From NCBI GenBank assembly GCA_030390025.1, contig CM059438.1, forward strand, positions 47,802,001 to 47,866,000: a DNA stretch of 64,000 nucleotides. The letters run 5' to 3'. Both the position numbers and the translations under genes were made by a program. Each line of letters starts with the position of its first letter. The first letter of the stretch is position 1. Shown one piece after another: positions 1 through 64,000 of the stretch. The stretch comes from Squalus acanthias (Eukaryota). The notes beneath the pieces were generated by a model. It had not been told where the DNA came from, made no database searches, and saw only the letters and a program-made list of their open reading frames with translations.

Positions 1-202
1 GGCCGGCTGGTTTCTATCCATGCACATCAGAAATCTACATTACCAACCATTATGTTGCTTGGAGCTAGTAAACAGTTGGGCATGTAGAACCTAAAGCTGG
101 TAGCCTGAATGGGCATGTCCGAGGCCAATATGTTGATCCAGAATAGTTAACAATGTTTGGATGTTTAAGGACAGCCTGCCCAATACATTTTTAAAACAAT
201 CG

Positions 203-287
203 TCTCTCTGTGTCTCTCTGTGTCTCTCTGTGTCTCTCTGTGTCTCTCTGTGTCTCTCTCTGTCTCTCTCTGTCTCTCTCTGTCTCT
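203..287. repeat. (TCTCTCTGTG)n / (TC)n microsatellite
   Basis: Direct reading. Confidence 0.95.
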
Positions 288-2854
288 TCTCCCTTCCTGC
301 CTGCACACTCAAGTTTTGTGTGCGTGACTGTCTAGATCTCAGCAATGGCTTTGTTTTGTTGGACATGATCAGTGTCCCTGATACTTCTTGCCCTGACAAC
401 ACCCCCCCCCCCCCCCCCAAGGTGGAGACCTATGCCGCCACAAGGCCCAGCCAAGAATGAGCAAACAACCTGTCCAAGGAGTGCAGCTGAGCTCAACATG
501 CCGATTGAGAGTGGGATATCAGCCCAGATTCCAGTTCTGCAACTACTAATCTAATTACTTTGGGATCCAGGGCCCATCTCTTAAGCTGCTAATTTGATGA
601 GCTGCTGCACAAGCAAGCTTATATTTGCTAAATGTACGAATGAGTCTTTACGTATCAGCTAGTTTTAAGCACGCACCGCCCAAGTTATCGCACTAACTAG
701 ACCACTATTGAAGTGTGTGACGTCGTAAACCAAGTCTGGATTTGTAGTACACAACCAATTTTCCATGCGGTTTATCGGACGCTGAATAAGTTTTTTGTTT
801 TGGAAGTTTAGATGACCAGCTGTTGGCATTAAGTGGATCAGATACGTAAAGCATCAGTTTTAAGTTCAATTTATGGGTTGTTTCAATATTTGGAAGTCAT
901 CTAATTGGTGTAATATATTAGATCTAGTGTTAAACCATTGAAACTATGGGGTTGTGTGTCCATACTGCAAGTCTGTAAAAGGTCTGTCTATATCTACCTA
1001 TCTCCGTTTTGAGATGTGTCTGTCTGTCTCACTTTTTGCCAATGAGCAAGTAGCTTTTTTATACAAAAAAGGAAAGGGGGCCAGTTATTTCCTGTTTGTT
1101 TCGTCTGACCTGGAGCCAGGATTTATAGGCAGCAGCTAGCCAATGAACTTCCCTCGGAAGCAGCAGGTATCACACTATCACTCGTGTTAGTATAAAGTAA
1201 AGGACAAGAGCCAATATTCTCCAATATACAGAAAAACTACTTGCCAACAGAAAATATTTTCTACTTGACTTCAGGAGTTGCACTTATTATGGAAAGAAAG
1301 CAAATCCAATCTCTTAAGCCAAGGATCTGCTACGAGCATTGAGTCTCCAATTGACCTGAGGAAGACCGAGTATTTACATCTTGCAGCTTTAAAGGGACGT
1401 TGATGTTCTTTAGCAGCAGAATAATACACAGTGCATGAAATAATACTCCTGCTCTTTTATAAACAGCGTATTCTCCAACAGAATAATTACTAGAAAACTT
1501 GCAATAGCACTGCTAACGGTGAGTCAGAGGATGCACTACTTTATAAGGTCAGGAACATTATACCATGTAAAATGTAGGTGTGTTCCTTTAGGGCTGCAAG
1601 GTCTAATTGTTGTCATGTAAACACTGGGTTCATAGAGGTCAGTTTAGAGATGACAAGTATCCTGTATTTGCTGTTTGTGTTCATGGAAAGTTATATATTT
1701 TTTTTCTTTAAATGTGTGAATGACACTTGGATGTGACAAAGTAGCATGACACAGGAAATGTGTGCTAGTTTTTATAGTGTAACTGGCAAATCTCCCATGG
1801 CACTCCTTATGGATGTGCTGTTTTGAGTGCAGGAATATTATACAGTGTAAAACCGAATGGGGGGTAATTTTAACCTTGCTGGCGGGCTAGGGTCAACCCC
1901 GCCCCCCCCCCCCCCCATTCTACACCCTTCCGATTTGAATCTCTGTGCCCTGGTGGAGAGAAGCTTTAGCTTTGCATCTTGTGCTTCCAATGGAGTAAAC
2001 AGCCTCTTGGGGGAATGTAATCCATCCCATTTGGGATCAATTGCCTATCCCTAGTAAAGGTTTGGGGCTTCTTGAACCCCTCAGTGGACTCATGCCAGCT
2101 CTTCGCTGGCGAGTTCCGCTTAGGCTTACAGAAGGTGGAATTCCTGGGATAGACTGGGAATTCCCTCAGGAACACCCTGTTGATGCAGCAGGTCAGATAG
2201 AAGATGGGCCCACAACGCCCCCTTGCCCCACCAGAATTTAAAAAGCCATGGCAAATGGGGAAGAGTCCTGGAGTAAGCAGATTCCACCCTAAATTCCTGC
2301 CTCCCCAGCAGAAATTTTTGGGCCCATCTATATTAGGCTTTGTTACAAAACAATCTCGATTAAAATAAAGAAAACCAGTCATTAACCCAGTGACTGAAAT
2401 TTCCAAGCAGTTTACTGACCTCTAATTGACCTGAGCAAGTTATAACCAGCTGCAGTTACCAGTACTTACACAGGGAGTAATTGAGCGCTGACCTTACACA
2501 CAGGCCCGATTAGCCATACTGGGGATCCCAGACTACCTATGAGCAACACCACGGGAGATTTGCTAGTATATATGAAAGTGTTGCATCTACTGTGTCTGTC
2601 GCACTTGAAAGTGTCACATGTGGAAAAAGTCATACTTGCACCCCGATTGTCCCAAATGCCATATTGACACAACTGTCCTCACCTCAGGAATTCTGAGCAA
2701 TTGCCCACCTCTGTTGCAAACCGCCTTGGTAAATCGGTCCACTTCTGTCGCACCACTGGCCTTGTCCAGACGCGCTCTTAATTCTGTGCTTAAAATTATA
2801 ATATACCCATTACACAATCAAACCTCTTGTCTCAGTTTCATTACTCTCTTAGAA

Positions 2855-3065
2855 ATTTACAGCACCAAAGGAGGCCATTCGGCCCATCGTGTCTGTGCCA
2901 AACGAAAAGGAGCCATCCAGCCTAATCCCACTTTCCAGCTCTTGGTCCGTAGCCCTGTAGGTTACGGCACTTCGAGTGCACATCCAAGTACTTTTTAAAT
3001 GTGATGAGGGTCTCTGCCTCTACCAACCTTTTCAGACAGTGAGTTCCAGACCCCCCCCACCACTC
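2855..3065 (-). mobile_element. CR1-type LINE 3' fragment
   Basis: GAAATTTACAGCAC..GGAGGCCATTCGGCCCATC; reverse of the 57310 family tail. Confidence 0.8.
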
Positions 3066-4969
3066 TTCATTTATGTCCACAGTCTACATGCAGAGGCAGA
3101 GTTTTTTTCACATGGCTTAGAATTTTCTGGACAAGATATGATGGCTAGAAGCCCAGCTATCTCCACTCTCTCAGAATTTGAAACTGGGCAATGAAAATCT
3201 CACTTGCTGCATGTAATCCTCCCACAGATTAAGCTCAGATCATGTACTATTTTGGGGGGAAATCGTAATGTTAAGATTCAATGCCTCACAATAATAGGAG
3301 CTGTAATGAATAAAGGCTGAAAGTCATGATTCCCATCCCGAACCACCTCCATTGTCGAATGTTTGTCTATCCCTTCCCCATTTTAGACTTCCCCTCAAAA
3401 GTCAATTTTATCCAGACCTTTAAATACTGTACAGCTTGTTTGCATGCAAATTTCCTCGTGGGGTGGGGTTCCCGATCGGCCAATGCAAACTTGGCGGGGA
3501 CCCCGAGTAGACTGGGAACCCGCCGAAGTTACAGGTGACCGCTCGAGAGACTCGTCAACCTGAGGAAGCTCCCAGCGATTATTTCAACAGCTTGCGTTTA
3601 TATCGCACCTTCGGATATCCAGTTAGGATATGGGCAGCAAAGCTTTGGAGGAGCTCAAGTTTGCGGACGGAGGGTGGAAGGTGTGCCAGTTCAGATATAC
3701 CAACTATTTAATAAACTACTAGTCAATCTTGCCTGGCATTACTCACTGAGTCAAGTGTAGTCTTCGGTTGACGTGGGGTTAGAGGGCGAGTTGGGGAGAT
3801 AATTCATGCATTCTCTCCTTATTTGTATATTTCCATTATAAATTAATTGTCAGGAGGGTGTAGTTACAGCGTGACAAGTTTACATGGGCAATTTCCATCA
3901 TAGATGTAAACATAGGAATTTATAATGAAAAAGTTGACAGGAAGTGCGGGCAGATGTCATTTTTAATGCATTATATAGATAATCAGCGATGATGTTCACA
4001 TTACAATCAGTATAAAAGTTTTGAGAAATGTTAAAAAGCATGTCAGAATTAAAATTTTAATTAAATGTAATAAGGCTCTTGCACTTTCCATCACCCTCCC
4101 CGAGCACTACTACACGTGCTTTAAGGACAATTGCAGATTTGAAGGGGGCTTTTGCTGCCTTCTGATTTCTTGAATCGTGCAATGCAATCAGTAGGCAAAC
4201 TGTGTGTGTTAATTATTTTTCGATGCTCTTGTCTGAATTCATAGTTATGTCATTTGACCAAATCCATCGGGGATGCAGTTACAATTTGAAATAAAGTCAT
4301 CTTCGAGAAAATACCTTGACATTCTTACAAAGGCAAAAATATAAGACGGAAACATTGGTTTCCAAGTTGACTGTCTTGTTCCCTAAAAGGGCAGTTTGAG
4401 TTCTATTTTAGCACAGTCCTAAAATCTCCAACCATTTCTTTGCACAGCGATTAGCTTCTATTTGTGGAAGCTGTTTTTATAGTTTCCACAGTGCATGAGG
4501 ATAATTGCCTTATCACGTCTTATTAATATACTTTTTTTATTCTGAATGTCTTTCTTAGCGTCTGAATAGAACCTGTGATGACGACTGTGATTAATGGCTT
4601 TCATGCCAGCTTGCAAAAACAATAGTTCATGCAAATCTCACTCGAAATATGTCACAAGTGCGTCAAAACTATTTCTGATCATGTTGTGTTTTTTTTTGCA
4701 AGCTGGAACAGTAATTGCACTCGTAAGGAATCGTGTGATAAATTATTGTATTAACACTCAGTCAAACAATAGATACCCCATAATTTGTAAAGTATGTCCC
4801 GGTCTTTTCTGCTGCCTCATTGCCGTAGGTCAAAATAGAACTTCTGGAAAGCTGTTTGCGTCGTTACTTTCGCATGCTGTAAGGGAGAGGAGATATTGCA
4901 AAACGAGCAGCATTTTTTCTCTGCGAAGCACCAAGTATAATCAGTGCAGTAGTTTAAAAATAGGAACTT

Positions 4970-5365
4970 AACGAGGAACATAGGAACAGGATTAGGCCAT
5001 TTAGCCCCTCGAGCCTGTTGTACCATTCTATTAGATCATGGCTGTATCTTAACTCCATTTACCTGCCTTGGTTCCGTAACCCTTAATACCCTTGCCTAAC
5101 AAAAATTTATAACTCTGTTTTGAAATTTTCAGTTGACCCTCAGCCTCAACAGCTTTTTGGGGGAGAGTTCCAGATTTCCACTTGCCCTTTGTGTGAAGAA
5201 GTGCTTCCTGACAACACCCCCGAAAGGCCTAGCTCTAATTTTAATGTTACGCCCCCTTGTTCTGGACTCCCCCACCAGAGGAAATAGTTTCTCTCTCTTT
5301 ACCCTATCAACTCCTTTTAATCATCTTAAACACCTCGATTAGATCATCCCTTAATCTATACTCCA
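4970..5365 (-). mobile_element. CR1-type LINE 3' fragment
   Basis: GGAACATAGGAACAGGATTAGGCCATTTAGCCCCTCGAGCC; minus frame includes RLRDDLIEVFKMIK. Confidence 0.85.
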
Positions 5366-6014
5366 AGTCTAGCTTTAAAAAAAAAATGCATTGAAATGGC
5401 TGCTGCCAAAATGTGCTCGCGAGACTAAAAATAATATTGTGGGGGGGCAGGAGAAGCAAATGCGGGTATTTACTGAAAAAACAAAATAGTTCCGTACAGT
5501 AAATTTTATTTATAGCTCTAGCTATTTTAGTTTTACATGCTTTGTGGGGGTGGAAGGATGCTTTCATAGCACATTGTAGTTGCTCGTGTAAGGGCATCAC
5601 ATGCTTCCCACTTTCTTTCTAGCCTTTCTGGAACCGATTTTACTTTTGGGTGGCTACCCAGGTGGGAGAGCGGACGGTATAATTGTCCTGCATATACCCG
5701 CAGTCCATGCCGAGGGGCCGGGGACCATTTTAACGAATGAGCCTCATTTCAATTCACACGTCAACCTGCCAGTGCCGAATCAGCGCTCGCACGTCATTCG
5801 GGGTGGGTGGGTGGGTGGGCGGGTGGGCGGGGGTGAAAATTCCACCAGCTCCTACATGGAGCCCAAGCGCAAGTTAAGGCTCAAAGGTGGGGAGGTGAGG
5901 GACAATCGTGGTAAGGGGCTGGGGGGGGGGCAGTGGGTCTACCAATTGGTTCCTCAAAATTGCATTGGGGTCCTATGTAGTCAAAGGATCCCGATTTTTA
6001 TATACCTTCTGTAG

Positions 6015-6310
6015 TCCGAGACCTCTGCGTTCCTCTGACTCTGGCTTCTTGCGCATCCCCCCACTCCATCATTGGCAGCCGTGCCTTCAGCCATCTAGGC
6101 CCCGCTCTCTAATTCCCTCCCTAAACCTCTCCAACTCATCCTTAAAGACCTTCCTTCAAACCCACCTCTTTGAATCAAGTTTTGTCAGCCCTCCCAATAT
6201 CTCCTCCTTTGGCTCTGTCAATTTTTATCTGGTTATGCCTCAGTGAAGCGCCTTGGGGCGTTTTACTACGTTAAAGGTGCTATATAAATGCAAGTTGTTG
6301 TTGTTGTTGC
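6015..6310 (+). mobile_element. L2-type LINE 3' end with (TTG)n tail
   Basis: CTCTGCGTTCCTCTGACTCTGGC...GAAGCGCCTTGGGGCGTTTTACTACGTTAAAGGTGCTATATAAATGCAAGTTGTTGTTG. Confidence 0.8.
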
Positions 6311-8875
6311 TCACATCCATACCTAGGCCGTGTTTTGCACAGTCATTTGACCCAACCTCAGAACAGCACCTTGACCTCCTCCAGTGTGATGCTTCCAGTT
6401 TGACCACAGACCGCGAGGCCTATCTGCACGGCGCTGCTACTTTAGTGCAGCACTATGGACGGTCCTGTGGTCTACATTTGTGACCACTAGGTTAAGGCTG
6501 CCTCCGATCCATTTCATTATCCCTTGCAGACAACTAGAGCGAGGAGACTTTTATCTTGTTTCTCTTGTTGAATTGAAACCCATGTTTCTAAAGTGAAAGG
6601 ACAGTGTGCAAACCCACAGACTCACTGAAAACATAAGAAACATAAAGCTGTTGCAATATTCCCTTTACTGTGACACCGACACAGAGAGAAATTTGCCCCC
6701 AAGGCTTTTAAAATACATTGCACAATGTCATTTGTATATCATAAAATCAGACAAAATATATCTGTCAGAAAGGATTTGAAAATCAGAATTACAATACGAT
6801 ACTCTCCTTTTAAGATGCAAACATAGTCACACCACAAAATCTGTGGGTAATTGAGGATATTGTGCACGGATATTCTGAAACGAACAGCATGGTATCTTAA
6901 TTGAATCACATTAAAGAGGGTTAGATTATGTTGTCATTTTTAGAACAGATTGAAAACTGCTGGGGAAAAAAGACTGGACTAATTATGTAGTATCTATACT
7001 TTTTACTTTGCAAGCTGAAACAGGAAACCACTAAATCTTCCAGTCTTCTGATTCGAAAGTAATTTGGAAATGAAACCTATTATTCTTTTCTGTTTTGAAG
7101 TTGCCATCTCATTTTACAAGGAAATAATAAGTGATTGGGCCGTGCATTTGTTTCTAGTTGAAGAGTTGAGTTGAGGTCCAGGGATGCAATCAATTTTATT
7201 TTGACTGGAAACTTAATTTTCCTCGTCCGGACTGGGTTATAGTCACCTCAGCTACATGAGTCCAAATTTTTTGCCCTTTTTTGTTTCATCCCCAAGTGAT
7301 TGATGGCACTTGTAGCGGGTATCCTATGTCCTTGCAGCAAGCTTGTTGTCCAGCAGAAAGGAATGAACAGTGATTAATCTGTTAACTCTGTTTGGCATGA
7401 TGCCCTTTTGGCTTTTGCTGTTTTGCGAGGGTACTTTTTGACTCGTAAGTTTTATTGGTAGTGTATACATAAGAGCCCCAGTTTAAAAAAAAAAATTAAC
7501 AAATTAAAAACTTCATCTTTTCGAGAGAGAAGAGAAAAAAAATCAATTACAAGAAACCGTGGAAAGTTGCAATTACATTTAGAAGAGCGATTTCCATTCC
7601 ACCCATGTGAGGGGAGCAGGCTTGCTTTAAATATTCAGATTGTTTTGTATGCAGTCTGTGTGCCCTGATTTTTTTTTTTATTTGCTGACATACTGAAAAT
7701 TTACATGTTCCTTTATCCATTATGAAACACTGAATCTGTTCATGTGCAGTTAGTTTCCTCATGACTGCAACTTGGCGCAGTGCCAGCAATCTGAGGCTGT
7801 ATGATGTAAATTCTGAGCTGAGGCATAAAAAATGCATTTGTAGTTGGAAAAGTGTAAACAGATTGGAAAATTAAGTAAAACAAGCGAGTGATTAATTGTC
7901 TTCAGATTTCCCTCTGCAAATTGTTTTTTTTTTCTGCTCTCCCTAATGAACCCATCAGTACTTTTCAAAGTACTTGTTATAATATTTTATTTCTTGCGCT
8001 GAATAATAGTTTCACTGATAGGCAGCCGAAACAATATGTGCTTCTCCCAGGGTGACCTTTTAGGAAATGAATAGTTTTATTGTCTGTCCTGTTTCTGTGA
8101 CTGAAACAACAGTGTGGTTTATTAATATGACTCATGGTACAAATGAAATAGGCCTCAAAAGATTTTATTTGTTTTTATCTTTTCTAATCAGTTGTTTTGC
8201 AGACATGTTCCTGCTTTTCTGATGAGCAGCCTGGTGTGGTATTTCGTGTAAATATGCTGCTTACATGCTGTTTTGAGTGGTTTTTATTCTTTGAATGCTA
8301 CACGGTGTAAATCAAGGGAGAAGAGCGGTGTCGGACTGGGGTGTGTCTGCTCCCGTCTGCGAGGTTGGAAGAATAATCCTGTGTTTTTTCCCGTGTGTGT
8401 GCCATCCCACTTTCCTTATCTGCCTTCCCACGCTGCATCTGAAGACACAACACAGTGGCCAGATTCAGAGGAGTGGCCGCGCGCAGCAGTCGGAGCCGAG
8501 TCTGTCGACGCCGGGATTTATCGGGGTATGTTTTTTTTCCAAATAAATGGCCTGCAGAGCATGGGCGGCCAATCTGCAGTGCAAAGATTCTGCGCTGCTA
8601 CACGTGAGATGAGATGTAAATTCTCTTTTTTTTTAAAAACTCTGAGACTGCGGAATGAAGATCTGCACTCGCAGTCTGCTGTTAAAAGGCTGTGTTGTAT
8701 TCTCGCACGTGACTGCAGGATGATTTTTTTTTCCACATTTAGAAATGTGTGATTGGTCCCAATTGGCAGAAAGTCTCTCTTCGAACGAGGGTGCGAGTTT
8801 CTCCCTGTATAAATCTGGGCAAGCGGTACGCCAGCGATGGGGAGGCGGTCAGGGATCTGCCAGTGCGCTTCAGCC

Positions 8876-8891
8876 GGCCACCAGGGGGCGC
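8876..8891 (+). promoter_or_regulatory. CTCF core motif, consensus match
   Basis: GGCCACCAGGGGGCGC matches the CTCF consensus CCAC[CT]AG[AG][GT]GGC[AG]C. Confidence 0.6.
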
Positions 8892-11800
8892 ATAACGGTG
8901 GCCCGGTTTGATTGGCGTCCCTCACGGGAGACACCCGGGGTGGGGAGTTGAAATCGGTCTTTGGCGGTAGTGCGGAATGGGTGACAGTGAATCGGTTTCC
9001 ATCGACTTCAATATCGATGGAAAAGAATATCGGCCAGAGGATAAAAGGGCTGCCGATTTTTCCCTACTGCCCGTTTCGCACTGCCATCCAAGACAAATTA
9101 CCCCCCTCCCCCTCCACTCTCAGCTTGTGCCCCCATGCATTGGCAAACCCAAGGTGGAAGCCACCTGGCAGATAATGGGAGAGTTGGGCATTTAGAAATC
9201 TTAATTGTTGCTTAATTAAAATGGCGTAGCCATTGTGAAGTTTTCTTTTAACAACTGATTGTACTCGATCACTGCGGTTTCCCAATGTTATTGCACTTAC
9301 CCATGTAAAGGTAGGGCCCCCAGTAGTTGAGTGCAGTGAGCCTCAGTGCCAAGGGCGGGGCCAGCAGCTGATTGGCTGCAAGCAACGCCACTCAAGATGG
9401 TGTGCAGGCGCGCATACAACAAACTTTTCGCAGCAGCCCCCGGGAGACCAACCGCTCCTTCCGGGAGACTCCTGGGCAATCCGGGAGGTTCGGCAACCCG
9501 ACCCCCCAGTGTTTCAAAAACTGAAGGTGATGGTGGCCTCACAACTGAACATGGTGGAGCGAAGCAGCTTGTAATCAAACAACAAGTTGATTTTAACATG
9601 GAAATGTTGGTGCTACATATCGCACCTCACTGCCGAACATAATTTTTCTGCACTGGCTTGCAAAGACGCAAGGCTAGCCCCAGGAATAACCACGCTTAAA
9701 GGCTTCAGGCCTACAACTAGGCTCTGACCAGTTAAATGAAGTGGCTCTATCAGCAATCATTTAAAAAAAAAAAAAAAAAAAAAAATTTTTAAATCTGGTT
9801 ACTCCGGGCAATATTAGTTTGGCTGTCCCTGGCTATGTTATGAAATGTGAGCCCTTGGAAAATATAGAGAAGGTGAGCAGGAACTGTAATTGCTGAGGAA
9901 TGTCTGCCAGATGTCTAAACAGCATGTGATGGCATGACATGGCAGAGAATTTATTCTTTTAAACGGGACAGCATGTCTCGAAGTGCCTACATAGACTGAG
10001 GGTAGTGTTGATGCACCGCACATCCACCAGAACTCGCACTGCCTTGAGTTTGAATGTTGTCACCTTCCCTGCTGCCACACATTGGCTTTCTGCCTATGTT
10101 TCATTTCATTTCCTACATCCTCAAGGTAATGGAGAAGTAATCAAAGCGAGCCCTCCCGCCCTATGACCCGGAGTGTGACCTTTTCCCCACCCAATATGTA
10201 GGTGATTTGTCGCGTGCCCAGGGAATGAGCAGATAAACCCCCTTTCCCTGTATTTCAGTTTACTGGTTATATCAAAGTGGTTGAATAAGCTGTCTGTTTA
10301 ACCATGGCTTAGACTATAAATGACCAAACAGACTTATTAAACAGTAAATGGATAATTGAACGGTAGAAATAGCACACTGTAGATTTACAGTAGTTGCAGG
10401 TTTCTATCTTGGAAGATAGAACATAGCAGTTATATCTGCTGTGCTAAACATCAACGAGAACTGGATGTGGCACAAGGTCCTTGAATATAATCTTACATCG
10501 TGGACAGAGGAAGACCGTACGAGTACGTTCAGCATTTGTTTCCTAACATCACCAGTAGTAACTATTCGGTTGATGTGCTGTAACTACTTGCGCTGCCACG
10601 GCTGTGTTGTCTCGCTGTGTTTGCCCCGTTCCATCACACTATCTGATGCTTTGCACCATGCCTCCTTCAGCTGGATGGTCTGGGCTGCAAGTTTCTCCAT
10701 GGTTAAAGGTACATGGCGCCCTGTGATTTGTCCCACTGGTGGTTTGCTTGCGCAGGGCAAGGCTCACCTTCAGTCTGAGACAGACGTGTGCCGAGCTATC
10801 GGGCGCTCTGTCTTGCAGCTTAGCCGAGGGCTTGTGAGATGCGTCCATTGAAGGGATCGGGCCATTGAAAGACCAACAAGAACTTGAAGCCCCTGAAGTG
10901 GTGTCCAATGCTCAATTGGTTAATATTCTTGCAGCCTATAGTTGCTTTTGCTGACACTATTATGAGCAGTGCCAGTATCCCTAACATCCTGCATCTGAAG
11001 GCACTACACGTGACTATTTAATAATCTAGAGTGGTAGCAAAAAATAAAGATTTAGATGTTAAATTTATAGTTCACAGGGATTCTTAATTAACTTAAAGTT
11101 AAAAGTACTTAAAGTACATTTTGCAACTACATAATTCATTTTAAAGTTGTATTAAGGTTGAAGTGGTATTAAGACATGTACATAAAGTAGAAAGAAGTGC
11201 TTTAAAATAACAACTTGCATATATGCATGTCTTGCTGCTCACTCGCATATTAATACGAGACAATAATGAGTGCAATTTGTAAAGATATGGGTGGGGACAG
11301 GCTATAGGAAAATAAAATCTTAATTACGCCTTGCATTAAAGCCCCAGGACATCCTATATCTTTTTTAAGTTATTGTGATCTCCCAATCTCTTGTTGTGAC
11401 TCTTCCACTTGCCTTGACGTTTTCAAAATGTAACAGGCTCTTCAATGGTGCTGTTCACTTATGCAGATTGTAATTAGGCCTTAGGTTGTTTTTGTACAGC
11501 TTCTAGAGAGGGAAAAAGAACTGGAACGAATTAGCCAGCTGATTTATATTGCGTTCAAACATTTTTGTAAGTTTTGTGGCAACAGTTGTTTTGAAAACAG
11601 AACAATTTTGTGTCCCATGTTACTCCATCTGTCAGTTGTATGTAATTTAAAAATGTTTTGATGGATTATCATTAATAAGTGATTTCCCTCCATAAGACTT
11701 TTTGAAAGTATGCATGTTGGAGTAATCCTTACAACTGAAAACACTCAATTGTCACCATAATAACCTAGAAATGATTTAGTAGGCTTTCGCCAAATTTAAT

Positions 11801-12037
11801 AAGTTCATTTTATAGCGATATGCTAGAAGCCATCCATCAATCTGACTTGTGAATCTGTTGCTTATTCTATCAGTGCCCACTGACTTGTCACCTCGGTAGC
11901 TGCTAAGTGAGACTGGTTTGGAACATGATCTTGCTGAGCACGGGGGATGTGACGTCTCGATTATTCAAGTTCCTTCGCCTCACCAGACCCGTTGGGAACT
12001 GTGCTAACACCAAACTCTTTCTTCAGTAAAAGCCACA

Positions 12038-12506
12038 GGCCCCCGAAAATCCACAACCGGACGGGACAGGACTGCCGAGACGGACCCACCTGGACTGGGA
12101 CTTCCACTGCTGACCCCGACCGATCTCCCAGGATCGCGATTGGGGGTCCCCTCATAGGTGGACGCCCAACAAAGAGGCTGGAAAGTTCAGCTCAAGATTG
12201 CCAGGCCTAATTTGGAGGTGGGGTGGGTGGTGGGGGCAGGGGGGCGGGAAGAGTGCTGGACTGCTCTCCCCACCCCCTTCCAGATACAACTTACAACTGC
12301 CCCCCCCCCCCCCCCCCCAAATGAGCCCTCTTTGAAAGGGGTCCCCTTTTAAATATGTTAAACAGCTTCTGCCATTTGGGCCTGGACCCCCAAAGTGTGC
12401 TGCACAGCCCCTGGTTGCCAGCGAGGCAGGCTCTGGCCCTTCCAGCAGACTCCTGCTGAAGCTACGGTAGCAGTATGCCAAAAGGGACACCGATTTTTCA
12501 GGCCCC
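12038..12506. mobile_element. GC-rich MITE-like element (similar GC-rich pieces near 2138-2325, 5640-5855, 17670-17830, 59272-59435)
   Basis: GGCCCCCGAAAATC / GATTTTTCAGGCCC inverted ends around a GC-rich interior in AT-rich background. Confidence 0.5.
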
Positions 12507-13311
12507 GAGCGTTTAACTGAACTTGATAAGTTACCCTATGTTATCATACTTTGGATTCATTATGAAATTAGATGTGCTGGGCTCTATCAATTTGCATTTT
12601 TAATATGAAAACAAAATTTATTTCCCAAGAAGCTTGATGTTAATTGACTCCCACTACTTCTGTATCTCGAGCGATAACCATAAATCCGTCTGTGCAAAAC
12701 ACACTTTTTTTGTTTGTTTATTTGTTCTCTGGATGTGGGCGTCATTGGCAAGGTAATATTTACTGCCAATCTCTAGTTCCCCTGGGAATCCGGTGGTGGG
12801 CCTTCTCCTTGAACCACTGCAGTCCATGCGGTGAAGGTACTTCTATGATGATGATAGAGAGGGAATCTTGGGATATTAACTCAGCGATGATGAAGGAACG
12901 GTGATATATGACCAAATCAGATTGGTTTGTGACTTGGAGACGGTGGTGTTTCTGTGAATTCAAATGAAGACATTTTGACATCTATTTTGTCTTATTTCAT
13001 TTAGATTACATTGTGAATTAGTTCACAATATGTTGGTATTAAGACATTTTTCTTTGATTGGGTGGTGGGGGGGGGAGGCGGAGTATTTTATCACTTTACT
13101 GGCTGATTGAATAAAATGTATTTTTTTTAGGCCAAGAAACAAAGTCCAGTTATATTTAACATCCCTAAAAGTCCAACAGAGAATGTAAACAGTCACTGTA
13201 TTTTTCACATGCTTAGTTTAACTTTTATGAGGAAAGACCTCCAGCATCTGTAGTATTTTGCTTTTGAATCTAGATCTGCTAAGTTGCTTTTAAATATTTA
13301 CTAATATAAAT

Positions 13312-13668
13312 GGGAGATTCAGTGGAGGTGTTCAAAATTGAAGGGTTTTGATCGAGTAAATAGGGAGAAACTGTTTGGACTGGTGGGAGAGTCGGTAACC
13401 AGAGGACACAGATTTAAGATAATTGGCAAAAGAACCAGAAGTGAGATGAGGGGAAATTTTTTAGCGCAGAACATTATGACCTGGAATGCACTGCCTGAAA
13501 GGGTGGTGGAAGCAGGTTCAGTAGTAACTTTCAAAAGGGAAATGGATAAAAATTTGAAGGGCAATGGGGAAAGAGCAGGGGAGTGGGACTAATTGGAGAG
13601 CTCTTTCAGAGAGCCGGCACGGGCATGATGGGCCGACTGGCTGCTTCTATGCTCTATCATTCTATATG
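13312..13668 (+). mobile_element. CR1-type LINE 3' fragment
   Basis: ORF 13338..13592 KGFDRVNREKLF...TRGHRFKI...WNALPERVVEA. Confidence 0.85.
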
Positions 13669-15268
13669 TAACTTACTATATAGTTCATTCAGCATTTAAC
13701 ATTTACAGGAATACATGCCGGTTTACCTCCCATTGATTTATCCCATAAACGCTGGCTAATATTATTTTTGTTTGACTTGACACTAATACAGTGGAAAATG
13801 AGTTGCATTTCTAACTGTTACCTAAACAGGTCAATTTCTACTCGGGAGCGCACATTGAAGGAGAACTGCACTTCCCAGTATAAATGAACATATACATGTC
13901 AGGCGAACACTCGGACGTCACTAATGCATGCTCCCAGGAAATAGGAATGACGAGGAGCTGGATCAATGTTTCATGACGCAAAGTTGGCACTCTGGCCCCA
14001 TATTAAGGAAATGGCGACCAGGGAATTGCTGAAACAAATTGCAGTATCCCACATCAAACGGCTGGGGGTGGGGGGTGTATTGGTGTGAATGAATGCCCGG
14101 GGTAATCTTATGATGGTCGCAGATGATCCAGGGAGAAACTGGACCTTTTAAAGGGGAGTAGGAGGAACAGAAGTGGTGGAGCACAGTGTGAAGATAAGCG
14201 GATCCGAGCCGAGCAAAGGACCAAATCATTCTTCTGCCTGCAGAACGATGGGGCTGCAAGGGGGCAGCAAAAGGTTGGGTTCCACATGAAGAGCAGCAGC
14301 ATAATGGGAGGTGCTACACCGCGATATTGCAAGACTGCGGCCTGCATCTGAGTTGAGCTCATTAGCTCCCAGTCTTCTGTAGGAATGGAAAGGACAAAAA
14401 TGAACAGGCAACGAGGGATAAATGTGGCCAACATCCCAAAAACGAATTAACAGAGTTTTTTTTGAAGAGATGGGGATGAGAAAGGGGACATGCTTCAGTC
14501 TTTTCACCTGAGCTATTGAGTTCTATATCTGATAGTCATGTTCTACTTCTGGCCATACCAGGCCAGTAGATGTTACAGAGAACAATGGGAGTGATTACAA
14601 AAACAAATCTCTTTGACAGGTTCTCATGAAGCGACAGCACACGAGAGCAAATCTTGGCTGGTTATTGTCACCTGTAGCTTGGGATGAGGTTACTGCCACT
14701 GGGATCGCTCTGACACATCCTTTATTGTACTTATTAACCTCGAAACTAGTGTTTGCCACATCAGCATGCGACATTCTTCCATATGTTGATTCAAAACGGG
14801 GCAAAGTAAACAGGCTAGCATTGAAACAGCGCGGAGGGGAATTTCATGCGAGCACATAACTTGTACGCTCGTGCTACAAGCAATCGTTTCCAGAGCTATT
14901 GAGTTGCTTGAGATCAGGAGGATTTTGTTTTGGCAAAGGGTGTTGTCAGTGAACATGCAGAATCTGCTGGAGTTCAAATATTCATGAAGTGGCCATCTGC
15001 CAAAAAAAATTCTATTTATTTTAATCAACTTTTTGGAAAAAAAATATTTGCGAACACACAGGGTTGATGATGGAATCGTGCTTTTGTGCCTGCAGGAGTT
15101 AACCCTTAAATAGGTCGTAAAGTATACCAGTAGTTATTGGTGACGATGATGCAATTTTGAGTGAACATGTAAGTGGTGACACTCCTAATTTGTTTCAGTG
15201 GCAGTGAATCAGCCTTTTAACGCTTCCAGGTTTAATTGAATTCCTGTTTTTGTGCGGATAGATTCAGT

Positions 15269-15749
15269 GGGGGTGAAATTGGTCTCTGACTTTAGCACAT
15301 AACGGGGCGATAGCGAATCTGCAGCGCTTTACACCCCCACCCCCACCCCGATAACAGGGCGATAGCGAATCTGCAGCGCTTTACACCCACTGTGCAACAG
15401 AAAATCAGGCGGGGTGTAAAGCGGGCGGTCGATTGGCTATCGCCCCGTTATCAGGCAGGGTGTAAAGTGGGCGGTCGATTGGCTATCGGGTGGGGTGTAA
15501 AGCGGGCGGTCGATTCGCTATCGGGCGGGGTGTAAAGCGGGCGGTCGATTGGCTATCGCCCCGTTATCGGGCGGGGTGTAAAGCGGGCGGTCGATTGGCT
15601 ATCGCCCCGTTATCGGGTGGGGTGTAAAGCGGGCGGTCGATTGGCTATCTCCCCGCTATCGGGCGGGGTGTAAAGCGGGTGGTCGATTGGCTATCGCCCC
15701 GTTATCAGGCGGGGTGTAAAGCGCTGCCGCCTTAAGACCAATTTCAGCC
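15269..15749. mobile_element. Palindromic MITE with internal 46/35-bp minisatellite expansion
   Basis: Terminal inverted repeats GGTGAAATTGGTCT / AGACCAATTTCAGCC. Two inverted units in the left arm; seven full plus one partial GGCGGGGTGTAAAGCGGGCGGTCGATTGGCTATCG(CCCCGTTATCG) units at 15408-15725. Confidence 0.85.
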
Positions 15750-16354
15750 TCTTGCTGACTTTGGCATTTTTGCCATAAGTGAAAAATAAATCACACAGGC
15801 GAGCATTAATTTTCCGATCGGCATCATTTTAATGCCAATCCAATTACCTTTATTACTTGCTGCCAGTGTTCAATTGATGGCAATCGGACAATCAAGGCTG
15901 ATGGATACTTTACAAGACATAATCTTTAGCGAAGTCTGATTTACGCAAAATATTAGGGAATTAGTGGTGCATTTATGAGGAGCTAGGTTTGGTCAAGGAA
16001 GCAAAACTGTTTCTTCTGGAAACATTACAAGCATCATACGTCTAATTAGCTGGTTTATCTGGTTCATTATAATGACACTTGATGATGTGATCAGCGACAG
16101 TTCCTGTAGGTGTGCTTTTCAGGAGCATTTACAGTGCAGACTCTGCTGGCTGCAGTTTGGGTTTCAGTAAAACCGTATCCAGATGTGCACCGTGCCTTCC
16201 AATGGCCAGAGAGCGGGGCAGGGGGAAATCTCTGGCCACTAAATATTTAAATTAATTTCAAAACGTTCCCAGGCGATCCAGCGGACTTTGCAAAGCGGGT
16301 TTGACTCCACCTTGAATTCACACACTGTGTGATTTCAAACTCAAATAATAAAGT

Positions 16355-16775
16355 GTCAGCTTTTGTTCAGTGGGTCGCACTCTCGCCTCTGAGTCAGAAG
16401 GCCGTGGGTTCAAGACTTGAGCACAAAATCTAGGCTGACACTCCAGTGCAGTGCTGCACTGCGAGAGGTGCGGTCATTCGGATGAGACGTTAAACCGAAG
16501 CCCCGTCTGCCCCCTCGGGTGGATGTAGAAGATCCCATCGCACTATTTCTAAGAAGATCAAAGGAGTTAGCCCCGGTGTCCTGGCCAATATTTAACCCTC
16601 AACAAATAACGCAGATGATCTGGTCATTTATCTCATTGCAGTTTGTGGGAGCTTACTGTGCACAAATAGGCTGCTGCATTTCCTACATTACAACAGTGAC
16701 TACACTTCAAGAGTACTTCATTGGCTGTAAAGCGCTTTGGGACGACCCGAGGTCGTGAAAGGCGCTGTTTCTCTT
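16355..16775 (+). mobile_element. SacSINE1-like DeuSINE (tRNA head, Deu domain, L2-type tail)
   Basis: A/B-box head, Deu core CGGATGAGACGTTAAACCGA...AGATCCCAT...GGTGTCCTGGCCAA, tail AAGCGCTTTGGGACG...GTGAAAGGCGCT. Confidence 0.88.
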
Positions 16776-17204
16776 TACAAGGCTCCCCGTGCCTGAGATT
16801 GTCACTGTGGCTCACCCCAGGATCAGGTTGGGTCCCGACTCCGCACTGGCACAGCAAGTTTAACGTCGACATGAAACGAAAACTGGCTTGACTGATGCCA
16901 AACTTGTAGTGTAAACGTCCCCTTAGCCAACATCATAATACCGTGGATCGCTGAAAATGAGGCAGTTCAGCTAACAGATGCAAGGTTTTCGAACTGGCAT
17001 CCTTACAATGTATTAGATTATGATTGAATTTTCCCAAAAATGGATTTCAAGCCCTGATGTTACTTCAATAACTATATTAAAGTTTTATATGGCAGCACGA
17101 GTTGGACACTGTTTCATCCGAAAAACCACCCACTCTGCTCTCTCCCAGCCAACCCAGTCCTTTGTCAGAACTGGTCATTGAACTACTGTCAAGACGGTGA
17201 CCAT

Positions 17205-17330
17205 TGGTCACCTGTCCTAAAATCTGCTTATGTGGCTCAGTGTCGATCTTTGTCTGTTCACGCTCCTGTGAAGCGCCTTGGGACCTTTTGCTACGTTAAA
17301 GGCGCTGTTTAAATACAAGTTGTTGTTGTA
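17205..17330 (+). mobile_element. L2-type LINE 3' tail
   Basis: GTGAAGCGCCTTGGGAC...CTACGTTAAAGGCGCT...AAGTTGTTGTTG. Confidence 0.75.
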
Positions 17331-18231
17331 ATGCTGTATTTAAAGATGGTGGATTGGAATGGTGGGAATCATTAAGCAGTAATAGAAATTAATTTGTGTT
17401 CCAGTTTCTCTCTCACATCGCCATGATCATAACGTTGCTATTTAATCTTCAAATAGTTCATTGTTACCAGTGGAGGAACTAAAAGATCCATTTTGCCAAT
17501 TCTTTTGTCCTCTGCATGTGGACTGACTGTATTGTACAAATGCAAAGATATGATACTCAGTCCATTTTACTCAACACGTTTTTATCCAAGGTTATCAAAA
17601 GTGCTCTACTCTCAAGGCAACGAATGGACAGTTACTGGACCATCACTGCCAAGCTCTGTTCATTGTATAGCCCCGGGTCATTTTAACCTTAATCAGCGCC
17701 CGCGGGAAACTGACTGGATGGGATTGGCCGCCCAGCGGATGGTAAAATGGGGCAGGGGGTAAAATGGCCGGCCGGTGCCATCCCCTCAGTTTCCCGCCTG
17801 AGCGGGTTTTGTTAAAATTCCCCGCTGTCGTGTAACTAACCCGCCCCCCCCCCCCCCCCCCCCCCCCCGGGTAAAGAACCTCCTGTCACAGTTGCATTTC
17901 ACTTGTTGCTGCCTGTCCACCAAACAGAGAAAAGACTGCAATACAAACCGGAGCAAGACTCTCCCTCTGCCAGGGAGTCTCACTCCGGTGTCCGTTCGGA
18001 CCCCGACTCCCGATCCAGGCTGCATTTACACTGTAGCCCCAGAGCAAAAGAGACAAAGAAGCAACTGCAGCCCTGTGTCGCTCCTCTAAAGTCATGATCC
18101 AGTTGAACTCGGTGGAAATAGTCCGGGTTGTAATTTGGACTCTGTTCTTGTGTCAAATCATTCTTCAAAAAAAAACCACACTGATTCCCGCGAGGCTGGA
18201 AATAATGCGATTTGACTTGAGCTTTTTACAT

Positions 18232-18570
18232 TTAGGAACATAAGGAGCAGTAGGAGGCCATTCAGCCCCTCTAGCCTGTTTCCCTCATTTCAGTTATGTC
18301 ATGGCTAATCTGTACCTCGCCTCCATTTACCCGCCTTCACTCCACAATACCCTCAATACCCTTACCTAACAAAAATCTTATCAATCTCAGCCGTGAAGGT
18401 TTTAATTGACCCCCCGGCCTCAACAGCTTTTTGGGGGGAAGAGAGTTCCAGATTTCCACCACCCTTTGTGTGAAGAAGTGCTTCCTGACGTCACCCCTGA
18501 ACGGCCGAGCTTTAATTTTAAGGTTGTGCCCCCTTGTTCTGGACTCCACCCCCCCCACCCCCACCAGAAG
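18232..18570 (-). mobile_element. CR1-type LINE 3' fragment
   Basis: ORF 18337..18564 SRTRGHNLKI...HFFTQRVVEIWNSLP. Confidence 0.85.
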
Positions 18571-19219
18571 CCACAGTCTTTGACCCAGCTGTGCTTATTT
18601 TAGAAGGAAGCATGTTAGATTCATCGGGATATATGTCGTAATTTGCGTCTAATTGTGCAAATTAATTTCTGAGCTCTTTGAATGCGGAGCCAATTCCACT
18701 AGCCTTCCGCAAGCATGCTGTGTGGGCCTAACTCATTTGGATGCTTTCTTGGTATTGTAAGAAAGTAGCAATTGTACGCTGGAAAAAAACCAGTGTTTAT
18801 TTAAGAAGCTGCCTTCAGAAGTACAAAGTACTGTATGCTTCGCGGCTATCCATTTAGAGAAAGGGATATATCGGCTTAATTCAGGGTGGGGTTGAAATTA
18901 AATCTAGGCTGTAGGATCAAAATGTTTGTCTTTGTCCTGGTAAATACCAAACGCATCCACCACGTGACTTTTCAGTTCAGCTGTATGGAGAACAAATAAC
19001 TGAACTAACTGCACTAGACGGCAGAATGGAATTGCACACGTTGCCCATCAAAAACCTCGCGAAAGCTGAAGGTGATGTTGGCTGATTTGAGGGGAAAATT
19101 GGCAAAACCATGATCAAATTTTCCAAGAAAAATCCAGTTTGTGCTGATGAACAGAACGAGACACTTCCTTATATTACTAGGCCCAGTTAATAGACAAGTC
19201 AAGTTACCAGTCTTTTACG

Positions 19220-19575
19220 AGCATACAAAATTGACGGGCAGAAAAAGACCATCCGGTCCATCAAGCCTGCCCCACACTCATGATGGCTGGAGCATCGCGA
19301 CTGACTGAACATCTCCTCCTTCCCTCCGCCTCTTCCCCCCCCCCCCCCCCCCCCCCCCCACTTCCCCGCGTAGCCATGTAATCTCCTGGGAGAGGCAAAA
19401 AAAGAGAAAAAACCAGGGCCAATTCAGGAAAAAATACTCTGGAAGATTCCTCTCCAAACCCCTCAGGCGATCGAAACCAGTCCAGGAGATCACATTGACC
19501 ATCTATAAAGACACTTGCCTTCTATATGATGCGATCTCTGCCCCGGACAAGAACCTGTCCAGCTCCCTCTTGAAA
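19220..19575 (-). mobile_element. CR1-like LINE 3' UTR fragment (different subfamily)
   Basis: AAAAAGACCATCCGGTCCATCAAGCCTGCC terminal motif; similar to the reverse of the 29235-29265 tail. Confidence 0.55.
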
Positions 19576-19599
19576 GCATAAATTACACCAGTGTACCAG

Positions 19600-19720
19600 C
19601 TCTTTCCCTGCTGTTTCCTACATTACAACAGTGACTACACTTCAAAAGTACTTCCTTGGCTGTGAAGCATTTTGGGACAATCTGAGGTCGTGTAAGACGC
19701 TATATAAATGCAAGTCAATT
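19600..19720 (+). mobile_element. SacSINE1-like 3' tail fragment
   Basis: TTTCCTACATTACAACAGTGACTACACTTCAAAAGTAC...GCTATATAAATGCAAGTC. Confidence 0.75.
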
Positions 19721-19817
19721 TTTTTGTTTAAGGCTGTAGTTTTTATTGTGCTCCTGGTCTGCGAGCACAGTTGCCAGCCAGCAACACCAGCGAGTTGTTG
19801 TGATCTTCAACGCACTA

Positions 19818-19942
19818 CCTGAAAAGGAGAAATTTGCAGGGTTATGGGGAAAGAACAGGGGAGTGGGACTAATTGGACAGCTCTTTCAGAGAGCAGGCAC
19901 GATGGGCTGAATGGCCTCCTTCTGTGCTGAATGATTCTATGT
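19818..19942 (+). mobile_element. CR1-type 3' tail
   Basis: TTTGCAGGGTTATGGGGAAAG...GGGCTGAATGGCCTCCTTCTGTG..ATTCTATG. Confidence 0.8.
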
Positions 19943-21479
19943 GACTTCATATTACCTGAAAGATTAAGTAGCAGATCAACTGATCTGTGGCAGCTCTCCA
20001 GCTATGTTCAACATTTCAATGTTTCCTCCACTAAACCGAGCTGGTGTGGCTTTAAAGAATATGACCGCTTTTATAAAATAATTTTTCAAAACATAAACTC
20101 AACAGATTCAATTTGAAGGGTTCAAAACCCCAATTGGTGCCCTTGAGGGAGGGGATCTGCCCACCTACCGTCCCCCTTACTCAGCCTGGCCTATATGTCA
20201 ATCTAGTCCACGCTACCTGCTTGACCCTTAATGCCCTCTGAAGTTAGAAGGCGGCTGCTCCCCACCAGCCTCAAGGCAGCTAAGGACCGGCAATTGCCAG
20301 TGTTGCCCACAACCCAAGAACAAATATCCATCATGCAAAGGTAGCTGTTCTTGTCGAATTCCATCCCACCCTTACCCAACAGCCACAGACTCTCGCAAAG
20401 CTTCAGCAGGCATCCCTAGGAATCAAGGAGGAGTGGGATTTGGTCAATTTTTCCGCTCTGTATCTGGGGGACTTTGAATTGCAGTGCTCCAATGTGTCGC
20501 AGCTGAGATGACCTAACTTAGCATAGACCAGGGCTATGACTTGTTGGTCTGTACAACTTCAAACCATAAGGTGTATTTACCCCCCCCCCCCCCCCCCCAA
20601 AACATGAGGTAGGGCGGTGTCCTAAATTGCACCTCACGGTCAAAATTAGAGCAGAATCCTTAAACCTTGTCCTGTTGGATTCTCCCAGGTTCAATCTATA
20701 GCCTCTTTTTCCTTCCAGGATGCTTTTGCAAGAAATCACAGTCCCTCGAATTAGTATTGTATTAATTATTGCTTAGTCAGTGTGCTTAAGGGATTTAGAA
20801 TATCCAGCAAGTTTGTGAATCTACTAAGTATGCAAGGTACTATTTAGCCCATTATATTTGGTAATATAGATAAATTGTTGCATGTATGTCATTAGCCTAG
20901 GTGTGGTATCTGTCAGCCTGAGTTAGTGCAGGATAATGAGTCCATTAGCCATTATTGTGCCATTTCCTGTTTAGGTTGCCACAGGCCAAATTAGCTCCCA
21001 ATATATAGCAAAGCACTTTTAAAATCCTGTTTCAAACACAAGTTTGTTATGCATTAATTATGTGTGTGTGTATTTTTTGCCCGAATATCCTTTCAAATAA
21101 ATATTTAAACAGACAACGAGTGAGCTTCCATCGTCCCAGAAGCTTCACGATGGGGCTTATTATTGTATTCATGTGTAAATTTTTTAACGCGTTGTGTTTC
21201 AGTGATTCATATTAATGAGCCTTCAAGCCTATTTCTTGCATCGCGTCCTAAATGGATTGTGATATTTCCCTTGCTACATTAGGAAGATAATGGGAACAAA
21301 TCTTTAATATTGCCGACGATACCCTGTTTCCTAGTGATTTGAACTGTATTCAATTTAAACAGGAATGCGGGGCTAAGGCAGCTGGCACATATTGTCCGTG
21401 GCAACAGGCCAGGTCCACGTTCCATTCCGTACAATTAATATTCTCCGCCAACACGTGTAACGCTCGTGTTTCTCCGCAG

Positions 21480-21731
21480 GCGCCGATGATGATGACGATG
21501 GCGATGACGTCGACGACACCAAAATTATCGTCCTCAGTTACCCGCAGTACTGCCGCTATCGCTCCATGCTGAAGAGGATTCAGAACCGGTCGTCCTCCTG
21601 GCTGGTCGACCAGTTTGTGATGGCGTTGGGTGGCATTGCGATACTAAACGAGAGTACCCGGATCCTTTACTGCCGCGACACTTTTGACCATCCAACTCTG
21701 ATTGAAAACGAGAGCGTCTGCGATGAGTTTG
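21480..21731 (+). CDS. ARID5B: ARID5B internal coding exon (equivalent to human exon 4), phase 1-1, 252 bp
   Basis: Acceptor tttctccgcAG|G at 21478-79 and donor G|GTAAGT at 21732. Reads (G)ADDDDDGDDVDDTKIIVLSYPQYCRYRSMLKRIQNRSSSWLVDQFVMALGGIAILNESTRILYCRDTFDHPTLIENESVCDEF, matching recalled ARID5B VIVLSYPQYCRYRSMLKRIQ...ILYCRDTFDHPTLIENESICDEF. Overlaps ORF 21566..21766. Confidence 0.97.
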
Positions 21732-22878
21732 GTAAGTACCTTCTCTCACGTTGTAAGATAACCTGAGCTCAGCAACGTGGTTGAAACAGAGGACATTGTA
21801 AAAGTTTGGAATTCTAACTGGCGGACTGCATTACTGTTTAAGCAGACTTTAAAGATAACCAAAATATGTTGCGATCCAAGGACTGTTCTAATTTTTACAT
21901 TACTAAACCGTGAAGGAATCTAAAAGAAACATAGTTTTCTTGTTTGGCACCCTACTAGATTGTCGTATCGAATTCTTCAGAAATTGAGTTTGGCTTGGTT
22001 GTAAAACAAGAGGTTGCTTGTATTGTCAGGCTGTGCTGTTTGGGAATTGGCCTGAAAACAGGAGCAAATAAAAATAATTTTCAGGAATTATGCATTGTTG
22101 GAATCAAACAGTTGATTGAAAAACAAAAGGTTGAATTCTTTTCTGGTACACAATGTTTCGTGAATGAACCTTGAACAAAATGTTGTCCGAGAGGCAGCAA
22201 ATGCCAGGCAGAGCGATTTCACTGAATGATTTCACTGAGGGTGTATTTATGTTGCAACTGTATCATCGGTACGATAAGTTATACTGTGAGTGCAGCCTGA
22301 ATCCAGGCCAACCTGACACTGCAATAAAGTGGAGTGCGACTCGTTTCAGAGTCCGTTCACACCCAGTTTACACTACACAAGCTTGGCATCAGTGCGAAAC
22401 CGAGTGCACTTCACACCGACACCAAACTTGTATTGTAAGTGCAGCGTAAAGGGTACAGAATTCACCAAGTGGCCAACAGTGACACTGCACTAAACCCAAT
22501 AGATCAGCAGCGAGTTGTCTTCTGCAACTCCTACTGGATGTTGTAGTTCTGATCATCTTACACACGGGGTGCAAAAAAGACGACTGCGGATATTTTGGAA
22601 AACTTGGAATATGCAAAACAGAAAAACGTACGTTCGATTGTTAAAAATGCATATTTAGGTCATCAACATTATTTCTTTAATTATTAACATTTATCTTTCT
22701 CTTTCGTGTGCAGAAATCAGTTTATAAAAACAGATTAGAAGTAAGTCCCTAAACCATTTTGGGATGCCAAAGGGACAGCCTGAGGTGATGAACGTTTCTA
22801 ACACCCAATGCTTATAGGGCTCAGAAACTTTAGACATGTACAACACGTTACAAAATTTTGCATAAAATTTTTTTTTTT

Positions 22879-23200
22879 TAACAACTACTTGCATTTATAT
22901 AGCGCCTTTAATGTAGTAAAATGTCCCAAGGAGCTTTACAGGAGCGTCATCAGATACAAATTGACACAGAGCCAAAGAAGGAAATATTAGGACAGATGAC
23001 CAAAAGCTTGGTCAAAGAGATAGGTTTTAAGGAGCATCTTAAAGGAGAAGAGAGAGGTGGAGAGGTGTAGGGAGGGAGATCCAGAGCTTAGGGCCTAGGC
23101 AGCTGAAGGCACGGCTGCCAATGGTGAGACGAAGGAAATGGGGGATGTACAAGAGGTCAGAGTTGGAGGAACGCGGATGTCTCGGAAGGTTGTGTTGGAT
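22879..23200 (-). mobile_element. L2-type LINE 3' end
   Basis: Reverse complement of the 6015 and 30555 family. Confidence 0.8.
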
Positions 23201-24519
23201 GGCGGTGAAGGGGGAAAAAAAGCTTAAATAAAGATTACCACTGTGAACTAGCTCTTGCTGCTTTACAAGCCGGACACCTGATGGAAAATAGCCAGAGTCT
23301 TGGACGGGCCTAAAAGATTCATTGTTCAAAGGAGAAGCGGTCTCATTGTTTAAAAAAAATACCTTGATTATGGCTGCACTGGTTAATCATTTTGCCTAAG
23401 AACCGGGAAAGTGGGATGAGCACGCATTCTGCTTTGGTCAGACGGAGGAAGCCGGTCAGATCCAATTTGGAGATTACAGCATTCTGCAGCTTTTATAGGA
23501 CCAAAGTAAACATGGTATCAGTCTTGAGAAGGGCTGGGTTGTTGATGTAGCGCAGGTATTTCTGCTGAAAAATCACATTCAGTTGGACTGTTGCCAGAAA
23601 TGAGTAAAACTGACAAAATGCAGTTGGCAGTATTGGCTGTGTTTCCTTTATTTGGAAATATTAACCTTGAACTTTCGAGCTCTGGAATTCTCTCTCTCCA
23701 GCTGCCATTAGGTTATCAAATTACTTTAATTAGTTTCTTTGCAGATTGTTATCAGTCACTGTAGCTATAAATTCAAACTGGCTTCTTTTCTACTTAGATT
23801 TTTTGTTCTACAGAGAACTGAATGGCAAGTTAAAAATGAAAAAAAATGCATTGACTAGCTGCCCATTCTGGGCAGACCGAGTGGAAAAATACACAATGGG
23901 CTGACTCATTTGTTCAGAAAATCTGTTTATGACCACACTATGCAAGGAACCATCAATAGGATTATTAACATCAATTATTATTGTACATGCTTCAAAGTAT
24001 GTCTAATTTTCAGTGAATAATAAATAGGTTCAATATGCTACACTAACTATTATATATTTATATATTTGTATATATTTTATTTACATAGATATTGTAAATG
24101 GAATTTTCCTATAGTCTGCTGGATTCCTTTCTAATGTAGTAATCACACAACATGATGAGTGCCATTTTGCATTACATTGACATTGTGAAAAACTCTCAAA
24201 TCCTGGCACCGTGACAAAAACACTTCAATGTTGTAATGTAAAATTGCATTCACAGTATACGTTATAGAAATAATAGATAAATACCAGGCACAAGTTGACG
24301 GCTGTAACCTAACCTCAGGCATGGTCAGTTATTTGTAAGCTGCCTGAGCTTCATTCTTGTAGCTTATAATGTCATATAACCCCCTTATTTAGTTTACAGC
24401 CTTAAGACTTGTTCCCAAGCATCCATTAATATCTATCTTTCTGCCTGTCTATCTATTTGTCTGTCCAATATCTACCTACATTTATCTTTTTTTGTACTAA
24501 AAAGGGTACGGCTTCACGC

Positions 24520-24585
24520 CCCACGCTCCAGGCCTCACACCAACATCACACGCCAGATATCACACTCGAGCATTACACGCCAGCC
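24520..24585. repeat. Degenerate ~13-bp tandem repeat (CATCACACGCCAG-like)
   Basis: cctcacaccaa/catcacacgccag/atatcacactcgag/cattacacgccag. Confidence 0.5.
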
Positions 24586-25116
24586 ATCTCTCTCTTTTTT
24601 ACAGGTACAAAATAATCTTTTTTAAAAAAAGCACGGAAAAAAGCCAGTTACTTAATGCTGAGTGCTTCTGACTGCAGTTAAATACAGAAGCACTTTACAA
24701 TTTGCAATGTTCCCTGACCAAACAGCAATGAAACTCCTGAGTGACTTGAGCTTAAGTTTACTTGAAAACATTTACACTTTTGTTGCCTTAAAAAGGGACA
24801 CAGCAGAATTAAAAATTGTGCATTGCATGATATGAAACCGTATATTCCCTGACTCACTGAGCAAATGCACATAAATTACTAAATAGTCTTCTAGTTTCGA
24901 TTTTAAATAGTGCTGATTATATTGTCACAGCGATGTCAGTGTAATTAACCCTTTAAGCGCCACAGCAGGATTTGTGGCTCAAAAATCAAAAATGTAACCA
25001 GACTCTCTCTCTAAGCAGAAATGTAATTAAAGTGATGAAGAATGAGTGACAGTTATACAATGAGAATGGACTAGATGAAGTCGTATAGAGTGGAAAAAGT
25101 ACGCTGCTTATTACAG

Positions 25117-25130
25117 GTTACCATGGCAAA
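25117..25130. promoter_or_regulatory. RFX X-box-like palindrome
   Basis: GTTACCATGGCAAA versus consensus GTTRCCATGGYAAC (one mismatch), in a repeat-free block. Confidence 0.35.
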
Positions 25131-26804
25131 ACTGTCGGGGATAAGAATGTTCTTAGTACGGGCAATTCCTCAACAGCAAACCGTTTTAGCAATTAATACA
25201 TTAGTTAATAGAAATAATTAACCTGCTGATTCTTACTTTGAATGCCTTAAATGATTTATTATAACTTTACAATGCGAATATTAATATTATCGCTTCGCTC
25301 CCTTTGGACATGGAGCATCTCCAACTCCAGTACTAAATCTTCTGTCGTTCTGCCTCTCTCGAATTCCACTTTCGTGAATTTGCCTTCAGAATAGCTTCAT
25401 CAAATGAGCGTTCAAAAATGAATGGTGCAGCTATAGAAACCTGAACGCACTCAGTACTTCGAGTTCCTGTAGAAATGTTGATCCTCCGATGTATTTCGCC
25501 CTTCGTATACGTTCACTTGGTGTCGGGACCTGCTACCTGTAATGACAGCAGACGGTACTACCTGCGGCTGGTCAACGGCGAGAGCTGGGCGGTGATTAAG
25601 CAGCCAGGCCACCTCCAGAAAGCTCCAATGGCTTCGGGCGGATGAGTGCCTGGAGGAGGGGAGCGGGACCCTTGATGGGGGGGGAAATGCCATCAAAAGG
25701 CGGATGAGCTAATCCTTGACTTAGCCACTGGCATCCACAACCTGTGACACGGCGACAGTACCGAACAAGCCAATGTAAGAGTAACCGAGCTCCGACGAAA
25801 GTCGGCCGATGGTGACCATGATGGTGATCTGTTTCCTTCCATCCTCTGTGTGTGCAGAGAGCCCACCGTTCACGCTGCGCCTTTTCATTTGGGACGAAGT
25901 GCAACGCATTTTCTGTCGCCATTTCTCCACCGTCCAGTTTTGCAGCTATTAAACCATTAACATTATAGAGCTTTGGTAACAATTGCAATTAGCCAGTACA
26001 ATACGTGGCCCTAAACTAACGCCAGCAACCATTTATGCGACAAAGTGCTTAGAAAAAGAGCACGCTCTGTCTATAGATGCATACACAGACATAGGCAGTA
26101 ACGGATGGTGGGGGATGGGCCACCTGCATGCACTTTCATGGCACAGAGCCCAAAGCATATAAATTTGGAGTGCATTCCTGACCATCCATTATTTGAAATG
26201 TATTCTAGGAGCAGGACTTGTAAAATGGATATGACTTTTTATACAGAGATGAGTCTCGCTGCTATGCTTCAGTTAAAATGGCCTTCCTCTTCTCAAACCC
26301 CATCTGTAGAAATCGGGATTTGCCTTTTGCTGCTGTCGCTCTGTAAATGTTAATTTGTCACTAAGTTTAAAAATATCTTTATTTAACTTCAGAAGTAACT
26401 TCCTGTTATCTGACACTGCCTTTTGAAATTGGGCCTGCTATAGATTGTCTTTGTTCTCTCTTTTGCGTGTCTGTAAATACCGATATGGCCACTTTCAGCT
26501 GCTGCTAGCTCACTGTTTAAAATGGACATGCAGGGAACAATAAGCCCCCCCCACCCCCAACCATACCTCCGCAAACACTTCCTTAAACGTTCATTTGTCT
26601 CCGTTATCACATTTATAAAATGTGTAACCATTTCATTGGGTTTAATTCAGCAGCTGTGATAAGGCACTTAGTGTTATCAGGCTTTTTTTTTCTAGATTGA
26701 GTACGTGACCTAATCATACTGTTAATCATTGAGCAGGAACATGAGCTTGAGTCGGTGCAACACTTGCACTTTCCAACAACAAACAGAGTCGATGTGGGTT
26801 CACA

Positions 26805-26993
26805 CCGATCTTTCACCGTCGCTGAGTCAAAATCCTGGAACTCCCTAACAGCACTGTGGGAGCACCTTCACCACACGGACTGCAGCGGTTCAAGAAGGCG
26901 GCTCACCACCACCTTCTCCAGGGCAATTAGGGATGGGCAATAAATGCTGGCCTTCCCAGCGACGCCCACATCCCATAAACGAGTAAAAAAAAA
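26805..26993 (+). mobile_element. LINE 3' tail of a second CR1/L2-group family (also 38872-38990 plus, 12710-12940 minus)
   Basis: GGACTGCAGCGGTTCAAGAAGGCGGCTCACCACCACCTTCTC...GGGATGGGCAATAAATGCTGGCC, repeated at three loci. Confidence 0.75.
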
Positions 26994-27626
26994 CCTGGTG
27001 TGTAGATAATGATGGTTATCTTGTGCCTGATTGTGATTTTTCTTTTCGCCTACAGTAATTAATGTCTTTAGTATTTATGATCTAAATACTACAAATTCTA
27101 ACTGAACACAGTCAAATACCAGCTCGACACTTCAATCTCGCTGCACTTTACAGAGCAGCTTTCATTTCTGCACCAGTACTTTTCCTTCCCCACCCCACCC
27201 TCTCCTGACTCCTTTGTTGCAGTACGGTTCCATGGTACCTCATGTAAGAGTGAATCTCGACGACCTATTCGACTGCTGGGGGGCATCACAGCACGGCCCG
27301 ATCCTGTCCTTGCCCAGGTATCCACATATTTGCACTTCCAGCAGGTGGTGTTGGATATCGATCTGGTGCGGCAGTCCCCTACTCCTGGCTCAGATCAGCC
27401 ATCCAGCATATTGGGGACCGACCTGGGACCAGGCAGGTTTGTACAGCGGAGCTACTTGCTGGATACACTTAGAGGCATCAGAGGATCTATATACAGTATA
27501 TTCTTCACCGTGAATACAAACACAAAAGGCTATTCTGATTGCTTCATTCATCTCAGCATATCCCTGTTTGTTTATTTATATATATATATATAATAATTTT
27601 ATTTTTTTTTCCTCTTGTATCAAGGA

Positions 27627-28410
27627 CATCAGCCTTGACTCAGTGGGTAGCACTCTCGCCTCCTGAGTCAGAAGGTGTAGGGTTCACGCCCCACTCCAGG
27701 GACTTGAACACAAAATCTAGGGAGTGCTGCACTGTCGGAGGTGCCGTCTTTCGGGTGAGACATTAAACCGAGGCCCCGTCTGCGCTCTCAGGTGGACGTA
27801 AAAAATCCCATGGTATTATTATTTCGAAAAAGAGCAGGGGAGTTCTCCCTGGTGTCCTAGCCAATATTTATCCCTCAACTAACATCAGTAAAACAGATTA
27901 TCGCTTTAATTCATGCTGTATCTTTTGGCTCGTACCTTTTTTTTTTACTGTTTAGTCTTGCATGCAAATAGCTAGGTGTCAGCTGTGGCTCAGTGATGGC
28001 ACTCTTGCCTCTGAATCAGAAGGCTGTTGGTTTACGTCCCAGTCCAGAGACTTGAGCACAAGACCTAGGTCGACATTTCAGTGCAGTACTGAGGGAGTGC
28101 TGCACTGTCTGAGGTGCTGCCTTTCGGATGAGACATTAAACCGAGGGCCCGTCTGCGCCCTCAGGTGGACGTTAAAAGATCCCGTGCCACTATTTTGAAG
28201 GAGAGCAAGGGAGTTCTCCCTGGTGTCCTGGCCAATATTTATCCCTCAACCAACATCGCTAAAAACTGATCATTATCTCATTGCTGTTAGTGCACAAATT
28301 GGCTGCTGTGATTCCTGCATTACAACAGTGACTACACTTCAAAAGTACTTCATTAGCTGTAAAGCGCTTTGGGACGTCCTGAGGTTGTGAAAGGCGCGAT
28401 ATAAAATGCT
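27627..28410 (+). mobile_element. Compound SacSINE1-like locus (host SINE plus a templated copy of 58143-58527)
   Basis: Head and body 27627-27902, about 75 bp of non-SINE sequence, then a second head and body from 27977 and a single tail. Confidence 0.88.
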
Positions 28411-28779
28411 TGTGTTTGTTAAATTTCCCTGAATCCAGCTGCAGATTTTTTCTCTCTAACTATGTCGAAGTCACTATTCTCCTCATGTCCACACTGCCAG
28501 ATTCTGTGCCAGAGAAACCAAGCCAACTATGAATGGGAAGCATCGCATTAAACTGAAATCTTGCACATCTTATTAAAAGCATTTCTAGCCTGTTATTTAA
28601 TCGCAGGTTTTTTCTAATTCTTTGATTCCCCTCTTGGGGTTTGTGACATTATTTGAACACCTCAAATGGATTAGTGCCTTGTAATCGCTCCCAGGCGTCC
28701 GTTATTCTGTCGGGTTTATTCAGCGATCCTCTGCACCCAGCACTGTAGCCTGAGAGTCAACGGGAGTGTAGGTTGGGGA

Positions 28780-29285
28780 GTCGGTATTACAGTGTTGTGT
28801 AATGTAGATCATGACGAGCTGTTCCACCTTGTCCAGAACAGCAGAACCAGAGGGCCCGGCCTGCGCTTGAAGGGGGGTAAATTCAAAACTAATCTGCAGA
28901 AACATTATCTCAGTGAGCAAGTGGTCAATCTACGGAGCAAGCTCCCCAGGGAGACGGTGGAAGCAGTTAGTATTGATCCATCCAAATGCAAACGAGAGAG
29001 ATTTCATTCAGAACATAATATTTTGGGATACGGTGTGCGAGTAATTGGAGACATGACGTGTGGCGAGTGGAGCGTGCTTGGGAGGAACAGGCGACTTTGG
29101 ACCTATGGTTCCCAAAGCTCTCCATCACTGGGGGTTTCCTCACCTCATGTCTGGGTCTGTTGTAGACTAATTGATAGCTGTGATTAGTCAACAACTCCAT
29201 TATCATTGTATCATGCGATCACCAGGATGGTAGAAGGTGAACTAGATGGATCTTGGTCTTTTTTAGTCTAGCTGTTTCTATGTCC
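28780..29285 (+). mobile_element. CR1-type LINE 3' fragment with long 3' UTR
   Basis: ORF 28792..29187 LFHLVQNSRTRG...LKGGKFKTNLQKHYLSEQVVNL. Confidence 0.78.
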
Positions 29286-29419
29286 TCTGGCCCATGCAAG
29301 CCTTGGTCTCGATTCACCTAAAGCTTGTAATATGCTGCAATAGCTTTTACTGTTAGTGATATTTCCATGCTTGTGTTTTGTAAACTTCTGTTATTCCCCT
29401 TCCCCATTTCTCCTGCATC

Positions 29420-29750
29420 CAGAATGCATTGCCACCTTGCTGGGGTGTAATTCCATGTGCACCCAGCTCCCTCTGCATGAGCCTTGAATAGTGAGCGGCG
29501 CCAGACTATTCAACTGTGAGGGCATCACAGCTGCGCCCAATCGTGTCTATGCCGACAGTCCACACTTGGAGTACCAGCCAGGGATAGGAACCTAGGTCAA
29601 CTTTCCCCCCTTTAACTATAAATCAAATTATAGCCTGGCCGCCCCGCCCCAATTCAACTAACTCAGCACAGAGACACACGGATTGAACCTGCAACCGGCC
29701 GGGTCTGTTTTGCTCCCCTGCTCCCTGGACAAACTGGCTGAGCCATTACT
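29420..29750 (-). mobile_element. Old degenerate SINE-like repeat (related copies about 27170-27470 and 20340-20580)
   Basis: Shared GACTATTC.ACTG..GGGCATCACAGC..G.CC.ATC.TGTC block; reverse tRNA-like head GGATTGAACCTG...CTGAGCCAT. Confidence 0.5.
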
Positions 29751-30339
29751 GCAGAGGGTGTGCATTAGTAATATTGCAGTCTTGTAATGATTTCCAGTAT
29801 GGACTTCTGTCAACATCCCTCTCCTTGGGCCAGTTTGTAAGCCTTGTCCACTTTGCTAGATTGCATCAACTATTGATGAATGTTTTATTGGCTCGAAGGT
29901 TTGTGAAATATATCACAGCATTTCACATAAATATGGTGCAAGGTTAAACACACAGCCCCTTTTTGAATGTATTGTGAAATATCAGACAGCACCATATTTT
30001 GTAAGCAAGACTTATATACAGTAAGTTGTGCAATATCAGATGACTGAACAATCTTTTATAAGCACACCACATTTTTCCTTCTGAGGCAACATTGATTACA
30101 TTCCTAAACAAAACAAATGTTTAAAAAAATTTTTTTTTTGCATGCCCTGCAAGGATGCATACTTTGTGTGTGGGGGGTGGGGGAGCAAAAATACTGTTCA
30201 ATGATATTCCGTGAACCCACAACAAATATTCCTGAAGCATTAAGGCAGTTCCTGAACATACTCAGCACAAAATAGTTCTTACAAGCTTCAACTATACCGA
30301 GGCCTTTAGCTGCAAGCTTCAGTGTGCTGAAGCCACTGA

Positions 30340-30410
30340 TTGACAGATCAGCCATGATCTAACTGAATGGCAGAGCAGGCTCGAGGGGCTGAATGGCCTA
30401 CTGCTGTTCC
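30340..30410 (+). mobile_element. CR1-type 3' tail (related short tails at 37028-37115 minus and 61070-61190 plus)
   Basis: AGATCAGCCATGATCT..TGAATGGC.GAGCAGGCTCGAGGGGCTGAATGGCCTAC. Confidence 0.75.
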
Positions 30411-30554
30411 GACCTTCCTATTGCCTTGTGCTGGGAGGGATTGTGCAATGTGTCACATGATCTCAAATGCGATTTAAAAAAAAAGAAATAAATTGTGCAT
30501 TCTGCAAGGGCGCTGTTCTTCAACACTGGTGAGATCCTTCTCGAAATGCCTTGC

Positions 30555-30814
30555 AACTTACCCCTGTGCTCGCTGAGCTACACTGGCTCCTGGTCCGCCA
30601 ACACCTCGGTTTTAAAATTCTCATCCTCGTGTTCAAATCCCTCCATGGCCCTCGCGCCCCCTCCCTATCTCTGTAACCTCCTCCAGCCCCACAACCCACC
30701 AAGAACTCTGCGTTCCTCCAACTCTGGCCTCTTGCGCATCCCTCACTCCCTTTGCCCCTCCATTGGCGGCCATGCCTGCAGCCCTCTAGGCCCTAACCTC
30801 TGGAATTCCCTCTC

Positions 30815-30851
<37 letters not shown>

Positions 30852-31023
30852 CCTTTAGACACTCCTTAAAACCCACCTGTTTGACCAGGCTTTTGGTCGC
30901 CTGTTCTAATATCTCCTCCTTTGTGTCAATTTCTGTCTGATGCTTCCGCAAAGGGCCTTGGGGATGTTTTACTACGTTAAAAGGCGCTATATAAATGCAG
31001 GTGGTTGTTGTTGTTGTTGTTGT
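30555..31023 (+). mobile_element. L2-type LINE 3' end with internal (CT)n and (TTG)n tail
   Basis: CCTGTGCTCGCTGAGCTACACTGGCTCC (PVLAELHWL), TTTAAAATTCTC (FKIL), CTCCATGGCCTCGC (LHGLA) L2 ORF2 C-terminal motifs. Confidence 0.85.
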
Positions 31024-33846
31024 GCAGTGACATCACTGGGGATTATGGGCTGTGCTTGTCTTACCTGCCTTTGAGAAAGATGCCAGCTTTAGTTTGCTGA
31101 GTCTCACGGTCTGCTTGGCTTGCTGATGTTCACACTTTGAAGTTGCTTTGAGTGGCTGCTGCCCAACTTAATGAGCCACCCGTGGAGGTTCCAGCCTCTT
31201 GGGGTTCATTTTTTGGCAGAGCCTTGGAGGGTCTCATCAACCAGCATTTTAGTGTTCCTACATCCCCCTCAGGTGTCTAGCTCTTGGATCCAGCCAACAC
31301 TCCTAAGTAAAGGCATAACTTGGAAGTAAGCACAAAGTGCCAGCATTCCGGAAGCTAGCCCGTAGTATTAGCAATTAAAGCAGTTTGTGCTTTCAATTGA
31401 TCATCCCTTCAAATTATGCATATGCTTCAGAAAAAGGGAAAAACATTTAAATATTTTCCATGTACTGTTTATCTTGCACTGCATCGCAGTCACTCCCCGA
31501 TGACTTTGATTTATTGAGCGTGGTAATTTGTGCCTGTATAATTTATATTGCAGGATAAATATGCTGGCAATTTTGTGCAATAAAATTGCTTATTGTACAA
31601 TTAAGATTTGGGTAAGGAATCGAGCAAATTGCGTGATTCACTGTTGTTCTTTGCAAGTATTACACACCTAGTTTATTGTAGGTGGGTGAGCTTTCACTAT
31701 GAATTATATTTTGCAACACTATATTCACGTAGAACACAATGTCCGTGAATTTACATTTCCTTTTAAATCACGGATATGAACTTGCCCTGACCTGCTCCCA
31801 TTGAGGTGAGGTGTGCTGCTTCACAGGAGCTAGTTCTACCACTGCCTGCACCATGAATCAAATGTCCCTCAGCAAAAACGCTGTTTTGGCAAAATTAATT
31901 TTGTGGAAAAGTGCTCGCTAGCCCTGGGCTGGGTGAAGTCTTCTTCCTCACAAACCGCCAAATGTAAATTGCAATGATCTTGGAGGATTTTCTAACCTGT
32001 TAATTTTGCGCGTGGGTTTAATGATTTCAGTGTAAAAATATCTTGAAAATGTGTGTGTTTCTACCAATATAAGTGTTATTTGTACAGATACATATTCAGT
32101 TGGTTCAGAAATCAAGATGGCGACTGGAACCATTTTGAAAAAGTAAATTGAACGATGCGATTGGTTCACACTGCAGCGATTGAATTGGTTGCTTTTCTGG
32201 GGGATCTTTTCTGATCTGCATTCAGCGAATCAGTGTGGTTAAACACTTTATTTGAGCCAATCAGAAAAGAGTAATCCCCTGCCCCCACCTGGCTACAGGC
32301 AAATTTAACATCGCCTTCACGTTTAATGTGTGAAGCTCTATATTTTAATATTTTATATACAGCGCTGACAAATTACAGTAAGTTAAAGTTGTTTACAGTG
32401 CTATTCATGCAAGTCTCACCGTGCTCATTGTGTTCCTCCGACTTGCATATTTCTCTCGCTGACAGTTTTAGAAATCCCATTTTTCTTATTTGTAGGGGGG
32501 GGGGGGGGAGTTAGAAAGGGAAATGGATTTAAATCAAACTATCAATTGCATTCCTTTCTGGCATCGCAAAACTAATAAAAATTCCATTTGCGCAGCGGCA
32601 ATTGGGTTACTTTATAAGGAAAAACCTTGCTTTTGGCTACTTCGCCCTCTGAACATATAATACATCTTTTTTTTGCCTCGGGGAATATTAATGACTGGTG
32701 CTGTAGTGTGTGATATTATTTACTCAGACACATACACTGACTCACGGTAGCGGGCCTGTCATTACTTGTTCTGAAAGAGGAGCATTCTGCTGCGGGTTTT
32801 GTTTTGCGAGGAAAAGAAATTATGATTTTTAGGAAGAATTCTTTTGTTCAGACTTGCTTTCACTGTTGTAGCAAAGCTCTTGTGTGTATGTGGTCCCCAC
32901 CCCCCCCCCCCCCCCCCCACACCCACCCTCCGCTGGTAGTGATGAATGGTTACCTTAAATCAAATAGCAAAATCCGACTGTCATTTCTGCTCCCGAGGAA
33001 TATTCCAAGCAGAACCTGCTCGTTTTATATGCATTGGAAATTCATTAAAAAGAAATTGTGGAGTGTTAGCAAACTGAACAATGAATTGATTGTCTACAAG
33101 TGTCTGGTTGATATAATAAATGAATATAAATAGAGAATTCTCAACATCAAACAAACAGGCGTATGTATAATTTGGGCAATACATTATTTCCAGCAAGGGG
33201 CAAAGCTACTGTTTTATGTTTAATAATTCATTAAAATGCTATTAACATATAAATCACAATTTAAAAAAAATCATCTATAACACCTTATTAAATTGAACTG
33301 TACAGTGAAATGGGGTGAGTCATATGCTGGCAAAATACCTATTCATTTCTTGCTTGTGTCTCATTGCTGTCCTTGAGGTTACCAAACTGGAATATATGTT
33401 GATGCAGCCTTAAAATGGGTCAGCAAGCAATTACAGTTGTTCAGTGGGAATTAGAGCAGTTTATTCTGAAATCCAAAGAAAATATTTTGAAATGCTCGTT
33501 GAAGGCTGGAAGAACCTGGGGTAGACGGGAAATCTGGGGGTGTGGTGGGGGGGGCTTCCAGATGGGCAGGCGTGCCTCCACCGCGGTCCGTATACACCGT
33601 ACTCGCTGTGCCTAGCCCATCCATTACACCGAGGCGCAAAGACAGCGAGACCTGCCCCTTAGAGTTTAACCTGCCCCATTCTCCCCACCAGTCCTGTCCC
33701 AGTGTAAGTAAGAAACTGTTTAATAGTCTGGGTGCACATTCTGACCTTGCTCGCCAAAAGGATTGAATTTAATCATTAATTTTCAGAATGAAAGTCCAAA
33801 ATATTTCTAGTGCAAATGTTTTTTTTTTCTTTTGATAAGTTTTAGG

Positions 33847-34300
33847 TGTCCACCTTTGGCTCAGTCCGTCGTGCACGCGCCTTTAAATCAGAAACTCGTG
33901 GGTTCAGGTCCCATTTCCAGAGACTTCGGCACAAAATCCAGGCCGACACTCGGTGCAGTGCTGAGGGAGTGCTGCACTGTCGGAGGCGCCGTCTTTCGGA
34001 TGAGACGTTAAGCCGAGGCCCCCTCTGCCCCCTCAGGTGGACGTAAAAGATTCCATGGCACTATTTTGCAGAAAAGCAGGGGAGTTCTCCTGGTTAATAT
34101 TTATCCCTCAATCAACATCACTAAAAAAAAACCAGATTATCACATTGCTATTTGTGGGAGCTTGCTGTGCACAAATTCGCTGCCGCTTTTCCTACATTAC
34201 AACAGTGACCACTCTTCAAAAGTACTTCAGTGGCTGCAAAGTGCTTTGGAACGTCCTGAGATCATGGAAGGTGTGATATAAATAAATGCAAATTCTTTTT
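33847..34300 (+). mobile_element. SacSINE1-like DeuSINE
   Basis: Same head, Deu core and tail as the other copies. Confidence 0.88.
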
Positions 34301-37300
34301 TTTTTAATCTTCTTTCTGAATGAACATGCACAAAGAGTGAAATTCCAACCAGCAATGTTTCCCGTTAAGCTGTGCGGCCGCGTAGCGGTCTGCAGGTCCC
34401 GTGCAGGCTGCTCACCGGCTTTTACATTGAAGAAACCGCGCACGCGCGGAAATTTGAATGTGCTGTGCAGCCAGTTATAAAGGGACCGTGTACCTAAAAT
34501 AAAAATTAGAGGGAATGTTGCCAACCTGTGTTTGAAAAATCCCCATAGCTTTTATTTTCGAAGCATTGCCTCGCCGGTGAATATGCCTGGGCACAATTTA
34601 GTGTAACCAACGCTTATCTCAAACTAAATAACATATTTCTAAGTATTAGGAGTTTGTTCGGTGAAAGCATTTGAAGACCTCTGGAGCTTTCCTTTCACTT
34701 ATGGCTTGGCTGCCACGGTAAACAAGGTTAGAAGTTATTTGCTGTGGAAGCACATTTCTTGGGCAAAAACCATGTGCTCTCACAGCCCATACTGGTGGAT
34801 TTCTGGTACAAGTTGTGGTCTGTAGCTCATAAATTACAGAATCAATGAAAGAAAAGTAATAAGCATTCTCTTTATTCCAGCCTGTGGCTGACCAGATCTG
34901 ATAATCAGAACCATCCGCTTATCTCCTCAATAGAAAGCAGTTTCCTTTACGAATATAAACTTTGCGTTGGTTATCTGGCTGCTGCATTATGCTGCGACTC
35001 TAAATACATCCTTCGGATCTCATTATTGGGAATGTTATTCATCATACACTGCCCATGATTAAGTGCTGCAATGCCGGGTGACGGACTGAGCCTCGGACTA
35101 CAAACACACCCCAGGTTTTTTAATTAAGGGTTGAGGTATTTAGATAGAAGGTCAAGCTCGCGTCTGCTCAATCCTTTCTTCTGGCACAGCGCTCAGATCA
35201 TGGGATTGTCACATGTTCAGACATAAGTTCAAAGAAGCAAAATGTGAACTTTTCTAGCCGTTCCAAGAATTCCTCTGGAAGTTAACTCGTGTATAAATTG
35301 AGTTATTTGCACAATTCTGTCATGAAATCCATCTTGCAGAAATATTGACAACATAAAGAACGATTTGATACTACAGTCACTGGTTATATTTACAATAGGA
35401 TGGTATTTATAAAGTTCACCTTTAATCCACTGGGGGGGAGCAGTCGGGGGAGCCTTACCTTTGGAATTTAATAAGTGATTTCTTAAAAGAAAAATGTTAT
35501 AAACGCAATTTGTTCATGTACTTAGTGTTCAGTACTTAGTGTCTTATTTCATATGCACAGAAGGAGGAATGTATTATTCTGTTATTACTTAGTGGAGTTT
35601 TAATCAAGAAAGATCTTTTTAAAAAATGTTTTATGTTACATGCAGCAATAAAAGAGCCATATGTTGTAAATTTTCTTTGAATAGTTATTTGGCATTAACC
35701 AAAACTGCAGAGCACAAACATTGATTTAGGCTTTGATACAAAGCTATTCAGTTCTCAGAAAATAATACAAGATCTTTTCTTTGTGGTACAATGCAGAAAC
35801 GCAATATAAAGAGATTACTGTGTTATTTATAGAAAAGCAAAACGCACGCATAACATAACCCATTTATAACAATGTTTGTCCTGGTCCTCCTTGGCAAAAA
35901 AAAATCAATCCTGTTTGTGAATAATGGCATGGGTACTTAAAAAGAAATTAGTGGCTCCGAATGAAGTTTTTGTAATGAATTTTGGCACGAAGTGTAATTG
36001 ATTTAGTGTGTTTATAGGATGGGAGTAGCTTCGCCAGATATTTAAACTGCCTCTTGCAATACTTTAAAGCAGGGAAACAGGTTTTCTTTTTCAGCAGTCC
36101 GGAGACAATAGAATAAAGGTCAGAGAGGGATTTCAGTCAAGTAGGAGCTGCTCGGACACTTCTCGTTACTTTTTCACGTTGACTGTTGCAGGAGTTCAGC
36201 AAGGTTTTTTTTTCCAAAGCGGACAATTCACTGCAGAATTGCACCCAGGTACTTTGTTACAAAGCGGTCGAAACTTTTGATTTAAAAATAGATCGGCGGC
36301 TTAAAGCAGTTGAAATACAACATCTGTCAACTCTTCATTATGGCCTTTGTAGACGCCAGGGTGGGTTGTGTTTACTTTCTGCTTGTGCAGGGTATTAAAT
36401 GGTTAATAAAACTGGACTTTTACAAACAGCTACACAGATTAAGAGAGCAGTTCCTGAAAACAGCTCACATTGGAAATATTTGTCCGGGTTAATTTGTAAC
36501 GTGAAAGTTTGATTTCAAGATTAATTTGTGTTTGGCTTAATCCAGTTAAATTTATGATTTTTTTTGTGCGTGTGTGCTGGTAACACAAGTTGAATGCTGC
36601 TCGGTAATTGAATTAGGTTAGAGTTTTAGTCACAGGGTTTGCTGGGCTTGTTGATTCAACGCTCTACAATGGCATTCAAGCTGAAATAATAGACCATTGT
36701 TTGACGTTCTGTGTCCCTGCTATCTTAATGGTCCTTCAGCTCCCGTTCAGCAATTAGTCCATACATCTTGCTACTCAGCCTTTAATAATCCAGATAAAGC
36801 GGGGGAGGAGGGACAGAATCTAAAACCATTAAATTCTGTACGAAACAAAAAAAGAAAGATTCTGAAGTTTTGTTCTTTGAAACATGTGATCCAGACCTGG
36901 TCATTGAGCAGTTTACTGTAAACTCATTTTAACCTTAGCATCCTGGAGGTCTGACAGGGATTTGCATGGTGTATCTGTCTGTCTCTCCCTCCTCCCCCAT
37001 TACACTATCGGAACAGATGGTCTCAGATTAGGACCATAGGAACAGGAGGAGGCCATTCAGCCCGTCAAGCCTGCTCCGCCATTCTATTAGATCATGGCTG
37101 ATCTTTCCTTCAACTTCTAAACTCGAGGTTTATTGCATTATCACGTACTTGTAAAACAGCTCTCCTTGCAGAGGTGTGCATGGGTGAGAGCGCCTGCAAG
37201 CACATGCATGTGTGATTATTAGGATGTTGAGCGCAATGCAAAAAAGGTCAATCTCTGAACATCCATAGATGCTGAAATATTTTATGATTCATTTTACTTC

Positions 37301-37309
37301 TGGTGTTGG

Positions 37310-37890
37310 GGACTTGTGCGGCAATAGCGCCTCACTTCAGAAGGTCATTAGTTGAAGCCCTGTTCCAGCATTTGAGCACACAATGCAGTCTGACACTCCT
37401 GCGCAGTATTGAGGGAGTGCTCGATTGTCAGAGGTACTGTTCCTTGGGCGAGATCTTAACCCAAGGCCCTGTTTCCCTGTTCCTGTGGTACATGTAGACA
37501 ACAACATGCATTTATGTTATGCATTAACATAGAAAAACATCCCAAGGCGCTTCAGAGGTGTAATCAAAATAAACACGGATGCTGAGTTAAAGGAGGAGAT
37601 ATTAGGAGGAGTGATCAAAAACTTGGTCAGAAAAAGCCTGGTTTTACGGAGGGTCTTAAAGGAGAAGAGGGAGATGGAGAGACAGAGGGTTTCGGAAGGA
37701 ATTCCAGGGTGTGGGGGGTCTGTCAGCTGTTGAAAATCCTTAAGCACTGTTTGGGCAAGAGCAGGGAATCCTCCTAGTGTCCAACCCAACACCAGAAAAG
37801 TTAACTGGTCATTTGTCGTATTGCTGTTTTGTGGGATCCCGCTGTGCGTAAAATGGCGGCAGAATTTTCCTACATGACTGCACTTCATTA
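37310..37890. mobile_element. Degenerate SacSINE1-like copy (+) split by an L2-type tail (-, about 37500-37710)
   Basis: Decayed head and Deu core 37310-37497, reverse L2 tail ACAACAACATGCATTTAT...GGAAGGAATTCCAG, then the SINE body resumes near 37745. Confidence 0.65.
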
Positions 37891-37951
37891 ATAATATAAG
37901 TATTTTGTTAATATGCAACATGGCAGACAGACGTCACAAATTTGCCATGCA

Positions 37952-37983
37952 GAGACACCTAGTGGCCAGAGCCTGCAACTGCA
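37952..37983 (-). promoter_or_regulatory. CTCF-like core with upstream TGCAGT module
   Basis: Minus strand TGCAGTTGCAGGCTCTGGCCACTAGGTGTCTC. Confidence 0.45.
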
Positions 37984-38389
37984 CTGTGACTGTTGACATA
38001 GCAGTCTACAATGTTAAATACTGAGAGAAAAATATAACCAAAAAAACCATAACAGGAAGTAAGGTTTGTGTTCAGTTAAGAGCTTTCGGTTACACAATCT
38101 GATGCACACTTCCAATTGTAATGGGAAAACTTCTGAAATGTAAAGGCAGTAACTGCAAGAGTTTTCTGCAGGTGCTGAGCCTTGCCCTCACCTGATGTGA
38201 GTGGAGGTCGGAGATAGGGTTACAACGTAGTAGTTCCGACTCGTCATTGCCATGCGTGTGCCTCCCAAGGCATCTCCCCCCCCCCCCCCCCCCCACCCCC
38301 CCCCCACCCCGGCAGGAACAGAGCCTTGCAATGTATACACTGTGGTCTCTGTTATGCTGCTGGGAACTATCAACCAACCCAGTTTAGCG

Positions 38390-38820
38390 AAAGAAAGAAC
38401 TTGCATTTATATAGCGCCTTTCACAACCTCAGGGCATCCCTAAGCGCTTTACAGGAATGAAGTACTTTTGACATGAAGTCACTTGTAATGAGGGAAACAT
38501 GGCAGCCAATTTAAGCACCGCAAGCTCCCACAAACAATAATGAGTTAATGACCAGATAATCGTTAGTGATGTTGGTTGAGCGATAAATATTGGACAGGAC
38601 ACCGGGGAGAACTCCCCTGCTCTTCTTCGAAGTAGTGCCATGGGATCTTTGATGTCCACCTGAGAAGGCAGATGGTTTAATGTCTCACCCGAAAGACAGC
38701 ACCTCTGACAATGCAGCACTCCCTCAGTACTGCACTGGAGTGTTAGCCTAGATTATGTCTCTGGAGTGGGACTTGAACCCACAACCTTCTGACTGAGCTA
38801 CCAACTGAGCCAAGGCTAAC
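38390..38820 (-). mobile_element. SacSINE1-like DeuSINE
   Basis: Reverse-complement copy: AAAGAAAGAACTTGCATTTATATAGCGCCTTTCAC...GGGACTTGAACCCAC...CTGAGCCAAGGCT. Confidence 0.88.
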
Positions 38821-41539
38821 TGGGTTTTAGAAATACCATAAAGCAGGAACAACATTGTACAAAAGATATTTGGACTGCAGCAGTTCAAGAAGGCGGCTCA
38901 CCACCACCTTCTCGAGGGCAACTAGGGATGGGCAATAAATGCTGGCCTTGCCAACGATGCCCACATCCCGTGAACGAATATGTAAAAAACAAAATAACTT
39001 TTGCAATCTGGGATGTCTGGATCAAAACAAAAATGGCTAAAATGATCCATTTGACAGGTATGCGGTTGGAAACGGTTTTAGGTTGTCAATTTACAGAAAT
39101 GTTCACATCCAATATTCACATAAGTGGAGGCAAAGTCAGTTGTACCATATTTTTTGACAAATGGATGAAAGTTTAAAAAAAATCCCCTTGTATACAATGG
39201 TAGTGTCGGCAAGAATGTAGAACCCAGCTAAAATGCAACTTTTAATGGGAGTTTGGAGCCAGGGTGGCTCCAGGGAACAAACGTCGCTTGCAATAAAAAT
39301 TCTATTTCAGCTTCTTTTTTAAACAAAAACTAAATTAAGTTGAGTCCAGCCTGTACAGGATTCTTGTCCTCCTTTTGTGATTAATGCTGCATCTGTAACC
39401 AGCAGGGCCTTGACATCGGGCAATATAAATGGAGACGACTGCTTGCCTATTCGATGGAGATTATATCCTACTTTCTAGAAGCCCCAAGCTTCAAGTCCTA
39501 GTTACATGATCTGGTAGGCTAGGAATTCAGCGAAAACATTTCATGCTGTGGATTAATTAAGAATGTTACTAGAATGTGAAGCATTTTCTTTTAGTAACCA
39601 CGTTTATAACCGCGCTTCTGATACAAGTCACTTGATGTACCACCTTTGAATAATAACTCATTCCCCCCGGGATCATTTCTTGGTATCTCTTAACCATCAC
39701 AAAAAACCAAAATAACATCTGAATCATATGTAACTTCTGCCCTGCTTTTTGTTTTGTTGTTGTTTGGGGGGTGGGGGGAGAACCAAAAGTGAACATGAGG
39801 CAACGTAATTAGTGGCATTTACTCAAAAGAACACTCTGCATCTGATGTGGGAACTGAGATCATTCATTTAAGATGGGCAAAGGTTTCCTGTCCAACCATA
39901 AAAGTCACGTGATTTGATCCAGACTGAAGAAAAATCAAGGTTTTTAAACATCCAATTCAGCACTTTTTGCAGAACATGGTCATATGTTTGCTGACCCTGC
40001 GATTAATGTGAATCGTCAACATGACTCCTTTTTACCTAAGATGACCAGCCTTTATATTCCCAAAAAATCCAATCGCTTCGGAGCTTTTAACTATTTTGAG
40101 TCTAAACTGTGTTATTATGGGCAATTTGAATTGGGTCATAATGAATATTTTGTGATTTTAAAAATGAATGTTTTCCACGTAATGTTTGCCGTGTCACTTT
40201 ATACTTCTTTTCCTTCAACGATTCATCAAAGACATAAAACGACAAGACCATTCTTCAACATGGACAACAGATGCTGTGCCCAGGACGTGATAAAATTGAA
40301 ATGAAATACTCCAGCCCTGCCATGCTTTAAGGGCTGCTCCTGTAACTTGTTTAATAGAGAAAACAGGAGAGGCGGGAGGGGCTACTCTAACTGTACCGCA
40401 TTTTTTTTTGCTATATAAGTAATTTTTGAATTGCATTTAATTATAGTCTCACTACAAAGCTGTACAGACTTGAAGGAAAGCTTACACTCCAAAGATATTT
40501 AGTCTTCGCAGCATCAAGTTAAACTTGGGATTCTAGCCAAGCGAAATACATTACAAAGGGTTCTGTGTGTTTTTGAAGCATTTCCATAATTACTTAGAAA
40601 ATGAGTATTCTGCTTTTTCTAATTATACATCTAGTTGGTTTTTTTTTCTGTTTCTCTGAACATGATCTCATCTTTCAGCTTAACAGTGCTTACTATTTCT
40701 GTGCTCATAGTGCCAGGCGTATTGACATAGTTGCATCACCTTTTAACGCTGCATTTGCCACAAGACTAGAACAGCATAGCCAGATTTGGGCGAGTTAACA
40801 GAAGATCCAGTGGAGAGTTTGCACATTACTTTAAATAAACTCCATTAATATTTTCTTTGGAATATAATTTTTTTCCCCCTCCAAGCTCACTTAGTTGACT
40901 TCAGGTGCACAGTTTGTTTCGTACAGTGTTACAAAATAACTGCGCAAAAAAAAAAGGAACAACTTTCTCCTTGCGTCCCACAAATTTGTGTCACCCTGCT
41001 CGATAGCTGGAAGCTGGCTTCGAACAGGGCTGATATCGGCTTCGTCACATTACAGCCCAGTGCTTATGGCCTCCTTTGGTTGGGATTCCCTCTTTGTGGC
41101 GATGCCCCAGCTGAATTTCCAGTGCCTGAGGGCGGCCAACCGCAACTCCCCCCCCCCCCCTCCCCCCACCCCCGCCAGCTTCTGCCGGGACACCCCCGCT
41201 GACCTTTGGATGTTGGGTTACTGACCCTCCCGGATTGTTCCAGAGTCACCAGGAATCTGAGGTTAATCGGGCAACCGGGGAGAAAAATCATAGGGAATTC
41301 TCACAATGAATATTGAACAGTGAGACAGTCCTACAGACTCTGTAGTCCACTTTGATTAAGGCAACCCATGCTTTTCCTCCACCAGTTTATTGTGTACCTG
41401 GTGCTGTGAGTAATCGAGTTTTGAGTAGCTCAGTCCTTAAACCATTATGTTATGTGATGACACCCCCTGACATACGTTCAACCAGGACACTGTAAGGCCA
41501 GGCCTAACAGGCATTCCCTTGCCCCCAACATTCAAATGG

Positions 41540-41860
41540 CGGTAGTGTAGTCGTTATATTACTGGATTAGTAATTCAGAGGCCTGGACTGATAGTCCAGA
41601 GAACGCTGGTATCAATAAAAGTGATCATGAAACTGTCGGACTGTCATAAAAACGTAACTGGTTCACTATTGTCCTTTTAGGGATGGAAACTTGCCATCCT
41701 TACCCGGTCTGGCTCCATTCCCACACCAGCGTAGTTGACTCTTAACTGTCCTCTGAAGTGGCCTAGCAAGCCACTCCATTGTACACTACCTTGCTGGGGC
41801 AACTAGGGATGGACAATAAATGCTGGCCTCGCCAGCGATGCCCACAGCCCGAGAATGAAT
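41540..41860 (+). mobile_element. tRNA-headed SINE sharing the GGGCAATAAATGCTGGCC tail (related copies 61875-62155 minus, 20120-20320 plus)
   Basis: Head GTGTAGTCGTTATATTACTGGATTAGTAATTCAGAGG, body CCTTACCCGGTCTGGC..GACTCTTAACTGTCCTCTGAAGTGG, same tail as the 26805 family. Confidence 0.65.
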
Positions 41861-42770
41861 AATGAGTAGTAAGACGTTCTGCGAAATAGGTCGGAGCTCA
41901 TATTTACCTCATTCGATTCTTCGTTCTATATGCCAGCCCACATCTGCAGAGAAATCAGAGGGGAAGGATGGAAAATCTAGGCCTATGTGATTGACACAAA
42001 TGCAATTTGATAAGGAATAAAATTCAGTTTTAGATCACGTAAAAGAATAAAGAATCAAAAAACTGAAAATCCGACAAGTATAACAAGTTTGGAAGCTTCA
42101 AATGCTGTCCAGGCGTTGTTGAGATTTAAGACTGATGGAATTAAATAAAGTTCTGTTGCGCTATTTCTATTTCATCGCACCTGGCCTTCAGCTGCATGGT
42201 TTAAAGTATATTGCAATAAATGAGAGTTGTTGTGACCTAATGCAGGGTCAGTGCAAAAATGCTCCTTTTTGCGTTTTTTTTTCAAGATAGCTCAGCAGCT
42301 GAATTCCTAAAGTGTAACCTGAAACCTATTTGAAAAGATATTAATCACGGCATCTGGTATTTTACTTTCTGTGAGTTAAAACCGAAGTTTTTGCAAGCAA
42401 ATGTTAGCTCAAGTGTTATATACTTAACTGAGTCAACAGTGTGATTGGCCTGCCCACTCCAATCACACACAACCCAATAAGGGGAACGAGCAAGGTACAA
42501 TAGAAATGGAAGCACAGAGAGAGAGAGAGACTCGCGTTAATGTCACCTCACTGGTGGTCAGACAAGCTGAGCAAGAACTTGCAGACATTCCTGTACTCTT
42601 GAAATCATTTCTTTGTGGCTCAAGGATGAGTTTAATAATCATTTCTTTGTGAGCTCTCAACTGTGACACAACATCTGTAAAATATGTTGCTGAAAGAGAG
42701 GAAATCGTTTGAAACCCTGAAACCTTTTACAAAGTTTGATTGGCATTTCTCAAATCAGATTGTCGATACC

Positions 42771-43093
42771 TGTAATGGGTGTTTAACCCAGCCAGCGAGA
42801 AGATTGTACTTGGCTTGATCAAGCACCTATTACAATGAGCAGATTGTAGTTGTAATGGATGTTTAACCCAGCCAATTCGCAGGATGTACTTGTAATGGGT
42901 GTTTAACCCAGTAAATGAACAGATTACAATTGTAATGGGTATGTTATTCAGCCAATGAACGAATTGCTCTTGTAATGGGTATGTTATTCAGCCAATGAAC
43001 GAATTGCTCTTGTAACGGCTATGTTACCCAGCCAATGAACAAATTGCTCTTGTAATGGGTATGTTGCCCAGACAATGAACAGATTGCACTTGT
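42771..43093. repeat. 40-bp period minisatellite, about 8 units
   Basis: TGTAATGGGT-type unit starts at 42771, 42851, 42891, 42931, 42971, 43011, 43051; the unit at 42811 is degenerate. Consensus about TGTAATGGGTATGTTACCCAGCCAATGAACAGATTGCTCT. Confidence 0.92.
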
Positions 43094-44939
43094 TGTGGTA
43101 ACAATAGCTGAAAGCTATTAAAAAACCTTTTTACAGATGTGATTGTTAAATAATGAATATTAAAGAGAGACGGGCTGCTCTTTGTCCAGAATTGTCTAGA
43201 GTGGGTCTAAATGAAGCCTATGGTATCTCTGGGCAGTTTGATAGTATTTGAAATAGATGAATTTTACAAAAGCTAATAGCCGTATAAGACGGAACACTTG
43301 ACTTTCAAAGATGGCTGGAATAGGGTAGGAATTCAGTTCTGAAATCAGTAATTTCCCAGCGCGTTGTGGACGTAAGCAAGTTTTAACTGCCTTCCAACTC
43401 ATCTGTGACGTGATAATGGCAGCGTTGTTCCATTTCTATGCAAGTCTGGTCAGAAACAACTCTTGTGTCCATTTGTAGAAGCAGCGAGCAACAGTTTACT
43501 GGAAAATACACCAGTGAGTGACATCAGGGACAGATCACCCACAGAGTGCTGATGTCAGGAGATAGTTTATTTTCCAGTAAGCCAGTGTATACAAGTCATT
43601 TGTTGGTTTTCTACCACACGCACTCCATTGACCTCGATGAGCATTTCCAACAGTGATTCTTCAGAGAATGAAGCAAGTGGAATAACTCGGTCTATTATCG
43701 CTTTCAAATACAGTTGGGTTTTATACGTACTTTTTCTTTTAAAAGGCGCTGTGTAATTTTAAGCTTCCCCTTTTTGGATATAAATTTGCAGTTACTAGTC
43801 GAGTCCTGCAAGTTTCAGTGCCAGTTGCCACCCTGTTGGTTAAATGCTGTCCAGTCAGTGTTCTGTGCAGTGCTGTGTAGCACATTAGTGAAGCATTAAC
43901 TTTTGTTTTTGCATAGATCTACTGTGACTCCGAGAGCTTTGAAGTTTGCAATCTGTAATCTAGAATGGGATTAAAAATGTCTTCAAGTGGGGGGGGTGGT
44001 TGCGGGGGGGATAAGATTGTTTTTTTGGTCGGGCGGAAACTGCGATTTGAGCTGAAGGCAGTTTTGTTTGTTTTCTTTCATTGAAAAATGTAAGAACTAG
44101 CAAGAAACAGTGATTCTACTCATGTTCAACAAGCCTGCTCATTAATCTTGCCTCTCCCCAAAATCATTTTGGCATTTTCATTATTTCAATGGGACATTTG
44201 GCTATTTTGCTTCTGCTGATTTTAAGTTGGGATAAAGGTCAAGAGGTTCCAGGAGGTCGACAGAAAGGGGCATTGCCCTCAATACAGTAATTGAGAAAAA
44301 AACCTTGGCCTTAGAACTGTAATTGAGTGAAGCCATAACCACAGTGTTTGTGAAACCGAGCCTGTTGTTAAATACTGAGACCTGTTAAAGATTAGAATCA
44401 TGATTTTTAACTGACTTTATTCCTAAACTGGAGTCTTGAGAGTGAATGAACTTTGTTCCAAGTGAGATAGCTTTGTCATGTTAAATTAAATTAATATTTG
44501 TTAATCAGTTACTAAGGGACATGATTCTGGTTTTTTTTTTTTGTTAATGTTTTTGACCAGACACTGAGCTGTGCTCCCTTCTCACTCTGTAAATACCTGA
44601 GGCAGATTTGCCTCACTGGTACTTTTTTAACACAGCATCCAAGTGATATAATACTTGAAGTAATAAAGAGAAGCCACCAATTATTGTTTCTTTGGGTACC
44701 CGGGATGACAGGCTGACACTAGAGGGCAATTGAGAGCTTCGGAGAACAAGCACAAACTCTAGATATTTCCTCAACGGTGGCTCCTCAAAGTGTATTCGGC
44801 CTGCCTTTGTGCTAATAGAGTTTCCAGTACTAGATCTCAGCTGAGTATTTCTCCCCCCCCCTTACAGTCCTTATAGTGGAGATAAAGACTGGCATAGTGC
44901 AAGTGGGCAAGTTACAGGCTATATTGAATTTTTTTTAAA

Positions 44940-45325
44940 ACTGGCATTTATATAGCGCCTTTCATGACCACAGGACATCCCAAAGCACTTTACAGCCAAT
45001 TAAGTACTTTTGAAGTGTAGTCACTGCTGTAATGTAGGAAACGCGGCAGCCAATTTGCACACAGCAAGCTCCCACAAACAGCGGTGAAATAAATGACCAG
45101 ATCATCTGTTTTAGTGATGTTGGTTGAGGAACAAATATTGGCCCAGGACCCCAGGAAGAACTCCCCTGATCATCTTCGCAGTAGTACCGTGGGATCTTTC
45201 ATGTCCACCTGAAAGGGCAAACAGGGGCCTCGGTTTAATGTCTCATCTAAAAGGCGGCACCTCCAACAGTGCAGCACTCCCTCAGTACTAGCACTGGAGT
45301 GTCAGTCTGGATTATGTGCTCAAAT
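44940..45325 (-). mobile_element. SacSINE1-like DeuSINE, head missing
   Basis: Reverse-complement tail and Deu core. Confidence 0.85.
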
Positions 45326-45775
45326 CTCGTGGGGGGGGGGAATAACTTTTCTCTCTCTCCCCGGCACCTCCTTGCATTATAAATGGATTTCAACAAGAAG
45401 TTAAACCAATAAATATTTCACGAAGGACACATGACAATAGTTGCTGGTTAGTTCATTGTGTTGGATGCTGAGGTATGTGGACTATTTGGTATAAAGTGGA
45501 TCTTCTGACTCAACCATAGGAGCTTAGTCATAATACAGGCCTATATTTTAATATTGAAGCCTCATGTGGCCAATTATGATCTAATGGATGAGAAATGGAG
45601 TCTAGAAAATCTTTTCTCCCTAAACTAACTCCAGATTTGTTGTACATAACAACATGTCGCCAGCCAATATCATTAAACTTTAAATTAAAGTAATGATTTG
45701 AGATTAGATCGTATATGAAAGGAGCGAGTCACTACCTCTACCTGGAGGCCAGTATTCAGCATTAGTTTTCTTTCT

Positions 45776-46042
45776 ATAGAGTTGCCAACCCTCCAGGATT
45801 GCCCTGGAGTCTCCAGGGATTGAAGATTAATCTCTGGGCCACTGCCGCGAGCAAAAACCCATGAGAAAAATCATTGGGGCTTTAAAATCAATTGTCTGTT
45901 TTCTTTGAACACTTTTGCTGCTTAATTATAAAAATATTGCAGATGGGGAAAACCGGCTGTTTGACTGTGTGGGGCGGTTGCAAGTGGGAGCTCGTGTGAT
46001 GTAACCTCCAGGAATACGTCCAACCAGAGTTGGCAACCCTAT
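45776..46042. mobile_element. MITE with AG(G/A)GTTGCCAAC terminal inverted repeats (partial copies about 9300-9500 and 41215-41300)
   Basis: ATAGAGTTGCCAAC at 45776-89 and GTTGGCAACCCTAT at 46029-42; the sub-terminal CCCTCCAGGATTGCCCTGGAGTCTCC recurs at the other two loci. Confidence 0.75.
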
Positions 46043-46065
46043 CTTTGTCTTCCTTTTAATTATAA

Positions 46066-46192
46066 GGCTAGATTCACCACTCCCGCGCTCCCAGCGGAGA
46101 TAGGGCTACAGCAGCGTAGCGCCAATTCACCGACCTGTGCTCCCTTCCAGTGCGGCTTCCCTGCTGGGAGCACGACATCGGTGAATTTGCCC
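46066..46192. mobile_element. Small palindromic MITE-like element
   Basis: GGCTAGATTCACC..CGCGCTCCCAGC / GCTGGGAGCACG..GGTGAATTTGCC imperfect inverted ends. Confidence 0.55.
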
Positions 46193-46394
46193 GCCGACAT
46201 TGTCAATTATAGTTCAAGTGGCGACAGCTGTGGAAGTGAACATAAGCACCGTCGGGGCTACAAATCCCAGGCCCACAAAACACGGCCAGATCCTTGAGAT
46301 ATTAACTCTGATAGACTTAACAAAGGCTGTGACCTTTCGGTCACCTCTGAGACAGAAGGTCGTGGGTTCAAGCCCCCTTCTGAATCTGGTTGCA

Positions 46395-46945
46395 TTTTGT
46401 GAAATGGGGTTTCAGCATTCAGAAGGGGAGACTCGACTATTCCAGTACTCCTCTGGCCGGCTCCCTCCATAAACTTGAATTCATCAAAATTCTGTTGCCT
46501 GTATCCGAACTCGCACCAGGTCCCGTTCACCCATCACCCCTGTGCTTGCTGACCTACATTGGCTCCCGGTCCAACTCCTCAATTTAAAAATTCCCCTAAC
46601 GTTCAGATTCCTCCATGGCCTCGCCCCTCCCTATCTCTGTAACCTCCTCCAGCCCTACAACCCTCCGAGAACTCTGTGTTCCTCCAACTCTGGCCTTCTA
46701 CCCATCTCTCACTCCATTCGGCCCACCATTGGCGGCCGTGCCTTCAGCTGCCTAAGCTCTGGAATTCCTTCCCTAAAACACTCTGCCTCTCCACCTCGCT
46801 CTTCTCCATGACGCTCCTTAAAACCTACCTCTCTCTCCCCCCAATATCTCCTTATGTGGCTCAGTATCAATTTTTGTCTGATTGCGATTCCACCTTGGGA
46901 TGATTTACTAAGTTAAAGGTGCTATGTAACTGCATGTTGCTGTTA
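46395..46945 (+). mobile_element. L2-type LINE 3' end, preceded by a short SINE head fragment (about 46330-46385)
   Basis: ORF 46542..46811 LADLHWLPV...LHGLAPPYLCNLLQPYNPPRTLCSS is typical L2 ORF2 C-terminus. Confidence 0.85.
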
Positions 46946-47039
46946 ATTTGGTGAGCCTCTAGCCTCTGTCTTTATTGTTCTTGCCTCCCGCTGCATCTGA
47001 TTGTTATGCAGCCTAATCGAAAAATAAATAGTGGAAAAG

Positions 47040-47515
47040 AAAATCGGGCGGGGTGTAAACGGACTGCTAATTTGCTATCACAAAAGCAAATGCTGGAAAT
47101 CTGAACTAAAAACAGAAAATGCTGGAAATACTCAGCAGGTCAGGCAGCATCTGTAGAGAGAGAAACAGAGTTAACGTTTCGGGTCGATGACCCTTTGTCA
47201 GAACTGGAAAAAGTTGGAGATGTAAAATACTTTTAAGCAAGTGCAGGGGCAGGGAAAGGGGGGGAGGAGGAGAGGGAAGAACAAAAGGGAAAGTCTGTGA
47301 TCGGGTGGAAGGCAGGAGAGATTAAGAGACAAAAGGGATGATGGTGCAAGGCAAAAGGAGATGGTAATGGGACAAGTTAAGAAACAAAAGATGAGTCCAG
47401 ATGAAGTGTGAATGGCAATGGCAGAATCATCATCAGCTGCCATGTGGGGGGAAAAAAGGGGCAGAGGTTTGCTATCGCCCGTCTTGCACTGCTGCCGAGG
47501 TCGAATTTCACCCCC
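47040..47515. mobile_element. MITE half (GGGGTGAAATT terminal-repeat family) split by the Penelope fragment
   Basis: AAATCGGGCGGGGTGTAAAC...TTTGCTATC|GCCCG...GAATTTCACCCCC; same text as the right arm of the 15269 element. Confidence 0.7.
47080..47467 (-). mobile_element. Penelope-like element 3' end/pLTR (second family) with degenerate hammerhead
   Basis: 9-bp direct repeat TTTGCTATC at 47071-79 and 47468-76. Minus strand reads pyrimidine-rich UTR, then GTT-CTGACAA-A-GGGTC-ATC-GACCC-GAAA-CG-TT-AAC, then CAGATGCTGCCTGACCTGCTGAGTATTTCCAGCA tail. Confidence 0.8.
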
Positions 47516-48559
47516 TATAGGAGGTTGGTGATGGTGAGCATGTGATTTTTTTTTTCACATCAATCTATTTGTAAACTTTTTGCTTAAATCTAGCGTAACT
47601 AAGTGTTCAGCTTGTACTTCCTCATCTTGGACCTACTTTGAGTTTTAGATTTTCCTGAACTCCAATCATTCATCCATTGGGTAAACTGCAGGAATCTTAA
47701 CACCAAAGGACGCCCGATTTCTTTAGCAAGCATGGAGCTGCTGAGTCGCCACCTGCATCAGCTGTTCTTCAAAACTCTTACACAAGTGCAGGTTTCTGAA
47801 ATCTGTTGACCAGTTCATTGGATTATTAAAAATCAATTGTTGGTTTGAGTCTATGGTGTGCACAAACAGTACTCGGTGCTAGAACGAAATCTAAGTTCTA
47901 AATAATATGTTTTAGATTCCTTTTGAATATATGTTTTAAATACGCTCCTGTGTAGCGCCTTAGGACGTTTTTCTACGTTAAAGGTGCTATTAAAGGTGCT
48001 ATATAACCAAGTTTTTAATATTTAATAGATGCAGTTTAAATGTTTTAGATATATTTTTGAGATACAATTTTAGTATGTCTCGTATATGTTTAAAATATGT
48101 TTTGGTGATGGACAGAGCCTAGATCAGCCTACTGGTGCATATCTGTCCCATGGACATCATCTGATTATATTTGACCCAAAAGGAACAATAAACCTCCTGG
48201 CCTCCTCAATTTTGACCCAGGATATCAAACCCTTTAAGATTAGAAGTGAGTATTAAAAGTGCACAGTCCGCTAACACCGGCACCAGTAAGGCCTGTTCAC
48301 TCTCTAATGCGGAGTACTTGTTAATACCTTCCTATTTATTCCTGGGACTGGGCGATGTGGATTACGACCCCCCCTCATTATTTGTTTGCCCCTTACCAGA
48401 AATTGCGGTGGTTGTTTGTTTAGGTTTTATTTGGCCCTCAAGATAATGTTGACCTCGGTGCAGGATTCCCACCGGAGGGCATAGTCCCTTCTTGTAGGTT
48501 TGTTACAACTGGAGTTAGTTGGTGTACCCTAGCGCTGAGTGTGGCAGCAAAACACTAGG

Positions 48560-49481
48560 ACATAAGAACATCATAACATAAGAAATAGGTGCAGGAATAG
48601 GCCATTTGGCCCTTCGAGCCTGCTCCGCCATTCAATAAGATCATGGCTGATCTACCTCATCTCCACTTTCCTGCACTATCCCCATATCCCTTGATTCCCT
48701 TAATATTCAAAAATCTATCGATCTCTGTCTTGAATATACTCAATGACTGAGCCTCTACAGCCCTTTTCGATAGAGAATTCCAAAGATTCACCACCCTCTG
48801 AGTGAAGAAATTTCTCCTCATCTCAGTCCTAAATGGCCAACCCCTTATTCTGAGACTGTGGCCCCTGGTTCTCGACTCCCCAGCCAGGGGAAACATCCTC
48901 CCTGCATCTACCCTGTCAAGCCCTGTAAGAATTTTGTATGTTTCAATGAGATCACCTTTCATTCTTCTAAACTCCAGAGAATATAGGCCTAGTCTACTCA
49001 ATCTCTCCTCATAGGACAATCCCTCCATCCCAGGAACCAGTCTGGTGAACCTTCGTTGCACTCCCTCTATGGCAAGTATATCCTTCCTTAGGTAAGGAGA
49101 CCAAAACTGTACACAATACTCCAGGTGTGGTCTCACCAGGGCCCTATATAATTGCAATAAGACGTCTTTATTCTTTTATACTCAAATCCTCTTGTAATAA
49201 AGGCCAACATACCATTTGCTTTCCTAATTGCTTGCTGTACCTGCATGTTAACTTTCAGTGATTCGTGTACAAGGACATCCAGGTCCCTCTGAACAGCAAC
49301 ATTTCCCAATCTCTCACCATTTAAAAAATATTCTGCTTTTCTATTTTTCCTACCAAAGTGGATGACTTCACATTTCTCCACATTAAATTCCATTTGCCAT
49401 GTTCTTGCCCACTCACCTAACCTGTCTAAATCGCCTTGAAGCCTCCTTGCATTCTCCTCACAACTTACGTTCCCACCCAGC
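48560..49481 (-). mobile_element. CR1/HER1-type LINE 3' fragment, low divergence
   Basis: ORFs 49133..49393 (MEFNVEKCEVIHFGRKN) and 48657..49157 (LYRALVRPHLEYCVQFWSPY...FFTQRVVNLWNSL), separated by one frameshift; (CTTATGTT)n-like tail. Confidence 0.93.
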
Positions 49482-50349
49482 TCACATTCAAAGCAAAATT
49501 TGAATATCCCAGAAAAAGCAAGGCATCCAATGATTTGGAGGTGTTCCTGGAGATGTCGAGTCTCAACATTTCAATCCCCCCAAGTTCTTAAACACCACAT
49601 ATTTGTGCTGTCTTTAAAGTCGATAACGCATAATTAATTCTTTTGCTCCAACGCATTTAATGAGCACTTGACCCACTTACACAACACAATAGCAGCCTCA
49701 CATCAATGCAAACAGCACAAAATGTGTGGTTTAAATCATGTACACTGTGATTACTGAGATGTTTTATTCACTTAGACGAATAAGATACCCAATTTGAGCC
49801 ACAATTAGAAATGTCATATTTATCGTGCACAATAACTTCATAAATCTGCAAGGGAAATATTCCGCTGGGCTGCCTTTGGCGTATGTGCTTTAAATCATTA
49901 AGCTGCCTTAAATAACGCTGGCAGGATTTTGGTTCAGAGAGTTTTAACGGAAGATCTTCATCGGTACGCATTTAATGAGCATAGGTTTCTTGGCATTGTT
50001 CAAGAGATGCACAATATAGCGTGCAATATTTGCAAAAGTAACATTTGGAAATGTTGAATATTCTAAATTAAAACGAGAGAGAATGTTAATCGTCCAAAGT
50101 TGTATCCAGTCATCAATAATTTATTTCAGATGAGACCAAATATGCGAAGGAAAACGCCTACTAAAATTTAATTAAATGCAAACTAGTGTGGAGATTCTAT
50201 AAGCTTGTTCTGAGCACTGAATTCTCTGTCATCTGTTGGCACTTCAATGGGTAAGACTTGCAAACAGCGCTAACAATCTCTGCTGTTTTTTGTGTCACTT
50301 GGTCTGTTCTTCTTTGTTACTGAAATCGAATGGTGCACTAAAGTCCAGA

Positions 50350-50803
50350 AAGAAAGGACTTGCATTTATATAGTGCCATTCATGACCTCCGGATATCCAA
50401 AAGCGCTTTACAGCCAATGAAGTACTTTTTGAAGTGTAGTCACAGTTATAATGGAGGAAACGCAGCAGCCAATTTGTGCACAGCAAGCTCCCACAAACAG
50501 CAATGTGATAATTACCAGATGATCTGTTTGTGATGTTGGTTGAGACATAAATATTTGCCAGGGAGAGCTCTCCTGCTCTTCTTCCAGTCGTGCTATGGGA
50601 TCTTTTACATCCACCTGAGAGGGCAGACGGGGCCTTGGTTTAACATCTAATCTGAAAGACAGAACCTCTGACAGTGCAGTACTGAGGGAGTGCTGCACTG
50701 AGTGTTAGCCTGAATTATGTGCTCAAGTCTCTGGAGTGGGGGCTCGAACCCGCGACCTTCTGACTCAGAGGCGAGAGTGTTACCACTGAGCCAAGGCTGA
50801 CAG
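50350..50803 (-). mobile_element. SacSINE1-like DeuSINE
   Basis: Full reverse-complement copy ending CCACTGAGCCAAGGCTGACA. Confidence 0.88.
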
Positions 50804-51399
50804 TTAAACTGTAAGGACGGTTCAGTCTGATTAAAATCCTGGCTGAATTAATAGTTGAGTTAACAGGCATTGTGTTAAAGTTACGATACATAAATGTAAA
50901 CTGGAGTTGCAAATCTTTGGCTCACCATCACTGGACAAGCTGACTTCAGATCTGAATGGGATCGAGTTTAACCGATGTAAACTGGAAATTTAAAAAAGAA
51001 ACTAGATTAGTCATCTTGCACTCTCTTGAGGCAGAAGTGCCACCTTCTGTGGCATTATGGCACATTCAGTGTAATTTCCCTGGGCTCAGTCTTCACACAT
51101 GAAGTGCCATTTTAACTGACTGCAGTAAGGTACAATTTAAGCTGTACTGCTCAGTGATTTAATTAAAATATAAAATATAGGCAGGTTCTCTGCGCAAAAA
51201 AAAAGTCCAAAAAGTGAGATTTTACTGTAGACAATCTTTGAAAGTGGCACGACAAGTTGAGAAGACTGTTAAAAAAGCATACAGGATCCTGGGCTTTATA
51301 AATAGAGGTCATGATGCGGAGATGCCGGTGTTGGACTGGGGTGGACAAAATTGAGAGGTCACACAACACCAGGTTATAGTCCAACAGTTTTATTTGAAA

Positions 51400-51441
51400 T
51401 CACAAGCTTTCGGAGCTATCGATTGCTCCTTCCTCAGGTGA
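51400..51441 (-). ncRNA. Minimal type I hammerhead ribozyme motif (Penelope-associated), second copy
   Basis: Exact reverse complement of 51924-51965 in the left arm of the inverted repeat. Confidence 0.8.
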
Positions 51442-51923
51442 AGTAAATTAGATACAGAATCGCCAAAGCATATATAGATAGAAAACAAAGCATATGTACC
51501 TTACAATTGCAGACCACTAAATTAAATCATCCTGACTATCTGCTGAGGTGTGATAAAGTTAATTAAGTCAGCCAGGAAGGTACCACATCAAAGACATAGC
51601 AAGATACAACTGAGACAATGAGGTGTAGTCGCAGGGGTTCTAACGTGTCAAAAGCTGCCGTCTGTATGTAAAACGAAAAGCTTTAAAATTTTTACTTTTT
51701 TTACTGGGAATCACATCTGTGAACAAGCTAACGACGACTCGAGTCTGGATCACGTCATGTATCGTGACATAAACCCAAGATCCCGATTCCTGGCTGACTT
51801 AATTAACTTTATCACACCTCGGCAGATAGTCAGGATGATTTAATTTAGTGGTCTGCAATTGTAAGGTACACATGCTTTGTTTTCTATCTATATATGCTTT
51901 GGCGATTCTGTATCTAATTTACT

Positions 51924-51965
51924 TCACCTGAGGAAGGAGCAATCGATAGCTCCGAAAGCTTGTGA
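51924..51965 (+). ncRNA. Minimal type I hammerhead ribozyme motif (Penelope-associated), sense to ARID5B pre-mRNA
   Basis: TCAC-CTGAGGA-A-GGAGC-AATCGATA-GCTCC-GAAA-GC-TT-GTGA: stem I TCAC/GTGA, intact CUGANGA and GAAA core, 5-bp stem II, palindromic AGCT in place of helix III, UH site at 51960-61. Confidence 0.8.
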
Positions 51966-54394
51966 TTTCAAATAAAACTGTTGGACTATAACCTGGTGTT
52001 GTGCGACCTCTCAATTTTATAAATAGAGGCATAGAGTACAAAATCGAGGAAGTTATGATGAACCTTTATACATCACTTGGTCTCAGCTGGGGTATTGTGT
52101 CCAATTCTGGGCACCACACTTTAGGAACGATGTCAAGGCCTTGAAGAGGGTGCAAAGGAGATTTACTAGAATGGTTCCAGGCATGAGGGACTTCAGTTAC
52201 GCGGAAAGACTAGAGAAACTGGGGTTGTTCTCCTCCGAGCAGGGAAGATTTAATACAGGTCTTCAAAATTATGAAGGGTTTTGGTAGAGTAAATAAGGAG
52301 AATCTGTTTCCAGTGGCAGGAGGGTTGGTAAACAGAGGACACAGGTTTAAGATAATTGGCTGAAGAACCAGGGGAGGGGTGAGGAGAAATATTTTTATGC
52401 AGCGAGTTGTTATGATCTGGAATGCACTGCCTGAAAAGGGTGGTGGAAGCTGATTTAATAGTAATTTCAAAAGGCCATTGGATATATACTTGAAAAGGAA
52501 AAATTTGCAGGGCTATGGGGAAAGAGCAGAGAGCGGACTGGGACTAATTGGATAGCTCTTTGAAAGAGCTGGCACAGGCACGATGGGCCGAATGGCCTCC
52601 TGTGCTGTATGACCGTATGATTAAGAGCTTCAGTACTTTGTACACAACCAGCTGTCTCCTTAATGTGGACTGAAGCTAAATAGAACAGCTTAGAATTAAG
52701 AGGTTATTCACAGACAGTGCTAATAAAAAATAGTTGCTGTGAGAAATGGTAGATTGTGATGCTATTTCAGGCATTTTATGCCTCAGAATATCTGGCATTA
52801 TTGCCTTAATCAGCGACATAATGAGACAGGAAGTCCGATCCCAAAAGGGAGATGGTTGCAAACTGACTGAACTGTTTATACTTTGTGTGTTTTGGTCTGT
52901 GAAGAGAATTATGGAAGGAATATAATAACTGAAGTAATGGGATCATGTTCCAGTGACGCTAAATTGGATTTTCATTTGCAGTAATTAAGAGGTTGTTTTG
53001 TTCACATTCTGGCACCAGCACATGAAACCTAATAGTTAAAGAGTATATTTATGTCAGGCTGCAAGATAATCCTTTGTTAAGTTTGCTGCAGTACTTGATT
53101 TACATGCCCTGATATTTAAACACGGGGTTTTATGTTCATCGATAGTGTGAGGGGATATTGTACATTAGCCCAATACATTTCCTAGAATTTAATTTTGTGG
53201 TTTAGTGCTGCCTTTTATAGGCAGAAATTTAAAGGACACTTTTTTAAAACATTTTGTAGCGTGTCCCCTGACTTCCAAATAAAACAAAGAATTAACTCGC
53301 AAGAGTCTACAAATTCCTATTGAAATTGCTGTCCTACTAGGAACTGATGGCGTCAGCATGTTTGCATGACAAAGCAATAATACCTTCCCCTCAAAACCTG
53401 GCGCGGCCTTTTTGGACTTTGAAATTGTCCGCGCTCATTTTAAACTGGAGCTGCAAATGCTTTTAAACCTTGGGAGCAAGCTTTCCACAGCCATTAGCAC
53501 GTAAGCATTCAGCAGTTCTGTTCATATACTCGCAGAGTTAATTGCAAGGGAAAGATTTTAATTAATTGATGATAAAGCTGCGGTAACTACCAATTTACCA
53601 ATCAGCAGAGGAGGTAGCAGTGGATCTTGAAACTACAGAACTGCTTTTAGTAATTTGCTACCTAAACGCTAATAGGTTACCTTTATCCTGCTTTTTAATA
53701 ATTGTTCTGCCAGCGCCCCCAGTTTGCGCGGGGCTGCTTATTGTGTTACGTTACGGTTTTGTGCACTTGGAAAAGTATCAGCAAACTACTCCAATCCATC
53801 TGTGTTGTCTTTCTTCAGTGGGCAGGCAATTTTGTTAGCAGTGCACTTGTTTGCAAGCAACTAATACATCTGACATATATAAGCATCCACTGCCTGAAAA
53901 GCAGAGCCAGGGCCTCCGAAATGTTGAAAGTCACATAAAATATCGAATTACACAAAAACAGCGAGCCAGCAGATCTTTCCAGTACCACATTCTTCGACAT
54001 GAGTAACTGGGCCCTGAGCTGTACGCGGGCGCAGTGCCTTTCAAAACGAGTTGGCGATCAGACCCAGCAAAGCAACTGAAATCATTGTTACTGTGAAAGA
54101 GGTGGGACGAGATGACAACAAATGGGCCGTGAGCAGTTAAAGCTTGCAAGTGTTTTTTTTCCCGCTAGGCAGTCCATCCCATTTTTTTTTTGTTTTGTCA
54201 AGTGATCTGTTGTTACGTGTGTAATCGTCCTTTTGAGCAGGGGCAAAAGAAGTTGTGGGCACACAAGAGAGGAAACACTACGATTATTGGCAAGTGCTTC
54301 AACTTAACGGGCATCAGAGTGGCAGAAATGGTGCAGTGCCCCATGTTGCAGTACTAATGTCTGAGGCTGTTAGCACCAGGTTGATTCAACCCAA

Positions 54395-54398
54395 ATGG
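54395..54398 (+). CDS. ARID5B: Candidate alternative first exon coding end (ATG G) of the short ARID5B isoform
   Basis: cccaaATGG|GTAACA; splicing to 58010 gives MAPNLKGRPRKK, the recalled N-terminus of the short mammalian isoform. Lies in a repeat-free block 3.6 kb upstream of exon 5. No transcript evidence. Confidence 0.45.
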
Positions 54399-55173
54399 GT
54401 AACAATGTTTTTTTTTCTCTCTTTCTATGTTTGTTCTGTGTCTCCTTTGTATTTCTTCGACTGGCTGTGTTAGTCATTCTGTCAGTAGGACAGTTAAATG
54501 TTCTTTGTGTGGTTAGTGTATTACGCGACTCACCGCAGACGTAGTGTTTAGTCGGGGTAAAATGGGCCAAATATTTTCCACAGTAGCTTTAAGTGAACTA
54601 AATTAAGAAATAGCCACTGCACAGTTCTAAGTGTAGTGAAGTGAGCAGCATTTCATAGTACCAGTCCTATGTAGTGTGTGTCTTTCTCTGTCTCGGTGTG
54701 TCTGTGCGTGTGTTGGGGTGTGGGGGTGCGGGGGTGCGGGGGGGGGGGGGGGTGGTGACTTCACTTTTGCTGTAATCTGTGCAGGATGTTATCACACTTC
54801 AACAATGCTATAAAAGAATTCCAAACCCAAACCATTTTTGGACATACTCAAATGTGCTGCAGTTTGTCTAATATTTCTGAATCGGCTCAAATTGGATCAT
54901 TTCCTCAGTCAGTGCTATTTAAAGGTCACCTCCGCATTTGTTATGCATGCTTCGAATAATTAGTAACATGCAATGGGAAGCATTTTCTTAATTAACGGAA
55001 TAACATTTCTGGAACGCTCTTTACACAATCTAATTGACTAACGACTAATATGTCACTTGTATGTTTTGGCTACAAACTCAAATATAGATAATAAACACTG
55101 TGTAAGGTATCCTAAGGCATTCTTATTGAAGGTAAATAATTCAAAGCACTGAATAAGATGAATTTCACAGTGT

Positions 55174-55175
55174 TA

Positions 55176-55206
<31 letters not shown>

Positions 55207-55210
55207 TTTT
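55174..55210. repeat. (TA)n plus poly-T microsatellite
   Basis: Direct reading. Confidence 0.95.
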
Positions 55211-57309
55211 ATCAAGCTAAATGACCCCTTTAAAAAGCCCAACACACAGCAGCAAGGTTGCATTATGTTGTTCTACCATATTTTCAGCGACTCCTTTGCT
55301 TTGGAGACACTTTACTGAGTCCCATTGCTCATTACAGTTTATGTCTGAACCCTGTCATTAAAAATCATCAGCGACTGAACAAATATACAGTAATTAAATG
55401 GGAATTGTTGCTTATTTCATACAGCTTTTGATGTTTTGGCTGCTCTTTATAGTACGATATGAAAGAAAGTTTGAACTTGGCTTTTGAGTTGTCAAACACT
55501 GTGCTTAATGATTCCTAATCTCTCTGATCTTTTGTAACTGTTTCCAAGCACTTCAGCAAAGCAAGATCTCAAATAGTCGTGTTTCAAGCAGTTGTTATTT
55601 AGTTTTGGAATATTCCACTCCATCGCGAAAGGTGCTTGAATTCCTTTCCTTGAATCTAGAATCGCTGTGTGACCGACGTGAGTTGTATTCCCTGGGGCAC
55701 CGCTGGCTTGGTATGAGCATGTCATTCTCATTGCAATCACTCGACAAGTAGAGTGAGATTTATGGTGCATTGGGCTCTTCCAGGCAATGATGTGCTAAAT
55801 ATCAAAGCGTGGCGGCACTGAGGTGTGTTTGCAGCTATCATGTGATGAAACTCCGTTCTACGCTCACTTTTGTAGGAGCGCTCTACATTCGGCCTGATTT
55901 ATAACAAGTATTTCACCTTTTACTGCCTGTGTGTGTACGAGAGATCAAAAACCCAGACAAATGTAAATCTGATCATCGCCGCTGCGAATACTGTATTTCA
56001 ATTATCATTTTACAAGCAGAATAACCTCCGCAGTATCTATGGATTTTTGTTTTGTTGCAATTGCAGAAATGTATCAGTTGCAGGAGAAGAGTAGGATGTT
56101 AGATAGATAAAGATCACCTGTCTAAAGTGACTGGAATTGAGCAGAGTCACCTTTGATCCAGGGTAATGAAATCCAGCCGCAGCAGACACCTATAAAACAG
56201 TAACTCTGCCAGCTGTTTGGATCTATCCTTCAGCTGCCCGTTAGATGTCTCTTCCCGTTTTTCATTTTTGTTGAAGTCAACGGGCGTCTGATCCGATGTC
56301 GCTTGTTTTACACCATCACCCAAAGTCAAGATCTCCACCGTTGAGGGTGATTGGGACACATTAATGATGCCCAGTCAAGGCAGGAGTAGCATTTATCGGG
56401 GGGGGGGGGGCAAGGATTCAGTTTGCAGCCCACTACATTTTACTGGACAACGTTATTAAGTACCGCCTACTTAACCTGGTGTCAACTTCGCACCCGTACG
56501 GTGGTGGAAAGGCAGGTTGGCAAAAGTAGTGTAGAAATAGCTGCGCAGTGATCAGGGAAATCAGCTGTCACCATTGCGCAGGTGTCCTTCCATGGATCCA
56601 CCCCAGACTAGCTCGGGGTCCCATGCAATCGGCATGGTTTGAACCTTGACCCTTTAGGTCAAGGGGGGGCGGCCACGGATGAGAAATGGTTCCTGACACC
56701 AGTGGGGTGAAAGTGACCGAAGAACGCGAAATGGGCATCTTGCTGCATGTGACATTACGGTGATGATCTAAACACGATGCTGCAGTGATTGTGCTGCTAC
56801 ATGTTGGGATCTTAATTTACAGCCACGTGGCAGAGCTGCTGCTGTGCAAAGGGAGCGAGTTGTTGCTGCAAAGCAATTTTTTTTTGCTGCATGTGAATTT
56901 CGAGAATTAAAAAAAAAATACATATATCTTGTTTTGGAAGCGAACCAAAATGTTGTCGATGTGAAAACTCTCCCTTTTGCAATTTCAGCTGAAGAAAATG
57001 TGTTTGGTTAAATATTTTGCAGTGGAGTTATTTATAGCATGAAAGTAGTGCAGCTGCACAGAATGTACATGCTTGGTACACGGAGAGCTCTTCGCTGTCA
57101 TTTGCTCTGGTCTTTCTGGAACCTGCAGTTTCTATGGGAAATCGGAATGACTGCAGGGTCACACCGGGAATGGGCATCAAAAGCTCCTGCACTTTAAGTG
57201 GGAAAGTGACCGTGTGCGCTAAGCAATGCGCCTTATATACGAACGGCCCAGTTGAGGAAGCTTATTCAAAAAGCAGTTGTCTGATGTTGGGTTGGTTTGA
57301 CCAACGTGA

Positions 57310-57922
57310 GCATTCGGTAATATCAGCCGAGGCATAGAATATAAGAGCAGGGAGGTTACGCCCAAACTGTATAAAACACTAGCTAGGCTGCAGCTAGAAT
57401 ACTGCATGCAGCTCTGGTCACCACATTACAGGAATGATGTGATTGCACTAGAGGGGGTGCAGAGGAGATTTACGAGGATGTTGCCTGGGCTGGGGAATTT
57501 TAGCTATGAGGAAAGATTGGATGGGCTGGGGTTTTCTTTGGGACAGAGGAGGCTGAGGGGAGACCTAATTGAGGGGCCTAGATAGAGTGGACAGGAAGGA
57601 CCTATTTCCCTTAGCAGAAGGTACAATAACCAGGGGGCATAGATTGAAAGTAATTGGTCGGAGGTTTAGAGGGAATTTGAGAAACTTTTTCACCCAGAGG
57701 GTGGTGGGGGGTCTGGAACTCACTGCCTGAAAGGGTGGTAGAGGCAGAGACCCTCATCACATTTAAAAAGTACTTGGATATGCACCTGAAGTGCCGTAAC
57801 CTACAGGGCTACGGACCAAGTGCTGGAAAGTGGGATTAGACTGGACAGCTCTTTGTCGACCGGCATGGACAAGATGGGCCAAATGGCCTCCTTCTGTGCT
57901 GTAAATTTCTATGATTCTATGA
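57310..57922 (+). mobile_element. CR1-type LINE 3' fragment ending about 90 bp upstream of exon 5
   Basis: CTGTATAAAACACTAG..CAGCTAGAATACTGC (LYKTL..LEYC), TTTTTCACCCAGAGGGTGG, (TTCTATGA)n tail. Confidence 0.88.
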
Positions 57923-58009
57923 TCAGGGCAGAATCGTACATGCGATAAACTTAGCTGGTATATGTTGCTTTTGGCTTCTTAAAATCGTTCTCCGTTCTTT
58001 CGATTTCAG

Positions 58010-58128
58010 CACCTAATCTCAAAGGCCGACCTCGGAAGAAGAAGCCCTACTCCCAGAAGCGGGACGCACAAGCTCTAAATGGCTTGAGAGATTCCAATGA
58101 GGATTCAGATGGGAAAGGCAATGCCAAG
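58010..58128 (+). CDS. ARID5B: ARID5B internal coding exon (equivalent to human exon 5), phase 1-0, 119 bp
   Basis: Acceptor ttctttcgatttcAG at 58008-09, donor AAG|GTAGGA at 58129. Spliced to the previous exon it reads (A)PNLKGRPRKKKPYSQKRDAQALNGLRDSNEDSDGKGNAK, matching recalled APNLKGRPRKKKP...SDGKAVAK. Too short for the ORF track. Confidence 0.96.
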
Positions 58129-58216
58129 GTAGGATCCAGTTCATCGCTTTAATTCATGCTGTATCTTTTGGCTCGTACCTTTTTTTACTGTTTAGTCTTG
58201 CATGCAAATAGCTAGG

Positions 58217-58674
58217 TGTCAGCTGTGGCTCAGTGATGGCACTCTTGCCTCTGAATCAGAAGGTTGTTGGTTTAAGTCCCGCTCCAAAGGCTTGAGCACA
58301 AGACCTAGGTCGACATTTCAGTGCAGTACTGAGGGAGTGCTGCACTGTCTGAGGTGCTGTCTTTCGGATGAGACATTAAACCGAGGGCCCGTCTGCGCCC
58401 TCAGGTGGACATAAAAGATCCCGCGCCACTATTTTGAAGGAGAGCAAGGGAGTTCTCCCTGGTGTCCTGGCCAATATTTATCCCTCAACCAACATCGCTA
58501 AAAACTGATCATTATCTCATTGCTGTTTGTGGGAGCTTGCTGTGCACAAATTGGGCTGCTGCGTTTCCTACATTACAACAGTGACTTCACTTCAAAAGCT
58601 CTTCAATGGCTGTGAAGCGCTTTGGGACATCCTGAGGTTGTGAAAGGCTCTAAATAAGTGCAAGTCTTTCTTTC
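58217..58674 (+). mobile_element. SacSINE1-like DeuSINE filling most of the 678-bp intron between exons 5 and 6
   Basis: Full copy from TGTCAGCTGTGGCTCAGT to GCAAGTCTTTCTTTC. Confidence 0.9.
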
Positions 58675-58806
58675 GAACTATCATAAGAGCTAGTCATAGC
58701 AGCCTTTAGGAAATAATAACCTTTAGGTTCCATACGAACCTTGGATTTATGTGTGAAGTGTCAGTCACAGCACTGTTGTAAATTCTGTGTTTATTTTCCA
58801 ACTCAG

Positions 58807-59011
58807 TCGAAATGCGAGCCCAAAACCACGATGGCAAAACCCAAGAATAACAACAGCATCTGCAAAAATATAGCAGCTGATGAAAAATCAAAGGTTGCAG
58901 CAGGCGATGAATGCAGAGCAGAGGAGCAGACATTCCTCGTCACTCTTTACAAGTACATGAAAGAAAGAAATACTCCAATAGAAAGGATACCGTACCTCGG
59001 ATTCAAACAAA
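58807..59011 (+). CDS. ARID5B: ARID5B internal coding exon (equivalent to human exon 6), start of ARID/BRIGHT DNA-binding domain, phase 0-1, 205 bp
   Basis: Acceptor ttttccaactcAG at 58805-06, donor A|GTAAGT at 59012. Reads SKCEPKTTMAKPKNNNSICKNIAADEKSKVAAGDECRAEEQTFLVTLYKYMKERNTPIERIPYLGFKQ, the ARID5 signature (EQxFLxxLYKYMKERxTPIERIPYLGFKQ). Inside ORF 58741..59055. Confidence 0.97.
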
Positions 59012-62000
59012 GTAAGTGTCTCCTTTCTCCTTTTATGGCATTTTGTGACGTTTGAATTGGAGAAAATCTATTTCATTATCACAATGTACTGACCCAACGC
59101 TGACCGGGGAAAGTCAGGTGATAAATGGATCAGCTCTGCATTATAATTTAAAGAATATTTTGAACCAGGCGCAGGCTTTTATCAGCAAAGGAGGACATTG
59201 CCGTGAGTGTAGTTTGATGAACTTGTAATCTGCGTTTGCATTGGATTCTAGATCTAGCTGTTATATTCAGCCCGGAATTTCCACCGAGGTTGTCCCCATC
59301 TCCAATAATAAATGACCGCTTACATCATCATCTCTCCGGGGGTGGTAGGGTCCGGTGATCCAACCCCCCCCCCCCCAACCCCCATGCCGAAGTTATGGTG
59401 AGAGATCGGAACAGCCCCGACGGAAATTCGGGGGACCCCGCCTCTCCATTCTTACGCCAGTTGATGTTGTAAAATGTGGTGTTTCTGTTACTGATGAAAT
59501 GGCTGATTGTAAGTCACTTGCAGAGAAGAGTTTAGGAGTACGAGATTCCCCCTGGCAATAAGTTTATCGGAAAAGTAGAAAAAGTTCGTCAAAGTTCCAC
59601 AAGTGAGAGTGCGGCATAAAGCGCTAACGGGATTGTCCTCTGTGTTTAGTTCTTGTCCGACGATTCCTACCCCTTCAGTAAAGGAGCAAAAGCCTGGGGT
59701 AATTGCTGGAGTGTGTTGCTGCACTATGAAAATTGCTGTTTAGTGCTCATTAAGACCCTGTTAAAGGCCAGTCATGGGAAGTACATGCAGAATTACACAG
59801 TTGTTCTCAAAGTGCTTCAGTTCAACAAGCGTAAAAATTATCAGCCCAGCCGCCACAGTAATGCACAAGGCAGAGGCACTGTCTGTCTCGCTGTGGTCAT
59901 TGGCTGCGCCCCTTCAGTAGAGGAGGGGGATAGCCTGGGAGTGCAGAGGCCATTCAGAGCCTCACCACCTGCACCAGGGATTTCACTAGGCAGTAGGTCA
60001 ATGGCAACAGCATCAGCTCCCTGGGCATTTTGGATGTCGTGTGTCATCTGTTCTAAAAAGATCCCCCACCCCCACCCCCACTCAGAGGGCAAGCAACCAT
60101 TCACACTGCGACATGGTAATGAAGGTCACCCAGTGCCCTCAGCTGTTATACCGCATGGTCCTACGAGACCCCTTCCGGGGAGGTCACAGGAGTCGGGCAG
60201 TTTTCTCTGTGCCCTTTCATCAACGGTAAGCCACTGAAGTCCAGTCATGCTTTGTGCCGGGCTACATATACATCGGGAGTGAGTAACGGCAGACACAATG
60301 GCTGAGGCAGGTAAAGGTTTAGCACGGTGTTGGCTCCCTAAAGAACAGGGTGTAAATGACTGTAAGCATGCCGTTATTCGTCACTTCCCAACAACTCTGT
60401 GGCACACCTAAATAACAAGGGCTGTCAGTCCATCACACGCACGTCTTGCTTACTGTTGTGTCCTGCTATCATACATGCTGCCCTGGTTGAGGGAGTAGCT
60501 GGTCAGCCAACCAGCTGCAAGAGCCGCAGAAGGTCCTGTTTTTGTGATTAATCCTGGACCCAGGAGCAGGCCATTCAGCCCCTGGGTCTGCCGGCCGGAG
60601 TGCCCGCTGGCTGCTGCTGTGCCATGGCGCACGCCACTCTTCCGAGATGATCTCTTCAGGAGGTCCACTGATGTGTCCGAGTACAGGACATTTGGCTCGT
60701 CCAAAGTCACTGAATTGACCCGGAAGGCTCCCTGCGTCCTTACCCCCGGGAGAGTTGAACTGGGTCTTTGGGTTTTGGACCTCAAATCCTCGATAGAACC
60801 AGTGGGAGGGTTTGTGACCGGCATAACTGCGATCCCCACTGCAAGACGTCACTGGTGTTGCCGCCTTGTGCAATGGAAGACTGCAGTTGAGACTGCAGGC
60901 CGTTCCTCTATAAGATCACTCAGGTGAGAGATGGCATTGCACACCTGGATGTTTGACTCCTCCACCTACCCTGACCACCTCCTGCCGTCGTGTGCAAGGA
61001 GTTGATTTGCTCTTGTTTCTGTGCTGTTCTCCAACTCAACGATGACCCACCAAGGTCTGTATCCTCGGGATGTATTAATAGACTTCTGTTGGGTAAGGGT
61101 ATCGGGGATATGGAGCAAAGGCAGGCAAATGGAGTTGAGGTACAGATCAGCCATGATCTAATTGAATGGTGGGACAGGCTGGAGGGGCTGAGTGACCAGC
61201 TCCTGGGTGCGCAGCATCAGTGGTCCTCTAGAGCCAACCTGCACTGTTGTCCCAGTGCACGGTAATTGCGCAAAAACATCACTAATTCTTCCGCAGCTGT
61301 TGTATCTGTGCTGCAGCTTGGTGCAAGTATAGATGAGGATAGTTGGTTGAAGTGGTTGCTGACTCTTGCAGTTCATTTGGAGGACGCCTCTGTTCACCTT
61401 GCTGCATGAGAAGCAGCGAGTGGCTGTAAACGACTGAATGGAACATTGGGCCAGCTCCCTGTCGGACCTGCACTCCTCTTCGCTCGATTTCCCTCTACAC
61501 CCAGGCGGTCCAATGCACCCGGGCATAGGACCGGAGAGTATTTCCCCAAATGGGTGTTTCCACGCGCTGTATGTACACAGTCACTCTTGTGCAGGCACTG
61601 TCATGTTACATACTGTAATAAGCCTGGAATAACTGAATGACATAATACATTCCACGAGTTGTCTGCTCTCCTCCAACCTCTGAATTCCCACGGCTTCCAA
61701 ACTCTCCGCCAAAGTCCTATAATTGGAGGTCCTGCCTGTCCCAGTTTATGCCGTGAAGAATTGGAAGCTGAAATTCAGGGTCGCCATTGGCACCGGGAGG
61801 TACTCCTATTGACGCCATCTCCTCGAGTGAAACTGCCCCATGTGTAGTAGTGCGAGGGATTTAAAAAATCTTTATTATTGAGATGTGAATGTCGCTGGCA
61901 AGGCCGGCATTTATTGCCCGGCCCTAGTTTCCCTTGTACCGAATCGCTTGCTTGCCCATTTCAGAGGGCAGTTAAGAGTCAACCACGTAGGCCAGACCGT

Positions 62001-62729
62001 GTAAGGGCGGCAGAAGGACATTAGTTGGGTTTTTCCAGATTTTTAAAACTCCGATTCTCAAATTGCCACTGTGGGATTTGAACACCAGTTCTCTGTTTTA
62101 TTAGTCCTGGCTTTGGGATTCCTAGCCCAGTAACATAAGCACTACACTATCGCACCCGTAAATAACACCTTTCAGTACAAAGGTACCAGATTCACTTCAG
62201 AATAGAACCTGTTTCAGCTTACAGTGTAAATGGGTCGGTAACCCTAGATGGGTAATTGGCTGTGGAAATTACATTTGTGCAGATGGATTCATTTTTAGAT
62301 CACCCCGAATGCCCTCTTTTAAACTGAAGTGAGGATGTAAAGTGCAATTTGTTTTATCTTTGATCTGTGGAGCCTATGAATGGTGTTACCAGAGAAGCTT
62401 GTACCATTTAAAGCTTGCTGAGAGTCACCTCAGGGTACTCATCAACTGTGTGAGAGCATTCATATCGTACTCTACTGTAGACTATACTGTAGCTCTTACA
62501 TAATGGGAATCAAGTGGGTCTTAAGATCATGATAAGTACAATAAAAAACATCTATATGTAACTAACGCCTTCAGAGCTGTTTTATGTTCTCCAAAATTAC
62601 ACGTACATCCTTTTTTTATTTAACAGCTAGTAATACAATCTATAACGCAAGTGCTTTGTAATATGCAGGGACTGCTCAAAATGCTTTAATGATTATCTGT
62701 TGATATCTGTATTTCTGTTTTACTTACCC

Positions 62730-64000
62730 CAGTGCTTGCTGCCTTTGTTAAGGACTCATTCACACAGGCACCATTCTCCTTCCCTTCAGAACTGCAAATC
62801 CCCATTATATCTGGCCTCTCCTCAAAAAACCCACACTCAACCCCTCCGCCTTCTCCAACTGCTGTCTGTGTTTAACCTCCTTTTCCTCTAAGATCCTTGA
62901 ACAAATCTTCACCGTCCAGCTCCTCACTCCCCTCTATCTCAATCCCCTGGTCGAATCCCTTCAGTCTGGCTTTTGCCCCACTCGCAATATCGAGAGGCTC
63001 ACCATTAAAGTCAACAACAACACCCTTGTGACTGAGACTGCAGCACATTATCCTTCCTTGTTCTCCTTAGCTTGCCCACAGCTTTCAGCGCAATTAGCTG
63101 CTCCATTGTCCCCGCCATCTCTCCACTATGGTCCACCTCCTTGGTGCTGTCCTCACACGTTTCCACCCCATCCTGTCTCAATGTTTCCCACAGTGGTCTT
63201 CTGCTCTCATCCCAGAACAGTCAACATTCAGAATGTTGTGGGTTCAAGTCCCACTCCAGACACTTGAGCACAAAAATCTAGGCTGACACTCCAGTGCAGT
63301 GTTGAGGGAGTGCTGCACTGTCTGAGGTGCTGTCTTTTGGATGAGACGTTAAACTGAGGTCCCGTCTGTCCCCTCAGGTGGACGTAAAAGATCCAATGGC
63401 ACTATTTCGAAGAAGAGCAGGGGAGTTATCCCCGGTGTCCTAGCCAATATTTATCCCTCAACCAACATCACTAAAAAAACAGATTATCTGGTCATTATCA
63501 CATTGCTGTTTGTGGGAGCTTGCTGTGCGCAAATTGGCTGCTGCGTTTCCTACATTACAACAGTGATTACACTCCAAAAAAAAAAGTACTTAATTGGCTG
63601 TAAAGCGCTTTGGGACGTCTGGCGGTCATAATAGGTGCTATATAAATGCAAGTCTTGATGACACGCAGATCTATCTCTCCACCATTACCCTCAGCTCCAC
63701 TATTGCCTCTGTGTTGTCATTTATCAGTTTGTGGATGAACCAGGACTTTTTCCCGAGTGGACTGAAGCCATCGTATTTGTCCCCTATCAAAAACTCTGCC
63801 CCTGACTCCATTCCTCGCTGGCTGCTTATCCAGGCTGAACCAGACATGGCTCAGCATCAGTATCCTGTTCGAACCCGAGTTGAGCGTCAAACCCTGTACC
63901 TTTCCATTACCAAATCTGCTTAATTGTACCCCAGCAACATCACCCAACTCTGTCTTTACCTCGCACCCTCCACTACCGCCGACACCCTTCACCCTACTTT
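62730..64000 (+). mobile_element. Decayed L2-clade LINE reverse-transcriptase region
   Basis: Frameshifted remnants of RT motifs: AAAAAACCCACACTC (KKPTL-like), AAGATCCTTGAA (KILE), CAGTCTGGCTTT (QSGF), CTTGTTCTCCTT..ACAGCTTTC (LVLLxLxxAF), GATGACACGCAGATCTATCTC (DDTQIYL). Confidence 0.75.
63226..63657 (+). mobile_element. SacSINE1-like DeuSINE nested in an L2 RT remnant
   Basis: Starts mid-head (TCAGAATGTTGTGGGTTCAAGTCCC), ends CTATATAAATGCAAGTCTT. Confidence 0.88.

Follow-up and report, generated by a model that had tools for sequence, protein, structure and literature searches.

A head-to-head Penelope-like insertion in an ARID5B intron of Squalus acanthias and the palindromic target preference of its family

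Insertions of a Penelope-like element (PLE) family of the spiny dogfish lie at a bipartite palindrome, approximately CC[CA]TG-N16-CA[GT]GG, with a target duplication of about 12 bp at its centre. Because the target is palindromic, the duplication is centred and inverted insertions pair a long with a short end, both target ends appear to be cut and primed. On balance, we lean towards a vertebrate PLE acting as a dimeric, sequence-selective nuclease-reverse transcriptase (RT), which would read the bipartite palindrome, introduce a concerted 12-nt staggered cut and prime from both ends, each subunit using one of two fixed RNA sites; this mechanism is read from genomic products. One such product was found in the window, i.e., the whole stretch of 64,000 nucleotides that was analyzed. 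It is probably a single, recent, doubly truncated head-to-head insertion into an old LINE in an intron of ARID5B, made by cutting the palindrome on both strands and priming both ends, and probably serves no function in the host gene. The ARID5B locus is of less interest than the pattern across the family. The insertion is composed as follows:

51225..52620 (approximate limits), plus strand: older LINE ORF2 fragment split by the insertion; the same segment follows the RT domain at other loci
51286..51294, plus strand: left half-site of the palindromic target, from the motif
51295..51308, plus strand: left copy of the target duplication; 51295-51306 are the central 12 bp of the target palindrome, and 51307-51308 also match element positions +5/+6
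51309..51346, minus strand: 38-bp tail between two reverse-transcription start zones, confined to the left copy; includes the ORF start codon (51312-51310)
51347..51578, minus strand: left arm, pLTR portion of the longer of the two copies, which spans element positions +6 to -499 as counted from the ATG; bears all 3 derived substitutions
51579..51749, minus strand: element 3' UTR, forming the hairpin loop; its A-rich tract is shorter than in compared copies
51750..51788, minus strand: last 12 codons and stop of the RT/GIY-YIG ORF, from the match to full-length ORFs
51787..51788, no strand: head-to-head junction of two 5'-truncated copies, with 2-bp microhomology
51787..52018, plus strand: right arm, shorter copy without tail; element -261 to -35; 52016-52018 are common with the duplication
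52016..52029, plus strand: right copy of the target duplication, from the direct-repeat match
52028..52036, plus strand: right half-site of the palindromic target, from the motif

The two arms, of 232 nt each, are 99% complementary and separated by 208 nt, and the second-best inverted repeat in the 3.5 kb around them measures 22 nt. This reproduces the initial annotation, including its three arm mismatches (right-arm positions 51821, 51871, and 52004), two of them at CpG. With a natural full-length copy as reference, the left arm has the derived state at all three, which represent C>T/G>A decay. The 14-bp direct repeat (51295-51308 and 52016-52029) is likewise present and, from its sequence, is best divided into a 12-bp duplication and 2 nt common to the element; in the right copy, 3 nt also match the element. 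The 38-bp tail is carried by the left copy, the right arm being without it, and tails of this kind have been described for PLEs (PMC8557442; PMC11167929; these and the other papers are cited from excerpts). The inner breakpoints differ, at -499 and -261, and are joined via 2 bp. On the minus strand, the peptide NRDLGFMSRYMT and its stop (51788-51750) are identical to the C-terminal end of full-length ORFs of 892 aa at other loci of the genome, as expected if the last 12 codons of an ORF had survived. We take the flanking LINE to be CR1-like. Since Pfam gave no informative match on the flanking LINE pieces and the upstream exon, this name, the exon numbers and the isoform structure used here are provisional labels.

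The parent element belongs to a 3.14-kb endonuclease-bearing PLE family with an 892-aa ORF (RT, GIY-YIG, and a Neptune-type linker). The ORF was intact in all 17 full-length loci fetched, at 97.5–99.9% identity to the reference copy. The family is young. The proposal of a young Penelope insertion with an inverted partial pLTR is supported. In the full-length ORF, RVT_1 scored 35.1 bits (cut-off 29.6), and the C-terminal 421 aa matched GIY-YIG with an E value of 7.5e-4, a match below cut-off. The endonuclease region has two cysteines between the VVY and YIG triads and two histidines downstream. A CX2-5CxxC linker, described as a Neptune/Nematis feature (PMC8557442), lies between RT and endonuclease at aa 753-761 and is the single character behind a putative Neptune/Nematis affiliation. 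Head-to-tail tandem units of 3,138-3,139 bp form pLTRs at loci L102, L104, and others. Judged by ORF layout, tandem units, inverted 5'-truncated copy, one-sided tail and duplication, the family is an endonuclease-positive PLE.

Copies were counted by exact patterns, a DNA similarity search of the arm skipping common words. The count of genomic copies proposed in the initial annotation yielded 3,742 exact copies of the hammerhead 32-mer of the ARID5B intron and 20,317 of an element-end 29-mer. Among the 100 copies listed for each, the 32-mer formed 22 divergent pairs and one convergent pair, and the 29-mer 27 divergent pairs within 4 kb (hand count). Extrapolation from the listed 29-mer copies gives about 5,500 inverted insertions genome-wide. 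Since the sampled insertions were picked through exact motifs and lie in the first part of a single contig, genome-wide figures are extrapolations. Among 135 sampled insertions, six ran off the locus; of the 129 complete ones, 67 were head-to-head and 62 single-armed. The inverted layout is thus the usual insertion product of the family and is already in print for PLEs (PMC4209133; PMC8557442; PMC3846280), and the view that the arrangement is special is not supported. The outer ends map to two element start zones, at about -38 and at about +1 to +6 relative to the ATG. A long end was combined with a short one in 59 of the 67 inverted insertions, the other eight having an end elsewhere, and neither long-long nor short-short pairing occurred among the 67. 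A primer-template match of 1–3 nt was found at the outer ends, with a mean microhomology of 1.36 against 0.45 for 45 long ends and of 1.67 against 0.68 for 51 short ends, means reached by none of 2,000 permutations.

The target motif was derived after leaving out 29 of the 129 complete insertions, which had no duplication call or one longer than 17 nt. Over 35 unrelated sites, the palindrome carried 10.8 bits of information, compared with at most 4.3 in 100 shuffles, and an even-width palindrome fitted better than an odd-width one (10.8 vs. 9.2 bits). Held-out unrelated sites exceeded the 95th percentile of 2,400 flank controls in 19 of 21 cases (P = 1.5e-14). The full TG-N16-CA was present in 36 of 56 unrelated sites, and G-N16-C in 49. 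The duplication started at a constant motif position in 66 of 100 sites; it covered the central 12 bp in 82 and left them uncovered in 18. The LINE site occupied in the ARID5B intron alone made up 15 of the 100 resolved sites, and genome-wide it showed 579 exact left and 572 exact right junctions, compared with 4,036 exact empty sites. The target site in the intron outscored all but one of 63,971 window positions. Since the LINE is a hot spot and the motif score is at the top, the position of the insertion is explained by target preference. The pLTR was also considered as a target of its own and this was not supported, none of the eight best monomer sites being in the pLTR. No such palindromic motif was found in the PLE literature searched, although older PLE papers, Repbase reports and supplements may describe one; the excerpts of PMC12910113 and bioRxiv 2026.07.22.740005 held nothing on targets.

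How PLEs form inverted repeats and tails has been stated as an open task (PMC8557442). According to the favored reading, the two strands would be nicked by a dimer at positions about 12 bp from each other, and both of the resulting 3' ends would prime on sense RNA uncut at the hammerhead. The two cDNAs would stop early and join via microhomology, producing arms, loop and one-sided tail. This is in line with in vitro work on a lizard PLE, in which both strands were cut and extended from two internal starts bounding the tail, uncut RNA was used and a dimer was predicted (PMC11167929). An alternative is a single primed end, the inverted arm arising by fold-back self-priming on an antisense template or by template switch, with the second nick made later. 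Self-priming from palindromic junctions was proposed for rotifer Penelopes (PMC3846280), and several sampled insertions do have near-perfect palindromic junctions with equal breakpoints (e.g., -129/-129 and -246/-246). The 62 single-armed insertions would also suit this route. However, neither a symmetric target nor a centred near-fixed duplication, primer matches at both outer ends or the long/short pairing would be expected from fold-back alone, and the unequal breakpoints in the ARID5B intron, joined by 2 bp, speak against it. We therefore regard this route as unlikely, although it is the strongest competitor of two-end priming.

The second alternative concerns the ribozyme motifs and the host gene, for which the relevant features are:

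51400..51441, minus strand: minimal type I hammerhead, antisense to ARID5B, mirror of 51924-51965
51924..51965, plus strand: minimal type I hammerhead on the ARID5B sense strand; predicted cut after 51961; features as in PMC4209133
54395..54400, plus strand: candidate start codon (ATG) and splice donor for an alternative first exon, donor-like ATGG/GT (slash, exon boundary)
58010..58128, plus strand: ARID5B exon downstream of the host intron, from an RNA-type contig joint
58807..59011, plus strand: exon beginning the ARID domain, matching the ARID5B ARID domain (PDB 1ig6, E 9e-13)

A single RNA-type contig joins 58128 to 58807 across GT..AG, and the exon 58010..58128 is presumably exon 5 in human numbering. 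An ARID family search of the genome gave a list in which the ARID5B locus was absent. With the ARID exon downstream on the plus strand, the insertion is in an ARID5B intron and its antisense arm is transcribed first, as the initial annotation had stated. The hammerhead cores announced for both strands were found at 51928 (plus) and 51437 (minus), with the predicted scissile bond after 51961. The sense motif combines a 4-bp stem I, a 5-bp stem II, an extra A after A9 and a palindromic AGCU replacing stem III. Core boxes, G10.1-C11.1, the nucleotide after A9, the palindromic 15.2-16.2 and the short stem I are all those of minimal PLE type I hammerheads. Rfam models, named in the initial annotation as a check, gave no hammerhead match at E<=10 in 48000-56000.

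It had been suggested that a ribozyme able to cleave is masked in the ARID5B pre-mRNA by the inversion, and that the hairpin regulates the gene or a short isoform via ADAR or Dicer. Consistent with this, the antisense arm comes first, the hairpin of both arms is predicted to be very stable (-467 kcal/mol, compared with -13 for the ribozyme fold), the core is intact, and stem I, the AGCU palindrome and stem II pairing are preserved in the 13 commonest hammerhead variants (197 of 256 arms); moreover, a protein-assisted PLE hammerhead was cleaved in vitro (PMC11167929). However, the motif folds as a monomer without stem III and is predicted to need a partner, and no second sense-strand copy was found in 264 kb (the window and 100 kb on each side). 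Because of this, and because a lone minimal hammerhead showed no cleavage in the excerpts of PMC4209133, there is little for the left arm to mask; on its own, the hammerhead would be inactive whether this arm is present or not. The arms differ by C>T/G>A decay, equal hairpins number in the thousands, and target preference accounts for the site. As for the short isoform, the proposed start does have a donor-like ATGG/GT at 54395-54400; no splice joint to it was found in four RNA-type runs, and the depth of its exon bin (1.6–2.8 in three RNA-type runs) was like that of other intron bins, which speaks neither for nor against the exon. Regulation through a masked ribozyme is thus very improbable. 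Abundance, youth and ribozyme architecture argue that the insertion is likely without a host-gene role; the hairpin as such is ordinary and expected from copy number in a large vertebrate gene. Like thousands of others, the arms would pair into a long duplex in the pre-mRNA, a possible passive ADAR substrate.

Other readings of the hammerheads were considered. The idea that 5' ends arise by hammerhead cleavage was rejected, only one of 89 sampled arms starting exactly at the scissile bond. Since 83 of the 89 were copied well past it, the template RNA was uncut there. A non-LTR retrozyme (non-coding short units in direct tandem) does not correspond to an inverted insert that holds an ORF end and matches autonomous elements. 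A host-recruited intronic ribozyme of the CPEB3 type, single-copy, with conservation at its orthologous position and active as a monomer, does not agree with 3,742 identical copies and the missing stem III.

That LINE-site recurrence and hairpin are artefacts, namely one duplicated composite or a mis-assembled fold-back read, is scarcely credible: duplication is documented by the L071/L072 pair, in which flanks and breakpoints are identical, and no public contig bridged the junctions in the ARID5B intron, but three sites and the tail distinguish the two arms, the insert is bordered by a duplication, inner breakpoints differ in all 25 hot-spot copies inspected, and the motif holds at unrelated sites. 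In runs of two other organisms, the unique left flank was covered and most of the arm and loop was uncovered at 92%, a hole that carries no weight as evidence.

If the two-end reading is true, one dimeric step would explain the inverted pLTR and one-sided tail of PLEs as well as the LINE hot spots. From the symmetric target, near-fixed stagger and long/short pairing rule follow a specific substrate for an in vitro assay and the products to be expected from it, and intact, nearly identical ORFs of the family are numerous in the genome. Some thousands of near-perfect hairpins of 100–1,000 bp with a ribozyme motif on both strands are also implied, a natural test set for dsRNA surveillance in a cartilaginous fish.

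In L1 twin priming, cDNA synthesis likewise starts from both target ends, and the insert is inverted and joined by microhomology, but its two parts copy adjacent, non-overlapping RNA. In contrast, the two starts of the dogfish family lie within about 45 nt and the same sequence is copied twice, resulting in a hairpin. The units described for Adineta vaga Pen2a (PMC3846280) and in PMC8557442 share the 5'-truncated copy, adjoining inverted copy, one-sided tail of 30–40 bp, duplication and pLTR hammerhead. Their duplications are variable (8–10 bp in Adineta), with no target motif given in the excerpts, whereas those of the dogfish family are palindrome-centred and mostly 12–14 bp, and the tail rule was counted (59/67). 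Variable duplication length from separate nicks (PMC8557442) speaks against a symmetric cut. The same applies to the Poseidon element PAc of Anolis carolinensis (PMC11167929), which has AT-rich ATT cut sites and starts without primer homology, unlike the G/C-containing half-sites and 1–3 nt homology seen here; its tail ends 111–118 nt into the ORF instead of at the start codon, and the CX2-5CxxC linker is a further difference. PAc nevertheless resembles the dogfish family in its two tail-bounding RT starts, the cutting and extension of both strands, the predicted dimer, and insertion for which hammerhead cleavage is unneeded. The linker ahead of GIY-YIG is shared with Neptune/Nematis, for which microsatellite targeting was hypothesized (PMC8557442), although the dogfish-family targets seen are not microsatellites. 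Finally, the ribozymes agree with the minimal type I hammerheads of metazoan PLEs (PMC4209133) in short stem I, nucleotide between 9 and 10.1, palindromic 15.2-16.2 and lack of stem III, only the loop II sequence being different, and the pair in the ARID5B intron, about 490 bp apart, falls within the 100–700 bp reported there for opposite-strand pairs.

The insert proved to be built as the initial annotation had described it, with two arms differing at three positions (two at CpG), a 14-bp direct repeat on its flanks, a hammerhead core in each arm and a loop whose minus strand codes for NRDLGFMSRYMT*. Its position within an ARID5B intron was likewise upheld, by downstream plus-strand exons, an ARID domain match and one spliced contig.

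51347-51578, minus strand: left arm, 232 nt, 99% complementary to the right arm
51787-52018, plus strand: right arm, 232 nt; 208 nt separate the arms
54395-54400, plus strand: candidate donor-like ATGG/GT, from sequence
58807-59011, plus strand: exon matching the ARID5B ARID domain (1ig6, E 9e-13; Pfam ARID partial)

With a natural full-length copy as reference, all three mismatches are derived on the left arm. The left copy is extended by a 38-bp tail ending just beyond the element start codon, and the right copy ends about 40 bp short of the left copy's end. Compared copies have about 22-27 nt more in the A-rich tract of the 3' UTR (51680-51700), a difference put down to slippage or deletion. 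On the host side, a splice from 58128 to 58807, seen in one RNA-type contig, joins exons sharing a reading frame, and a GT donor closes at 21732 an upstream exon that we take to be ARID5B, exon numbers being likewise assumed. These exons place the insert inside an intron of ~36 kb, ~6 kb ahead of the next exon. The ATGG/GT motif presumably fits the first exon of the short isoform; no splice joint from it was seen in the RNA-type contigs. The same intron holds a second LINE ORF2 fragment (48657-49570, minus strand), presumably CR1-like.

In each hammerhead core, stem I has 4 bp and stem II 5 bp, an extra A follows A9, and AGCU occupies the stem III position; an Rfam search did not detect the hammerhead. 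The monomer is predicted to form stems I and II only (-13 kcal/mol), and a two-copy co-fold predicts pairing via stem-loop II, not a catalytic dimer; loop II of this subfamily contains a 6-nt palindrome (51941-51948). In two earlier reports, single minimal hammerheads did not cleave and dimers cleaved at a low level (PMC4209133), and the hammerhead of PAc, the Poseidon element of Anolis carolinensis, cleaved only with the element protein, uncut RNA being the main template (PMC11167929). Within 264 kb around the site, no sense-strand hammerhead motif was found beyond the insert's own. About 20 kb past the window, at ~83626-83752, an older, antisense end fragment of a Penelope element (L217), 84% identical, carries a related hammerhead. 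Among 89 sampled arms, 83 run well beyond the scissile bond and a single one starts at it, which led us to reject hammerhead cleavage as the source of arm 5' ends. In 24 of 89 arms, the 5' breakpoint falls at -135 to -115 from the ORF ATG, a 20-nt zone directly ahead of the hammerhead and distinct from its cleavage site, some calls in these loci (L146-L203) varying with the reference variant. The whole insert is predicted to fold at -467 kcal/mol, so that in a transcript of the intron the two arms would pair. Because the monomer lacks stem III, a single minimal hammerhead did not cleave in published work, no sense partner is present within 264 kb and arms read through the motif, masking by the antisense arm is probably moot; with a layout that is moreover commonplace, the proposed regulation of ARID5B by a masked ribozyme lacks support. 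Stem I, the AGCU and pairing in stem II are kept in all 13 of the most frequent variants (197 of 256 arms), eight of which have C at position 4, and this retention within the family speaks for a role that would lie in the element, not the host.

The family itself is abundant, a hammerhead 32-mer having 3,742 exact copies genome-wide and an arm-end 29-mer 20,317, with none for the reversed control of either. Protein search of the genome returned many 921-codon open frames, and an intact 892-aa ORF (97.5-99.9% identity to the reference copy) was present in 17/17 fetched full-length loci, which are tandem units of 3,138-3,139 bp. Its RT domain exceeds the Pfam cut-off and its GIY-YIG domain lies under it (E 7.5e-4); the ORF has a CX2-5CxxC linker, and two Cys lie within its GIY-YIG motif. 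The linker, a Neptune or Nematis marker in PMC8557442, by itself points to a putative membership in one of these two.

Among 100 hammerhead matches listed, 44 form 22 divergent pairs and two form one convergent pair; among 100 29-mer matches listed, 54 form 27 divergent pairs (counted by hand), from which ~5,500 divergent inserts genome-wide are extrapolated. We examined 135 insertions (the window's own, 74 from the first 96 hammerhead matches, 58 from the 29-mer and two further from the hammerhead), six of which were cut off by a locus edge. Of the 129 complete insertions, 67 are inverted and 62 single, so that the layout, already published, is the family norm; that the arrangement is special lacks support. 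Earlier papers describe an adjoining inverted, 5'-truncated copy with a tail at one end only in PLEs (PMC8557442), the same inverted copy and one-sided tail in rotifer PLEs (PMC3846280) and minimal hammerheads on opposite strands 100-700 bp apart (PMC4209133). The ARID5B insert is a further case of this known layout. Inverted arms begin deep in the ORF or UTR in L094 (1353-3201), L007, L080 and L105, L094 with its adjacent breakpoints looking like L1-style twin priming. In L081, L123, L124, L133 and L136, the inverted arm is the tail alone or part of it; that of L081 ends at -34, the start of the short copy, as if one RT had blocked the other. L071 and L072, 114 kb apart in opposite orientation with the same flanks and breakpoints, are a local duplication.

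A duplication of at most 17 nt was resolved in 100 of the 129 complete insertions. A palindromic model trained on 35 unrelated sites reached 10.8 bits versus at most 4.3 in 100 shuffles, and against 2,400 control flanks allowed equal shifts, 19 of 21 held-out sites unlike the training set scored above the 95th percentile and 12 above the 99th (P 1.5e-14). G-N16-C occurs in 49 and TG-N16-CA in 36 of 56 unrelated sites. The duplication starts at one fixed motif position in 66/100 cases and includes the 12 bp at the centre in 82/100. Scored with its own cluster excluded, the window's empty site reaches 13.4 bits, a value equalled by 1 of 63,971 window positions. This LINE site provides 15 of the 100 resolved targets, and other repeats yield clusters of 10, 6, 6 and 4; recurrent targets in other repeats include L021, L043, L045, L053, L075, L082, L154, L165, L166 and L188, besides smaller clusters. 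Genome-wide, the LINE site has 579 exact left and 572 exact right junctions versus 4,036 exact empty sites. Inner breakpoints all differ in 25/25 copies inspected there, hence these are independent insertions; their right end lies at -35/-36 in 19, off the locus in five and elsewhere in one. Contigs from sequencing runs X1, X2 and X6 link, at 51305-51359, the LINE hot spot to short ends belonging to other copies, and the presence of this join, with short sides, in one other-organism run is a weak hint that the target preference is common to another organism. A palindromic target with near-fixed stagger was not found in full-text searches of the open literature; PMC8557442 gives moderate preferences and variable duplications for PLE targets.

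The two ends of inverted insertions follow a pairing rule. Long ends lie at about +1 to +6 and short ends at about -32 to -48 (mode -38/-39); 59 of 67 insertions combine one of each, eight have an end elsewhere, and long-long or short-short pairs number 0/67. When the central 12 bp are taken as the cut and 10 ends with added letters are excluded, the target end agrees with the onward element sequence over 1.36 nt at 45 long ends (null 0.45) and over 1.67 nt at 51 short ends (null 0.68), a microhomology reached in 0/2,000 permutations.

In this family, the target is symmetric with the duplication at its centre, each of the two start zones serves once, the ends share microhomology with the element, and the hammerhead is read through. 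On such a target, a dimer would nick both strands ~12 bp apart; with sense RNA as template, each 3' end would prime at one of these zones, and the incomplete cDNAs would then join head to head. Fold-back self-priming, the main rival (PMC3846280), accounts for palindromic junctions but leaves the target symmetry and the long/short pairing rule unexplained. The in vitro behavior of PAc is consistent with this scheme of a double nick and priming from two ends, although PAc differs from the present family in its AT-rich cut site and in priming without primer homology.
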